From: Piromyces finnis finn
Lineage: Eukaryota; Fungi; Neocallimastigomycota
Direction of reading: 5' to 3'
Assembly (NCBI GenBank): GCA_002104945.1
Contig: MCFH01000019.1
Location: 744,001-808,000, forward strand
DNA length: 64,000 nucleotides
The notes under the pieces are model-generated. The model did not search any database and was not told the origin of the DNA. It saw nothing but the letters and a program-made list of their open reading frames with translations. Positions 1 through 64,000 of this stretch are shown here, piece after piece (position 1 is the first letter of the stretch; every line of letters starts with the position of its first letter). The translations under genes were made by a program, and so were the position numbers.

Positions 1-1371
1 AATACTACTTGTGAATTTCAGGGATTCGGTACATACGAAGGAAAACTAAATAACCATAACATAACATTAAAAAGGGTTTTATACTCCAAGGATATAGCAC
101 AAAATCTAATAAGTGGAATAAAATTAGCACAATCACACATAAATTGTGAAATAATTAATAAAAATTTCAAACCACAGTTAATAATCAAATACAATAATAA
201 AAATATATTTAGAACACATGTCAATAAAAGGAATAATTTCAAAATTAAAACACAAAATAATAATTTCAATGATAAAAAGATATATTGTATCAATGAAAAT
301 TTATCAAATAATATATGGCACAATAGATTAGGACATTACTATAACAAAAATCTAGAAAATTTTTTAAAGTCACACAAAATTGAAAATAATGAATGCCTAC
401 ATTGTAAAATATCAAAATTAAATAGAAAACCACACAATGGAATCCCACCCAAAGCGACTAGAAGAAACGAAGTTATTCATTCCGATGTTATGGGACCTTT
501 ACCACCATCAATAAATCAATATAAATATATTCTAACTTTTATTGACGAAGCTACTAGAAAAGGTTGGGTATTTAATCTAAAAAACAAATCAGATGTTACT
601 AGTACGACTATCAATTTTATTAAATTAATCAACAATAACTACCAAAATGAAAAAATTAAAATCTTTAAGTCTGATAATGGAAAAGAATACAATAATAAAA
701 AATTATTAAATTTTTGTAAACGAAATGGTATTAAGAAAGAATTTTCCCCACCTTACAATCCTCAAAACAATGGGATAGCTGAACGTTTCAACAGAACTAT
801 TACATCGTGCGTTAAAACAATTTTGTTTTGGGCAAAACTTAGTTTAAACTTTTGGGAATATGCAGTAAAACATGCTGTATATATTTATAATATAATACCA
901 CACAGTTGTATTTCCAATAAAATTCCTAATGAAATATACTTCAATAAAAAGATAAATCTAAACTATTTAAAAACTTTTGGTTGCATTGCATACTATAAGA
1001 ATTTCAACCAAAACAAAAGAAAATTTGATATCAACTCCAGAAAAGGAATTTACTTAGGATTTAATAATAATACTCACTGTTTTATAATTATGGATTTCTA
1101 CGATCATAATATACATTTAGTAAGAGAAGCAATTTTCATAGAAGAAAAACCAGGCAATCTCAAAATTGTATCCGGCAACAATCCTGGTTACTCTAATATT
1201 TCAAAAACAAAAATTTCTAATGGTACAATGGTATATAAACATGATCAGGAATCTAACTATGAGGAGATCGATACCAACCACTATCCTACCATAATGAAAA
1301 TAGTGATGATGGTTACACAGAAGAAATTTTTCAAGATGAAAATAATCTTAACAATTATGAAAATGATGTAA
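1..1371 (+). CDS. copia pol, part 1: protease C-terminus, GAG-pre-integrase HHCC zinc finger, rve integrase
   Basis: Frame 1 is open from base 1 (VLYSKDIAQNLISG; WHNRLGH...CLHC; DDE triad IHSDVMGP / FKSDNGKEY / GIAERFNR). The ORF track starts only at the internal Met at 490. Confidence 0.93.
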   Translation, partial: NTTCEFQGFGTYEGKLNNHNITLKRVLYSKDIAQNLISGIKLAQSHINCEIINKNFKPQLIIKYNNKNIFRTHVNKRNNFKIKTQNNNFNDKKIYCINENLSNNIWHNRLGHYYNKNLENFLKSHKIENNECLHCKISKLNRKPHNGIPPKATRRNEVIHSDVMGPLPPSINQYKYILTFIDEATRKGWVFNLKNKSDVTSTTINFIKLINNNYQNEKIKIFKSDNGKEYNNKKLLNFCKRNGIKKEFSPPYNPQNNGIAERFNRTITSCVKTILFWAKLSLNFWEYAVKHAVYIYNIIPHSCISNKIPNEIYFNKKINLNYLKTFGCIAYYKNFNQNKRKFDINSRKGIYLGFNNNTHCFIIMDFYDHNIHLVREAIFIEEKPGNLKIVSGNNPGYSNISKTKISNGTMVYKHDQESNYEEIDTNHYPTIMKIVMMVTQKKFFKMKIILTIMKMM

Positions 1372-3137
1372 TTATTCAAAATAAAAAATTAGTTACCGAG
1401 AATTCCAACAAAGATAATAATGAAAATATCAGCAATAACAATAATAAAAGACCACTTTCACCTACTGAAGATACACATATTAGCAAATATAGAATTACAA
1501 ATACAACTGAAGAAGAAAATATTTCCGAAAATATTGTAAACAACACTATTTATAATATTGACAATAACGATAAAAATTCTGAATGTAACACATTATTTTC
1601 TATTAATACTGAGGTTCCACTTACTTTCAATGATATATTTAAAAGAGAAGATTGGAAAGAATGGAGACGCGCTATTAGAAATGAACTTTTTAATCTATAC
1701 AATAATAAAGTTATGATATTTACCAAAAATATTCCAGAAAATACAAATGTTATCTCTACAAAATGGGTTTTTAACATAAAACGTGATTCGAACAATAAAA
1801 TTTCAACATATAAAGCTAGACTTGTTGCTAGAGGATACAAACAAAAATACGGAATTGATTATGACAATATCTACTCACCTACATTAGACATTGTTTGCAT
1901 TAGACTCATTCTATCTTTAGCTGCAAAATTTAAATGGAACACCTACCAACTAGATATTAAGGCCGCGTATTTAAATGCTCCATTAGACAAAAATGTTTAT
2001 GTTTCTATTCCCCAAGGTGATAAAAACTACAATAAAGGTTTCTGGCTTCTTAAGAAATCGTTATATGGATTAAAACAATCAGGCCGTAATTGGAATATCA
2101 CTATCTCTGAATTTCTCTCAAAAATTGGATTTACTCAATGCAAATCGGAATCTTGTTTATTTTATAAAACTTTTGATAATTCTTTAACTTGTTTAATAGG
2201 TCTATACGTAGATGACATGATTATTTCTGGCACTAATCAGGAACTTATTAGCACTATATTAAAAATTAAAAATAAATTTTCTATTTCAAAATGTGAAACT
2301 ATTAATTTCATTTTAGGCATTCAGGTTGTACAGAAAAACTTCAGTTACACTATTTCCCTAAAATCATATATTGAAAACATTTTATCAAAATATAATTTTA
2401 ACAATATTAAAAAATCTAAAACCCCTTGTACTGGTGTAAATTATGTTTCTAAGAACAATTCTTTATTCGATAAAACTATCTACAAATCGGCTATTGGTTC
2501 TTTAATTCACTTAGCTAAATGCACTCGCCCTGACATTGCTTATGCTGTTAATAATGCCGCCAGTTATTGTGAAAATCCTACTGTTAGTGACTGGCATAAA
2601 ATCATTAATATATTTAAATATCTCAATTTTTCTATGGAATACTCTATCACTTATGATGGATCTGGTGAATTTATTGCTTATTCTGATGCTGATTTTGGGG
2701 GAGACAAAAATGATAGAAAATCTACATCAGGCAATCTAATTTGTATGGGAAATAAACCAATCTTTTGGTCATCAAAGAAACAAAAAGTAGTTGCTCTTTC
2801 AACAGCTGAAGCGGAACTTATAAGTACTTCAGAACTAACAAGAAAAATCTTATGGCTAAGAAACATTTTTAAAGAAATTTTGAACAAAAATATAACAATA
2901 AAAATATATACAGATAATTTATCCAGCAAAAAGACAATTGAAAATGGACAATTCAACAACAATATGAAACACATAGACTTAAGAGAACACTTTATCTTTG
3001 ACGCTTTTAAAAATAATAAAATAATTTTAGAATATATAAAATCTGAAAATATGCTTGCTGATACATTAACCAAAAATACTAATGGGCCAAAAATGACTAA
3101 ATTCACAAACTTAATTTTTAATAAACAAAATAAATAA
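1263..3137 (+). CDS. copia pol, part 2: reverse transcriptase (RVT_2) and RNase H, reached from part 1 by a -1 shift
   Basis: Frame 3 is open from 1263 (TGA at 1260-1262) to 3137. Motifs: KARLVARGYKQ, QLDIKAAYLNA, LYGLKQSGRNW, LYVDD, YSDADFGG, STAEAE, YTDN, LADTLTK. Confidence 0.93.
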   Translation, partial: GDRYQPLSYHNENSDDGYTEEIFQDENNLNNYENDVIIQNKKLVTENSNKDNNENISNNNNKRPLSPTEDTHISKYRITNTTEEENISENIVNNTIYNIDNNDKNSECNTLFSINTEVPLTFNDIFKREDWKEWRRAIRNELFNLYNNKVMIFTKNIPENTNVISTKWVFNIKRDSNNKISTYKARLVARGYKQKYGIDYDNIYSPTLDIVCIRLILSLAAKFKWNTYQLDIKAAYLNAPLDKNVYVSIPQGDKNYNKGFWLLKKSLYGLKQSGRNWNITISEFLSKIGFTQCKSESCLFYKTFDNSLTCLIGLYVDDMIISGTNQELISTILKIKNKFSISKCETINFILGIQVVQKNFSYTISLKSYIENILSKYNFNNIKKSKTPCTGVNYVSKNNSLFDKTIYKSAIGSLIHLAKCTRPDIAYAVNNAASYCENPTVSDWHKIINIFKYLNFSMEYSITYDGSGEFIAYSDADFGGDKNDRKSTSGNLICMGNKPIFWSSKKQKVVALSTAEAELISTSELTRKILWLRNIFKEILNKNITIKIYTDNLSSKKTIENGQFNNNMKHIDLREHFIFDAFKNNKIILEYIKSENMLADTLTKNTNGPKMTKFTNLIFNKQNK

Positions 3138-3145
3138 TTAAGTTT

Positions 3146-3154
3146 GAGGGGAAG
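3146..3154 (+). other. polypurine tract (plus-strand primer) of the copia element
   Basis: GAGGGGAAG just after the pol stop and immediately before the TG that starts the LTR. Confidence 0.85.
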
Positions 3155-3428
3155 TGAAAGAATAGAATTTAGCTAGAACTTAAATTACTAATAAAAATTT
3201 ATATTACTAATATTAAACTTTAATTAATAATAAAATTATAATGTAATTACTAATGTAATGTTTCTTAGAATAATCGTAACATATAGTATTACTAATTTAC
3301 ATTAGCCACATACTTTAGTATAAAAAGGAATTTGTAAATGTATTATTAAAATCTTTGTAATTACCTTTATTAAATTAAATTTAATAAACATAATAAATAA
3401 ACTTTATTAAACCTAAATTTACTTTTCA
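3155..3428 (+). repeat. 3' LTR (~274 bp)
   Basis: Starts TGAAAG after the PPT and ends TTTTCA (TGAAA/TTTCA terminal inverted repeat); internal TATAAAA near 3319 and AATAAA signals. The 5' LTR is outside the window, so the right end is inferred. Confidence 0.7.
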
Positions 3429-6248
3429 TATATAATATATATTTTATTTTAAAAATATTTAATAAAATAAAAATATTTATATATAATTATTTTTAACCTT
3501 TATTAAAATTTTAAAAAAATAATATAAATATTATAAAAAGGATAATAGATATAAATTATATAGGTCAAAAATAGTATTAAATAAAAAATGAAATGAATAT
3601 AAATAATAAACATGAATATATATAATTTCCAACTCTGTTATTATTCATTATATGAAAAGATAATAATAATATTTAGTAAAATCTAGGTAAATAATATGGA
3701 ATTAGTAATTTTTAAAAATATATTAGTACATATAGATTTACATAGTAATTTTATATAATAAAAATTAGAATTAAACGTTTTTTTTTTATAGAGTTTGAAT
3801 TAAGTTTATTCTTAATAAACCCAAGTTTAATTTTAAATTATAACAATAAAACCAATTTTATTTTATTTCATATAAAAGTTAATATTTCCATATTTTTTAT
3901 AAAACAATAAGTATAACTATAAAAAAAATGAAATGTATTAATACAATTATCTCTACAAAATATAAAAACTTTTACATTACTGTTTATTGTAAAGTGTTAA
4001 TATTTAAAAAAAAATACTTTTTCTTTTTTTTTTTTTTACTATTAAACATTTACTAAATATCTTTATAATTTTACTGATTTTTTTTTTGTGCTTTATTTTT
4101 TATAAGAAATTTAATAAAATAAAAAACATCATGTGATTATCACTATACACAACATATATTTATGGTTTGAAATTCACTCTATTGACATATTTATCACATG
4201 TAATAACATTAAAGATTAAGATAAAATCCGGATGAAGTTTTTTTACTTTATCCAATCCAATATATGGACATAATATATTATAGTGTAATTTAATATGAGG
4301 ACTATTCATTAGAAAATTAGTTCAATTAAGATTTAAAAATACATTATATTTTTATTATACTATCATATATATTACAATATAAATAACTATAGAATATTTA
4401 ATTTAGATTTTATAATTAATATTTATTTAATACTATAAATTAATTTATAGTATATATTACAATAAATTTTAATTATATGGAGTGATTAAAATATGAAATA
4501 TCTGCTATTTTCAAAAATACAGAATATAATTCTAATTTAAATATATATAAACTTTATTAAATACAAAAATATATTATAGATATACTTTTGTATACATTTA
4601 ATAAATCTTAATCAATTTATATGTATACATTTACTATCTGTACATTATTGTATTATACTAAATAATATATTTAATATACGTACTACAATATATTACGCTG
4701 TATAAATTTAATATAATAGAAAATTGTTAATACATCAAACATCATCAAAAGTTAAACTTTAAATTTTTTGATTATTGGCATGGATAAATAAAATTGTAAA
4801 GTATATTAGATTATATTCTAATATATAATTGTAATAAATTATAATTTATTTCCATCTTTTTCATGATTCATTTTTTTTTTATATCTACCATAAAAATTTA
4901 ATTAGCATAAAATGAATGTTTAGTAATAAAAGTACCTAAATTATAAGCGTAAAATTGAAATCTATATAGAAAGGTAGATATTATTACTTTAACCTAAATA
5001 AATAGTTAGTCATTTTCTTTATTTGCGTTGATAGGTTCAAGCTAGGCTTATTAACCATAACAATAATAAATGCCAATAAGTTCATTTTATTTAAATCTAA
5101 CCTTTTATTCAAAAATAATTTTATTTTTTAATTTTATATTGAACGAACAAAAAAAAAATCAATTTTTTTATTAATTAAACTTTAAAAAAAAAAAATTAAA
5201 ATAATAATAATTTTTTTTTTTTACTCCACACACTCAACAAAATTTTTTTTTTTAATGCTTCATTGGATTCAATTAGTATTATTTATGTCACTATAAGAAA
5301 GAAACATAAAATTCAGAAGAAAAAACAAAACAAAAGGAAGAGAGATATTTGAAATTAAATAAGCTTTCTTATTTATATTCTAACACTTTTTTTTAAATTT
5401 GATAAAAAGTATAATTACAAGTGTCACTATTTCACCTTTGATAGTTTAAATTAATTATGAATTTATAATAAACTATTAATTATATATATACTTTTTCCAA
5501 TAAAAAGAAAAATTCTAAATATTAAATTAATATCCTTATTAACAAGTTTATTTATTTAATTTAATAAACATAAAATTTATAAATTTTGTTTGTAATTAAT
5601 AAAGAAAAAAAGCATTAAAAAAATTCAATACCAATATATTGTGATTTTAATTCATTGACAATTAAAACAAAAACAAAAACATATATATATATATATATAT
5701 ACTTAAAATCAAACAAGGAAACAATAAAGATTTCAAAGATTTGTATATTAAAAAAAATACAATAGTTGTATATTTACAATTACTCTATAAAAATTAAATA
5801 AAATAAAATTTCCAAATATAAATTATTATTTGAAAATTCTATTTTATACATTTACAATACATTTAAAAAATAGTAAAAAGGTTGGAAAACCGGGTTATAT
5901 ATTGTAGAATTAATTTATTTAACTTATTTATTATATAATAATAATCAATAAAAAAGCAACAAAATTATAAAACTTAATAATGAAATTTATTCAATGAAAA
6001 GATAATATACGTAAAATAAAATAATAAAAAACAAAAATAGTAAAAAGGTTTAATATTTTTCACAAAAAAGTATCATTTTAAATTTAAAAACAATAACCAA
6101 TAAGCATTATTTTTGTACATTAAAAAAATATAATAAAGCAATTACATTGATAAAATATAATTATAAGAAATCCTATTCTACAACAAATTAGATATTAATA
6201 AATAAAAAAAAACCTAAAATTAAAATTTAATAAATTTATATTTTAAAA

Positions 6249-8802
6249 ATGAAGTGCGTAAAAATAAACTATACTGAATCCATTGATAACTTTTTTTTCG
6301 AGGATGATTTTATGTGTGAAGACGATGAAGAAGTTGAATATTATGAGGATATAACTATACCTGATGATACAACCTGGGATGATATGATAGATTCAAAAAT
6401 GGTAATTATAAAGAATTGTAAATAATATTCGAATAAATTGTAATTACTTTTGAATCCAAAAATTCGAAAGTATTGTCAACATTTTTTTTAATAAAAATTT
6501 TATTAAAAAAATTACATCTATTTTTATTTTAGGAAAATGAAGAAAATACTATATGGAATCAAGAAAACATTATAAAATATGATATTCCTTCTCCAGACCC
6601 TGAAGATTTTAGTTTAAATTCATTAAATATGCGTGAAAACTCTGAACAACTTGTAAATAACTTTTTAGATTTGGATAATCCAGTTTTGAGTTCAAAAATG
6701 ATTGAATTGATGAAAATGAATGGTAGTTATTTGTTTAATCCATTATTATAAATATTATAAAATTTTATGAGAGAAATAATAATTTGTGTAAAGAACATCA
6801 ATTTTAATAATTATTAATATATAATAAATATTTTTATTATTTATATATTAAATAAATAGATTTTATGAAATTATTTATTCACAAAATAACTAGAGTACCG
6901 GATGCTGTATTATATAATGAAGAAGAAACCTATCAAGGTTTTTCAATTGATGAGTCAATTTTTAGGAAGAGAGAATGTACGGATGTTGTATTGATGAAAA
7001 GATCATATAATGCTTTTAAAGTATTAACATCATCATCGGTAATTAAAGTGGTTGCTGAAAATGCTAGATTTATTGGTAAAGAACTATTAAAAATATTCCA
7101 CCCAAAATCAGAAGGTAATTTTAATCATTTTAAACCACTCTGGAACCATTTAATTGAGATAACTCATGGTGATATTGCTTTGCTTCTTACCAGTGATGAA
7201 TTTAAAGAACAACCAATTTACCAAATGTTACGCTATATCCATGAACCCGCCATCACTTCAGCACTTATTTCAACAATATTTTTATTTGACGCAAAGCCAG
7301 GTCTTCAAGTTGAACTTTTTACAAGACTTCAGGAGGTTGAATTAATTGAAACTTTATTAGCAATGTTAGACTTGAATGATTTCCCAATAGTAGTAAATGC
7401 TACTTCTGAGTTCTTAATTCAAATGATTGAAGAAGGTTCAAAAACAGAAGATAGTGATATTCTTCTTTCTCCTATCCAATTAAACCCTTCAAGTCTTTCT
7501 GTAATTATCAGTCATATCTCTGCAAATGATAACGAAATTCAACAACATGCCTGTATTGAGTTATTATTAGCATTTTTAGAAAAGTGCATTTACTCATCTG
7601 ATAATGTATCCTTGACAACATCTTCTTTTGCATTTTCAGACAAAATGCCTCTTGAACCTCTAAAAAAATCCGTATTAAATTATTTAAAAAATAACATTGA
7701 TGAACTTTGCCAAGGATTAGGTATAACGGAAACTAGAGAGGATCATATCTATACTGATGATGATGATGATCATTATTCAGTATATTCATCCTTACCTCGT
7801 AAAAGATCAAGATATCGTTTAACATGTAATAAAATTGATTTATTAAGAATTATTATAACAACCGTAAAGCAACTTAAAAAGGATGAATATGAAATGTTGG
7901 AATATATACCATGGAAACTTTTAGTCCAATGGTTTTTCGAAAATAAATCCAATAATATTTATCATCAACTTTTTTTAAAATTTTTTGATTTTGCATTAAA
8001 ATCAAATTATATACCAATATTAAATAGTTTATTTATGGAAACTAATTTAATTAAAAGATTTATAGATAACTTTAACAATACACAGTTTATTGATTGCAAA
8101 GGGTACATAATACTCATGTGTAATCACATAAGATTTACCTATGACAGTAAACCTGACTGTTTCTTAAAATCATTTTTAGAAAATAACGAAGAATGGGAAG
8201 ATTTCCTACCTGAACTTAAAAAAGCCACAAAAAAACAAATTGGTGATAGACCAAAGTTTGAATATATAGGTGGTACAAGACCACTTCCTTACACCCCAAA
8301 ACTTTCAACTCATAAATATTTAGCTAAATTAATTAAAAAAGATAAAGAATTAAAAAATGTAGATGGTGTTGAATTGAATTCATTATGTAAGTCTTTTTTT
8401 TTTTTTTTTTTACCTTACTTCCATGTGAATATATATATATTAATATTTTTTTAAAAAATTATAAAAGAAGAATTATAAATTAATCTTTATTTTATATATT
8501 TATTTTATTATAATTCATTAGATGCTGCACTCCTAGGCTATGGTGTGAATGAACCTAAAAATAAAGCTGGGAAATCAAAACGAGCTTCAGTCATTATAAA
8601 TAATAAAAATGATCATTGTACAATAAAAGCCATCGCTTCAAATACTTTAGATTTAATAAGCGAACCGACACTTTATGATAACTATCAAGATATTCATCCC
8701 AAACCAGCAATACTAACTACAACTAACGGGAACTTTGGTTCAAGTGTTGTAGATCATGAATTTTTATTCAATAAAGATAATTTTATTAGCTATGAAATAT
8801 GA
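6249..8802 (+). CDS. SAPS-like (Sit4-associated / PP6 regulatory subunit-like) helical-repeat protein, 4 exons
   Basis: Exons 6249-6401, 6533-6722, 6860-8386 and 8522-8802 splice in frame via GT-AG. Motifs LVQWFFENKSNNIYHQLF and KGYIILMCNHIR resemble the SAPS FF..WNNFLH and GYMGHL..IAN motifs. The gene is solid; the family call is moderate. Confidence 0.65.
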
Positions 8803-8861
8803 TAATTAAATTATAGCTTAAACCCCACCCTTGAAATCATCCGTAATCCTAATTAAATCAA

Positions 8862-8894
<33 letters not shown>

Positions 8895-9028
8895 AAAAAC
8901 AACTGAAATACTAATCTTGCAACCAATTTTTTGTATTAATTGAATAACAATATATATATATATAATGTTTTTTATTTTATATTTTTATTCATTAATTATA
9001 TCCAAATATATGACGTTTTTAAGTAAAC

Positions 9029-9065
<37 letters not shown>

Positions 9066-9756
9066 TAAATATATGAATTCAGAAAAGGAAAAAAAAAAAA
9101 AAGATAAATATTATTATCATTAATAATTCATATTTTTAAATTGTATTTTTTTTTTTTTTTTTTAATTATATTTCATTTTCTTTTATTGTATTATGCCAAA
9201 TAATCCCTATTCAATTCTTTATAATGCATTTTAAAAATAGATGTCTTTTGTATAAATATTTTTTTTTATTTTTTTATTTTTTTTCAAAAAAAAAAAAAAA
9301 AAAAAGAGTAATTAAGAGTAATATAGTAATATATATACATAAAAAAAAAAAGAAAATTATAATATACATATATAAATTTTATAAAATTCTTTTTAACTAT
9401 TTTTTTATCAAAAAGAAAATAATTTAAAAATTAACAATACTACTAATAATAAAAAAATAAATTACAAAGCAACCAAAAAAAAAACACTAAACCCTATCTA
9501 TATAAAACTTCATTTTAATTTATATACAAATATTAGGAGTTCATATTAATAATAAATAAAAAAAAAAAAGTCTAACAAAATAAATAAATTTAAATATTAC
9601 TTGTTATGTTTTTTTTTTTATGCTTTTAAAATATTTATTTATATATACACAGACAATATTATTATTATTATTATTATTGTTATTTCTTCTTTTAATGATG
9701 CTTTTTTTATAATTATTATTTGATTTTATCTTTTAAAAAAGATTTAAATTTTTTAT

Positions 9757-9788
<32 letters not shown>

Positions 9789-9945
9789 CATTATTAATTT
9801 TTTTTTTTAAAATAAAAAAAAGATAAATAGGATAGGATAATCATCTTAAAGGATAGACTTGATTGTTATTATTAATAATAATAATATTATTATTAATATT
9901 ATAGTTTCTAATTATTTGATAATAAGTGATGATTAAAAATTTCTT

Positions 9946-10022
9946 TTATTTTATTTTTGATTGTTCATTAAAGGCGTAAACGACTTCATTATACTTTGTT
10001 TCTAAAACCTAAATAATAATAA

Positions 10023-10070
<48 letters not shown>

Positions 10071-11266
10071 TTTAAAAATATATATATCATTAAATAAATT
10101 ATAATATTAGTAAAAAGAAAGAAAAAAAAAATATTTGGTTTTTTTTTTAAAGTATACTTTATTAACTCACCATTCCACCACTAATAATTTCATCAAGAAT
10201 ATAATGAACCTGTTATATATATTATTTAAATGTATAAATAGATTATTATTATTATTATTATTATTATTGTTATTATCTTTATTATTCATATATTTTTTTA
10301 GAAAAAAAAAAAAAAAAAAAAGCTATCTAAATAGTATGTATGTAGATATGAGAAATGAAAAATTTACTTGGTCACATTTGAACACAATATCGAGTTCACA
10401 AACATTTTCGAAACATTTATCTAACGATTCAACTAAAACTTGAATTAAATCCAAGATTCCAAGTTCACTTTCAGAACTATCAACTACAAATACAAAGTAT
10501 AAAGTAGCATAATGCTATTATAAAAAGTTAAGATAATATTTAATATTATTAATAGATTAATAAAAAAGAAAAAATTAGAAATTATAATTCAATTTTTTTT
10601 TTTTTTATATTCAATATATATATATAATTAAATATATTTAGCTTTTTAATAAAATAATTTATTTATTTATATAATTGGAAAAATTGAATTTCTTATGAAT
10701 ATTGGAAAAGGATATTAAAGGTTATGAAACTATATTTACTCTATAAATAATTTTAGTGTTGGCACCACCTAAAAGTTTACTTCCTTCTATGAAATTGCAT
10801 TGATTATCCTTACGTATTTTAATAAGATTATAAGTTTCTTTTAAAAATTCCTGTGATTTCTGTACATCCTGATAAATTATGAATGACGAATTCAATTATA
10901 TAGATACAAGAATAAATAACAAAATATTATCATAATTATATTGATTGATGAAACATTTATTTCAATTAAAAAAAAAAACGAGTTATAATTTATGATATAT
11001 AAAAATAATACAGAAAAAAAAAAGTTAGTATTACATAAAAGAATTTTAATTGAATTATAGACAATTTATATATATTATATAGTATTTTATATACTAAAAT
11101 TTTACAACTATATAGTTTCATTTTTTAAAAATTTCATTTAAAAAATGAAATTTCAAAATTAATTTTTTTTTTTTTTAAAAAATATATATATACATACCAA
11201 ATTACGATAATCTGCTATTAATCTTGGCTTTCCTTGGTTATTAAAAATATAAACAGCTTGTATCAT
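9946..11266 (-). CDS. APS3: AP-3 adaptor complex sigma subunit, 5 exons, 148 aa
   Basis: Exons 11266-11198, 10868-10740, 10514-10368, 10209-10171 and 10008-9946 give MIQAVYIFNNQGKPRL...CNFIEG...IIYRHYATLYFVFVVDSSESELGILDLIQVLVESLDKCFENVCELDIVF...VHYILDEIISGGMVLET, the AP3S1/Aps3 signature. Absent from the ORF track. Confidence 0.96.
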
Positions 11267-12517
11267 TGTTTATTATTATGAATATTATGGATATTGAAAA
11301 ATAATAAAAAAAAAAAACTAATTTGAAATTTGAATTTCCAATCCTTTTTATTACAAAATTATGAACTATTTCTAATTGTTTGTAGGTAACAATAATAACA
11401 ACAATTATTTATTAATCTATATCTTTTCTCTCTATATATGTTATTATTGTTATTTTAAATTTTTCTTTTTATGAAAATTAAAATTTCAATAAATATAATG
11501 GTTTTTAAGATAATAATAATTCTTTTAAAGTTTAAAAAAAAAAAAAATTTCTATAAAATTTTTGTTAATATATTTAATGAACAAAACTTTAAATATTTAT
11601 ATTTATATTGGGTTTTTATTTTTTTTATGATAAAACAAAAACTTTTAAAATAAATTTATATATATATATAAATTATTGATAATATCTACTTTTATAACTC
11701 TTTTCATCCTTCACCCTAAATAATAATATAATATAATCATTAATAGCTTTATTTTAACTTTTTATCTATTAGAATTAAGATAAAATTTATAAAGTAAAAA
11801 AAAACATTGATTATAATTTAACTAATAAATAATGATATTTTTACTATTTAAAAAAAAGTAAAAAAAAAAGACTACCCTTTATAAAAGATGACAAAGAAAA
11901 ATATGTTAATCATAATAATAATAAAATATATAATATTAATATTAAATAATGTTAGTTAAAATTGATTTAATATTTATTTTTTAAAATAAAAACTATAGCT
12001 CTTTCAATACTATAAAGATAAAAAAATGAAAATAATTTTATCAAAAAAAAAAAAAAAAAAAATTAATTAAAAAAATTAATTTCATTCATCTTTATAAATA
12101 TTAATAATTAAAGTTTTTGATAATTAATTTCATTTCTAAAATGTATTTTAATTTCTAGGAAAAATGGATTAAACATCTTTATTCATTTTTTCTTTCTTTC
12201 TTTTATTTTTATTTTTTTTTTCTAACACGAAATAAAAAAAAAGAGGTATGTATTTATAAAATAAATAATAAATATATATAATTTAAAATAATTAAGATAA
12301 ACTTTAAACTATATGAAAATAAATGTATTGAAATAAAAAAAAAGAATTATTTGAAAAAAATTAATAATAATACTAGAACAGTTATATTTTTTAACAATTT
12401 CATTACATTTCCTTATATTTTCTTTTTACTAAAAGGCAGATATTTATGTATAGATAAAATTTTTATTATAAAATTTATAAAAAAAAAACAAATATTTAAA
12501 AATAAAAAAAAAAAAAA

Positions 12518-15007
12518 ATGAAATCAATTCCTGAAGAATTGGCTTATCGTATTTCTATCATGAGTCAAAACCCCTTCTTTTATTTATTGAATGGAATATG
12601 GAATAGGACAAATTTTGAAAAGTTACTTCAACAAAATTACACTTTTCCATCAATATTACGTTATTTAATTTATAATGGAGAAAAGAAAATACTGGAACGA
12701 CTGTGTAAAGTGTATAAAGAAGAAATTCAATACCTCCCCACCTCTTTTCAATATAATATACAAAAATTATTAAATAATTCACTTAAATCCAATGTAATAT
12801 ATAATGTTCATTTTAAACAACCATCATCACCTCAACATCAGCATGAAAATAAAAGAAAATCAAGGAAATCCTTTAAACGGATTCCCTCCTTTAAATTTAT
12901 TCAAGTGGATACTGTTTTTCAAAAAGGATTATTATGGGTTATTCGTTATCAACTTCAAACGGGAGAATATACCTATATAAAAGAAGAAAATGAAAAAGAT
13001 GAAAAAGCAATGACCCGTTTAATAGAAGTGATTCAACAACAATTTAAAAGGATAAAAAGTCAAATTGCAGACGCTAATGGATGTATTCCATCAGCAACTG
13101 AAAAAACAGAAAATCCAGAGTATTGTTTTATCTATTTATACGCTATGATAAGTAGTTTAAATTTTAAAGAAACCAAATGGCATCATCAACTATTAATGGA
13201 TTATCATCCTTCTTTTATAAAAATTAAAATGACAAAAGAAGTATTGAAGCTTTTTAGTTACCTAAATCATACCTTTGAATGTTGTCAAGGACAAATGTTA
13301 AAACTAACCTATTATACGTTAAAAGAATGGTATGAAGAAATAGATCATTCAAAAATTAAAAATCAAGGATATATGGATTTTATTTTCGATCATACAGCAT
13401 ATGAACCCCTTATTCTGGATACATTGAATAATCTTCCTTTGACAACATGGAGAGTATTACGCCGCCCTTCTTCTCCATCCCTCATTGATAGGGAAAATCA
13501 AGGAACTAAGGATAATCCCAATTCGTTTAATTCTCCTTCAATAAAGGATCCTAATAAAAATTTAATCATTCCTTCATCTCTTTTACCATCGGAATCATCC
13601 CTACCATCCAATCAACATAATATTTTATATATTTTATCCCATAATTTCTATTTAGGAATGTACCCTTCTTGTCATCTATTCTACCTCTATGACCGATATA
13701 TTGAAGAAATATTAAAATTTTATGATGAAGATAATGATCAAATATTTAAATATTATTCTGGAATTGCTTCAAATCCAGATGAAGGCCTAAGAGGTTTTTT
13801 CTATTATACTTCTTTAATTCTTCTCTTGAGATCCCCGTCTATTCATTGTCATTTTGTTAATCCAGAGGAAGAATTTAAGATAAACCAAGAAATGGGTAGA
13901 ACGCGTCGTCGACGTCAGGTTCATCCTTCCTTTCTTTCCGCCTTGAATCCATCTAATCCAAAATTAATTTTTATTAGTAATCCATTATCTGCACGATCTC
14001 TTAATATTGAATCACTCTATCCTTATATTAATTCCACTACCACCTCCGCTTCTTCCTCATCAACTCTACCACCATTACTACCATCATCATCATCATTATC
14101 ATCGTCGTCAAATGATAATGGCAATATCAATAATACAAAAGGGAAAAAAATAAGAGTATCATCGTCATTTTCTGAATCAACAAGTTCTATTGAAAATTTA
14201 ATCTCCTCCGATTTAAATTCTACTGCCAATGACCCTAATAAAGAAAATAAAAAATCAGATGAATCCCTAGATGAAATGGTATCCAAAAAATTTAGCCTTC
14301 AAATACCCATAAAAGGAGAAGATCCCATTACCTTTATTAAATCATCGAATTCAAATCAAATACCATCTCAATCAAAATCATCACCTATATCTCATTCCTC
14401 CGCTTCCATTGTTGAGAATTCTATATTACAAACAGAAAAGTCTTCCTCTTCTTCCCATTCCATAGAGAATTCAAATCCAATTCCAATTCCCATTCAAAAA
14501 CCAAAAGTTATGATAACCGTTAAAAACAATTTATTATCTTTTACCAATCAAGTACGTGAATGGTATATCCATCGACAACATGCTTTACCACCAATAGAAA
14601 CATTAGAAATAAATAGTCCTGATAATAAAGAAGAAGAAGAAGAATTATTCAATTCTGTAGAAACAAATCATGAACTAGACAAAAAAGAAATTCAAATTCT
14701 ACCAGATTTATTAACTAAACCTAAAGTAGAAAAAGAAACAAATAATAATTATTTTAATAATAATGAAATAATTAAAAACCTTCCCTCCTCGTTTAATACT
14801 ACGGTAACAACAGCCATACCAGATAAAACCCTTTCAGCTAATTCATCTCATCTATCCTCTACATTCCTATCAGAGTTCTACTACTATACTGCTGCTAAAA
14901 CTTCAAACTTTGTAAGCCATGTGTACGATGAAGATTGGTATATTCGACAGTGTTTACCAAATAAAAAGAAAAAAGGCTATTGGGCCGCCAAAATATATTT
15001 ATATTAA
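12518..15007 (+). CDS. intronless hypothetical protein, 829 aa, with Ser/Pro-rich C-terminal half
   Basis: Long open frame in very AT-rich DNA, AAAATG start context, coding-like GC with sharp AT-rich flanks; no domain recognised. Confidence 0.85.
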   Translation: MKSIPEELAYRISIMSQNPFFYLLNGIWNRTNFEKLLQQNYTFPSILRYLIYNGEKKILERLCKVYKEEIQYLPTSFQYNIQKLLNNSLKSNVIYNVHFKQPSSPQHQHENKRKSRKSFKRIPSFKFIQVDTVFQKGLLWVIRYQLQTGEYTYIKEENEKDEKAMTRLIEVIQQQFKRIKSQIADANGCIPSATEKTENPEYCFIYLYAMISSLNFKETKWHHQLLMDYHPSFIKIKMTKEVLKLFSYLNHTFECCQGQMLKLTYYTLKEWYEEIDHSKIKNQGYMDFIFDHTAYEPLILDTLNNLPLTTWRVLRRPSSPSLIDRENQGTKDNPNSFNSPSIKDPNKNLIIPSSLLPSESSLPSNQHNILYILSHNFYLGMYPSCHLFYLYDRYIEEILKFYDEDNDQIFKYYSGIASNPDEGLRGFFYYTSLILLLRSPSIHCHFVNPEEEFKINQEMGRTRRRRQVHPSFLSALNPSNPKLIFISNPLSARSLNIESLYPYINSTTTSASSSSTLPPLLPSSSSLSSSSNDNGNINNTKGKKIRVSSSFSESTSSIENLISSDLNSTANDPNKENKKSDESLDEMVSKKFSLQIPIKGEDPITFIKSSNSNQIPSQSKSSPISHSSASIVENSILQTEKSSSSSHSIENSNPIPIPIQKPKVMITVKNNLLSFTNQVREWYIHRQHALPPIETLEINSPDNKEEEEELFNSVETNHELDKKEIQILPDLLTKPKVEKETNNNYFNNNEIIKNLPSSFNTTVTTAIPDKTLSANSSHLSSTFLSEFYYYTAAKTSNFVSHVYDEDWYIRQCLPNKKKKGYWAAKIYLY

Positions 15008-15442
15008 TTTTTATTTGAATTTTTAACCACATTATATATATATGTATAAAAAGACACCCAATTTTTAATTGATAAAAAAAATAAATATTTCTATCATGAT
15101 TATTATGAATTATTATTTTTTTTTTATAACATGAATAATATATTCTATCGTTTATTTATTATTCTATATTATTTTATTTATTTACTTTTTTTTTTTTCTT
15201 ATATATTAACTATAATAGCATTTTATGTATAGAATCATTATAATTAATAGATTATATAAGAAAAATAAAAAAAAAAAAAATTAAAAAAGCTTGATGATAT
15301 CTAATTTATTATAAACTAATGTGATAATAACTATGCTTTTTTTTTTTTTTTTGTAATAAACGATAAGAACAAATGTGAATAGGAATATATAAAAATTTAA
15401 TATATACTATTTATAATATATTGATTTTATTGTAATTTAAAG

Positions 15443-15489
<47 letters not shown>

Positions 15490-17227
15490 AATAATAATGA
15501 AAAAAAAAAAAAAAAAAAAAAAAAAGAGTTGTATGAATATCCATTTCAACTCTACTTTCTATAGTAGAGATAAAAAATATTACTAATCCTTCTCTTTTCA
15601 TTATTTCATTATTTTTTACAATTTTTATATTGATTTTGCTTTTATACTACTTTTTTTTTTTTTTTCTTTTGTTATATTATATATATTATATGGTTTTAAT
15701 AATATTTTTCTTTTGTATTTATTTATTTTCTTTCTTTTTTTTTTTATTCAATAATAAAATATTTATTCAATTTTAAAATTTTATATTTCATTTCTTATTA
15801 ATATACTTTTTTCTTTTATATTTTTACTATTATTATTACTTTTTTTTTTATTTCAACTTTATTATTTCAACTTAGGAATATATTCTTCTTTTTTTTTTTT
15901 AAACGAAAAATTGAAAAATACAAGACACATATAAAATCATGACAATATATAATTTTTTTTATATTTTGATTTTTGCTTTGTTTTGTTTAGTTTTTTTTTT
16001 TATAATTTGTTTTGTTACTTGATTTTCTTTTTTTTTTTTTTTATATTTTTTTGGGAAATTACTTTTGCTTTATAATTGCTTTTCTTTTAATTTTTTGTGG
16101 TTGACTTTCTTTTTTTTTTTTTTAAAAAAAAAAAAATAAAAGAATAAAAAAAAAAAGTGAATTTTAGTGTATATTATTTGTATGAATAGTATTTTTTAAA
16201 ATAGATATTAATATTTTTTTTTCTAATAAAAATAAATTTATAAAATAGAATATACTAAATAACATATTTATAATATTTATAATATATAATACTTTTCTAC
16301 AAAAGAATTTAAAAATCTATTTAATAATCAACTTCTTTTTTTTGTACTAATTTTAATTTATTTTATTATATAATTCATAAAAAATAAAAATATTTATAAT
16401 GAAAAAAAAAATTTTTTTTTTCCCAATTAAAAAATATCACACAAATAATTAAATTTTATATTTTTATTAGATGCATTTCCTGTAAATAGATATATATATA
16501 TTAGAAATAAAAACAAAACGTCTTTATATTCTTTTACCATCCTTTTTTTTCTCCTCTATAACATATCAATAAGAAAAAAGATGATGATATTTTTGTATTT
16601 TACTACTCTTTATATTATATATAATGTGGTATTTATAATGATATATATTATTAAAAAATCTGTTATATATAAATTATAAATAAAATTAATATTTGTTAAT
16701 TTTTTAATGAAAAAAAATTTCAATCGATCTTTTTGTTTATTTGTTTGTTTGTTATAATTAATATATTAATACTTACAATGATAAAAATGAATATATAACT
16801 TTTGATAGGATAGATATGATATAATTATTGTTATTTTTTTATATTAATAACAATTGAAAATGAAGGATTTCTGTTTTTTTTTTAATCCTTAAAATAGTTC
16901 ACATAGTTTAACCCTTTTTATTTCTTTCAATAAAAGGTAAAATATTGATCAATAGCTTAAATAGCATAGTTATCAATGGGATATATGGTTTCTTTATATA
17001 TATAAAAGATTCCTTCTTAATAGGATGCGAATTAGGTAAAACGATTTATTACATCCATTTATTTTATTAGATATAATATTTTTTTAGTAAAAAGAATTTT
17101 GTTATTATTTTATTTTTTTCACAATTGTTTCAGTACATTCTGTCTTCACAATCAAAATCAAAATAAAATCTCTTGTTCATTTAAAGAATAGATAATTTTA
17201 AGTAGATTCTTTTTATTTCCATTTTCC

Positions 17228-17683
17228 TTAGTAAGGGAAATAATTAAAATTGTAATTACTTCCATTAACTTGATTATAGTAATAGCCAAAATCTGGAGAT
17301 TGCAAAGATTGTTGTAATGGATCATTAATAGAAAATGATTGAATAATCTTTGATAAAGCCTTTCTTTTTCTATGCTTCTTTTTCTTTGGTGCTTCAACAT
17401 ATTCATATTGATTATAATAAGCAGAAATATCATTGAAATTACCAGAATCTGTTGATTCATTAGAAACATTACTGTAAATAGTATCTGCTATGGAAACATT
17501 AGAAACAGTATTAAATGATTGTTCAGAGAAACGCTTATTGTATAAGCTTTCTGGCATTGGAATTGAGGTGGAAGAATACCTCTTATTAATTAAACTAGAC
17601 ATATCTTCAATTGATCTTAATTTGTGGTAGCTATTTCCTCTTGGAATAAAGGAAGTTCTGTTTTTTCTAATACTGAAACCCAT
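17228..17683 (-). CDS. small intronless hypothetical protein, 151 aa, Ser/Asn-rich with basic NLS-like stretch (PKKKKHRKRK)
   Basis: ORF with CAAAATG context and coding-like composition inside AT-rich DNA. Confidence 0.7.
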   Translation of the reverse strand: MGFSIRKNRTSFIPRGNSYHKLRSIEDMSSLINKRYSSTSIPMPESLYNKRFSEQSFNTVSNVSIADTIYSNVSNESTDSGNFNDISAYYNQYEYVEAPKKKKHRKRKALSKIIQSFSINDPLQQSLQSPDFGYYYNQVNGSNYNFNYFPY

Positions 17684-20600
17684 TTTGTATATATATATAT
17701 CTGTTTTTTTTTTTTAAATAATAATAATAATAATAAATTATTTATATTAATTCAAAATTCATAATATTTTATAATAATTATAATAATTATAATATTTTAT
17801 ATTACTTTATTTTCTATTATTTAATAATTTTTTTCAGGATATTGATTGTATAATTATATATTTTATTATATATTATTTATTTATTGTTTTATTGATATAG
17901 TTATTTTTTTTTTTTATGATTTGTTTATTTATTATTTATTATTTATTGTTTGAATAATTTTTATTTTATTTTTATTATATTCAAAGATATTGTCACAATT
18001 TGTTTATTTTTTTAATAAAAAGAAATAATTAGATATTTTTTTTAAATTCTTATTAATAGCTCGCTATTAATTAATATATTTAAATATAAAAAAATACTAA
18101 TGTTGATTTTTCTATTTATTTATTTATTTTTTTTTTTTTTTTTTTGAAATATTATTATATTTTTATAGTTATGATAATATTTCTTTCTGAATTTTTATTA
18201 AAATTTAATTGAAATACTTTTTACTCCAAAGTAATTTAAACTAAAAAAGTAAAAAATATTTGTTTTTTTTTTTTTTTAAAAGTAATTACTAAAAATGAAT
18301 ATATTACTATACTTTATTTTCTAATCAATGTGTGTGTGTGTGTTTTTTTTTTACTTTTTTACGTTTTTTTTTTTATTGCTATTGTTAACAGTATTGAATG
18401 TGAAAAAACAACTTTTTATTGAATAAAAAATTGTTTAGTTTAATGGAATAAAGTTTTTTTTTTTTCAAAAAAAAATAAAAATAAAAAAAAAATATTATAT
18501 TTATATATAATTGAAAAAAAAAAGAAAAAGAAAAAAAAAAGAGGGTGTATAGGATAGAAATATATCTTTTTAATAATTTGAAAAAAAAAAAAAATTAAAC
18601 GTAATGCTTCTTTAAAGTATTTAGAACATATGAATAAAAAACTTTAAAGTTTATTATTTTCAAAGTATCAAGTTCAATTAGGATTGTTTTTTTAAGAAAA
18701 AAAAAAGGTATTTATATCAATACTTTTTCATTAGTTTAATAACTATTCTTTCTTCCTAAGAGAAACCTTTTTTAATAAAGATAATGTTTAATAAAAAAAA
18801 AAAAATAGTATTTAATCTATAATTTTTAAAAAAAAAAAAAAAGAAATATTTTATTATTTTTATACCAAAATTCTTTACTTTGGATTTCTGAACTTTAATT
18901 TTTTAAAAATGATTAATATATTATGAATATTAATTTTAAATATACATAATATAAATAATATATATAAATAATATATTGAATATAAAAGGTATTTTTTAAA
19001 GAATCATTAATACTAAAATTGGAATAATTTGTTTTGTTTTTTTCTGCAAATAGAAATTACAAATTTTTATATGAACATTTTATTTTATAGTATATTATAA
19101 TATATTCTTACACTTTATAAATTAAATCATTTTTCATTTCATTCATATATACCGTATTGAACCTTAATATATGTTTATATTTAATGAAATGAATAATTTT
19201 CCATCTCATCCATAATATATAAATTTTAAAAGATGATGTATATGAGTAGTAATATATTATATTATATATTTCCAATATACTCTTTTAATATATAATGTTT
19301 CTTTTGATTTATTAATGGCATTTAATTTATTTAATGTTTTATATTTATTAATAACGGCAAATCTTATTTGATAATAAAGTTCAAAAAAAGTTGATATTGA
19401 TATCAATTCAATATTATTATATAACGAATAAATTAAAATATATATAATTATTATTTATATTAAATTAAAAATGAAAATGTATATTTTTTATTATTTTGAT
19501 TCATATTTAATGTGTATGGTATCATTTATTTCTTGATATTCAGATTATTATCAAAAAGGTAAAATATACATCATAAAATAATATCTGTATATTTAGTATT
19601 TATACAATAAATAAAAAGAATATGGTTCTATCGATTTAATTATAACAAAATAAAACTATAAATACAAATGCTACCCTAATTAAAAAAAGAACAAAATTTA
19701 AAGGTTTCACAAATATAAATAGTATGAATATTATATGGAGTAATACACTCTAACAATATAATCCAATTTATTATTTATATGACTTAGAAATATTAATATA
19801 TTTTATGTAATACAAATTAATTTTATGTTGCACAAATAGATCATAGAACAAATTAAATAATATAAAGTTTTTATTAATTTAAAATATAATTATTGATTTA
19901 TACACTTTTTTTTATTAAATGAAATTTTTAATTTGGTGTTTGGCCTTCCCTGTTTAAAATTAATCTGTAAACATTAAACTCTATTTCGCCAAACAATAAT
20001 GAATTAAAGGGCTATTTCTTCATTTCATTCTTTCATTCACAGCTTGATGTCTATGCTTAAAAAAGAATTTATTTTTTTTATCAGAACAAATTCTATAGTA
20101 ATTTTAAAAATGAAAAAGTTTCATGGACTATGATACGATGAAAGAAAATTTTAGATGTTTTTGTTCCTTCCAATAAGATGGAACGAAAAATCATTCCTTT
20201 TTAAATCGGAGCTTCCCTTTCTCATAGGATTGACTTACCCAAGAGCAACAATATATTTTTAATATCAACCCTAAATACAATATCTTTTTTATATAAAAGT
20301 ATATACTTGTACAGTTCTGTGACACCTTCTCATAACGTACTTTTATATATTTATGTATATGGTTACATATCAAAATAATCATTCTTAATATAAATACCTT
20401 TTATTTTATTATGATATTTAAACATATATAATATTCTAATTTTTTTTTATTCCCTATATTCCTTTTATTTAAAGAAAGCTCGGAAATAACAGCTAAAAAT
20501 ATAATGATAAGCATTAGCCATACAATATAAAACTTTCATCCTTTTTTTTTTTACATTACATAAACCTTAACCATAATAAATCGGTACTTCAAACAATTTC

Positions 20601-23600
20601 AGTTTTAAATTCTGAATATAATTTATTAAAAATAATATTAATTTAAAAATTAAAACTCAATTTAACCATAAATGGTTGTGATAATTTTTAGGATTATCAA
20701 AGTTTTTTTGTAACAAAAATAAATAATTAAAATTACAAATGATAAATTGTTAGTATTATGGTAGGAGGTTGTGGTAGAAATATATAAAATATAAACTTTT
20801 ATTATTATTTAAAATATAAAAAAGTAATCATAGCATTATTAATAAATAAGATTATAACTCTATGATACTAATAAATAAAATATAACTATTAAAGGTTAAA
20901 TTACTAATACTATCACTATTAGTATTAGTATTATTCCATTAATATTATAATGTTAAAAAGATCTATTATTTAATTATTAAAAATTTAGATTTAGATTTAC
21001 TAGGTTAAATATAAAATTCAATGTAATTCACAGTAACCAATAGACACTACTTTATATACTTTAAAATCATTATTTATACAGCACATCCTTTTTTAAAGCA
21101 ATATTTACTACCTTTTAATTTTATCTACTTTGCTATTATAAAAAGTAAATAATTCATTGATATGTTTGTTTTATTGTTTATTTATTTTATTATGTGAATA
21201 TATAAAACATTGTAACTATATATTACATTATATTATAATATATTATTATATTCTATTAAATGAAATTGTTTTTTTTTAGTGCTCATTAATATAAAAAGAA
21301 AAAAAAAATATTTTTTTAATATTTTCTTCCTTTATATTATAATATATAGTAATAATTTATTAAAATATATTTTTTTACAAAATGCAATTTAATTATAATA
21401 TATAAAAATAAATAGTAACATATATTATTAGTATTTATAATATTTTTATTGACTTGTCACAATAATAACCCAAACATAACGTTGATGATAGAGACTTTGA
21501 CATTCAAAATGAAGTTTTGATAGATCTTTTTTAATTAATAAGATGTATATGTTGATGTAAGAATTTAATACTACTTTACTACTGTATATAATACTGTATA
21601 TTATATTCATTATTCTTATAATTCATTTCAATTATATTATTTTTATAATTACATATAAATATTAATATTTTGTAATTTGATAAAAAGTATATAGAATTTA
21701 AACAAAATAATTAAAAAAAAAAGAAAGGAAAGATTGCGACATAAATTCATGGCTCTTCCCCTTATGATCTTTTACTTTTTTTTTTTTTTTTTGTAATAAG
21801 AATTAATTTAATATATTTACATTTTCAAATATTAATCCATCCCATTTTATTTCATTTTATTTCATCGAAATGAATATTTTTTTTTTATTTATTTGTCATT
21901 ATCATTATCAATATTATTTCATCCCAATTCATTTATTATTACTATTACTAGTTTTTTTTTTTTGTTTGTTTGTTTTTGTTTTTGTTTTTGTTTTTCGGTC
22001 TTTCTCCCTCATTTCATCATAAGAAAATTTAATAGTAAAAAAGAATGAATTAAAATTAAAATTTAATATTTTAAAATTAATTAAGAATGACCACTAAAAA
22101 ATTAAAATTTTGTTTTACGCAAACCTTACATGAAACACAATAAAAAGGCTAAAATAGCCAAATTTTAAAATTAAACTTTTATGATAAATTTCACCACAAA
22201 GAATAAATAAAATATATCTTCTTCATGTAAACACCACAATATTAATATATAGATTGTGGCAAACTATTAATCTCATGAAATCAATAATAGAGTAGGGTAA
22301 AATATTTCATTACCATAATATCAATAGTAAAAAAGCTTGTTAAAGGTTTTATCCTTTCTTTCAATTAAAAAGTAAATTCATGCATACTAAATCATACTAC
22401 CATCAATTGTAACAGAAAATTTGTTACATTTTTAATTATAAAATTTAATTTATTATTTAATAAAATTATAAATTAATTAATGAATGAGTAATAATTTGTG
22501 GATAATTAAATGGATATTACCTAGTACAATGGATGATCATATTTTAATATATTAGTAGAATAGAATCAAGTTTATTTTGAATATAATATTTATCTATTGT
22601 AATATATGTGAAAATTAAAGATATTATTCTAACCTTTAACAAAAAGAACCATCTTTCCCCCCCTTTTTTTTTATAAAAATACAACATTTTAAAAAAAAAT
22701 ATATGCAATAAAAGTAGGCACACATTTTTCATCTATTTATTTATGAGGGGATTTTATAAAAAAGATGTTATTATTTATATATATGTTATTAATTTCCATT
22801 AATATGTTTTATTTTTACTATTATAACTAGTTTTTACTTTTTAATTACTTTCTAATAATATCTTTTAAGATGAAAATTAAAAAACATTATATAATAGTAG
22901 TAGTAACCATATGAACAAGAAAAGAATTAAAAAATTAAATGAAGAATATATGGTTTTATTAAATGCTTTATTTACAATTATACTATGTTTTTTTTTTGTT
23001 TGTGTTGATTTTTCTTTATTAAAGTTATAGGGATAATATTTTATAGGCAATCCCATTAAAAAAAAATGACGCATCAGAAATACTTTTAATGACCTTTTAA
23101 ATTGAATTTAGATTTAAACCAATGATTTTAAAAAATCATGGATGAATCCATCTATCAATGTATTTTATATGAAGAATAATACTGCTTTAATATTATAGTT
23201 TATTATTATTACTTTTCCTTTTAAAAATGCTAGATTTCAATTGTTCCTTTTTTTTTTTTTTTTAATAATAAATAGTATTGTTCATTTCTAAAAGATAAAT
23301 TCCTAAAAAGGCAGTTTAATACTCCTTGATATATATACGTCAATAAATATTATTTTTTTAATTGTTTAATCTTGTTATGTCATAAGTTTTTTATGAAATA
23401 AAAAACATAATACTATTCTTTAGTAAAAATAATATTATTAAGAAAAATTCATTTTATCATGGCACCTTTCAAGTTCTATGATCTTTCCCTTCATTATCAA
23501 CACCATATGGATAGGATTAAATTGTTACATTTAAAATTTATGTAAAAAAAAACGTATCATTTTCTTAATCCATTGTATTTTGTATATTAATGCATTTTAT

Positions 23601-26202
23601 ATATTAGAGTATACAATAATATTTATAAAATTTGTCATTAAAAATTTATTCATTTAATATGGAGAATTATATTGAAATAAAATTTAATTTAACTTAATTA
23701 AAAATAGTTTAATTTATTATTCTTTTTGTGTAACCATTTATTAATTCATTATGATTAATTAACTTTAATAAATAATAATTTATAATAGAATTTATAATGG
23801 AAAAAATTTTAAAAAATAATAAATCCTTTTTTTTAATTAATAACTTAAACTAATAATAATAATAATAATAATTAGAATAACAATAATAATTATAATAATT
23901 AGAATAATAATCAACTTTATAATATAAAAAAAAGAAAAATAATAATTTCTAGATGGCTGGCTAAAGTAAAAAAAAATAAAAAAAAAAAGAAAGAAAAAAG
24001 AATAATATTATGAATAAAAAGATATTTTAATATCTTAGTTTTCTATGTAATCCTCCTATTTTCTATGTATTTAATTTCATAGATCGTAATTTAAATCTTT
24101 AATCCTTGTAGATGCATTTTTTTTAAAAGAATATTTCATGTGTATATGTTTCTTGTTTGTTTATACATAATTTTATTTTTACATAGTTTTATGGGGGGTT
24201 TTTTTTTTGTCGTTATTATGATTAAATCATCATTATAAACTACCGAAAAATACATAAATATACCTTTTTTTTTTTTAAAGTCATATAATTATACTTTTTT
24301 TTTTTTTCTAAATTTTAAAATTCTTTCTTTTTTAGGAAATATATTCTAAATATGGTGATAATTAAAAAAAAAAGCGAATCTAGGGAATATAAAAAAAATT
24401 AAAAAAAGAAAATGAAAATGACCGTATTTATAAAAATTTATATTTTAAAAATAGAAAAGAATAATGTTTACATTTACAAAGACGAATGACTTTCATTAAT
24501 TATAAAATAATAAGAGGAAAAATAATAAAGTATTAATAGTATAAAAAAAGTGTAAAGATAAACTTTATTTATTTAAGAATTATAATAAAAAACAAATAAT
24601 CATTAATAAATAAATGAATTGTTATATTTATTTTTTATTTTAATTATGTCATTGAGTTTTTTTTTTTTTTTTTTACTTTACTTTGATATATTCTTATTCT
24701 CTTAATATATATAAAAAATGAATAACTATTTTTATTAAATAAGAATGTAACAACAATAATGCTAATAAAATAAAAAAGGTAATATTTATATTGCTATTAA
24801 TAAAGGTAGTCATTTAATTCTATTTTGTTTTATTGCATTATAAATATTTAATTATAGATATGTAACAATTAATTTTTATTACAAAGAAATAAGATGAAAA
24901 TATATATCAAAAAAAAAAAAAAAAAAAAAAAACTTTTAGTTTTCGAGACCATCAAATAAATCAATATTTATAAATGTTCTAACCATATCCTTATTTATAT
25001 CTTATTACTTAAAAAAAAAAAAAGTTAAATTCAATTTTGATTCTGAAAAAAAGCAAACTTTTTATATTTTTTAATATTGATATAATAATATATATATACT
25101 TTATAAAACTAAATAATTTTTATTATGTTCTGTAATAATAATTGTAGTAAAATTTTCTTTCTCTTCCTTTTTCTTTTTTCTTTTTTTTTTTTTTATATTC
25201 ATAATTTAATGATGATATTTATTTATAATTTGTCAAGATTCTTGATAATAATTATTTGAATATATTATAATAAAAGACTTAAAAATATATATAAAATAAT
25301 TGAAAATATAATATTGTATTTTTTAAAATATTTACATCGTCACAAAATTTCTCATTCTTTTAAAGTTATAAAGATTCTTTATGAATATAAATAATTAATA
25401 CGTTTATGCATTACAAATAGAGGTGTGATCTAGTTTTCACGGAGCATTTTTTAAAGTATTGCATAGTAATAATTATAGAGCGGCGGTCAAAAAAAATATA
25501 TTGTTTTTTCATTTATAGTTAGCGGTCAATGAAAAAAATTTATATTGTTTACAGTTAATATTTGCAGAAAATAAAAAAAAAAATTAAAGATGATTTTTAA
25601 TTTAATATTAAAAATCTTAATGATTTGGATAATGGAATAGAATAAAATATCGTATTATAACTCTGACAATTATTATTAAATAAAACTTATGGTATTCATT
25701 ACCCTACCATACTATTTCAGTAATTTAAATTTTAAAATACTAATTTTAACTCATAGTTATTTCTTTATGAATATAAATAAAAGTTTATAATTCTCATTTA
25801 CTAATACATTTTATATTTCTTTATTTTTATATTTATGTCATGGTTCATATATAAATATCTTATTATTAACAGATTATAATAAACTTATTGAATTACAGTC
25901 AGGCTTTGATACTTTTCATAACAACATGAAATTATGTAATTTGATATGAAATAGTATTACCTAATTATTGTATATTAATTTAAATAAAAAGAATATCTTT
26001 TTTACTTCTTAGGATAATGACTAAAGTATTTGGAATAATATTCTAATTAAATGATTAATTAGTAAATATACATACTCTCTTAAACCCATATAAACTAAAT
26101 TATTATTGTATTAGAAGGGAGGTTAAGATCTATTCTTCCATAATTTATCTCTTCTAAATAAAAAAGTTATAATTTTCTCATTACATAAAATTATGAAACA
26201 CA

Positions 26203-26265
26203 CACGTGATATATACTTTCTAAATTAAAAAAAAAACATTTCAATAATAATAATGAGAACACGTG
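26203..26265. promoter_or_regulatory. pair of CACGTG E-boxes (26203-26208, 26260-26265), putative bHLH/Pho4-type sites
   Basis: Two palindromic CACGTG 57 bp apart in very low-GC DNA, ~2 kb upstream of the VTC4-like start; function inferred only. Confidence 0.35.
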
Positions 26266-28288
26266 TTATTTATTAGTAACTAAAAAGAAGTTCATAAAGA
26301 AAAAAGAATGATTTGAATATATTATTTTTGAAGTTTTTTTTTTTTTTTTTAAAGCATCACTCTTCATTTCTCATTAGAAATATTTAAAGATGAAGAAAGC
26401 AATAGCTAAAGTTTAGTTATCCATAATACCACCTATCTTTTTTATATAGATGCTTTAAAATTTTAAAACTGATTTAATTTATTTATATTTTAATTTTAAA
26501 TTAAATTATTAATAATATATTAAAATTAATATTGATTTTCTTTTAGTATTATATTTTATTTTATTATTTAGGCATTTTGACTTCATAATCAAAAAAACTT
26601 TTAATTTTTAATTTGTATAATTAAAAAAAAAAAAAAAAAGTAAATAAAAATAAATATTTAAAAATTGAATTAAAAAAAAAAAAAAAAAAGTAAAAGTAAA
26701 CGCAATCAAAAAAAAAAAAAAAAAAATAGTAAAAAATAAGAAAAAAAGAGTTTTAAAAAAGAAATGTTTAAAATTTCTTATTAAAACTATTAAATAGAAA
26801 GTTAAATAGAACAAAATAATTTATAAAGAAAAAGAAAATAAAGAAAACAAAAGAAATTCATTTTTGAAATAAATACACTCATCAATTTAAATCTTTTAAA
26901 AAAAAAAAAAAAAAATTGTTTTTATATATAGAATAAAAACAATAAAATATAAATATTACTTTTATCCTATTTCCTATTACATATAATAATAATTAATAAA
27001 AACATTTTCTTTTTATTAATTTTTCATAAGCATTTGTCACGACAAGTCAAGAAAGAAGAAAAAAAAAAATTCAATAGATTCTCTATTTATATATTATTTT
27101 CTTTTATTATTAACACTTTAATTAAGGAAATATTTCTAAACAAAAATAGTTCAAATAATACCATAGAAATCGATTGATAAGCCAATTGATTAATAATAAA
27201 TCCAATTTATATAAATAGACTTATTTAAAATAATCCATGTATAAAAATGAATTTCAAAATTTAAAATTGTAATTTATTTTTATTTTTAAATAAGTCTCAC
27301 TCCTATATAAATAAAAGTATTTAAATAAATAGAAAACAAAATAATAAATTATAGCAGGAATAGAATAGTTAATAAATTTAAATCAATAAATAACAATAAA
27401 ACATTTCCAATTATTAAAGAAAAGAACCATAGATACAAGTTAAGTCATAATCTAATATAGAAATAACAAAATAATAAAAAACCTTATACATTTTAATTTT
27501 ATAAAGTTAACTTTAATTAAATTAGTTTTTAACAAAAGGTTTTAACCTATAAAAAAAAATAAAAGAAGAAAAAAGATATTTTTAAAACAGACTATCAACA
27601 ATTTTTTAATATTACAATAAAAGAAAAAATAAAGGAAAAGAAAGAAATATTACAAAAAAAAAAAAAAAAAAAAAGTAAAAAGCACTTATAAACTGGAATT
27701 ATAAAGTTAAAAAAAGAGTTTTTTTTCCTTATAAAAAGCAATTTTACATTGAACCACCATTGCTGTTTATTCCTATTTATTAAGGTATTTTATAAATAGA
27801 ATCAAAATTATTAATTTAAATAATTAACATGGATTAAAAAAAAAAAAAAAAGAAATTTAATCAAAAATTATAGAGTAGATAAAAATCATTTATATTTTAA
27901 AAATATTCATTTAAAACATTATAACCACCTATATAAATTTATTAACCCTATTATTTTTTTTTTCTATACATATAAATATCAAGCAGATATCTATTCTATA
28001 TATTCTTTTTTTTTATTATCATAGATCTTTAGTGATTTTTTTTTAATTCCTTTTTTTTTTTTTAAAAAAAAATTATATATAATTTAATCTCATATTCTAT
28101 ACTTTTCTTTTATCATAACAATAATTATTACCGTATCATTACTCATTGATATAAATAAAAGATTTAACAATAATAGTAATATAGTAATACTTTTTTCATC
28201 AAAGTAAACTATTTTATTAGAATATCAAGCAATAATACCAAATTTTCGATTATTATTATTATTATTAATATAACTATACAATATCAAT

Positions 28289-31039
28289 ATGAAACCAATA
28301 AATTTTCCAATTTTTCTTATAGAATATAACCAAAGTAAAACAACAGGATGGGCAAATAGTTATGTTAATGCAGAAAATTTTAAGTTTCTATTTCTAAATA
28401 AAAACCAAGAAGTTAATATTGAGGAAATAAAAGAAAAATGTAATTCTTACGATGATGTTTTTAATTTAATTGCTAGGGAATTTGAAGTTTCATCACACTT
28501 TTTAAAAGATAAACTAAAGGAAATACATGAAAATATTCAAAGTAATCTAGATAAAGTTAATCATATGAAATCAAAAATAGAGGGTACTGAAGATTTTTTA
28601 GATGAATTAAATATAGGTTTAGATAGTAATACTATTAATGGTATTGCCCAAGGAATAAATGAGTCAAAGGACAGTTATAATAATTCATTCCAATCTGTAG
28701 GAGAGGAGGAGGATCCCTTACGTCAAAATAATTTAGAAAATTCATTACCAGCGCATTTAAATAATAATGCATTATGGTCAGTTAGTAGTAATCCTTCAGA
28801 ATCATCCCCCTTAAAAACAAAATTTACACCATCAAATACCAGTATAAAAAAAGCAAAACATCGATATCATGCTTCTGTTTCCAACCCAAATGTACAAAAA
28901 GAATTTTGGAAAAATGCCTTTTACGAAGCAGAACGTAAAAATTTAGAACTTTGTCTTCTCGAAAAGTATGCTTTTAGTCATCGTCGACTTTTGGAAAATA
29001 TTATCAAGGCTATCGAAATTCTTTTCAAATACCATCCTTATCTTTTTTCAACAGTAGATTATATCAATGATACCACCAAGGAAAAAACTTTAAAGGATGG
29101 ACCGTCAGTAACAATAAAAGATGAAAACTCTGAAATTAATACGAAAAGGGTAACTAAAACTAAATTTATTAATCGAGTAGAACAAAACATATGGAAAGAA
29201 CTCTGGCTTCCTAAATCAATGATTAATATTTGTTTATTAAAACTTAGTAAACTGTATGATGAAATTCGTCAATCTGAAAAATTTTATTTAGAAACTCGTG
29301 AAAAGTATATTCATTCTACGACTACTTCAGTTGATGACGAAGCATCAGCAACAAATCATTTTAATGATTTTTATCAACATACCGATTTCAATTCCTCGCA
29401 ATCCAGTCTACAGGGTTTATTGAATAAGAAAAAAAATAAGAAAGATTCGGGTGGTGATGACGATTTGCCTAAAGCTACGCAACAAGAAAATTCGAAAAAG
29501 CCAAAGGTAGATAATAAATCTTTTGTACGTAAATCGATTAAATATTGGATCCATCCTGATTATGTAACAGAAGTCAAGGCCATTATCTTGAGACATTTAC
29601 CTATTTATGTTTTTGGCGATAATCATGATCTTGACCATCCCAAGAATCCTCTTATCTCCTCGGTTTATTATGATAATCATGACTTAGAGTTGTATCATCA
29701 TCGTCTACATAAATCCCATCTTGCCATTGCATTCCGGTATCGTTGGTATGGAGAATTAAAATGGAATCATCAAATGTTAGAGAGTGAATATCAAGCCAAT
29801 CAAGCCATTAATAAAAGTGAAGTTTTTGCCGAAAGGAAGACCCATAAAGAGGATTGGACAGGAGATAATAGTGTTAAGGAAAGATTCTCTATTGATCCTT
29901 CCAAAATCAATGATTTTAATCGTGGCAAATATAAAATTGATGCCACGGACAATATTAATAATATACGTCCATTGAAAAGAAAAGCATCCAAGATGAATAA
30001 CAAAGGTGAAAAACAGAGTGAAGAAGAATATTATAAGGAACAAGAAAAACTATTAGCCAAGGTTGCCTTAGCTCAAGAGATTCAAACAACAATTATTGAA
30101 CGACAATTAAGACCAACCATGCGTACCATTTATAATAGAACGGCTTTTCAATTACCAGATGATCAAAGAGTTCGTGTCTCCCTCGATACAGAATTAACTT
30201 TTGTACGTGAAGATTTAAAGGCAAAGAAGGGAGAATGGAAACGTGATGATGTTGGTATGAATTGGCCATACCGTCATTTAAAAAATACGGAAAAGTATCT
30301 ATTTCCGTATGCTGTATTAGAAGTAAAGTTACAAACCCAATTTGGTCAAGAACCTCCACAATGGATTAATGAACTAACTACAAGTTATTTGGTAGAACCA
30401 GTACCAAAATTTTCTAAATTTATGCATGGTTGTGCTATGCTCATACCCGAAAAAGTCAAAATTAATCCATATTGGTTCTATCGTATGTATGAAGCTGATT
30501 TTAATCTTCGTTCACCACTTAATGTTGCTACCCTTCGTGAAACATCCATGTGTCCTGTAAAGATGCCATGGAATATGAGTACTGTTATTACCAATTTTGA
30601 TATTATATCACCAACATTACGTCGTAGTATCACCTCTCGAAAAAATCGTATTACAAGACCAACACGTCGTGAACCAAAACTTTCATTAGCAAATGAACGA
30701 CTTTTCTTGAAATATTTCAAGCTTGGTATTTTAGTATGTAATGTATCCACAGTAATTTATTACTTTGGCAATCCTGTCTTTGGTGTATCCTATACCTTTG
30801 CAGGTTTAATCTTTATTGCTTTTGGATATTATATTTATCAATGGCGTGAAAAGCGTATTCAACAAAATCCAAACCGACTTCCATTAGATTCTATGCCATC
30901 CCTATATGTTATCGCTAGTGTTTTGGCCACATTATTTATTTTCAATTTAATAAATATTTATACTGGAAGATTTGGTAATTCATATCCTGCCAAATTATAT
31001 CATCTTCAAAATACAAATGTCATTAATCATAGAAATTAA
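28289..31039 (+). CDS. VTC4: vacuolar transporter chaperone polyphosphate polymerase (Vtc4-like): divergent SPX, VTC catalytic domain, DUF202 3-TM region; intronless, 916 aa
   Basis: VRKSIKYWIH, ISSVYYDN, AFRYRWYG, FAERKTHKEDWTGDNSVKERF, YNRTAFQLPDDQRVRVSLDTEL, FPYAVLEVKLQTQFGQEPP, PKFSKFMHGCA, ANERLFL followed by three hydrophobic helices. Confidence 0.93.
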   Translation: MKPINFPIFLIEYNQSKTTGWANSYVNAENFKFLFLNKNQEVNIEEIKEKCNSYDDVFNLIAREFEVSSHFLKDKLKEIHENIQSNLDKVNHMKSKIEGTEDFLDELNIGLDSNTINGIAQGINESKDSYNNSFQSVGEEEDPLRQNNLENSLPAHLNNNALWSVSSNPSESSPLKTKFTPSNTSIKKAKHRYHASVSNPNVQKEFWKNAFYEAERKNLELCLLEKYAFSHRRLLENIIKAIEILFKYHPYLFSTVDYINDTTKEKTLKDGPSVTIKDENSEINTKRVTKTKFINRVEQNIWKELWLPKSMINICLLKLSKLYDEIRQSEKFYLETREKYIHSTTTSVDDEASATNHFNDFYQHTDFNSSQSSLQGLLNKKKNKKDSGGDDDLPKATQQENSKKPKVDNKSFVRKSIKYWIHPDYVTEVKAIILRHLPIYVFGDNHDLDHPKNPLISSVYYDNHDLELYHHRLHKSHLAIAFRYRWYGELKWNHQMLESEYQANQAINKSEVFAERKTHKEDWTGDNSVKERFSIDPSKINDFNRGKYKIDATDNINNIRPLKRKASKMNNKGEKQSEEEYYKEQEKLLAKVALAQEIQTTIIERQLRPTMRTIYNRTAFQLPDDQRVRVSLDTELTFVREDLKAKKGEWKRDDVGMNWPYRHLKNTEKYLFPYAVLEVKLQTQFGQEPPQWINELTTSYLVEPVPKFSKFMHGCAMLIPEKVKINPYWFYRMYEADFNLRSPLNVATLRETSMCPVKMPWNMSTVITNFDIISPTLRRSITSRKNRITRPTRREPKLSLANERLFLKYFKLGILVCNVSTVIYYFGNPVFGVSYTFAGLIFIAFGYYIYQWREKRIQQNPNRLPLDSMPSLYVIASVLATLFIFNLINIYTGRFGNSYPAKLYHLQNTNVINHRN

Positions 31040-31271
31040 AACCAGTAAAAAAAAAAAAAAAAAAAAAAATTTTTATTTTCATTTTTCACTTTTTCATTTT
31101 CTTTACATCTCATCAAGTCATTATATATTTAACTGTTCTATATTAATTAAACTAAATTTTCGAGATAAATAAAACATTTTCATAGTTGTTAAAAAGAATT
31201 TTTTTTTTTTTTTATATTTATTATTTCATTTCAACCTTATCAAAAATCAAAATTGTGTAAATACAATAGTG

Positions 31272-31318
<47 letters not shown>

Positions 31319-32218
31319 AGATTGAAAATATAAAATAATAATAGTAGTGATAAATGATTCATAAAAAAAATATTAATACCTATAAATTTAAATATATAAA
31401 ACTAATACTTTTAGAAATACTTTTAATGCAAATAAAAATAAATAATAATAATAAAAAAAAATTTTAATATATAAAATATAAATAAAATATATTAACTATT
31501 TATACCTTTTTTTATTTATTTATTTATTTTTTTTCTGACTTTTGACTTTTAAACTTTTATCCATTAGTATATATTTATTTGAATAAAAATATAAAAGTTA
31601 ATAAATAATAAAAAATTATTTCAATGATTTTTAATTGTTTACTTGATGGACAATATTTAAAGTTAAGAGATGAATTAAATAAAATGATTTCTTTATTTTT
31701 GAAAATTATAAAGTAATCAATAAAAAGATGGTATTAAAAGGATGTAGTAGTGTCTTCATCATTAAAATGTTTTTAAATTTTTTTTTTTTTTTTACAAAAA
31801 ATGGAATATGATATTTATCCTATTATATATTCTTAAATATTTTAATTAAAAGATAAACTAATGACTATTGTTGTATATCAAAGTATATTATGGTACACTA
31901 GCTTTTTAATGTAATACTAGGATCAAACCAGTTTTAATTAGATTTTTAGAAAACAAACATAAATATGTTCTCTGACACTTTATTCTAAAAAGCCAATTTT
32001 CCTACCATAAACTTTAAAGTTTAATATTCTTATTTTTTATAGAATGAATGAATATTATTGGTGAGAAATTAGAATTACATCAAATGTCAATTTTATAACC
32101 ATTATGGAAAATTTTTAAATATCTTTTTTTTTTTTTTAAAAAAAAAAGAATGCGTATAAAACTATTAAATATTTTCTATCTTTTTTTTTTTTTGATATTT
32201 AATTGATATTGAAAATGA

Positions 32219-32676
<458 letters not shown>

Positions 32677-33206
32677 CATCATCCTTTTTTTGTAAGATTA
32701 TATTTAATAATACAAAAAAAAATATTTTAAAAAATTTAAAATAAAAAAAAAAAGTAGAAATGTGTTTACTTAAACATCCACGGGCCAACTTTTTAATTAA
32801 TTTTAATTTATTGATTTAATAAATAAATAATTATATTTTTATTAAAAGTTTAAATTTTATTTTTTTTTTTTTTTATATTTTTTCATTTTTATTTTTTATT
32901 TTATTAAAGCAATCAAGTTTTGAAATTTCAAAAAATCATTATATAAAAAAAATTTTTTTACATAAAGTATTTATTATTAAATCTTTATAATATAAATTGA
33001 AGATACTAGAAGTAAACCTATTGTTAATATAATATATAACTCGTATTATATCGAAAGAAAAGAAATAAAACAACAAAACAACAAAAAAACTATATTTGGT
33101 TACATTTTTAAAATTTTAAAAATGTATTTGAAATTTCAATTTTAAAAAAAAATTATATGCTTTAATAAAAACTATTGCATTACTATTCTTATTTTATTAA
33201 TTCGAA

Positions 33207-36200
33207 ATGAATGAGACAGGTAGTGTGAATATTTATACAAAAAATAAAATAAACCCATTTAATTATGTAATTGGAAATTTTAAGAATAATAATTTAAAAA
33301 AAAATGTTAATTTTTAAATATATTTTACAATTCTTTTAATATCATCATTTTAGTTAATGATAAAAATAATGCAAGGTAATTCATATTTACCAATATTATT
33401 TCTATATATATATAAAAAATGACCTTTTTTTTTTTAATAAAAATTATTAATTATTTTTTTTATAAATATCAAACATTTTATTTTTCATATTTCTGTTAGT
33501 TCTGAAAATATAAAAGTTTTTGTAAGAGTAAAAGGTCCTTCAAACGATGTCGATTCTTGTTTAAAAATTAACGGAAATACTATTACAGCAGGGGATAGTC
33601 AATTTTTATTCGATTATGTAATAAGACGATGAAATAAACTTATTATTATCATTTCCTTTAAAATATAAAAAATATATATATAATTTTAAATATAAATATA
33701 ATTTAGTTATTATATATATGTATATTTACAATTGTATTCATAATGCTAAATTTTTATTGTTGTTCTATATACTTATTAATTTCAAATAATAATAATAAAA
33801 AAATTCTTTTATTCTTTAAATAGATTGGAGATGGAAATACAACACAGGTAAAAGAAAAATAATTTATAAAAGAGATTAATGCAATAAATTTATCATACTA
33901 ATAGAAATACATTCAAATATATTTTTATAAAATGTATTTCTTTAACTACTTTTATATTAAATAATGATATAAATATAAATATAACAAAACAATAAATTGT
34001 TTAATTTTATTATAATATATATATCTTTATATTTTTAAATTAACATATATACTTTTAAAATTCAAATTAAATTTTGTTTAGGATATGGTATTTCAAATAG
34101 TAGGAATACCTATTGCAACTTCTGTATTAAAAGGTTATAATGGTACAATTTTTGCTTATGGACAAACTGGTACTGGAAAAACATATACTATGCAAGGTCC
34201 TTTTTATTCTCATGAAGATCCTAATTTTGATAATGGTGATGTTTATTCAGAAAAACAATACCTTGGTCTTATACCTAGAATTATATCATATATTTTTGCT
34301 CAGTTATCAAGGGAAGCTGAACGTAATACTAAGGATGATAAAAAATCTTCACCTGTTAAATATCTTTGTCAAGCTTCATACTATGAAATTTATAATGAAC
34401 AAATATTTGATTTATTAACGGAAGGTTCGGATGAACCATTAAATATTCATGGTAAGAATTAAATATTTATTTTACTGTTAATAATAAATTTAGATGAATA
34501 TTCATTTTTTTTAATATATATTTTTTTTTCATTATCGAAATTATATATATATATATATTTAAAAAAAAAGAGGATATTAAACGTGGTGTATTTATTGATC
34601 GATTAACTACAAGAAGTATTAGTACTGCTGAAGAAGCATATAAAATTCTAGAAATTGGTGCTTGGAAAAGAAGTACAGCATCAACTAGGATGAATACACA
34701 AAGTTCTCGTTCCCATTCTGTATTTACTCTTACGCTTCAAAGTAAAATAGAAAAAGATGGTATTACACAAATTCAAGAGTCAAAATTAAATTTAGTTGAT
34801 TTAGCAGGTAAATAAAAATTAAATGACTATATATTATATATAATATATTTAAAATAATAAAACTACAATATTATTTATGTATTATAGGAAGTGAAAGACA
34901 AAAGTTAACAGGAACAACAGGTCAACGTTTATTAGAAGCAAGAAATATTAATAAAAGTTTATCAGCACTTGGTCAAGTTATTCAATCTCTTGTAGATATG
35001 AATAATAATAAGAAGAAAGTTCATGTAGGTTATAGAAACAGTAAATTAACTTTTCTTTTAAAAGATTCATTAGGGTATGTTATAAAAAAGATTTATAAAA
35101 AAAAATAGTTATACAAATTAATAAAATGATTGTCACTTTAAAATTTCTAATTATTTTTAAAATTAAAAAAAAAAATGGCATAATAGTGGTAATTCAAAAA
35201 CATTTTTAATTGCTAATATCAGTCCATCAACATTTTCTTTAGCAGAGACTCTATCAACATTAAGATTTGCTCAATGTACTAAACAAGTAACTAACAAAGC
35301 TGTAGTGAATCAGGTATGAATATATATTAAGATGAAAAACTGGAATATTTAAATAAAATTTTATATATTTATATTAATATAACTCCATATGTAATATGAT
35401 TTAATATTTAAAGAACATCGAAGAAAATATTTGTAATTTAAAAGATCAAATATTTAAATTACAACAAGAAATTAATAAATTTAAAGAAAAGGAAACTAAA
35501 AATATGAATTTTCAAAAATCATCGGAAGAGATTAATATATATGATTTTTTTGAGGAGTGGACAAAAATTCATAGTGATATGGAAAGAAATCAAAAAGAAG
35601 TGGTTAAAAAGTTGGAAACATTAGAAGAAATAAAACAGAACCAAGATAAAATGATTAAATCTTATACAATGATAATTAAAATTCGTGATTCAATGATAGA
35701 ACAATTAAGAAAAAAAGTTGAATCAGGAAAATCTTTACTTATTGAAAAAAAGTTAAATAAAGATGAATCTATGGATCTTCCAGAATATCTCTTTCAATGG
35801 GATAATGAAAATAAATTACTTTTAGATGAAATTCAGGAATTAAAGTTTCTACATAATCAAGATCCTGAGAGGAAAAAGTTAGAAAAAGAAAATTTTATAC
35901 TTCAGAATCAAATTGATCAATTAAAAAAGTGTAAGCTTGAATATGAAAATTATCTTCAACTGAAAACATATTATCAACGTTATATTGGTTTATTAACTAA
36001 TCAGTGGTTTGATTCTCAAAAAGAAAATCAATATTTAAAACAACAATTACAACAATTATCTTATACCCCTAATAATACATTAAAATCAATGAAGCCACCA
36101 TTATATCCTATTGATAAAGAAAATAACTATCCTTTTCAACATTCTAATCAACAACATACTTTTAAATCACTATCGCTATCAAGTTCAAAGGTAAAAATCA

Positions 36201-39120
36201 TTATAATAATAATAAACATAATAATAATAATAATGATAATAATAATATAAATCTAATTTTAATTTTTAACTATAAATATATTTTTTTTACTCTTGTTATG
36301 ATTATATACTTTTTATATTATGAAAAAAAAAAAAGACGTCATATACAAATGAAATTAATATCAATCATAACACCAACTTTTTAATTAATATTAATCCAAC
36401 TTTTAATACTCAAGAACAAAATATTAAGAATTTTGAAGAAAAATTATTAGAATCAGAACAATTTGTGAAAGAATTTAATCAAAATTTAAAGAGTAAAGCA
36501 ATAAATTATCTTTCTAATAGTGCAACACTAATTAAAAATAATAAAAAAATAGAAAAAGATAATAATGATAAAATATCATTGACTAATAGTCCATTTTCTA
36601 TTAATCAAAAACAAAGAAGAGAAACTTTAGCTATTAATGATTTATTTTCAGAAAATGAAAATGTAGAAGATTTAATAAATATGGATGATATTTATGGCAT
36701 CAAAGAAGGTAGTCTAAGTCAAAAGCATGATCTTGATTTTGATAGTTTCGATGGAATTTCATTTAAAAAGCAACGATTTTCCATTGAAACAGAGTTATCT
36801 GATAGTATTTCACCACCTAATAATACATCATTATTAGTAAAACATTCTTCAATTTTGCATCCATCATCTACAAACAATATGAATTTAGATAATACCCAGG
36901 AAACAAAATTAAATTCATTTCTAGACCAAAATGAAAAAGTAATTTCATTAATAGAAGAAGAACAGAAAAAAATATTAAATTCAGATATTGATAATTTACA
37001 TAATGATGATATAAATAATGGAAATTTAATTAAAAATGAAAATAGAGTAGAAAAAGAAGTGTTATCAGATAATGATAATAAAACTAAAAATAAAATTAAA
37101 CAAGAAGAAATGAACATTAAAAATGATGTAATTATATACACAGAACCTTTAAATGATAATAGTGTTGTAGATAAAGAAGAAATTGAAAAAGTATTAACGG
37201 AGCAATTTGTAAAAATCGAAGAAGAACTAAAACGTAAAAATTCAACATTACAAAGTAAAGTTGAGCAATTAGAAAATGATCTTTCTAAAGTAAATGAAAA
37301 GCACAAAGCAATACTAAAAGAAAAAGAATTAGAATCATTAAAGCTTCTTGATCAATATGATAACAAGAGTAAAGAGTTATTAAGTATCATAGAAGAAAAT
37401 AAAACATTGAAGCAAGATTTACAATTTGCTGAGGATAATAAAAAGCAAGTTGAAGAACAACAGGTAAACATTATAATATTGTATTATAATATTGATTAAC
37501 CATGTTTCATCATGATATTAATTGGGGTATTATTTTATTATTATTGTTATTATCCATTATCATTATAAACCATTGTAGTTAATCATTTCTAATTTAAATA
37601 GCAAAATATTAATCCTTGAAAAAGCTTATGAAATAGAAAAGTCTGAAAAAAAGGGGCTAAGTGATAAACTTCAGAAACAACAAGACGAACAAACGAAAAA
37701 TGTAAATAGAAAAATAATTTATAATAGAAATATATGTATATATATGTATATATTTCATTCTATGTAGTTACCAAATAAATAATAATGTTAATATAATATT
37801 ACTTTATATTTTAGAATAATCTCCAACTTGAGCTTCAAGATAAATATAATTTAACTAAAAATGAAAATGTAAGTATATATAGGATATATAATTTTTAATA
37901 TATAATTTGGATGAATATTAATTATCTAAATAATATATAATAAAATAAAATAAAATATTATTATATTAATAAATAAAAAGATTGGACTTCAATTAAAGAT
38001 TGATCAAACGGAGAGTTTAAATGAAGATATGAAAAACGAAATTGACCATATGAAATTATATTTAAAGTCATATAAAGATAAATGTGAAAAATTTGAAGAA
38101 TATGAAATAAAAATGAAAAAAGAAATTGAAAATGTTTTAAATAAAAATATAACTGGTATGGGATTTGATGAACAGTTGAAAGAACTTTTTAATATGTATT
38201 ATCAATATAAAAATGATATTCATTCCAAGGAAGAAGTTAGTAAAAAGGATAAGGAACAAATTAAGGAATTATATGAACAAATTGATAAACTTAAACAAGA
38301 CCATAATCAATTTAAACAAAAAGTAGAAAAAGAAAAATCAAAGTATAAATCAGAGATTTCTAGTCAAATAGAAAATATAGATAAATTAAAACAAGAAATT
38401 AAAGGTAAAAATATTAAATTATTTGAAATGAATAAAGAAAAAGAAAAGCAAGTCCTTCTTTGTCAAGCTTTAGAAAAAAAGATTAAAGATTATGAATTCA
38501 AATTAGAAATTTCAAATTTACGTTATGAAGAAGTTTATAAAAAGATGATTTTAGAAAAATCCGAAAAAATACAACTTATGGAAAAACATAATACCTACAC
38601 TATGGATGAAAAGAAAAAGGATATTATTATTAATAATTTAACATTAGATGTTGAAAAATTAAATAATAAATTAAAAGGTAAACTAAAAAATGAGGATCAA
38701 ATTCAACAAGAAAATCAAAAACTTACTGAACAGCTTCATGAGCTTCAACAACAGATTAATAAACATAATAAAAACTATCAAGATTTGAAGATTCAATTAG
38801 AAGATAAAACCCAGGAATCTCTTCATTATGTAAGAAAAGTAAGGGAATATGAAAAAGAAAGGTTTGAAATATCAAAAAAATTAAATGCTTTAGAAGAATT
38901 AAAAGCAATTCATGAAAAAGATATCGAAGAACTCTCCCAAAAAACAAAGCAATTAAATGATACCCAAAAACTTGCTGAAGAAGCAACTTTAATTGCTTCA
39001 TATAAAGAAAATGAGAAAAATACCATTTTGGTAAGTTTTTTTTTTTTTAAAATTTATGTTCATTTATAAATAATATTGTAGTATAAAATATAAAATAAAA
39101 ATAAAAATTAATCTTTTTTT

Positions 39121-39162
<42 letters not shown>

Positions 39163-39681
39163 TCTATAAAAAAAAATTAGGAATCCTATGAAGAAAATAA
39201 AAAAGTACAAGAAGAAATAATTAAAGAGTATGAAAAAAAATTTACTCAAAAAGAAAAAGAATCATCAAGAGAAGTAAAAGCACTTCGTAATGAAATTCAT
39301 TCATTAAAAGAAGCTAATACAAATGATAAAAACAAGTTAACAAAGGATTATGAAAATAAAATTAAACGTCTTAATTATGAAATTAATTCATTGGAAAAGG
39401 AAAATGAAGCTTTGAAAAATGAAAATCTTAATTTAGTTATGCCAAAGAATCAGAATCAACGTATAAAATATCTTAGAAAAGTAAAAAATAACTATTTATT
39501 AAAAAAAATAAAATTCTCCTTTTTATTTTTAAATAATAAATTAATTTTTCTTTTTATATTATATATATATGTATATATTCATAATTATTAATAGATTAAA
39601 AATGAAAGTGATCACTGGAAGGAGATAGCTTTAAGATTTAGAAGAGAACTTGATAAACGTGGAATTTATATTAAACTATAA
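33207..39681 (+). CDS. KIF15: kinesin-12 (KIF15/Klp2-like): N-terminal motor, long coiled coil, HMMR_C-like tail; ~15 exons, ~1500 aa
   Basis: [31 protein letters not shown] (P-loop), NTQSSRSH (switch I), LVDLAGSER (switch II), [20 protein letters not shown], tail [20 protein letters not shown]. The first two exons (33207-33219, 33354-33375) are inferred from phase compatibility. Confidence 0.85.
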
Positions 39682-40319
39682 TAAACTTTATATTTATAAA
39701 ATATTCTTTTCTATCTATATTTATCATATATATTATATTACTACAAAAATAAAATTAATTATTATTAATTTTTTTATTTTATTTCACTCATTGTTATTTA
39801 AAAATTTTTAATTTATTATACCAAAAAAAGGTATTTATATATTAAATACCTTTTTGATTCCCATTTTACTTTATAAATGATAATTGTATTTATCAAAAAA
39901 AAAATATATATATATTTTAAAAATTTTTAATATCAATAATATAAAAATATATCGAAATAAAATAAATTTATATATTTTTTATTATTTGAAAACATTTTTT
40001 ACATTAGTATTATAAAATTCATAGATAAAACTAATATTATAGTATTAAAAGATAACTATTATACAATTCAGATTTAATTATATTTTATAATAAATTTCTA
40101 TTAATAAAAATACCCTTTTTAATATAATAAAATATATTAAAAATGTGATATAATACTTTAAATTTAATAAATTCATTTATTAATAAATTATTAATGAATC
40201 ATATTTGTATATTATCCAATGAATATTAAATTTTATTAAATTAAAAATCAAATCAAAACAAAATAAAAAATAATTATAAATTTTATTAAAGTTTTTTAAT
40301 AAATTAATTGTAGTGATGA

Positions 40320-42095
40320 ATGGAAGAGTCTAATATTCAATTAACAGAAGAGCAAGAGTTATTTATTAAAGAAGCTCTACTAGGTAAAAATATTTTAGTT
40401 GATGCGTGCATTGGAAGTGGAAAAACTACGGCTATTCAAAATCTTTGTAATAAGTTTGATCTTGGAAAAAAGATATTATATCTTACCTATAATAGATTAC
40501 TTAAAATTGATGCTAAAAGTAAAATAAAAAAGAGAAATGTTCTAGTTCAAAATTACCATGGTTTTTCTTATATGACATTAAAAAACATTGGTATAAAATC
40601 TAGTCAATCCCTTTTAATCCAAAAATTCCTGGAAGTAAAACCACCAATTAGTAAATACGATGTTTTAATACTTGATGAATACCAAGATATTGATGAAGAA
40701 ATATCTGAATTACTTAAATATATAAAATTATATAATAGTTCAATTCAAATTATTGCTGTAGGCGATATGGAACAAAAAATTTATGATTGTACAACGTTGG
40801 ATGTTATTTCTTTTATAAAAGAATTTTTAGATGATTATAAAAAATTGGAATTTACCAAATGTTTTAGACTTTCTAGTGATTTGGCTAATATGTTAGGCAG
40901 AGTGTGGAATAAAAATATAGTTGGTGTTAATGAGGATTTATCAGTAGAAGATATGACATTAGATGATGTTGTCGAATTCTTGTCTACACAAGAACCAAAA
41001 GATATTCTCTGTTTAGGAAAGAGTAAAGGTATGAGAGATAATTTATTAAATTCTTTAGAAATGAATTATCCAGAAAAATTTAATAAAAATACCGTATATG
41101 CTAAGATTTCAGATAATGAATCAATAGGTTTAACAAAATCAAATTATAATTCAGCAATTTTTACTACATATGACAGTAGTAAAGGGCTTGAAAAAAGTAT
41201 TTGTGTTATATGTGATTTTAATAAATATTATTGGAAAAAAAGAATAGATATACCTAATACACGTTATGAAATAATAAGAAACATATTTTGTGTTGCGGCA
41301 AGTAGAGGTAAAAAAAAAATTATATTTTTAAATAATGGTGAAGATCGTCTATCTGAAACGACGTTATCTATCAATGTAAATACTAGTCATAATTTTAGAG
41401 TATTTAATATATCAACGATGTTTGACTTTAAGTATAAAGAGGATATAAGACAATGTTACAAACAATTGGATATAAAAAAAATAGAGATGGAGGATACTTC
41501 TGAAATTCGTATTAACAATAGTGATGGGTTAATTGATTTGTCACCGTGTATTGGGAATTATCAAGAAGTTGTGTTTTTTGAAAATTATAATATTAATAAA
41601 ACCATTGAATTGAAATTAACAGAAGAAGAGGTTCAAAAATTGGTAAAAAAAATAGATGGTCCTATAAAGGAATTTAAAAATTTAGAAAAAGAGGTTAAAC
41701 ATAAAGTTGACGAAAGATTCATAAACAACGTTTTCCTCACTTCATTAGACGAAAAAATTTTATATTTAGCTATGCTTGAAACTAGGCAACGAAGATATAG
41801 ATATCAAGTGAAAGTTCCTTTTGTTTCAGAAAAACAAAAAGAATTGATTATTAATCGACTTAAAACGATTTTCCAAACGAATGAAGAGGTACAAAGAAAA
41901 TGTATGATGGAATTTAACTCTCAATTTCAAAAAATCTATATATTAGGATGTGCAGATGTTATAAAGAATGATATTGTTTATGAATTAAAATTTGTGTCTG
42001 AATTATCCTATGAACATTTTTTACAATGTGCTTGTTATATGGTAGCCCTTAATCTTGAGAAAGGCATTCTTTGGAATACTAAAAATAATACCTGA
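40320..42095 (+). CDS. intronless SF1 (UvrD/Rep-like) helicase fused to a C-terminal PD-(D/E)XK RecB-family nuclease, bacterial type; C-terminus probably frameshifted
   Basis: Walker A ACIGSGKTT, II DEYQD, III VGDMEQKIY, IV CFRLS, V DSSKGLE, VI VAASRGKK; nuclease GCADVIKNDIVYELKF...HFLQCACY. A protein-like continuation PDKREFLNNIVRTITKGVIKEIYIF* lies in the +1 frame at 42091-42168. Confidence 0.88.
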   Translation: MEESNIQLTEEQELFIKEALLGKNILVDACIGSGKTTAIQNLCNKFDLGKKILYLTYNRLLKIDAKSKIKKRNVLVQNYHGFSYMTLKNIGIKSSQSLLIQKFLEVKPPISKYDVLILDEYQDIDEEISELLKYIKLYNSSIQIIAVGDMEQKIYDCTTLDVISFIKEFLDDYKKLEFTKCFRLSSDLANMLGRVWNKNIVGVNEDLSVEDMTLDDVVEFLSTQEPKDILCLGKSKGMRDNLLNSLEMNYPEKFNKNTVYAKISDNESIGLTKSNYNSAIFTTYDSSKGLEKSICVICDFNKYYWKKRIDIPNTRYEIIRNIFCVAASRGKKKIIFLNNGEDRLSETTLSINVNTSHNFRVFNISTMFDFKYKEDIRQCYKQLDIKKIEMEDTSEIRINNSDGLIDLSPCIGNYQEVVFFENYNINKTIELKLTEEEVQKLVKKIDGPIKEFKNLEKEVKHKVDERFINNVFLTSLDEKILYLAMLETRQRRYRYQVKVPFVSEKQKELIINRLKTIFQTNEEVQRKCMMEFNSQFQKIYILGCADVIKNDIVYELKFVSELSYEHFLQCACYMVALNLEKGILWNTKNNT

Positions 42096-42685
42096 TAAAA
42101 GAGAATTTTTAAATAATATAGTTAGAACTATCACTAAAGGTGTTATAAAAGAAATATATATTTTTTAATTTAGATAAGATCATATACCATAGTATAATAG
42201 TAATAATGAATTGATAGTTGAAATATATAATTATTATCAATAAAGCATTATTGAAAAAAAAAGAAAAGAAAAGAAAAAAGATGAAATCTTATTTTTATTT
42301 ATATAATAACTAAAATAAAATAAAAATTTAAACAGTTTCTTTAATATATTTTTTCATTTTAATAAAAACTATAATTAAACATGTTTATCTATAATAAATT
42401 ATTTAAAAGGCAAAACAGGAATAAATAACTAATAAACAAAAAAAAAATTATTATTGATATTATTTTATTTTTATTTTTTCTATTTTTTTAAAAATATAAT
42501 ATTATTTAATATATTTAGTATGAGGAATTAAAAAATTTTATTAATAGCAAAATAGATATTTTATTTAAACATTTTAAAATCTTTCTATTGTAAAAATAAT
42601 AGTAGTTGTTAAATAAAAAAAAAAAGTGATTATGATTTAAATATATTATATATTAAAAATTGATGTAATTAGGGCTTTTTTTATT

Positions 42686-43598
42686 TTATTTTCCACTTAA
42701 AGTTTCAATAAATGATGTTTGTTCTTGTTCAATTTTGACTAATGAATCATATTGTGCTGTTAGCCTTTTAAATAATATCAATAAGGTGTATTCCATTATT
42801 TTATAGAAATTTTTTGAAAACAAAACAGTATATTATGTTATAATATGATTATAAATTATATATTAAAGCAATATTTATAATGTTGATAAAATAAGAATAG
42901 TTATATATTAATATATATAAAGTGAAAAGAAACATTTAATTATATTATATAATATTTAATAATTAATAAATTTATGAATAATCTTATACTCATATAATAG
43001 TACCTGTCATATTCTGCTTTTCTTTCTTTTATAAGGAAAAGTAATCTTTGTTCTGAAATTTTTCTATTTTCAGCTTCCTTTTCAGCCTTGTTTCTCAAAC
43101 CAATAACCTTCATTTAGATATAATATTATGATTTCCATAATAAAATAATTTGAAAAAAAAAAAGTTTTATTATTTATAAATAACAATTTTATGGAATAGA
43201 ATTTCTAATATTTATTCAAAATTTTAATTATTTATTCTTTTATTAAACTTATGGTTTACTTTTAATTTTTCCTTTTCAATTAACTCAGATTTTTCTTTTA
43301 ATAAGTCCAAAAATGAACTAACAATATTACTAAATTCAGTTATTTCTAATATGGAGAATATCCATTATGATTAAAAATTAACAAATGTTTATATATTGAT
43401 AGATTGATACATTAATGTTTATTAGAATAATTTTATTATTTGTTCAATTAATTATATAAATACATTACTATCAACAAATTCTCTACATTGATCTTTTAAT
43501 TGTTGTGATTGTTCAAAGTTTGATGATTCTAATATTCTTATTTTTCCAGTGTAATCAAAAGTTGGAATAATATCATTTCCATTTGTAATTCCGTTCAT
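42686..43598 (-). CDS. IFT20: intraflagellar transport protein 20, 4 exons, 132 aa
   Basis: Exons 43598-43469, 43345-43260, 43107-43004 and 42764-42686 give ...FDYTGKIRILE...QLKDQCREFVDKITEFSNIV...EKEKLKVIGLRN...YDSLVKIEQEQTSFIE, matching IFT20 pattern and length. Absent from the ORF track. Confidence 0.93.
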
Positions 43599-44547
43599 AT
43601 TTGTATTTTTTATAATGAATTAATGATATTTTGACTTATTTAGGTATTTAATTTTTTATATTTCTTTTACTGTTTCAATAATAGTAATGTGATAATAATT
43701 ATGAAGTGAGCTTTTCTTTTTCTTATTATATTCAATTCTTTTTAATTTTTATTAATTACTTTTTAAAGAATGAAAAAATTTTATAAAGAACTCCGCTATA
43801 CATTTTGGTGTACAAAATTCAAAATTTAATGACATTTGAATAAACTTTAATTCATAGAAAAATTTTATTAAAAAAAGAAAATATAATGCTTTTATTAATG
43901 GCAAAGTATAAAATGATTTTTTTAAAAAAAAAAAAACTGGCAATTCATAAATATAATATTTTTCTTTTTATTTATTAGTTTATTAGTAATAAATAATACA
44001 ATTAGTAAATATAGAATTGCTTTTTACTAATAAATTTTTATAAATAAATATCATTTCTTATATATAGAGTTTATTTAATTGTAATTCTTTCAAAGCTATC
44101 CACAGATTCAATTCTATATAAAAATTTCATTGATTTTCTTATATTGATTTTTATTTAAATAATTAAGTTTATATTTATTAATTATTATATTAAAATTTAT
44201 TTAAATATTTATTTATTTATTCATTTATTAAAATTTTAAATTTTATTGATCAAAATTTTATTTGTGTAAATTAAATGTATTATAAATATCTTTATAAAGG
44301 AAAATATTATTTTAAAATAAAAAGAGAAAAGCTAAAATGAAAATAATTAAAAAAGAAATATAAAATAACTAACCAACAACAAAAACAACAACAACAACAG
44401 CAACAAAAAAAAATAAAATAAAAATAAAAAAATAAAACAAATTATTTAAAATTAATTAAAAAGAGAAATTTGAAAATATAAAAACTAGAAATTTGTTTAT
44501 CTCTAAATATAAAAAAAATAATATTTACATTATATATAAATTAAAAA

Positions 44548-46511
44548 ATGAATTTCAATAATTTAGTATCAATTGGTGCAACAATCTCTACGGTAAATAT
44601 TATATAAATTACATTATAAATATAATGATACCTTTTTTTTTTCGTAATATGAAAAATAAAAGAATATTTTTAGTAATTTAATATTTTTTTTATAAAAATA
44701 ATATATTAAGATTTTGTTGTTTTCAACTCATATGTAAGTAATTTTTGAATTTTATGTCTCGGTGTTTTTTATTTTAAAATAAATAATATAAATTATTTTT
44801 CTTAAATTATGTTTTCTTTGTAAAATAATAAAACAATAAGAATAGAAAAATAATAACCAATAATAGCCTAACTTATTATAAAATAATACAAAATCTATAA
44901 ATACATTAACTTTCATTATTAATATAATCATATCAATGTTTTATATATATAAAAGGAAAACACCAATACAAATAAATAGAAATATAAATTCAATTTATAA
45001 TATTTCATTCCTTCCACATATAATGACTTTCTTCAGGTAATTTTATTTTAAATTAATGTATATTGGAAAGAAAGTTGAAATTTCGATAAATATTAATTAT
45101 TTTTTCGATACTATTATTCAATGTATATAAATTTTTAGTTGTTCTTTATGGGAAAAATATGGAATTTTAAAAGGTAAATAATATATTTATTTGTTTTATA
45201 ATTATTGCAATTGAGTTTTTCTTTTTTATTAATTATATAAATAAATTTCGATATTTAATTAAATTTGAAAATATAAATTTATAATTATTAGGTGACCTTG
45301 GAATAATTTTCTCAAATTTTATTGGCATAATTATTACAACCCATGTTATATTTGTGTAAAATATTATCATAAATGAAATATACAATATAAAAAAAAAATA
45401 TTATTTTTAAATAGTTCATACAAAATTCTAATTTTAAAAACTTAATCTATACCATTTTTAATTATTTATAGATATTATAAAAATTCTAGAGATTTAAAAG
45501 TATTTATATATTTACATTTATATATTTATATGTAAATATTTATTTTTTATTTAAATCAAATAAATTAATTTTTATAAATAATAATTAATAGCCAAAAGTC
45601 GAAAAGTCTTTTACAATAATAATATTAGCATTAATTAGCATTTTAACTTATGTAAAACTAAATAGGTAACTTTTTTTTTTTAATAAAATATTAATATAAA
45701 TAAATGCATAAATGAATAAATTATTAAATAAATATATATAAATATATTAAATAAAAAAAACATCTATATATATAATGTGAAAATAGAGGTATAACAAGCT
45801 ACAATGTATTAGGATTTATATGTGTTATTTCTTCTTTGTTAATGCTTGGTAAGTATTCAGTTATTAGATTAATAGTAATATTAAATAATTGTGCTTTTAA
45901 ATTAACATTTTATAATATAAATATTTTATATATATAGTATCACCATTGAAAATATTGGTAACTGTTACATAAATTTGTGTTTTCAATTTTTGTTTTAATA
46001 TATTATAAAAAATGAAATAATAATTTTTATTATTTTATATAAATATTTAATAATTATAGAAAGAAGTAGTAAAAACTAGAGAAAATTCACATTTATCTAT
46101 TCAATTTATATTAATTTCATTTATATCTTCTAGTTTATGGTATATCATAAATTAATAATTTACATTTATTAGTAAGAATTACAAGCATTTTTATTAACAT
46201 TTTTGAATATATACATTTAAATTTATAATAAAATAGGACATTATATGGGTAATTATTATTAATAGAAACTATTTTAGAATGATATATTAAACTATTCTAC
46301 TATTTTAATTATAAAATTTATTAATTATATTAACTTTATTAATAATAATAAAATTTTCAGATACTTTATAAATGATAAGTTTATTATTATACCTAATGGT
46401 TTAGGTTGCTTATTAGCAGCTATACAAGCTTTAATATATAAAATTTATTCAAAGGAATATAATCTTCCACATAATACTATTCAAATGACTCCTTTCCATT
46501 TAAAAAATTAA
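44548..46511 (+). CDS. SWEET family sugar transporter (two MtN3/saliva repeats, 7 TM), 12 exons, ~224 aa
   Basis: Exons 44548-44592, 44711-44733, 44956-45036, 45139-45173, 45292-45355, 45472-45499, 45592-45665, 45787-45848, 45938-45957, 46060-46139, 46237-46248 and 46361-46511 splice in frame. Motifs SFLPH...LWEKYG, FSNFIG, VSPLKILKEVVKT, LWTLYG, IPNGLG...IQ. Absent from the ORF track. Confidence 0.88.
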
Positions 46512-46823
46512 TATTAAATAATTTATATAACAAAGTACAAAATTTAAAACAAAGTAAAACTAATTTATAAAAGTAATTTATGAGAACCATTATTTATATC
46601 TTTTTTTATAAAATAATAAATGTAAAAATTAAATAAAAATCTTTTTTCAATTAAAACTAAAACCTTTTGAATTATAATTATTCTATTTTATTTTTATACA
46701 TTATTGTCAATAATTTTTAAACTTTTATTTTTCATATATTTATTTATTTTTGTTTCTTCATTTTATATATATATACATAATTTCATTGTTAACATTTTTA
46801 ATTAAATAATGTAGCATAAATAT

Positions 46824-47935
46824 TTAATCACACCATTCAGCTTGAATATTTTTATTAATAAAGGAAATTTTGTCTGTAGCTTCCTCAATTCTCTTCTTCA
46901 CTGGTTTACCACCACCATGGCCAGCCTTACATAATAAAATTAATAGTAATAAAATTTATTAATCTCTATTTAATAATATAATTTATCAAATACTTATCAT
47001 ACCTTAGTATCGATTCTAATAAGTAATGGTTTTTCACTTGATTTTCCAGCAACATATTGTAATTGTGAAATTAATTTTAATGAGTGTAGTGGAACACTAT
47101 TTATATATTTATATTTATATATAGATTAATAAAGGAAAACCAAATATTATATATATTTATTATATAATTTTTAATATTTACACTCTATCATCATGATCAC
47201 TTGTAGTAAGTAATACGGCAGGATACTGTGTATTTTCTCTAACATTATGTAATGGAGAGTATCTACATATATAAATTGTATGATGAAGGAATAAAAGATA
47301 ATGTTAAATAATATTTATTTATTATTTTATTTTATAAATTATTTAACAACTAACTTTAAAACAGTTTTAAAATCATGTTCTTTATCTGGATCACCATAAT
47401 CAGAAACCCTATTTAAATAAATTAAAAATAAATTATTAGTCATTTCATAATTTTCTATATAATAAAAATATAAATTTAAAAATTTTTAATATTTACCAAG
47501 CATGACCAATAGTAAATTTATGGAAACGGAGCATATCCATAACACTATATTAATAATATTAATATGAATATTTTAAAATTTTAAATATTAAGATATAAAG
47601 TATTGATTTTTCTTTTATTTACCCAACATCAGCAACAGCACAGCCGAAAAGTTCAGGTGCTTGGTTAATACAAGCACCAACTAATAAACCACCGTTAGAT
47701 CCTCCATTAATACATAATCTATATAATATTTTTATTTTGTAAGCAAATTAATAAATTATGATTTAATATATAATATAATTTATACTTTTCTGGACAAGTG
47801 TATTTAAGATTTATTAAATATTTTGCAGCCCATTGGAAATCATCAAATACATTTTGCTTTTTGTCAAGTTTTCCGCTTTCATACCATGTTTCGCCGTATT
47901 CACCACCTCCACGAATATTTGCAACAACATACTTC

Positions 47936-47976
<41 letters not shown>

Positions 47977-47980
47977 TAAA

Positions 47981-48037
<57 letters not shown>

Positions 48038-48546
48038 AGAGTATTAATACTATTTTTGATATGGCATTATAAAATTATAAAAATATATAAATAATTTACA
48101 ATTCCATTGAAATGTGTAATCCAAGTCATCCAGACTGGTGAGAAATATGGAAGAATACTTATATTAAATCCACCATAACCATATAATAAAGCTGGATTAT
48201 TGCTATTTAATTCTAATCCCTATTATATTTCAATAATATTTTTTAATTATTAATTATACTTTTTAGTAATAATATTTTTTTTTAAAAAAAAAAATACCTT
48301 TTTATGAACAATAAACATTGGAATGTTTGTACCATCCTTAGATGGGTAAAACTTTTGTTTGACAACAAAATCATCTGGGTTATAATTTTTAACAACATTT
48401 CTTTTAAGCTCTTTACAAGAATTACTTCTAAGATCACATCTGTACACAGTTCCGGGATTAATAAAGGAAGTAACAGAATAGAAAAGCTAAAAATGTATGC
48501 ATTATTAAATTAATATCATAATAAAATAAATAATTATATACTAATC

Positions 48547-48597
<51 letters not shown>

Positions 48598-50916
48598 AGA
48601 AATATATTATAATACTTCATTATCAGTTTCTTTTCCTCTAATAGAGCTTATAATCGATCCTTGTTCAAGTTTAATATCGAATTTATATTTTCCAGAAATA
48701 TCAAAAACTTTGAGGAAATGCTATTATAAATATTTTTTAAAATATTTCATATATATAGAGATTTAATTAATAATTTTTTATAATAAACATATACATATAA
48801 TTTTATTATCATTTTTATCCATACCTGTGCATCGTTCATATAATTAATAACAAAACTATCATTGTTACAGAATAATACATAATCAATAACGTGTTTATTT
48901 TGTGGTATTACATCAGTAAATTTCTTTTCGGAATCATTAATATTGATTTTTACAATTTTATATTGTGGAGCATCTTTACTTGTTTTGAAATAAAAAACTG
49001 GTCCAACATTATGTATTCTATTAAATTTTTATATCAATGTTTTATTATAAATAATTTATATAACGAAATTTGGATTTTATTTTATTAATTATTTTATAAT
49101 TACAATGAATATTCCGACTAAATTTGTTAAAATAATTATTATTTTTTATAGGTTTAAATTAAATTAGATATTTGAATATTAATGGCTTTTATAAATAATT
49201 ATATTATTTAATTTAAAATACCTCAAATTCATCAATAAGTTTATTAAACACAGGCTTATCTTATAATTTGATTTAATTTTTTTAATAAAATTAGTAATTA
49301 ATACTTTATAAATATTTATGGAAGTTAATAATACAAACCATTAATTTCTCCATTAATCTTCATGACATATACTTTATTTTTTGGATCACAAGAAGCTTCA
49401 ATAATTAATAATAAATATTTTCCATCATCTGTAATTTCAACACCAAACATATTTTGAGGATTTTCCGGTTCTGAATAAAACAATATATCTTTTTCTTGTT
49501 CTGTTCCAAGTTTATGATAATACATCTGAGAAGAAATAATAAATTATAAATTCAGAATAAGTAAATCATATATATATATATATATATTTAATTTTACCAT
49601 AGCATTTGAATTTTGATCAGTTTCAGTACCAGCAGATTTATCTTCATTAATATTTGGTTTTGGATATCTTTGATAGAAAATACCTTTTTCATCTTTTGTC
49701 CAAGTTATACTATTATATAGTAAATTATTAATAAATAAAGTATTTATTATACTTTACAAAAATTATATATAAAATTACCCAGAAAATTTAACCCATTCTA
49801 ATGGTTTATCAACTTCAATTAATTTTCCATCCTCAATTTGACTTTTAATTATGTTTATTGAAATTATAATAATTAATGTTTTTCCTCAATATTAATATAT
49901 TTATATAAACTATTACGTTATATATATCTAAATGTATAATATATAAACTATTGATTAGCATTTATAATTTTTAAAAAATTTTTTTAATATTAATTTTATA
50001 CTTTAACCCAGTCACTTCCACTTTTACTGAGAGAATAAGCAAAATATTTTCCAGAATCAGAAAAAGAAATAGAACTTAAAGCTATTGTTCCATCATCTGA
50101 TAAAATATTTGGCTTATAATTTTATATAAATTAAAATGATTTAGAAAAAGTTTTAAAATATCATTACATAATTATAAATATTGATTAGTTTTGTTAATTA
50201 TTTCTAGATTTTTACATCAAAGAAAACTACAGGTTCACTATCTAAGGTTTTTTGTCTATATAAAACACTATTTAATTGTTATAAATAAATAGTTAGAATA
50301 AAATTAAATTAAGTAATATCATATAATTTGAATATTAAATAAATATGCCTCTGAGATTGTAAACCAGTATTATGGAAGTAGTAATAATATTCATTTTCTC
50401 CTTTTCCTCTCTTAAACATGCATCCAAAACGTTCATAATTATATTTTTCTAATAATCTTTTTTTAAAAAAATTATTTATAGTTCAAATATGAAAAAAAAA
50501 AAATTAATATTTTATAATAAAAAATTCATATTATTATTTTTATACGCTAAAACATACTTATCCATTAATTTTTCACGATGTTCATAGTCTTTTTATATAT
50601 ATTATTATTTTATTAGCATTATTATTTTTGATATTAAAGATTAATTAAATGGATTTACCATTAATGTAATTAAAAGAAATTTCATTTTGTTCCTTAACAA
50701 ATTTTTTCGTTTCTTCAGAGTCAGGATCTTTAATTTTTAAAAATTTTAATTTTTTTTACATTATATATAGGTTTTAATATAAATAAGTATAATAATGAAA
50801 TTAGAAAAATATAATACTAAAAACAAACCTTCAAGCCAACGATAAGGATCTTTAATTTCAATTCCGAAATGGTCTTCAACAATAGACTCATCTCTACGAA
50901 CTTCAGGATACTTCAT
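46824..50916 (-). CDS. PREP: prolyl oligopeptidase (peptidase S9A), ~23 exons
   Basis: [10 protein letters not shown]...[32 protein letters not shown], catalytic Ser GGSNGG, Asp TSDHDDRV, His AGHG. Whole frame traced, including one GC-AG intron and two micro-exons. Confidence 0.96.
47936..48037. repeat. (AAT)n microsatellite inside a PREP intron
   Basis: Direct inspection. Confidence 0.9.
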
Positions 50917-51165
50917 GTTTAACATTTATATTTTATATATATTATATTTTTATATAATTTTTCAAAATGCTTGTTTTTTATTATTTATTATTTATTATTA
51001 TTAACTGAATTCACACTTTTTTTATTTCATTTAAAATTAATTTTAAATGAAAGTATAATTAACACTAGAAAATTTTAATTTTAAAACTAAATATTTTGAA
51101 ACTTTCTTTAATTAAAATTTATAATTTTAAATAATAAAAATATGTTTATTATTATTAATATTATA

Positions 51166-51180
51166 CACGTGATGCAGATG
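51166..51180. promoter_or_regulatory. adjacent E-boxes CACGTG (51166-51171) and CAGATG (51175-51180) in the divergent PREP/MCM9 intergenic region
   Basis: The only GC-richer patch in the 404-bp head-to-head spacer; function inferred. Confidence 0.35.
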
Positions 51181-51320
51181 TGCCATATTTAAATTTTAAA
51201 TTTTATCAATTTTAAAATTCTATTTTTTTAAAAAAAAAAAAAGAAATTGAAAGTTTGAAATTTAGAATGAAATTTTTAATTAATTCATATATTTAGATAA
51301 ATCTCAATATAATATAAAAA

Positions 51321-52749
51321 ATGGTACTAAACTATGATCCCACAAAAAATAATGATTATAAGAAAGCATTTTGTACTGAATTAATTGAATTAAAGTATAA
51401 TGAAATTGAAGAAATATTATTTGCTAAAGATGAATCCATATATTACCCATTAATAATAACGTAATTAAAATTAGAGAAAAAAAAGAATATAATTTAAATA
51501 AATAGAAATATAAACAAATTGAATATATAATGTTTTTTTATAAATATAAAAAAATATTATAATAACAATAATTATAATTTGTAAAATATAATTATATATT
51601 TTATTAGATATTATGAATTACACAATGGAAATAGTTTATTAGGTAAAATTGCTAAGTATAATTAATAACTATGTGAATAATATTTATAATGATAGTTTAT
51701 ATAATAAAATTAATATAAAATTAATTATTTTAGGTAATCTATTACTTCATTTCCCAGAAACTATGCTTCAATTATTTAATGAGGCTTTAATTGAAGTTCA
51801 AGTAATTATTAATTTATATAGATATTTCAAAATTTCATTGAAATAAAAATTATTATTTTTATCTTTTAGTTTTAATAATATAAATTATTATTAAATTTAA
51901 TTTTTATATATCATCATTATTAAGAATGATATTATTACAAGACATCCAATGGCTGGGGATATGACAAGGAAATATAATTGTAGAGTAAGAATTGCCAGGT
52001 AAAATAAATTTCATTTTAAATTTCAAAATTAAAATTTTAAATTTCAAAATTAATTAATTACTGAAAATAAAATAATAAATACCATTAAATAATAAATATT
52101 AATTCATATATATTTTAATTTATATTATGTTTATTCTTATTATTAAACAAATAATATGAAAAAATAATTTATTATTATTTATCAATTTTTAAATTATTAT
52201 ATATATTTTTATACAAAATAAAATTTTTATAGACTTCCAAGTGCATTATGTTATAGAACTTTACCCCGTTCCCTCGAGACTGGTATGTTTTTATCTATAT
52301 CAGGAACGGTAGTTAGAACAGGTCCTAGAAAAGTATCAGAACAAGAACAAATATATCAATGTACAAAATGCAAAGGACAATTTGCTATGAAAGCTGACCG
52401 TGAACAATATTATTGTATTCCAGAACCAAAAGCTTGTAAAGCAATAGGTGTAGTTCCTTGTGACTCTATGAAATTTAAAAAAATATCTAGTGATCAAGGT
52501 ATAATAATAATAATATAACAAAATTATTATTATTATTATTGTTATTGTTGTATATATAAAAACATGATTTATAAATATTTTAAATACTAATTATTTTCTT
52601 ATTATAATTATAAATAAATAGCGAGTTCAGAAACTTGTAATGATTTTCAAGAAATTAAAATTCAAGAAGATATTAATGCATTAGCATTTGGAAGAATATC
52701 CTTTTTATATAATAATTAAGTTTTATTATAAAAAATAAAAATTATTCAT

Positions 52750-52783
<34 letters not shown>

Positions 52784-54808
52784 TTTAAATTATAGTTATT
52801 ACCTTAATTATAAAAATTATAATTGAAATATATACATTCCCCGGTCAATTATAGTGCTATGCGAAGATGATTTAGTTGATCAATGTGCAGCTGGCGATGC
52901 TGTTGAAATTTCGTAAATAATTAAATTAATAATTATCATTATTAAAATGTGTTTCATATTATTGATATTAAAATAATTTTCTATAAATTAATAATTTATC
53001 AATAGTGGAATAATATTAAGAAGATGGAAACCATTTGAAAAGGGTCAAAGATGTGATATTGAAATCGTTATATGGGCTAACTATATATACGTAAAAAATG
53101 AAGATCGTTTCTTTGATACTAATGTTGAAGATGAAAAAAGAAAAGAATTTGAAAAATTTTGGGAACATTATAAAGACAATATTATGGCAGGTAAAGACTT
53201 TTTAAAAAGCGATAGAGTAAAAATATAAATAATTAATAAAGATATTTAATTTTATTAAATAATGTATTAAAATATAATAATATTATTAATATTAATAGGA
53301 AGAAATAGAATTATATCAAGTTTTTGTCCATTCATATATGGTGCATATCCAATTAAATTGTCAATTATCTTAATGCTTTTAGGCGGTGTGGCAAAGGCTG
53401 AAGCCGGTATTAAAGTAAGAGGTGAAATTCATATATTATTAGTAGGTGACCCAGGTAAAATATATATTAACATTAATGCGTTATTTATTGAAATTATGAA
53501 TTATCACAAAATGTTTAATAAATTAACTTTTATTATTATAATAATTAAATAGGTACTGGTAAATCTCAATTTCTTCGGTATGCAGCAAAATTATCACCAA
53601 GAGCAGTATTAACAACAGGTGTTGGTACAACTAATGCTGGTTTAACAGTAACTGCTGTAAAAGATTCAGGAGAATGGCATTTAGAAGCAGGTGCTTTAGT
53701 ATTAGCTGATCGGGGTATTTGTTGTATTGATGAATTTGGAGGTATCAAAGAGAATGATAAAACAGCAATTCATGAAGCAATGGAACAACAGGTAAATAAC
53801 AACACTAATTTATTTTTAATAATTAAAAACCAAAATAATAAATAAGGAAATGTGTTTAATGAATATAATTATTTAATAATTAAATATAATTTTATTGTTA
53901 TAATAATAATAAAGACCCTTAGTGTAGCAAAAGCAGGTTTAATTTGTAAACTAAATACGAGATGTTCTATTTTGGCAGCAACAAATCCAAAAGGAAAATA
54001 TGATCCGGAGCAAAATGTTTCAATAAATATTGCATTAGGTAGTCCTTTACTTAGTAGATTTGATATTGTATTTATTTTACTCGATAAACAAGATAAGGAG
54101 TGGGACAAGTAATTATTATAATTTATTATTATTTCTTTTTCTTTGTATTAACTCAAAAATAAAATAATTAAAATTTATCTATATATATATATATATGGAA
54201 TTCATTTAAATATATTAATAATTTTTTTTTTTTTTTAATTTTCAATAAAATAGAAAAGTATCAAGTTTTGTAATTAAAGAAAATTCTTTGAAAAATAGAA
54301 AGAAAGCATATATATCATCACAAAGTAAAAAAGAGTTTAATTCTAATTTAATAACGGATTATTGGAAAATTGAAGATTTACAAGCATATATTCTTTGCGC
54401 TAAAACATTTTCTCCAAAAATGACAAGAGAAGCTCAATTAGTACTCTCAAGATATTATCAATTGCAAAGACAATCAGATATAAGAAATGCAGCAAGAACA
54501 ACTGTAATCCTTTTTTATATAAGAAATAATGATTTAACATTAATTATAAATATATATATTAACATTCTTATAACTTTTATTGTTTAAATATTTCCAAAAA
54601 GATTCGTCTATTGGAAAGTTTAATCCGTTTATCTCAAGCTCATGTAAATTCATTTTTAATATAAATTATGTTACTTAATTATTCATTTATTAATATTATA
54701 AATATATGTTTTTGTATATAATAATTAATATTAGGCAAAATTAATGTTTAGAGATTTAGTTATTGTACAGGATGCTGTAAGTACTCAATATTCAACAATT
54801 ATAATAAC

Positions 54809-54856
<48 letters not shown>

Positions 54857-56091
54857 TTTTAATTAGATTGTTGTAATCTCAATTATTGAAATTTCAATGC
54901 AATCCTCCTCTATTTTTGGTGATGTATTATGTACTCTTCACTCAATATTTCCGGATGATCCAATGAGAGATTATTATGAAAAAGGTATGAAAAATAATCA
55001 ATTATATAATTATTATATTAGTATTTTATATTAATACGCTATTTTTTTAATTTGCAGAGAAAATAATTTTAGATAAACTACAACTCAGTGATTTATATAG
55101 TGGACCTGATATTGAGATTAAACCAGAAATGTATGGAGGTTCACCAAATATAAAACAAACTCTTTATCAAACCCAGCTTCAGGCTAAACATTTTTCACCA
55201 AGTTCATCGCAAACCTCTAACAATGGAGAAAATAATACTTCACTAAGATCAATTAACAACAATGACAATAATAATATTGACATTACTACCACCGTCGCTA
55301 ATAATAATAAAAAAGATAACAAAGAAGATGTTAGTAATAAAAATGAGAAAAATGATATAGAATCTGAAGAAATCGTAAAGAAAAACAATGAAGTACGAAA
55401 AAACCCGGAAAAGGGTAAAAAGATAGAAACTAATAATAAGCCTCCAAAGAAAAGATCTAAAAAATCTAAGAAAAAATATTCTAATTCTATGGAGGATAAC
55501 GAAAATGATTCTTCCATAGATGATTATAATAATGATAATTGGGAAGATGAATTAGAAAATTCAAGCTTTTTATTGTCTTCATATGACTCAGAAAAAAAAT
55601 CAGCAGGAGAAAAATCTATTCAAAATTCACAAAATTCTATTCTTTCATCATTGAATGTTAACGTTAATAATAATTCGAGTGAAAAATCAGAAACATCAGA
55701 AACATCAAATAAGTCATCATCAAATAATGATAAGAATGATAAGAAATTAAATATAACAATGAGTCAGAAATTTTCAAGTAAGTTAAAAAGCTTTATGTAC
55801 ACTAAAAAATCTAATACTACTTCCTCTTCAACTTCAGAGGAATCCAAACCACCTTTATTAAATGAAGTATCAAATCTATCTGAAAAGGTAATATCCAGTT
55901 CTAGTAATTATAATGTTAATAATAACAAGTTATATAACGATACTAGTGATACTAGTGATAATGATCAAAACTCGGATGAATTAGAAAATGAGGATGAAGA
56001 CATTAATGATTTAGAGTTAGACTATGATTTTGAACCGACAGATACAATGGATTCTATCAATAAGAAAAAAAGAAAATTTATATGGGATTAA
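51321..56091 (+). CDS. MCM9: MCM9 DNA helicase, 16 exons, with low-complexity Ser/Asn C-terminal tail
   Basis: YYPLII N-terminus, [97 protein letters not shown]...[11 protein letters not shown] (MCM9-like rather than MCM2-8). Confidence 0.93.
52696..52835 (+). other. U12-type (minor spliceosome) AT-AC intron in MCM9, 140 nt
   Basis: 5' site /ATATCCTTTT, branch-like ACCTTAAT at 52801-52808, 3' end TATAC/. Removal joins ...LAFGR to [12 protein letters not shown] in frame, and no GT donor is available before an in-frame stop. Confidence 0.92.
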
Positions 56092-56760
56092 AAAAATCAA
56101 CTCTTAATATTTATTATTATAATTATTATTTTTTTTTATATTATTATTTTTACTAATATTATTTAACAATATTCATCTATTAAGAGATCATTTAGAAAAA
56201 TATTTATTAAATACATTGAAGATTTCTTAAAAACATTCAATATATGTATTTATATAATATATTTATATACCAAGATTTTATTAATTTTATTTTATTTTTT
56301 TTTTTAGAATGATACCAATTATTAAAAATTTTTTCTTAATCTTATTCCTAAAAAAAAAAAAATAATAATAATTTGTGTAACTTGAAAAGACATCCACAAT
56401 TTATTAAAGAAATATAAATAAAGTTTTTTATTTTTATATATCGGAGTTTTTAGCTTTATGACATTTTTATTTTATAACTTCAATATTTATATTGTCTATT
56501 GAAATTTTTTTTTTTTTGCTAAAAAAAATACTTTATTTTTATACATTTATAGTATTAATAATATATTTAGCATATTATACATGTATAATTGTATTTAATT
56601 TTAATAATAATAAATTATTGTACAAAAAATTATCGAAATCTAGAGATTTAAATATAAAGATATAAAAAAAAAAAAAAAGATTACAATATTTATAATAAAA
56701 ATTAATTAAAAAAAAATAATAAAAGAAGAAAAAATTATAATAAAATCGTTGTAATAGAAA

Positions 56761-57020
56761 ATGAATTTAGGTAAAATACAAAATAAAAGAATTATAAGTC
56801 TGAAAAGGCCACAAAGTCAACAAGTTCTGAATCCAGAACTTGAAGTTTTTTCTAGACAAATGAGAGCTAGAAATAATTATCAACCATCTGGAAATCATAA
56901 AAAGTATTAATAGTTATAATTATAAATAATGTTAATTTTAGATTGTTCAATTATTTATTATTATATAATATCTAATTTCTTTTTTTAAAAAAAATATCTA
57001 TAATTTAATATTAATGTATT

Positions 57021-57053
<33 letters not shown>

Positions 57054-59539
57054 TCCTTAATTAAAAATATTTGTGAAGAAATGTTAATTAATGGAAATAT
57101 TAATTCTTTTGTAAATTTTTTCTATCTTACCCATACAACTCAAAATCCAAAAGAATTAAATAAATCAAAAGATACACAAGAAAATGATAATAATAAAAAA
57201 GAACTAATAAAAAAAAATTATGATGATGATGATAGTGAAGAAGAAGGAGGAGGAGAAAAAAGATTGTATTATGAAATTAATACTTTTAATGATAGAACTA
57301 AAGAAACAGTAACTGATATGAGTAAAACCAATATGTTAAGTACAGATAATCTTTTTAATTTTAATACTTTATTTGTTAGTATTGAAGAATGTGAAAAAAT
57401 GGGTAATTGGGATATACTATTAAAAAATATTCATATTAAAACCAAAAAATATTGTTTATAATAATTATAATGGCAAGAATAATAAATTGAAATCAAAATA
57501 TATAATATATTAAATAACAATAATAATAAAACAGGAAATGCCTTGGAAACGTATAATTCAAAAAAAAATTTAGCCGAATATTTTGGTAGATTAAATAATT
57601 GGAATGAATCTATTAAATACTATCAGAAAGCATATGATTCCATTGTACTATTAAAGAATAAAGTTGAACTTCACATGGAAGCCATATATAACATTGGATA
57701 TGCTTATGAAAAAACTAGTAATTTTTATGAATTATTATAAATTTTTATTATTTATTTGATCCATTTGTTCATTATCTAACTATAAATTTAAAAAATAAAA
57801 TAAATATGTTTTATTTTTGTTATATTTTCTCATTTAATCAATAATTGATTATCAATAACAACTATAAAAAGATCAAATTACCAAAGCATTAGCCTATTAT
57901 ATAAAATGTAGAGATATATCTATTGATAATTATAATAAAAGCTATGAATTAACAGCATCCCAAAAAATAGTAAAACTTCGATTAATTATAGCAAATAAGG
58001 TATTATGAGAGGAGAAAAATATAATTAGAATATTAAATCAATATATATAATATATAATGATTTAAATTTATAATCTTATTTTTTTACTATATACATATTA
58101 TATTTATTATTATAATCTTTTAAATTAAAACAATATATATATATATATATTTTTTAATATTCTTATATATTTATAAAGCTGGATAAAAAAAAGAAATATG
58201 ATAAGGAAATTGAATATTACAAAAAATGTATTAAAATTATTAAAGAAAGTTATAATGAACAAGATGAAATAAATATAATATCCTTTAGATTAGGAACAGC
58301 TTATTTTAATAATAATGAATTAGATAAAGCTATTTCAGTAACTATTTTTTAAATTTATGAAAATTAAAAAAAAATTAACTATTTGAAAAAAAAAAAAAAA
58401 AAAGAAATATGAAATAAAACAACTATTATTTTTTTTATTTTATATATATATACTTTCATATTTTCGATTTATTATTTAGTTATTTGATGTATTTATTAAC
58501 AATACAGATGATACTGAAAAAAATTTAGCTAATAAAAGATTAGCGCATGCTTCTATTGCAGATTGTTATGTTAGGTAACAACATAATCATTGTTCAAAAA
58601 ATTAAAATATAAAATAATATATTAACCTTTTATTCCTATTTTTTTATTATTCTATAAATTATATTTAAATAATTATATTTTTTTTAATAATATATACACA
58701 TACACATTTCCCTTTAATTTATTTAAATTTGTATTATTGATAAATTTAGTAAAAATGATTATGATAATGCTATAAAACATTTAGAAAAATTCATTTCTTT
58801 TGGTGCCAAAGATTTAAAACAAAAAACGGCTCAAATGGAAGCCTTAAATAAATTAGGCATAATTTATAATAAAAGAGGAGAATATAAAAAAGCGGTAGTT
58901 TGTTTTGAAAAGCATTTCCAACTTTTAAATACCATTAAAGAAGAAGAAAATAATATGACTGGATCATCAAAACTTAATAAATCATTTTCTAGAAAGAAAT
59001 TTTATAAAACATCATCCTCATCAGAAACCTCACAAAGTCAACTTTATGGAGAAGATGATGATAATGATGAAAAGAATGAAATAAAACTAAAAAAATTAGA
59101 TAATCTAGATCCATTATTAATGAAAGATAGTCGATCTAGTCTTGCCACTGAAAACAGTGTTAAATCACTTCAATGTATAGAAAATAGTAAAAAATTTAAT
59201 GAAGCATTAATTCAAATGGGTGTAGCCAAAGCCGATAATGAACTTGAACGCTTCTTTAATTGGATACAAAAATCGGATACTTCTTCGTTAAAATCGCTTC
59301 TTCAATGGAAAGCAAACCGTAGTATAATAGAATTCGGTGAGGAGGATTCACTTTTAAATAATACTGAAAGAGAAACGGAAGATATATTAACAAATAATCA
59401 AATGAATATGAATGTTGATAATACAGAAACTACAGAAATTAAAACAGAAGCTACAGATATTAAAACAAAAACAATAGATGATCCTATAGAAAAAAATGAA
59501 GAAAATATCAAAATGGAAGTAGAAAATGTATTATCTTAA
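56761..59539 (+). CDS. TTC29: tetratricopeptide repeat protein 29 (flagellar TPR protein), 7 exons
   Basis: KNICEEMLINGNINSFVNFF near the N-terminus, several TPR-like helices, and C-terminal MGVAKA...SLKSLLQWK match the TTC29 pattern as remembered; all introns GT-AG and in phase. Confidence 0.75.
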
Positions 59540-60048
59540 TAATAAAAGAAATTCTATTTTCAATTATATATATTATATATATAAATTAATCTTAAAAAAT
59601 AAATATATCTTATAAAATTTTATGTGTATGACTATTTTATGGTAAAAAAGTAAAAAATAATATATTTTATATATCCTTTATAAAACTAATAGAATTCTTT
59701 AATAATGCTATAAATCACTTTTTTTTTTTTTTTAGTTTATTTAATATATTTGGTATTTTGTATACTGATTTATATATAAAATTGCCAAGAATTATTTTTA
59801 AATATATTAAAAAATATGTGATATAATTGATATTTTTTTTTAAAAAAAAATAAAAAAAATATACAATGATTATTATAATTATTAAATTAATTAAATAGGG
59901 TTTTGTTCAGTATAAATTTATTATTATCGATAGACTTTTAATGATGTAAATAAAAATATATATATATTATGAAACTTTTAAAAAAAAGATTAAATGAAAA
60001 TAAAATTTACTATAATTTTTGATCTATAATATTTTTTTAAATTTAAAT

Positions 60049-63000
60049 TTAATTTTCACTCTTCAAGCTTTGAATACTTCTCTTTCTTCTAATAGAATCA
60101 GCTAAATCCTTAATTCTAAATTTAATATCAGTTCTACTACGACCAACGTAGTTTGATATTTCAATCCATCTATCCATTGGATTTTCCTTGAATTGTGTAG
60201 TTGGGAATTTTAAGAGGGCTTCTTCTAATTTTGTTTGTTGTTCTGGAGTCCATGGCTTTAATGATATTCCAGATGGACAACGTCTTAAACTTTTAGTTTG
60301 TTCAATAGTTTCGACTTCAACCTTTTCTTCTGAAGATGGTGATTCAATAATTTCAGTTTGTTCTTCACTACTTTCTTCTATTTCAGTCTTATCTTCATTA
60401 ACTTCTTCAGAAACATCAGCTTTTTCAATGACTTCAGTTTTATCTTCATTAACTTCTTCAATAGCTTCAGTCTTTTCTTTTATTTCTTCAATAATACCAT
60501 ATGATTCTTCACCGGTTAAACGTTGATTAGCGGTTAATGGTAAATCAACATTAACTTCATCACCATATATTGACTTAACATTGAACATCTTCGTTTTAGT
60601 ATCAATTTTTGGGACATAACCATAAATTGGTTTAACCTTGTACATTCCACGAATTTCTACAGGAGTTTCTTCAATTTCAGCAACTGGAGTTTCAATTGCT
60701 TCTTTCTTAACTGGTTCTTCATTGGTTTCAGCTGGAGTTTCAACTGATTCCTTCTTAACTGGTTCTTCAGATTTTTCATTATCTTCTTGTTCCTTTGCCT
60801 TCTTAGCAGCCTTCTTAGCAGCCTTTTCAGCCTTTCTTTCAGCTTTAGTCTTCTTTTTATCATCACCAAATGAAATAGTTAATTCTTCTTTTTGTTCTTC
60901 TTTCTTTTCTTCTTCCTTCTTTTCTTCTCTTAATTTTCTACTTGATTTCTTTGAACGAAGTTTACCCATAGAAATTTTCTTCTTTAAAATATCCTTAATA
61001 CGTTTAGCATTTTCTTCTTCAATTTTCTTAACTTCCTTTAAGATTTCTTCCTTTGGTTTAACTGGTTCTTGTGGTTTTTTTTCTTCTTTCTTTTCAACCT
61101 TCTTTTCTTCCTTCTTTTCTTCCTTTGGCTTGGAAGCTTCTAATCTAGCCTTTGACTTCTTCTTCTTAATTTTCTTACTCTTTTTAGTTTCTGGTTTAGC
61201 TTCTACTGGAGCTTCTTCTTTCTTTTGTTCTTCAATAACTACAGTTTTTTCTTCAACTGGTGCTATTTCTTCCTTTTTATCTTCTTCGATTTCTTTTACA
61301 GTTTCTTCAGCTGTTAATGGTAAATCAACATTTATATTATCACCATAAATAGATTTTACAGAATACATTTTAGTCTTTGTATCAATATCAGGAATAACTC
61401 CATATATTGATTTAATTTTATACATACCACCATTAACATTATTGACTTCTTCCTTAACTTCTTCAGTTGGTGTAACTTCTTCAGCAACGATTGGTTCTTC
61501 AGCTGGAGTTTCTTCCTTAATTTCTTCAACAGCTGGTTGTTCAACTGGAACATCAACTTCCTTATTTTCTTCAATACTTACTTGTTCTTCAACTGGGGCA
61601 ACTTCTTCCTTGATTTCTTCAAGGATTTTTGGTTCTTCTACTGGGGCAACAACTTCCTCAGTAGTAGCAGAATCTTCAGTTGGGGCAGCAATTTCTTCCT
61701 TTATTTCAGTAGTTTCTTCAGTAATTGGAGAGGTTTCATCAACATTAACCTTAAGTTCTTCAGAACTGTTCTTCTTCTTAGACTTCTTCTTCTTCTTGTT
61801 CTTCTTCTTAGATGAAGTAGCTGGAGCATTTTGTTCCTTTTCTTTTTCTAATTCTCTTTCTCTTTCTTCTTCTTCTTCAGAATCATATTCCTTTCTTATA
61901 ATTTTCTTTTTAGTTCTTCTCATACCACCAATTCTAGAAATTGATGGTAATTTCTTTAACATTTTAGTAACTTCTGGTTTTTTAACTTCTGGTTCCTTCT
62001 TTTCTTCTACAACTTCAACCTTTTCAACTTCTGGTTCTTTTTTTTCTTCTTTAATTTCTTCAACAACTTCTTTTTTAACTTCTTCTTTTTCTTCTTCAAC
62101 TGGAGCCATAGTAGCTAATTCAGCAGCATATTTTTCACCTTCGTTTAAGTGATCTTCATTGAAATAAGTAGATGCAGCTTCCCATCCATTTTCGCTAGCT
62201 CTGAGTAAGTAAACACGGTATGCTGTTAAATTATCAGCATCCATTTGTGAAATATATTCATCTAATTTCTTTAATTGACTTTCAATTTGTTCTGCACTAG
62301 CTGGGGTAGCTGGGTCAATTAAGTAATTATTATCCTTAAAAAATATTTATAAATATTAATATGGTGTTATTATTTTTTATATTTATATATTTATTGATTT
62401 TATAAAAATTATAAATATACTATTTCACAAAGAGTTAATATTTATATAAAAAACATACTTGTAAGAATTTCTTTAAAGTTTTCTTTTCCTTACGAATAAC
62501 TCTCTTTTTCATTTCCTTTTCTTTCTTTTCTCTAGCAATTCTTTCTTTTTCTTCAAGGATAGCATTTTCTTTGGCCTTTTCTTCTTCTTCCTTTCTCTGT
62601 TATATATATTACATATTTTTATATTTTATTGTTAAATATTTCATTATTACCCTCTTATATGTATACTTTTTTCAAAAATAATAATTTAATTATGCTATAT
62701 AATAAATATTATTAATATTACTCTCTTTTCTTCTTCAGCAGCAGCAATTTGAGCAGCTCTCTTTTCTAAACGCTTAGCTTCCTTAGCTTCACGATCAGCC
62801 TTTTTGTAAAGTGCTAATCTTGGATCAGTTCTTACAGCTAAATCTATATATATTAAGAATTTTTATTTTATTTATTAGTGCTGTCTTCCATATAATATAT
62901 TTCAAATATTAAAAATAGCTAATATGGTTATTATGAGTTTACCAATTAAATTAATAATTCTTTGATTATCTTCCTTCTTATGTTTGGCTCTAGCATTTTT

Positions 63001-63988
63001 ATTCTTACGTTCAAAGTAACGTCTATCTTCACGACTATATTAATAAATTTTATTTGTATAAATGAATTTATAAAATATTATGGTTAAAATTACATTTATA
63101 TATTTTCTAAAAATAATTTATTAATAATGAGATATTAATAATTATATTACTTTTCATAATTTTCAGTATCTTCTTCATCAAGATATTCAAAAGATCTCCA
63201 TGAATCAAAGTTTGACCAGAATCTGTAAAATCCTTCAACTTCTTCACGAGTACTATTCATATCACCAAGGGATGGAACAGGTTGAATATTTGAAAATCTT
63301 TATATACATGAATATTTAATTTTTATAAAGATTTTTATTAGTACAAAATTTTCTTATTTTATTTTTTCATTAAATCTTTTCTACTTAAATTTTTCCACTC
63401 TTTATTTTTAAATACATTTAGGTACTATTTATTAATATATTAATAATTTTATAATATACCTAGAATTTCTTTCAAAAACTGGAGTCAAAACATCAAAGAA
63501 TTCTTCCTTTGAACATTTAGTTGGAATTGATTCATCAAATTCAGGATCAACAGAATCAAATTGTCTTCTTTTTACTGGGTCAGTAATAATTTCATAAGCT
63601 ATATTTAAAAATAGGTAATATAATTGTTATTTAATGAATAATTTATTATATAAATACTTATTAAAAAAAAGTATTTTATATTATATATATTTTTATATTA
63701 AAAATATACCTTTTTGGATGCATTTGAAGAATGAATCATTGTTAGTATTACCATCTGATGCCTTCTTATCTGGATGATGTCTTAAAACCTTCTTACGGTC
63801 TTTTTTTATTTTATATTTTTTATTTATTAATATAAATTAATATTAATTTACTTTTTTTTTCTAAAGTTATTATTATATATAATTTTATATACATCTTTAA
63901 AAAAAACTTACAAGCTTTTTTAATATCTTCTTCAGTAGCATTAATTCTTAATTTAGATAAACCTAAAACAGCATAGTGATCTTGGGAC
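60049..63988 (-). CDS. ZUO1: zuotin / DNAJC2 (ribosome-associated J-protein) with long Glu/Lys-rich insert and one C-terminal SANT domain; N-terminus lies beyond the window
   Basis: QDHYAVLGL...RHHPDK...[25 protein letters not shown] (J domain), [20 protein letters not shown]...RYFERKN (zuotin homology domain), TDPR, RAC-head-like helices, terminal exon 62335-60049 ending [19 protein letters not shown]...DRWIEIS (SANT). Confidence 0.93.
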
Positions 63989-64000
63989 TTTTTTTTATTA

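Follow-up and report, generated by a model that had tools for sequence, protein, structure and literature searches.

The gene analysed here probably encodes a single-polypeptide helicase-nuclease of bacterial origin that anaerobic gut fungi have retained in their nuclear genome. It was found in a 64-kb stretch of Piromyces finnis DNA (hereafter the window) from the 857-kb fungal contig MCFH01000019.1, and its features are collected in Table 1. The joining of a UvrD-like SF1 core to a nuclease fold of the RecB/Cas4 family is well supported. Sequence comparison likewise gives good support for an acquisition of the gene, once, by the ancestor of the Neocallimastigomycota from a gut donor of the class Clostridia. 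After the transfer the composition of the gene came to match that of the host, an insertion of about 25 residues and a basic C-terminal tail were added, the DEDDh exonuclease module of the bacterial relatives disappeared, and purifying selection has acted on the gene.

Table 1. Features of the helicase-nuclease locus (window positions)
Feature	Position	Strand	Description
Transcript-like contig of public run X1	40307..42187	+	1881 nt, identical to the window, colinear, no joints
Helicase-nuclease ORF	40320..42095	+	Intronless, uninterrupted; 591 aa; stop TGA at 42093-42095; acquired from Clostridia
UvrD-like SF1 helicase core	40341..41339	+	aa 8-340; accessory domains reduced; Pfam AAA_19/UvrD, AF2 model, Foldseek
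Walker A GSGKTT	40413..40430	+	aa 32-37; invariant in 55 homologs
Walker B / motif II DEYQD	40674..40688	+	aa 119-123; invariant
Motif III VGDMEQ	40758..40775	+	aa 147-152
Motifs V (TTYDSSKGLE) and VI (VAASRGK)	41163..41312	+	aa 282-291 and aa 325-331; conserved
Cas4/RecB-family PD-(D/E)XK nuclease domain	41502..42092	+	aa about 395-591; C-terminally truncated
Insertion of about 25 aa	41622..41696	+	Common to all fungal copies, in none of the bacterial homologs; extends a helical hairpin (alignment, model)
Catalytic motifs D546, E555-L-K557, Q569-x-x-x-Y573 (Q569-C-A-C-Y573)	41955..42038	+	Invariant in 55 homologs
Junction of frameshifting 20-nt deletion	42087..42088	+	Codons for MYSITI lost
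Out-of-frame remnant of conserved C-terminus, PDKREFLNNIVRTITKGVIKEIYIF*	42091..42168	+	+1 frame; matches C-terminus of all homologs
Decayed fungal-specific C-terminal extension (FR*DHIP*YNSNNELIVEIYNYYQ*)	42169..42243	+	In-frame stops; compared with tails of L013, L098 and L002

Gene structure and locus

The reading frame, which is directly preceded by an in-frame TGA, lies between a kinesin gene upstream and an IFT20 gene downstream on the minus strand, both of which contain introns. The GC content is 23-26% in the gene and 10-17% in the flanks. An earlier, sequence-only reading of this DNA had described an intronless gene between two intron-bearing genes with AT-rich flanks, and this description agrees with our results. 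Its gene start at 40320 also holds, but its end at 42168 does not, as 42168 can be reached only by a change of frame across the 20-nt deletion.

The same reading had argued against contamination. Bacterial contamination can indeed be ruled out by the 857-kb contig with its eukaryotic neighbours, by the host-like GC3 (10-18% in the fungal copies versus a bacterial median of 34%) and by synteny in three independent sources, Piromyces sp. E2 and metagenomes included. The order kinesin, helicase-nuclease, IFT20 and peptidase S9 is found in P. finnis, in P. sp. E2 and in at least five independently obtained metagenome contigs from another gut fungus. Synteny at the kinesin-IFT20 site, suggested earlier as a check, was thus confirmed in these sources and failed in Anaeromyces and Neocallimastix, in which the copies are located away from this site.

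Gene-limited, transcript-like contigs were found in runs of three studies. The contig of run X1 looks like an unspliced transcript, from a run whose type (RNA or not) is not recorded, and contig ends from two other runs fall within 15 nt of its limits at 40307 and 42187.

Domain architecture

The window protein matched the Pfam families AAA_19 (5.8e-12), UvrD-helicase (1e-5) and PDDEXK_3 (3.7e-5), and a sequence search of the PDB with the whole protein returned no useful match (best E 0.18). Walker A, Walker B and motifs III, V and VI of the UvrD/Rep/PcrA-like SF1 helicases are all conserved or invariant across 55 homologs, in keeping with the compact UvrD-like core bearing the main motifs that had been proposed from the sequence. 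Within motif III, V147, G148, D149, M150 and Q152 are invariant in the 55 homologs and E151 is present in at least 90%; in a 12-sequence alignment six of six residues are invariant. The AF2 model of the helicase (pLDDT 84, pTM 0.79) shows the two RecA-like domains of the SF1 fold. Its best Foldseek matches were UvrD (2is4), PcrA (1pjr) and Rep (1uaa), with E-values of 1e-10 to 1e-9, and AdnAB was also matched. Structures of SF1B helicases (RecD2, Dna2, Upf1) came only slightly behind those of SF1A, with E-values 10 to 100 times higher.

The C-terminal region carries the D...(D/E)xK and QxxxY motifs of RecB/Cas4-family nucleases and matched the Cas4-like phrog_1706 (1.9e-5). The nuclease fold was assessed on an intact syntenic ortholog (domain model pLDDT 91) in place of the truncated product of the window. 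With this model, Foldseek retrieved the Cas4 protein SSO0001 (E 2.8e-4), followed by the Argonaute-associated nuclease ACE1, AdnAB and AddAB. The VIA-align Z scores were 7.2 for Dna2, 7.0 for ACE1, 6.6 for Cas4, 6.5 for MGME1, 6.4 for AdnB, 6.3 for RecE, 6.2 for AddA and 5.8 for RecB. The C-terminal D...E-x-K...Q-x-x-x-Y nuclease that had been read from the sequence is therefore upheld by motif invariance and, through the intact ortholog, by fold. The four-cysteine Fe-S pattern of the Cas4, AddB and Dna2 subgroup was absent from the sequence alignment, in which just three cysteines of the nuclease domain are invariant (C410, C528 and C570), scattered and without a CxxC...C arrangement.

Origin from Clostridia

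The closest relatives of the P. finnis protein are five other copies from Neocallimastigomycota (61-67% identity), and full-length fungal homologs were found in Anaeromyces, Neocallimastix, P. sp. E2 and metagenomic gut fungi. Beyond these, Clostridia provide hundreds of full-length homologs with 52-58% identity. In GTDB the best 80 of 175 species matches belong to Clostridia, save for a few unclassified MAGs and one MAG labelled Methanobacteriota. The eukaryotic matches among the best 120 come from gut fungi only. Related fusions in other fungi, which had been suggested earlier, did not appear, as the best 120 matches contained no fungal homolog outside Neocallimastigomycota.

In the trees, which were quick IQ-TREE searches with SH-aLRT support only, the fungal copies group together in a single clade (SH-aLRT 100), which branches by a long stem from within the Clostridia radiation. 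The placement was the same whether the tree was rooted at its midpoint or on an actinobacterial outgroup, for which two plasmids of about 38% identity, the sole plasmid matches, were used. Because the fungal copies form one clade within this radiation, we read the gene as the result of a single old transfer. The sister of the fungal clade differs between trees, lying on the Lachnospiraceae side in one and among long-branched entries in the other, and we therefore assign the donor to the class Clostridia and not to a family. The gut Firmicutes origin that had been suggested earlier is well borne out by these results.

An alternative is that a large DNA virus or a resident mobile element was the source or owner of the gene, instead of a direct bacterial transfer. 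Relatives in large DNA viruses had been suggested earlier, and language-model and structure comparisons do reveal look-alikes, with Atlas clusters of similar length and predicted structure in Nucleocytoviricota and phages, but these are far more distant than the Clostridia proteins. The differing loci in Anaeromyces and Neocallimastix would also fit such an element. Against this, full-length identity to Clostridia proteins is 52-58%, no viral protein occurs among the best 120 matches, and the locus is stable throughout the Piromyces lineage. Neither terminal repeats nor a mobile element were found around the gene, the only inverted repeats being AT-rich chance ones, and the window contains a single copy. 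A viral or mobile source is thus extremely improbable. Phage origin was considered separately and rejected, as GenBank phages gave no match and, among the 2.9 million viral contigs of IMG/VR, just 3 carried a relative, with two of these relatives falling on long branches.

Transfers from Clostridia to anaerobic gut fungi are well documented, and the cases discussed are nearly all metabolic enzymes. Murphy et al. (10.1101/487215) describe 283 transfer events into Neocallimastigomycota, 106 of them from Clostridiales, with information-processing genes accounting for only about 5% of events. The transfers as presented there resemble this one in donor class, recipient phylum, intronless gene and ameliorated composition. 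Neither the main text nor the supplement of that study mentions a helicase or nuclease, although its full event table may list one, and such mention is likewise missing from the main text of another paper on horizontal transfer in gut fungi. A transferred DNA-processing gene with defence-island relatives bears on how frequently eukaryotes borrow prokaryotic immune hardware.

A truncated allele in P. finnis

Protein alignment and DNA alignment against four other fungal copies identified a 20-nt deletion near the 3' end of the P. finnis gene. The window product keeps the strand that follows the QxxxY helix, but neither the strand beyond it nor the helix that closes the nuclease fold; the out-of-frame remnant corresponds to a portion of the loop behind the lost strand and then the final helix. 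As the last β-strand and last helix are removed, the nuclease of the sequenced strain is, on the basis of the modelled fold, probably impaired.

The public P. finnis run X2 has ATACAATGTATTCTATTACT at 42087/42088, restoring ...NNTMYSITIPDKREF... and an intact form of 622 aa. The P. finnis gene model is a truncated allele, and public data sets are polymorphic for the truncation. Since X2 still has the 20 nt, we regard the truncation as a recent strain-level change. The window and X2 versions differ by four further substitutions, three of which alter the protein.

The deletion could instead be an assembly artefact, with the sequenced strain truly carrying the intact form; the reference was assembled from long reads, the genome is extremely AT-rich, and the intact form is the one seen in X2. 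Such an error is very unlikely, given that the contig from the separate run X1 shows no difference from the window across the junction and that a 20-nt loss with ATAC microhomology at its bounds is atypical for a homopolymer error. Run X1 possibly derives from the same strain as the reference, in which case it confirms the sequence of the deletion and not its frequency.

Constraint and decay among the fungal copies

Frame disruptions occur in three of the five fungal genome copies, namely the deletion in P. finnis and 1-nt shifts in P. sp. E2 and Neocallimastix californiae. Both erosion and sequencing errors in homopolymers would fit these disruptions. At the position of the N. californiae shift, the N. 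lanati copy is intact. Additionally, P. finnis has the longest terminal branch of the fungal copies (0.43-0.49), and its gene is 67% identical to the syntenic orthologs, compared with 84-100% for the IFT20 and peptidase S9 exons.

These observations suggest another reading, in which the gene is a decaying relic, once useful or never so, that is being lost in several gut-fungal lineages, and the P. finnis copy is an expressed pseudogene or a helicase-only remnant without nuclease activity. The loss of the last strand and helix, the stops already present in the P. finnis extension, the single-base shifts, the long terminal branch, the largely protein-changing differences between the two P. finnis versions and the disappearance of the bacterial exonuclease partner all point this way. 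However, a 591-codon frame at about 25% GC needs selection or a very recent inactivation to persist, and all residues invariant in the 55 homologs are retained in the P. finnis protein. Pairwise dN/dS is 0.17-0.32 for every fungal pair, those with P. finnis included, and intact copies occur in Anaeromyces robustus, N. lanati and a Piromyces-like fungus represented by over 20 metagenome contigs. Intact forms measure 686 aa in A. robustus, 675 aa in a metagenomic copy and 605 aa in a bacterial homolog. The 1-nt shifts fall within A-runs, in assemblies that are older or built from long reads, and could be errors, and the other P. finnis run retains the 20 nt. We consider general decay unlikely and favor a retained helicase-nuclease gene. 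Where alignment columns are at least 95% conserved in bacteria, the full-length fungal copies keep 92% of them or more.

Bacterial context and proposed mechanism

The bacterial homologs reside in defence islands, where type I restriction-modification, type IV restriction endonuclease, pPIWI-RE, PbeA, DndH, JetD and RhuM genes adjoin them; the anti-phage setting that had been proposed for these relatives is well matched by such neighbours. In five Clostridia loci the helicase-nuclease gene is preceded, at a distance of 0-19 nt, by a pPIWI-RE gene. Every inspected bacterial homolog also has a DEDDh 3'-5' exonuclease of about 182 aa, either fused or encoded directly downstream. These loci point to an uncharacterised module, very abundant in gut Clostridia, in which a helicase, a Cas4-like nuclease and a DEDDh exonuclease come together and which is sometimes operonic with pPIWI-RE.

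A profile of the bacterial DEDDh module detected no such exonuclease in five fungal loci, a difference that the sequence-only reading had missed. A faint likeness to the exonuclease N-terminus had been noticed by eye in the fungal tails, but a relic in the tails or the downstream DNA was dropped as a possibility after the profile gave at best 2.3 bits. With the exonuclease partner gone, the enzyme may have an altered activity or none of its original one.

Driven by ATP, the UvrD-like SF1 motor would start at a DNA end or gap, travel on one strand and hand that strand to the C-terminal metal-dependent nuclease of Cas4/RecB type, as in the RecB, AddA and AdnB subunits. The domain order of those subunits is the same as in the helicase-nuclease. 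Linear DNA would be expected to be processively degraded or resected as a result. The bacterial enzyme and its 3'-5' exonuclease partner would most likely destroy foreign DNA beside restriction systems or pPIWI-RE. In the fungus the target may be foreign or viral DNA, or broken DNA ends, and we infer a role in either defence or repair.

A bolder proposal is that gut fungi have adopted the core of a bacterial immune module, its motor and nuclease, for the destruction of incoming viral, transposon or bacterial DNA in the nucleus. Although this is quite unlikely on present evidence, it would mean that a eukaryotic innate-immunity nuclease has come from a prokaryotic defence island, and the truncated allele of one P. 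finnis strain would be a case of the presence/absence turnover typical of immune genes.

Comparison with known systems

Among known defence systems, GajB of Gabija was the sole PADLOC family match (best 2.1e-13), which we attribute to both proteins being UvrD-like. The earlier suggestion of a defence-system search thus yielded a family, but in each match the best-scoring stretch is limited to some 45-80 residues in the region of motifs II-III, and no GajA (OLD/TOPRIM)-like neighbour was found in the inspected loci. Moreover, GajB itself has no PD-(D/E)XK domain.

The abortive-infection protein Hna (PMC13381803) is likewise a single protein with an N-terminal helicase and a C-terminal PD-(D/E)XK nuclease that is found among bacterial defence genes. 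The motor of Hna (845 aa) is an SF2 DinG-like helicase, whereas that of the window protein is SF1 UvrD-like in both sequence and fold. The two proteins are therefore analogous and not homologous.

Cas4 and ACE1 were among the best structural matches of the nuclease domain. In contrast to these proteins, the nuclease here is fused to a helicase, shows no evident four-Cys Fe-S arrangement and has no CRISPR context. The Argonaute association of ACE1 finds a parallel in one bacterial subclade, whose helicase-nuclease gene directly adjoins an Argonaute-like pPIWI-RE gene.

The pPIWI-RE three-gene system (PMC3702460) consists of a restriction endonuclease, a DinG helicase and pPIWI-RE, and the five Clostridia loci share with it the combination of PIWI-RE, a restriction-fold nuclease and a helicase. 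They differ in that the helicase is SF1 and not DinG, nuclease and helicase are fused, the gene order is another and a DEDDh exonuclease comes after them. PIWI-RE is absent from the neighbours of the fungal gene.

Finally, RecB, AddA and AdnB of the RecBCD, AddAB and AdnAB complexes are compared. Sequence similarity to RecB is marginal (NCBIfam 0.0014), and those subunits span 1000-1200 aa versus about 600 aa here, where the accessory domains are much reduced. No second helicase or nuclease subunit was found alongside the gene in bacterial or fungal loci. Unlike in RecBCD, AddAB and AdnAB, there is neither a partner helicase nor a Chi-recognition subunit, the bacterial partner being the small exonuclease, and the bacterial homologs sit in defence islands and not in recombination operons. 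Nevertheless, all of these proteins place a UvrD-like SF1 motor before a C-terminal PD-(D/E)XK nuclease with the D...ExK...QxxxY motifs in one polypeptide, and the structural models support the likeness, the predicted helicase matching UvrD, PcrA and AdnAB and the predicted nuclease matching AdnA/B, AddA and RecB.

Domain organization and fold

The assignment of the gene product as a helicase-nuclease is solid. The UvrD-like core and C-terminal RecB-family nuclease proposed in the sequence-only reading were recovered by Pfam, PHROGs, the motifs, and structural matches. Pfam matched AAA_19 (5.8e-12), UvrD-helicase, and Viral_helicase1, with PDDEXK_3 at the C-terminus, and the PHROGs matches were to one family of DNA helicases (3.5e-25) and one of Cas4-like proteins. 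The only PADLOC match was to GajB, which was partial and scored best around motifs II-III. All SF1 motifs and the nuclease residues D546, E555-x-K557, and Q569-x-x-x-Y573 are invariant across a 55-sequence alignment. When the window protein was modelled with AlphaFold2 (pLDDT 84, pTM 0.79), the best structural matches were UvrD, PcrA, Rep, and AdnAB (E about 1e-10), with SF1B helicases slightly behind. For the nuclease fold, the C-terminal domain of the syntenic ortholog, which is intact, was modelled on its own (pLDDT 91), and Foldseek ranked Cas4 SSO0001 first (E 2.8e-4), followed by ACE1, AdnAB, AddAB, and Dna2. VIA-align returned Dna2, ACE1, Cas4, MGME1, AdnB, RecE, AddA, and RecB with Z scores of 5.8-7.2, which are moderate, yet one nuclease family dominates the list, consistent with the motifs.

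Coordinates of the features discussed (plain numbers refer to the window, L-numbers to DNA loci, and P-numbers to protein rows)
Feature	Location	Strand	Remarks
Helicase-nuclease ORF	40320-42095	+	591 aa; begins at first ATG past in-frame TGA
Conserved family C-terminus, PDKREFLNNIVRTITKGVIKEIYIF then stop	42091-42168	+	+1 frame relative to ORF
Fungal insertion	41622-41696		~25 aa; helical part of nuclease domain
Upstream kinesin	33766-39362 (L001:3766-9362)		annotated as 307-aa motor and 1142-aa coiled-coil models
Downstream neighbours			IFT20 (minus strand, introns), SWEET-type transporter, peptidase S9, MCM9
One-base frame shift, Piromyces sp. E2	L098:10001-10250		A-rich run near N-terminus
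One-base frame shift, Neocallimastix californiae	L003:10001-10260		A-rich run near N-terminus
pPIWI-RE (Argonaute-like) upstream of helicase-nuclease	L078:2685-5186, L079:5478-7982, L082:5482-7980, L086:5463-7967, L090:5484-7988		one Clostridia subclade
Downstream exonuclease ORF	L055:9846-10403, L082:9840-10388, L086:9794-10336, others		~182 aa
Fused exonuclease module	P0058:630-813
Clostridiales copy beside serine recombinase and Rep	L008:6814-9377

Clostridial origin and integration into the fungal genome

A word-based protein search gave 1888 matches, the best of which, after the window's own protein, were five other Neocallimastigomycota sequences (61-67% identity). The remaining matches among the best 120 of the 1888 are bacterial, with full-length identities of 55-58%, and those that are named are Clostridiales or Lachnospiraceae 'AAA family ATPase' proteins. 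When one genome per GTDB species was scanned, 175 proved to carry the gene; the best 80 belong to gut Clostridia (Lachnospiraceae, Oscillospiraceae, Ruminococcus, Eubacterium, Christensenella), except for a few MAGs without classification and a single MAG labelled as a Methanobacteriota archaeon. The copy in this last MAG (L059) shares 55% identity with the query and clusters with a sequence from Oscillospiraceae (SH-aLRT 96-97); either the contig was misbinned or the gene moved between domains.

In a quick IQ-TREE search (LG+C20 PMSF, 89 sequences, SH-aLRT support), the six fungal rows formed one clade (SH-aLRT 100, stem 0.69) on the Lachnospiraceae side. With two homologs from actinobacterial plasmids (38% identity) as the outgroup, a second tree kept the fungal clade monophyletic (100) and within the Clostridia radiation; its sister group switched to long-branched rows, so the trees point to a Clostridia-class donor rather than to one family. 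The Clostridia matches and this placement bear out the suggested origin from gut Firmicutes, and we regard horizontal gene transfer as solid. The insertion in the nuclease domain is found in all fungal copies and in no bacteria, a C-terminal extension without bacterial counterpart is common to the fungal copies, and fungal GC3 is 10-18% compared with a bacterial median of 34%. These sequence features lend further support to one old acquisition. The gene is one more Clostridia-to-gut-fungus transfer and fits a published survey that counts 283 HGT events in Neocallimastigomycota, 106 of them from Clostridiales (10.1101/487215); neither the main text nor the examined supplement of that survey mentions a helicase or nuclease.

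The exact protein was found once on record, on the 857-kb NCBI contig MCFH01000019.1 of the Piromyces finnis assembly GCA_002104945.1. The order kinesin, gene, IFT20, peptidase S9 recurs around a 675-aa ortholog (67% identity) present on 24 contigs of JGI, ENA, and Logan assemblies, at all five places inspected, and also around the Piromyces sp. E2 copy. Bacterial contamination, against which the sequence-only reading had argued, is ruled out by the length of the contig with its eukaryotic neighbours and by the order shared in these other sources. Copies in Anaeromyces robustus and N. californiae lie in other neighbourhoods. The two models of the upstream kinesin, of which the coiled-coil model has no Pfam match, are probably one gene, as they are colinear and kept together in the homologous locus L013.

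A polymorphic deletion in the reference allele

The gene had been read as 40320-42168. The ORF from 40320 is real, with a GC content of 23-26% compared with 10-17% in both flanks; the end at 42168 is wrong. Every homolog has six extra residues (consensus MYSITI or SYEIEI) between ...WNTKxNT and PDR/PNK in the protein alignment, and when the DNA is aligned to four other fungal copies, a single clean gap of 20 nt opens in the window at this point. Since the conserved C-terminus also lies out of frame, the observation was real but had been read through a frameshifting deletion.

Four public runs, all labelled with one organism, hold this stretch. Run X1 yields an 1881-nt contig identical to 40307-42187, deletion included. 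In run X2, from a different study (2022), a contig over 41620-42178 has ATACAATGTATTCTATTACT following position 42087. Taken together, the X2 contigs differ from the window by four substitutions, of which three alter the protein (V218I, K538N, and, in the tail, I to L) and one is synonymous. Adding the 20 nt back gives a 622-aa product ending in ...NNTMYSITIPDKREFLNNIVRTITKGVIKEIYIF, about where the short bacterial forms stop. Past 42168, the fungal-specific extension is still discernible with in-frame stops in the window, and the X2 contig is the same as the window at the stop 42166-42168. The window copy is a strain-specific truncated allele, and the deletion is polymorphic among the public runs. 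Because ATAC both opens and directly follows the deleted segment, the deletion likely arose by slippage at this microhomology. In the domain model, the reference allele lacks the residues of the final beta-strand (MYSIT) and the final helix of the nuclease fold, and strand GILWNT and all catalytic residues are kept in the truncated product; the deletion would be expected to destabilise the nuclease of the 591-aa product.

Constraint and possible expression

Several observations point to constraint on the gene. Nei-Gojobori dN/dS was 0.17-0.32 in all 10 fungal pairs, and of the 239 columns with at least 95% conservation in bacteria, the full-length fungal copies keep at least 92%. The A. robustus copy is an intact intronless ORF of 686 aa. 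Other observations point to relaxed constraint or erosion. Between P. finnis and its syntenic orthologs the gene is 67% identical and the IFT20 and peptidase S9 exons 84-100%, showing that the gene evolves faster than its neighbours; P. finnis also has the longest fungal terminal branch in both trees. The one-base shifts in Piromyces sp. E2 and N. californiae, which the gene models span by a false intron, may be sequencing errors. The Neocallimastix lanati ortholog (P0121) is intact at the N. californiae position, which again speaks for constraint.

In three runs (run type not on record), contigs covering the gene begin between 40307 and 40321 or finish between 42178 and 42187, the AT-rich flanks are matched only by 20-30-nt low-complexity stretches, and contig depth varies from 3 to 170 within a run. 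These contig limits, sparse flank coverage, and uneven depth suggest an unspliced low-level transcript of ~1.9 kb. However, a DNA run whose assembly broke off in the low-complexity flanks might give a similar picture, and transcription is therefore suggested, not proven.

Bacterial relatives in defence islands

The bacterial proteins occur in a short form of about 605 aa and a long one of about 800-930 aa; what the long form adds lies at the C-terminus and is accompanied in some cases by an HTH_17 domain. This part aligns with the ORF downstream of the short forms (gap -18 to +28 nt), and the module was present, fused or separate, in every bacterial homolog inspected. Its invariant motifs (D-x-E, N-x-x-F-D, H-x-x-x-x-D), Pfam matches (Rv2179c-like 3'-5' exonuclease in 9 of 19 members, RNase_T in 2 of 19), and best PDB sequence match, exonuclease X, identify it at the sequence level as a DEDDh exonuclease. 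A profile of the bacterial module found no trace of it in five fungal loci.

The 52 immediate upstream neighbours scanned included type I restriction R subunits (5-7), type IV methyl-directed restriction enzymes (5), pPIWI-RE proteins (5, gap 0-19 nt), and PbeA (6), along with MADS components, DndH, JetD, RhuM/PDC-S05, PLD nucleases, and serine recombinases. At some loci the gene lies directly downstream of hsdMSR, and at others beside three serine recombinases, HD-CE, RhuM, AbiEii, and transposases. The bacterial family is thus a defence-island resident, in keeping with the link to anti-phage systems drawn in the sequence-only reading, and has no system model in PADLOC 2.0. The pPIWI-RE subclade has the order pPIWI-RE, helicase-nuclease, exonuclease; as the canonical REase-DinG-pPIWI-RE triad has a separate REase and DinG helicase (PMC3702460), the Clostridia arrangement is a variant of it.

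Phages and plasmids seldom carry the family. Distant homologs (L102 and L103, 38% identity) on large actinobacterial plasmids of Rhodococcus and Gordonia are grouped with a DNA topoisomerase and an HTH protein in a block that is conserved, unlike the Clostridia defence islands. The Clostridiales copy in L008, whose neighbouring Rep is of the rolling-circle type (REP_ORF2-G2P), looks like part of a small integrated mobile element.

Proposed mechanism and comparison with known systems

With domain identity, intact catalytic motifs, origin, and context established, a mechanism can be proposed by analogy to RecB, AddA, and AdnB. Once loaded at an end or gap in the DNA, the motor would translocate with ATP and hand the strand on to the nuclease. 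Trimming of 3' ends would fall to the DEDDh partner in bacteria, where the two together may degrade DNA marked or cut by restriction enzymes or PIWI-RE. The fungal protein keeps only the motor and the Cas4-like nuclease, and its 50-80-aa tail (loci L013, L002, L098, L003), which is stop-interrupted in P. finnis, ends in basic clusters (KKRN...KKQK and KKRRK, for example), which make it a candidate nuclear import signal. Foreign DNA and the fungus's own broken ends are candidate substrates, and a defence or repair role is no more than a reasonable guess. Added interest comes from the defence-island pedigree and from the uncharacterised bacterial module that the fungal gene has brought to light.

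Like the gene product, RecB, AddA, and AdnB have a UvrD-like motor followed by a RecB-family nuclease, but the gene product is about half their size. Hna follows the same helicase-nuclease logic; however, its motor belongs to SF2 (PMC13381803), and Hna is therefore an analogue rather than a relative.
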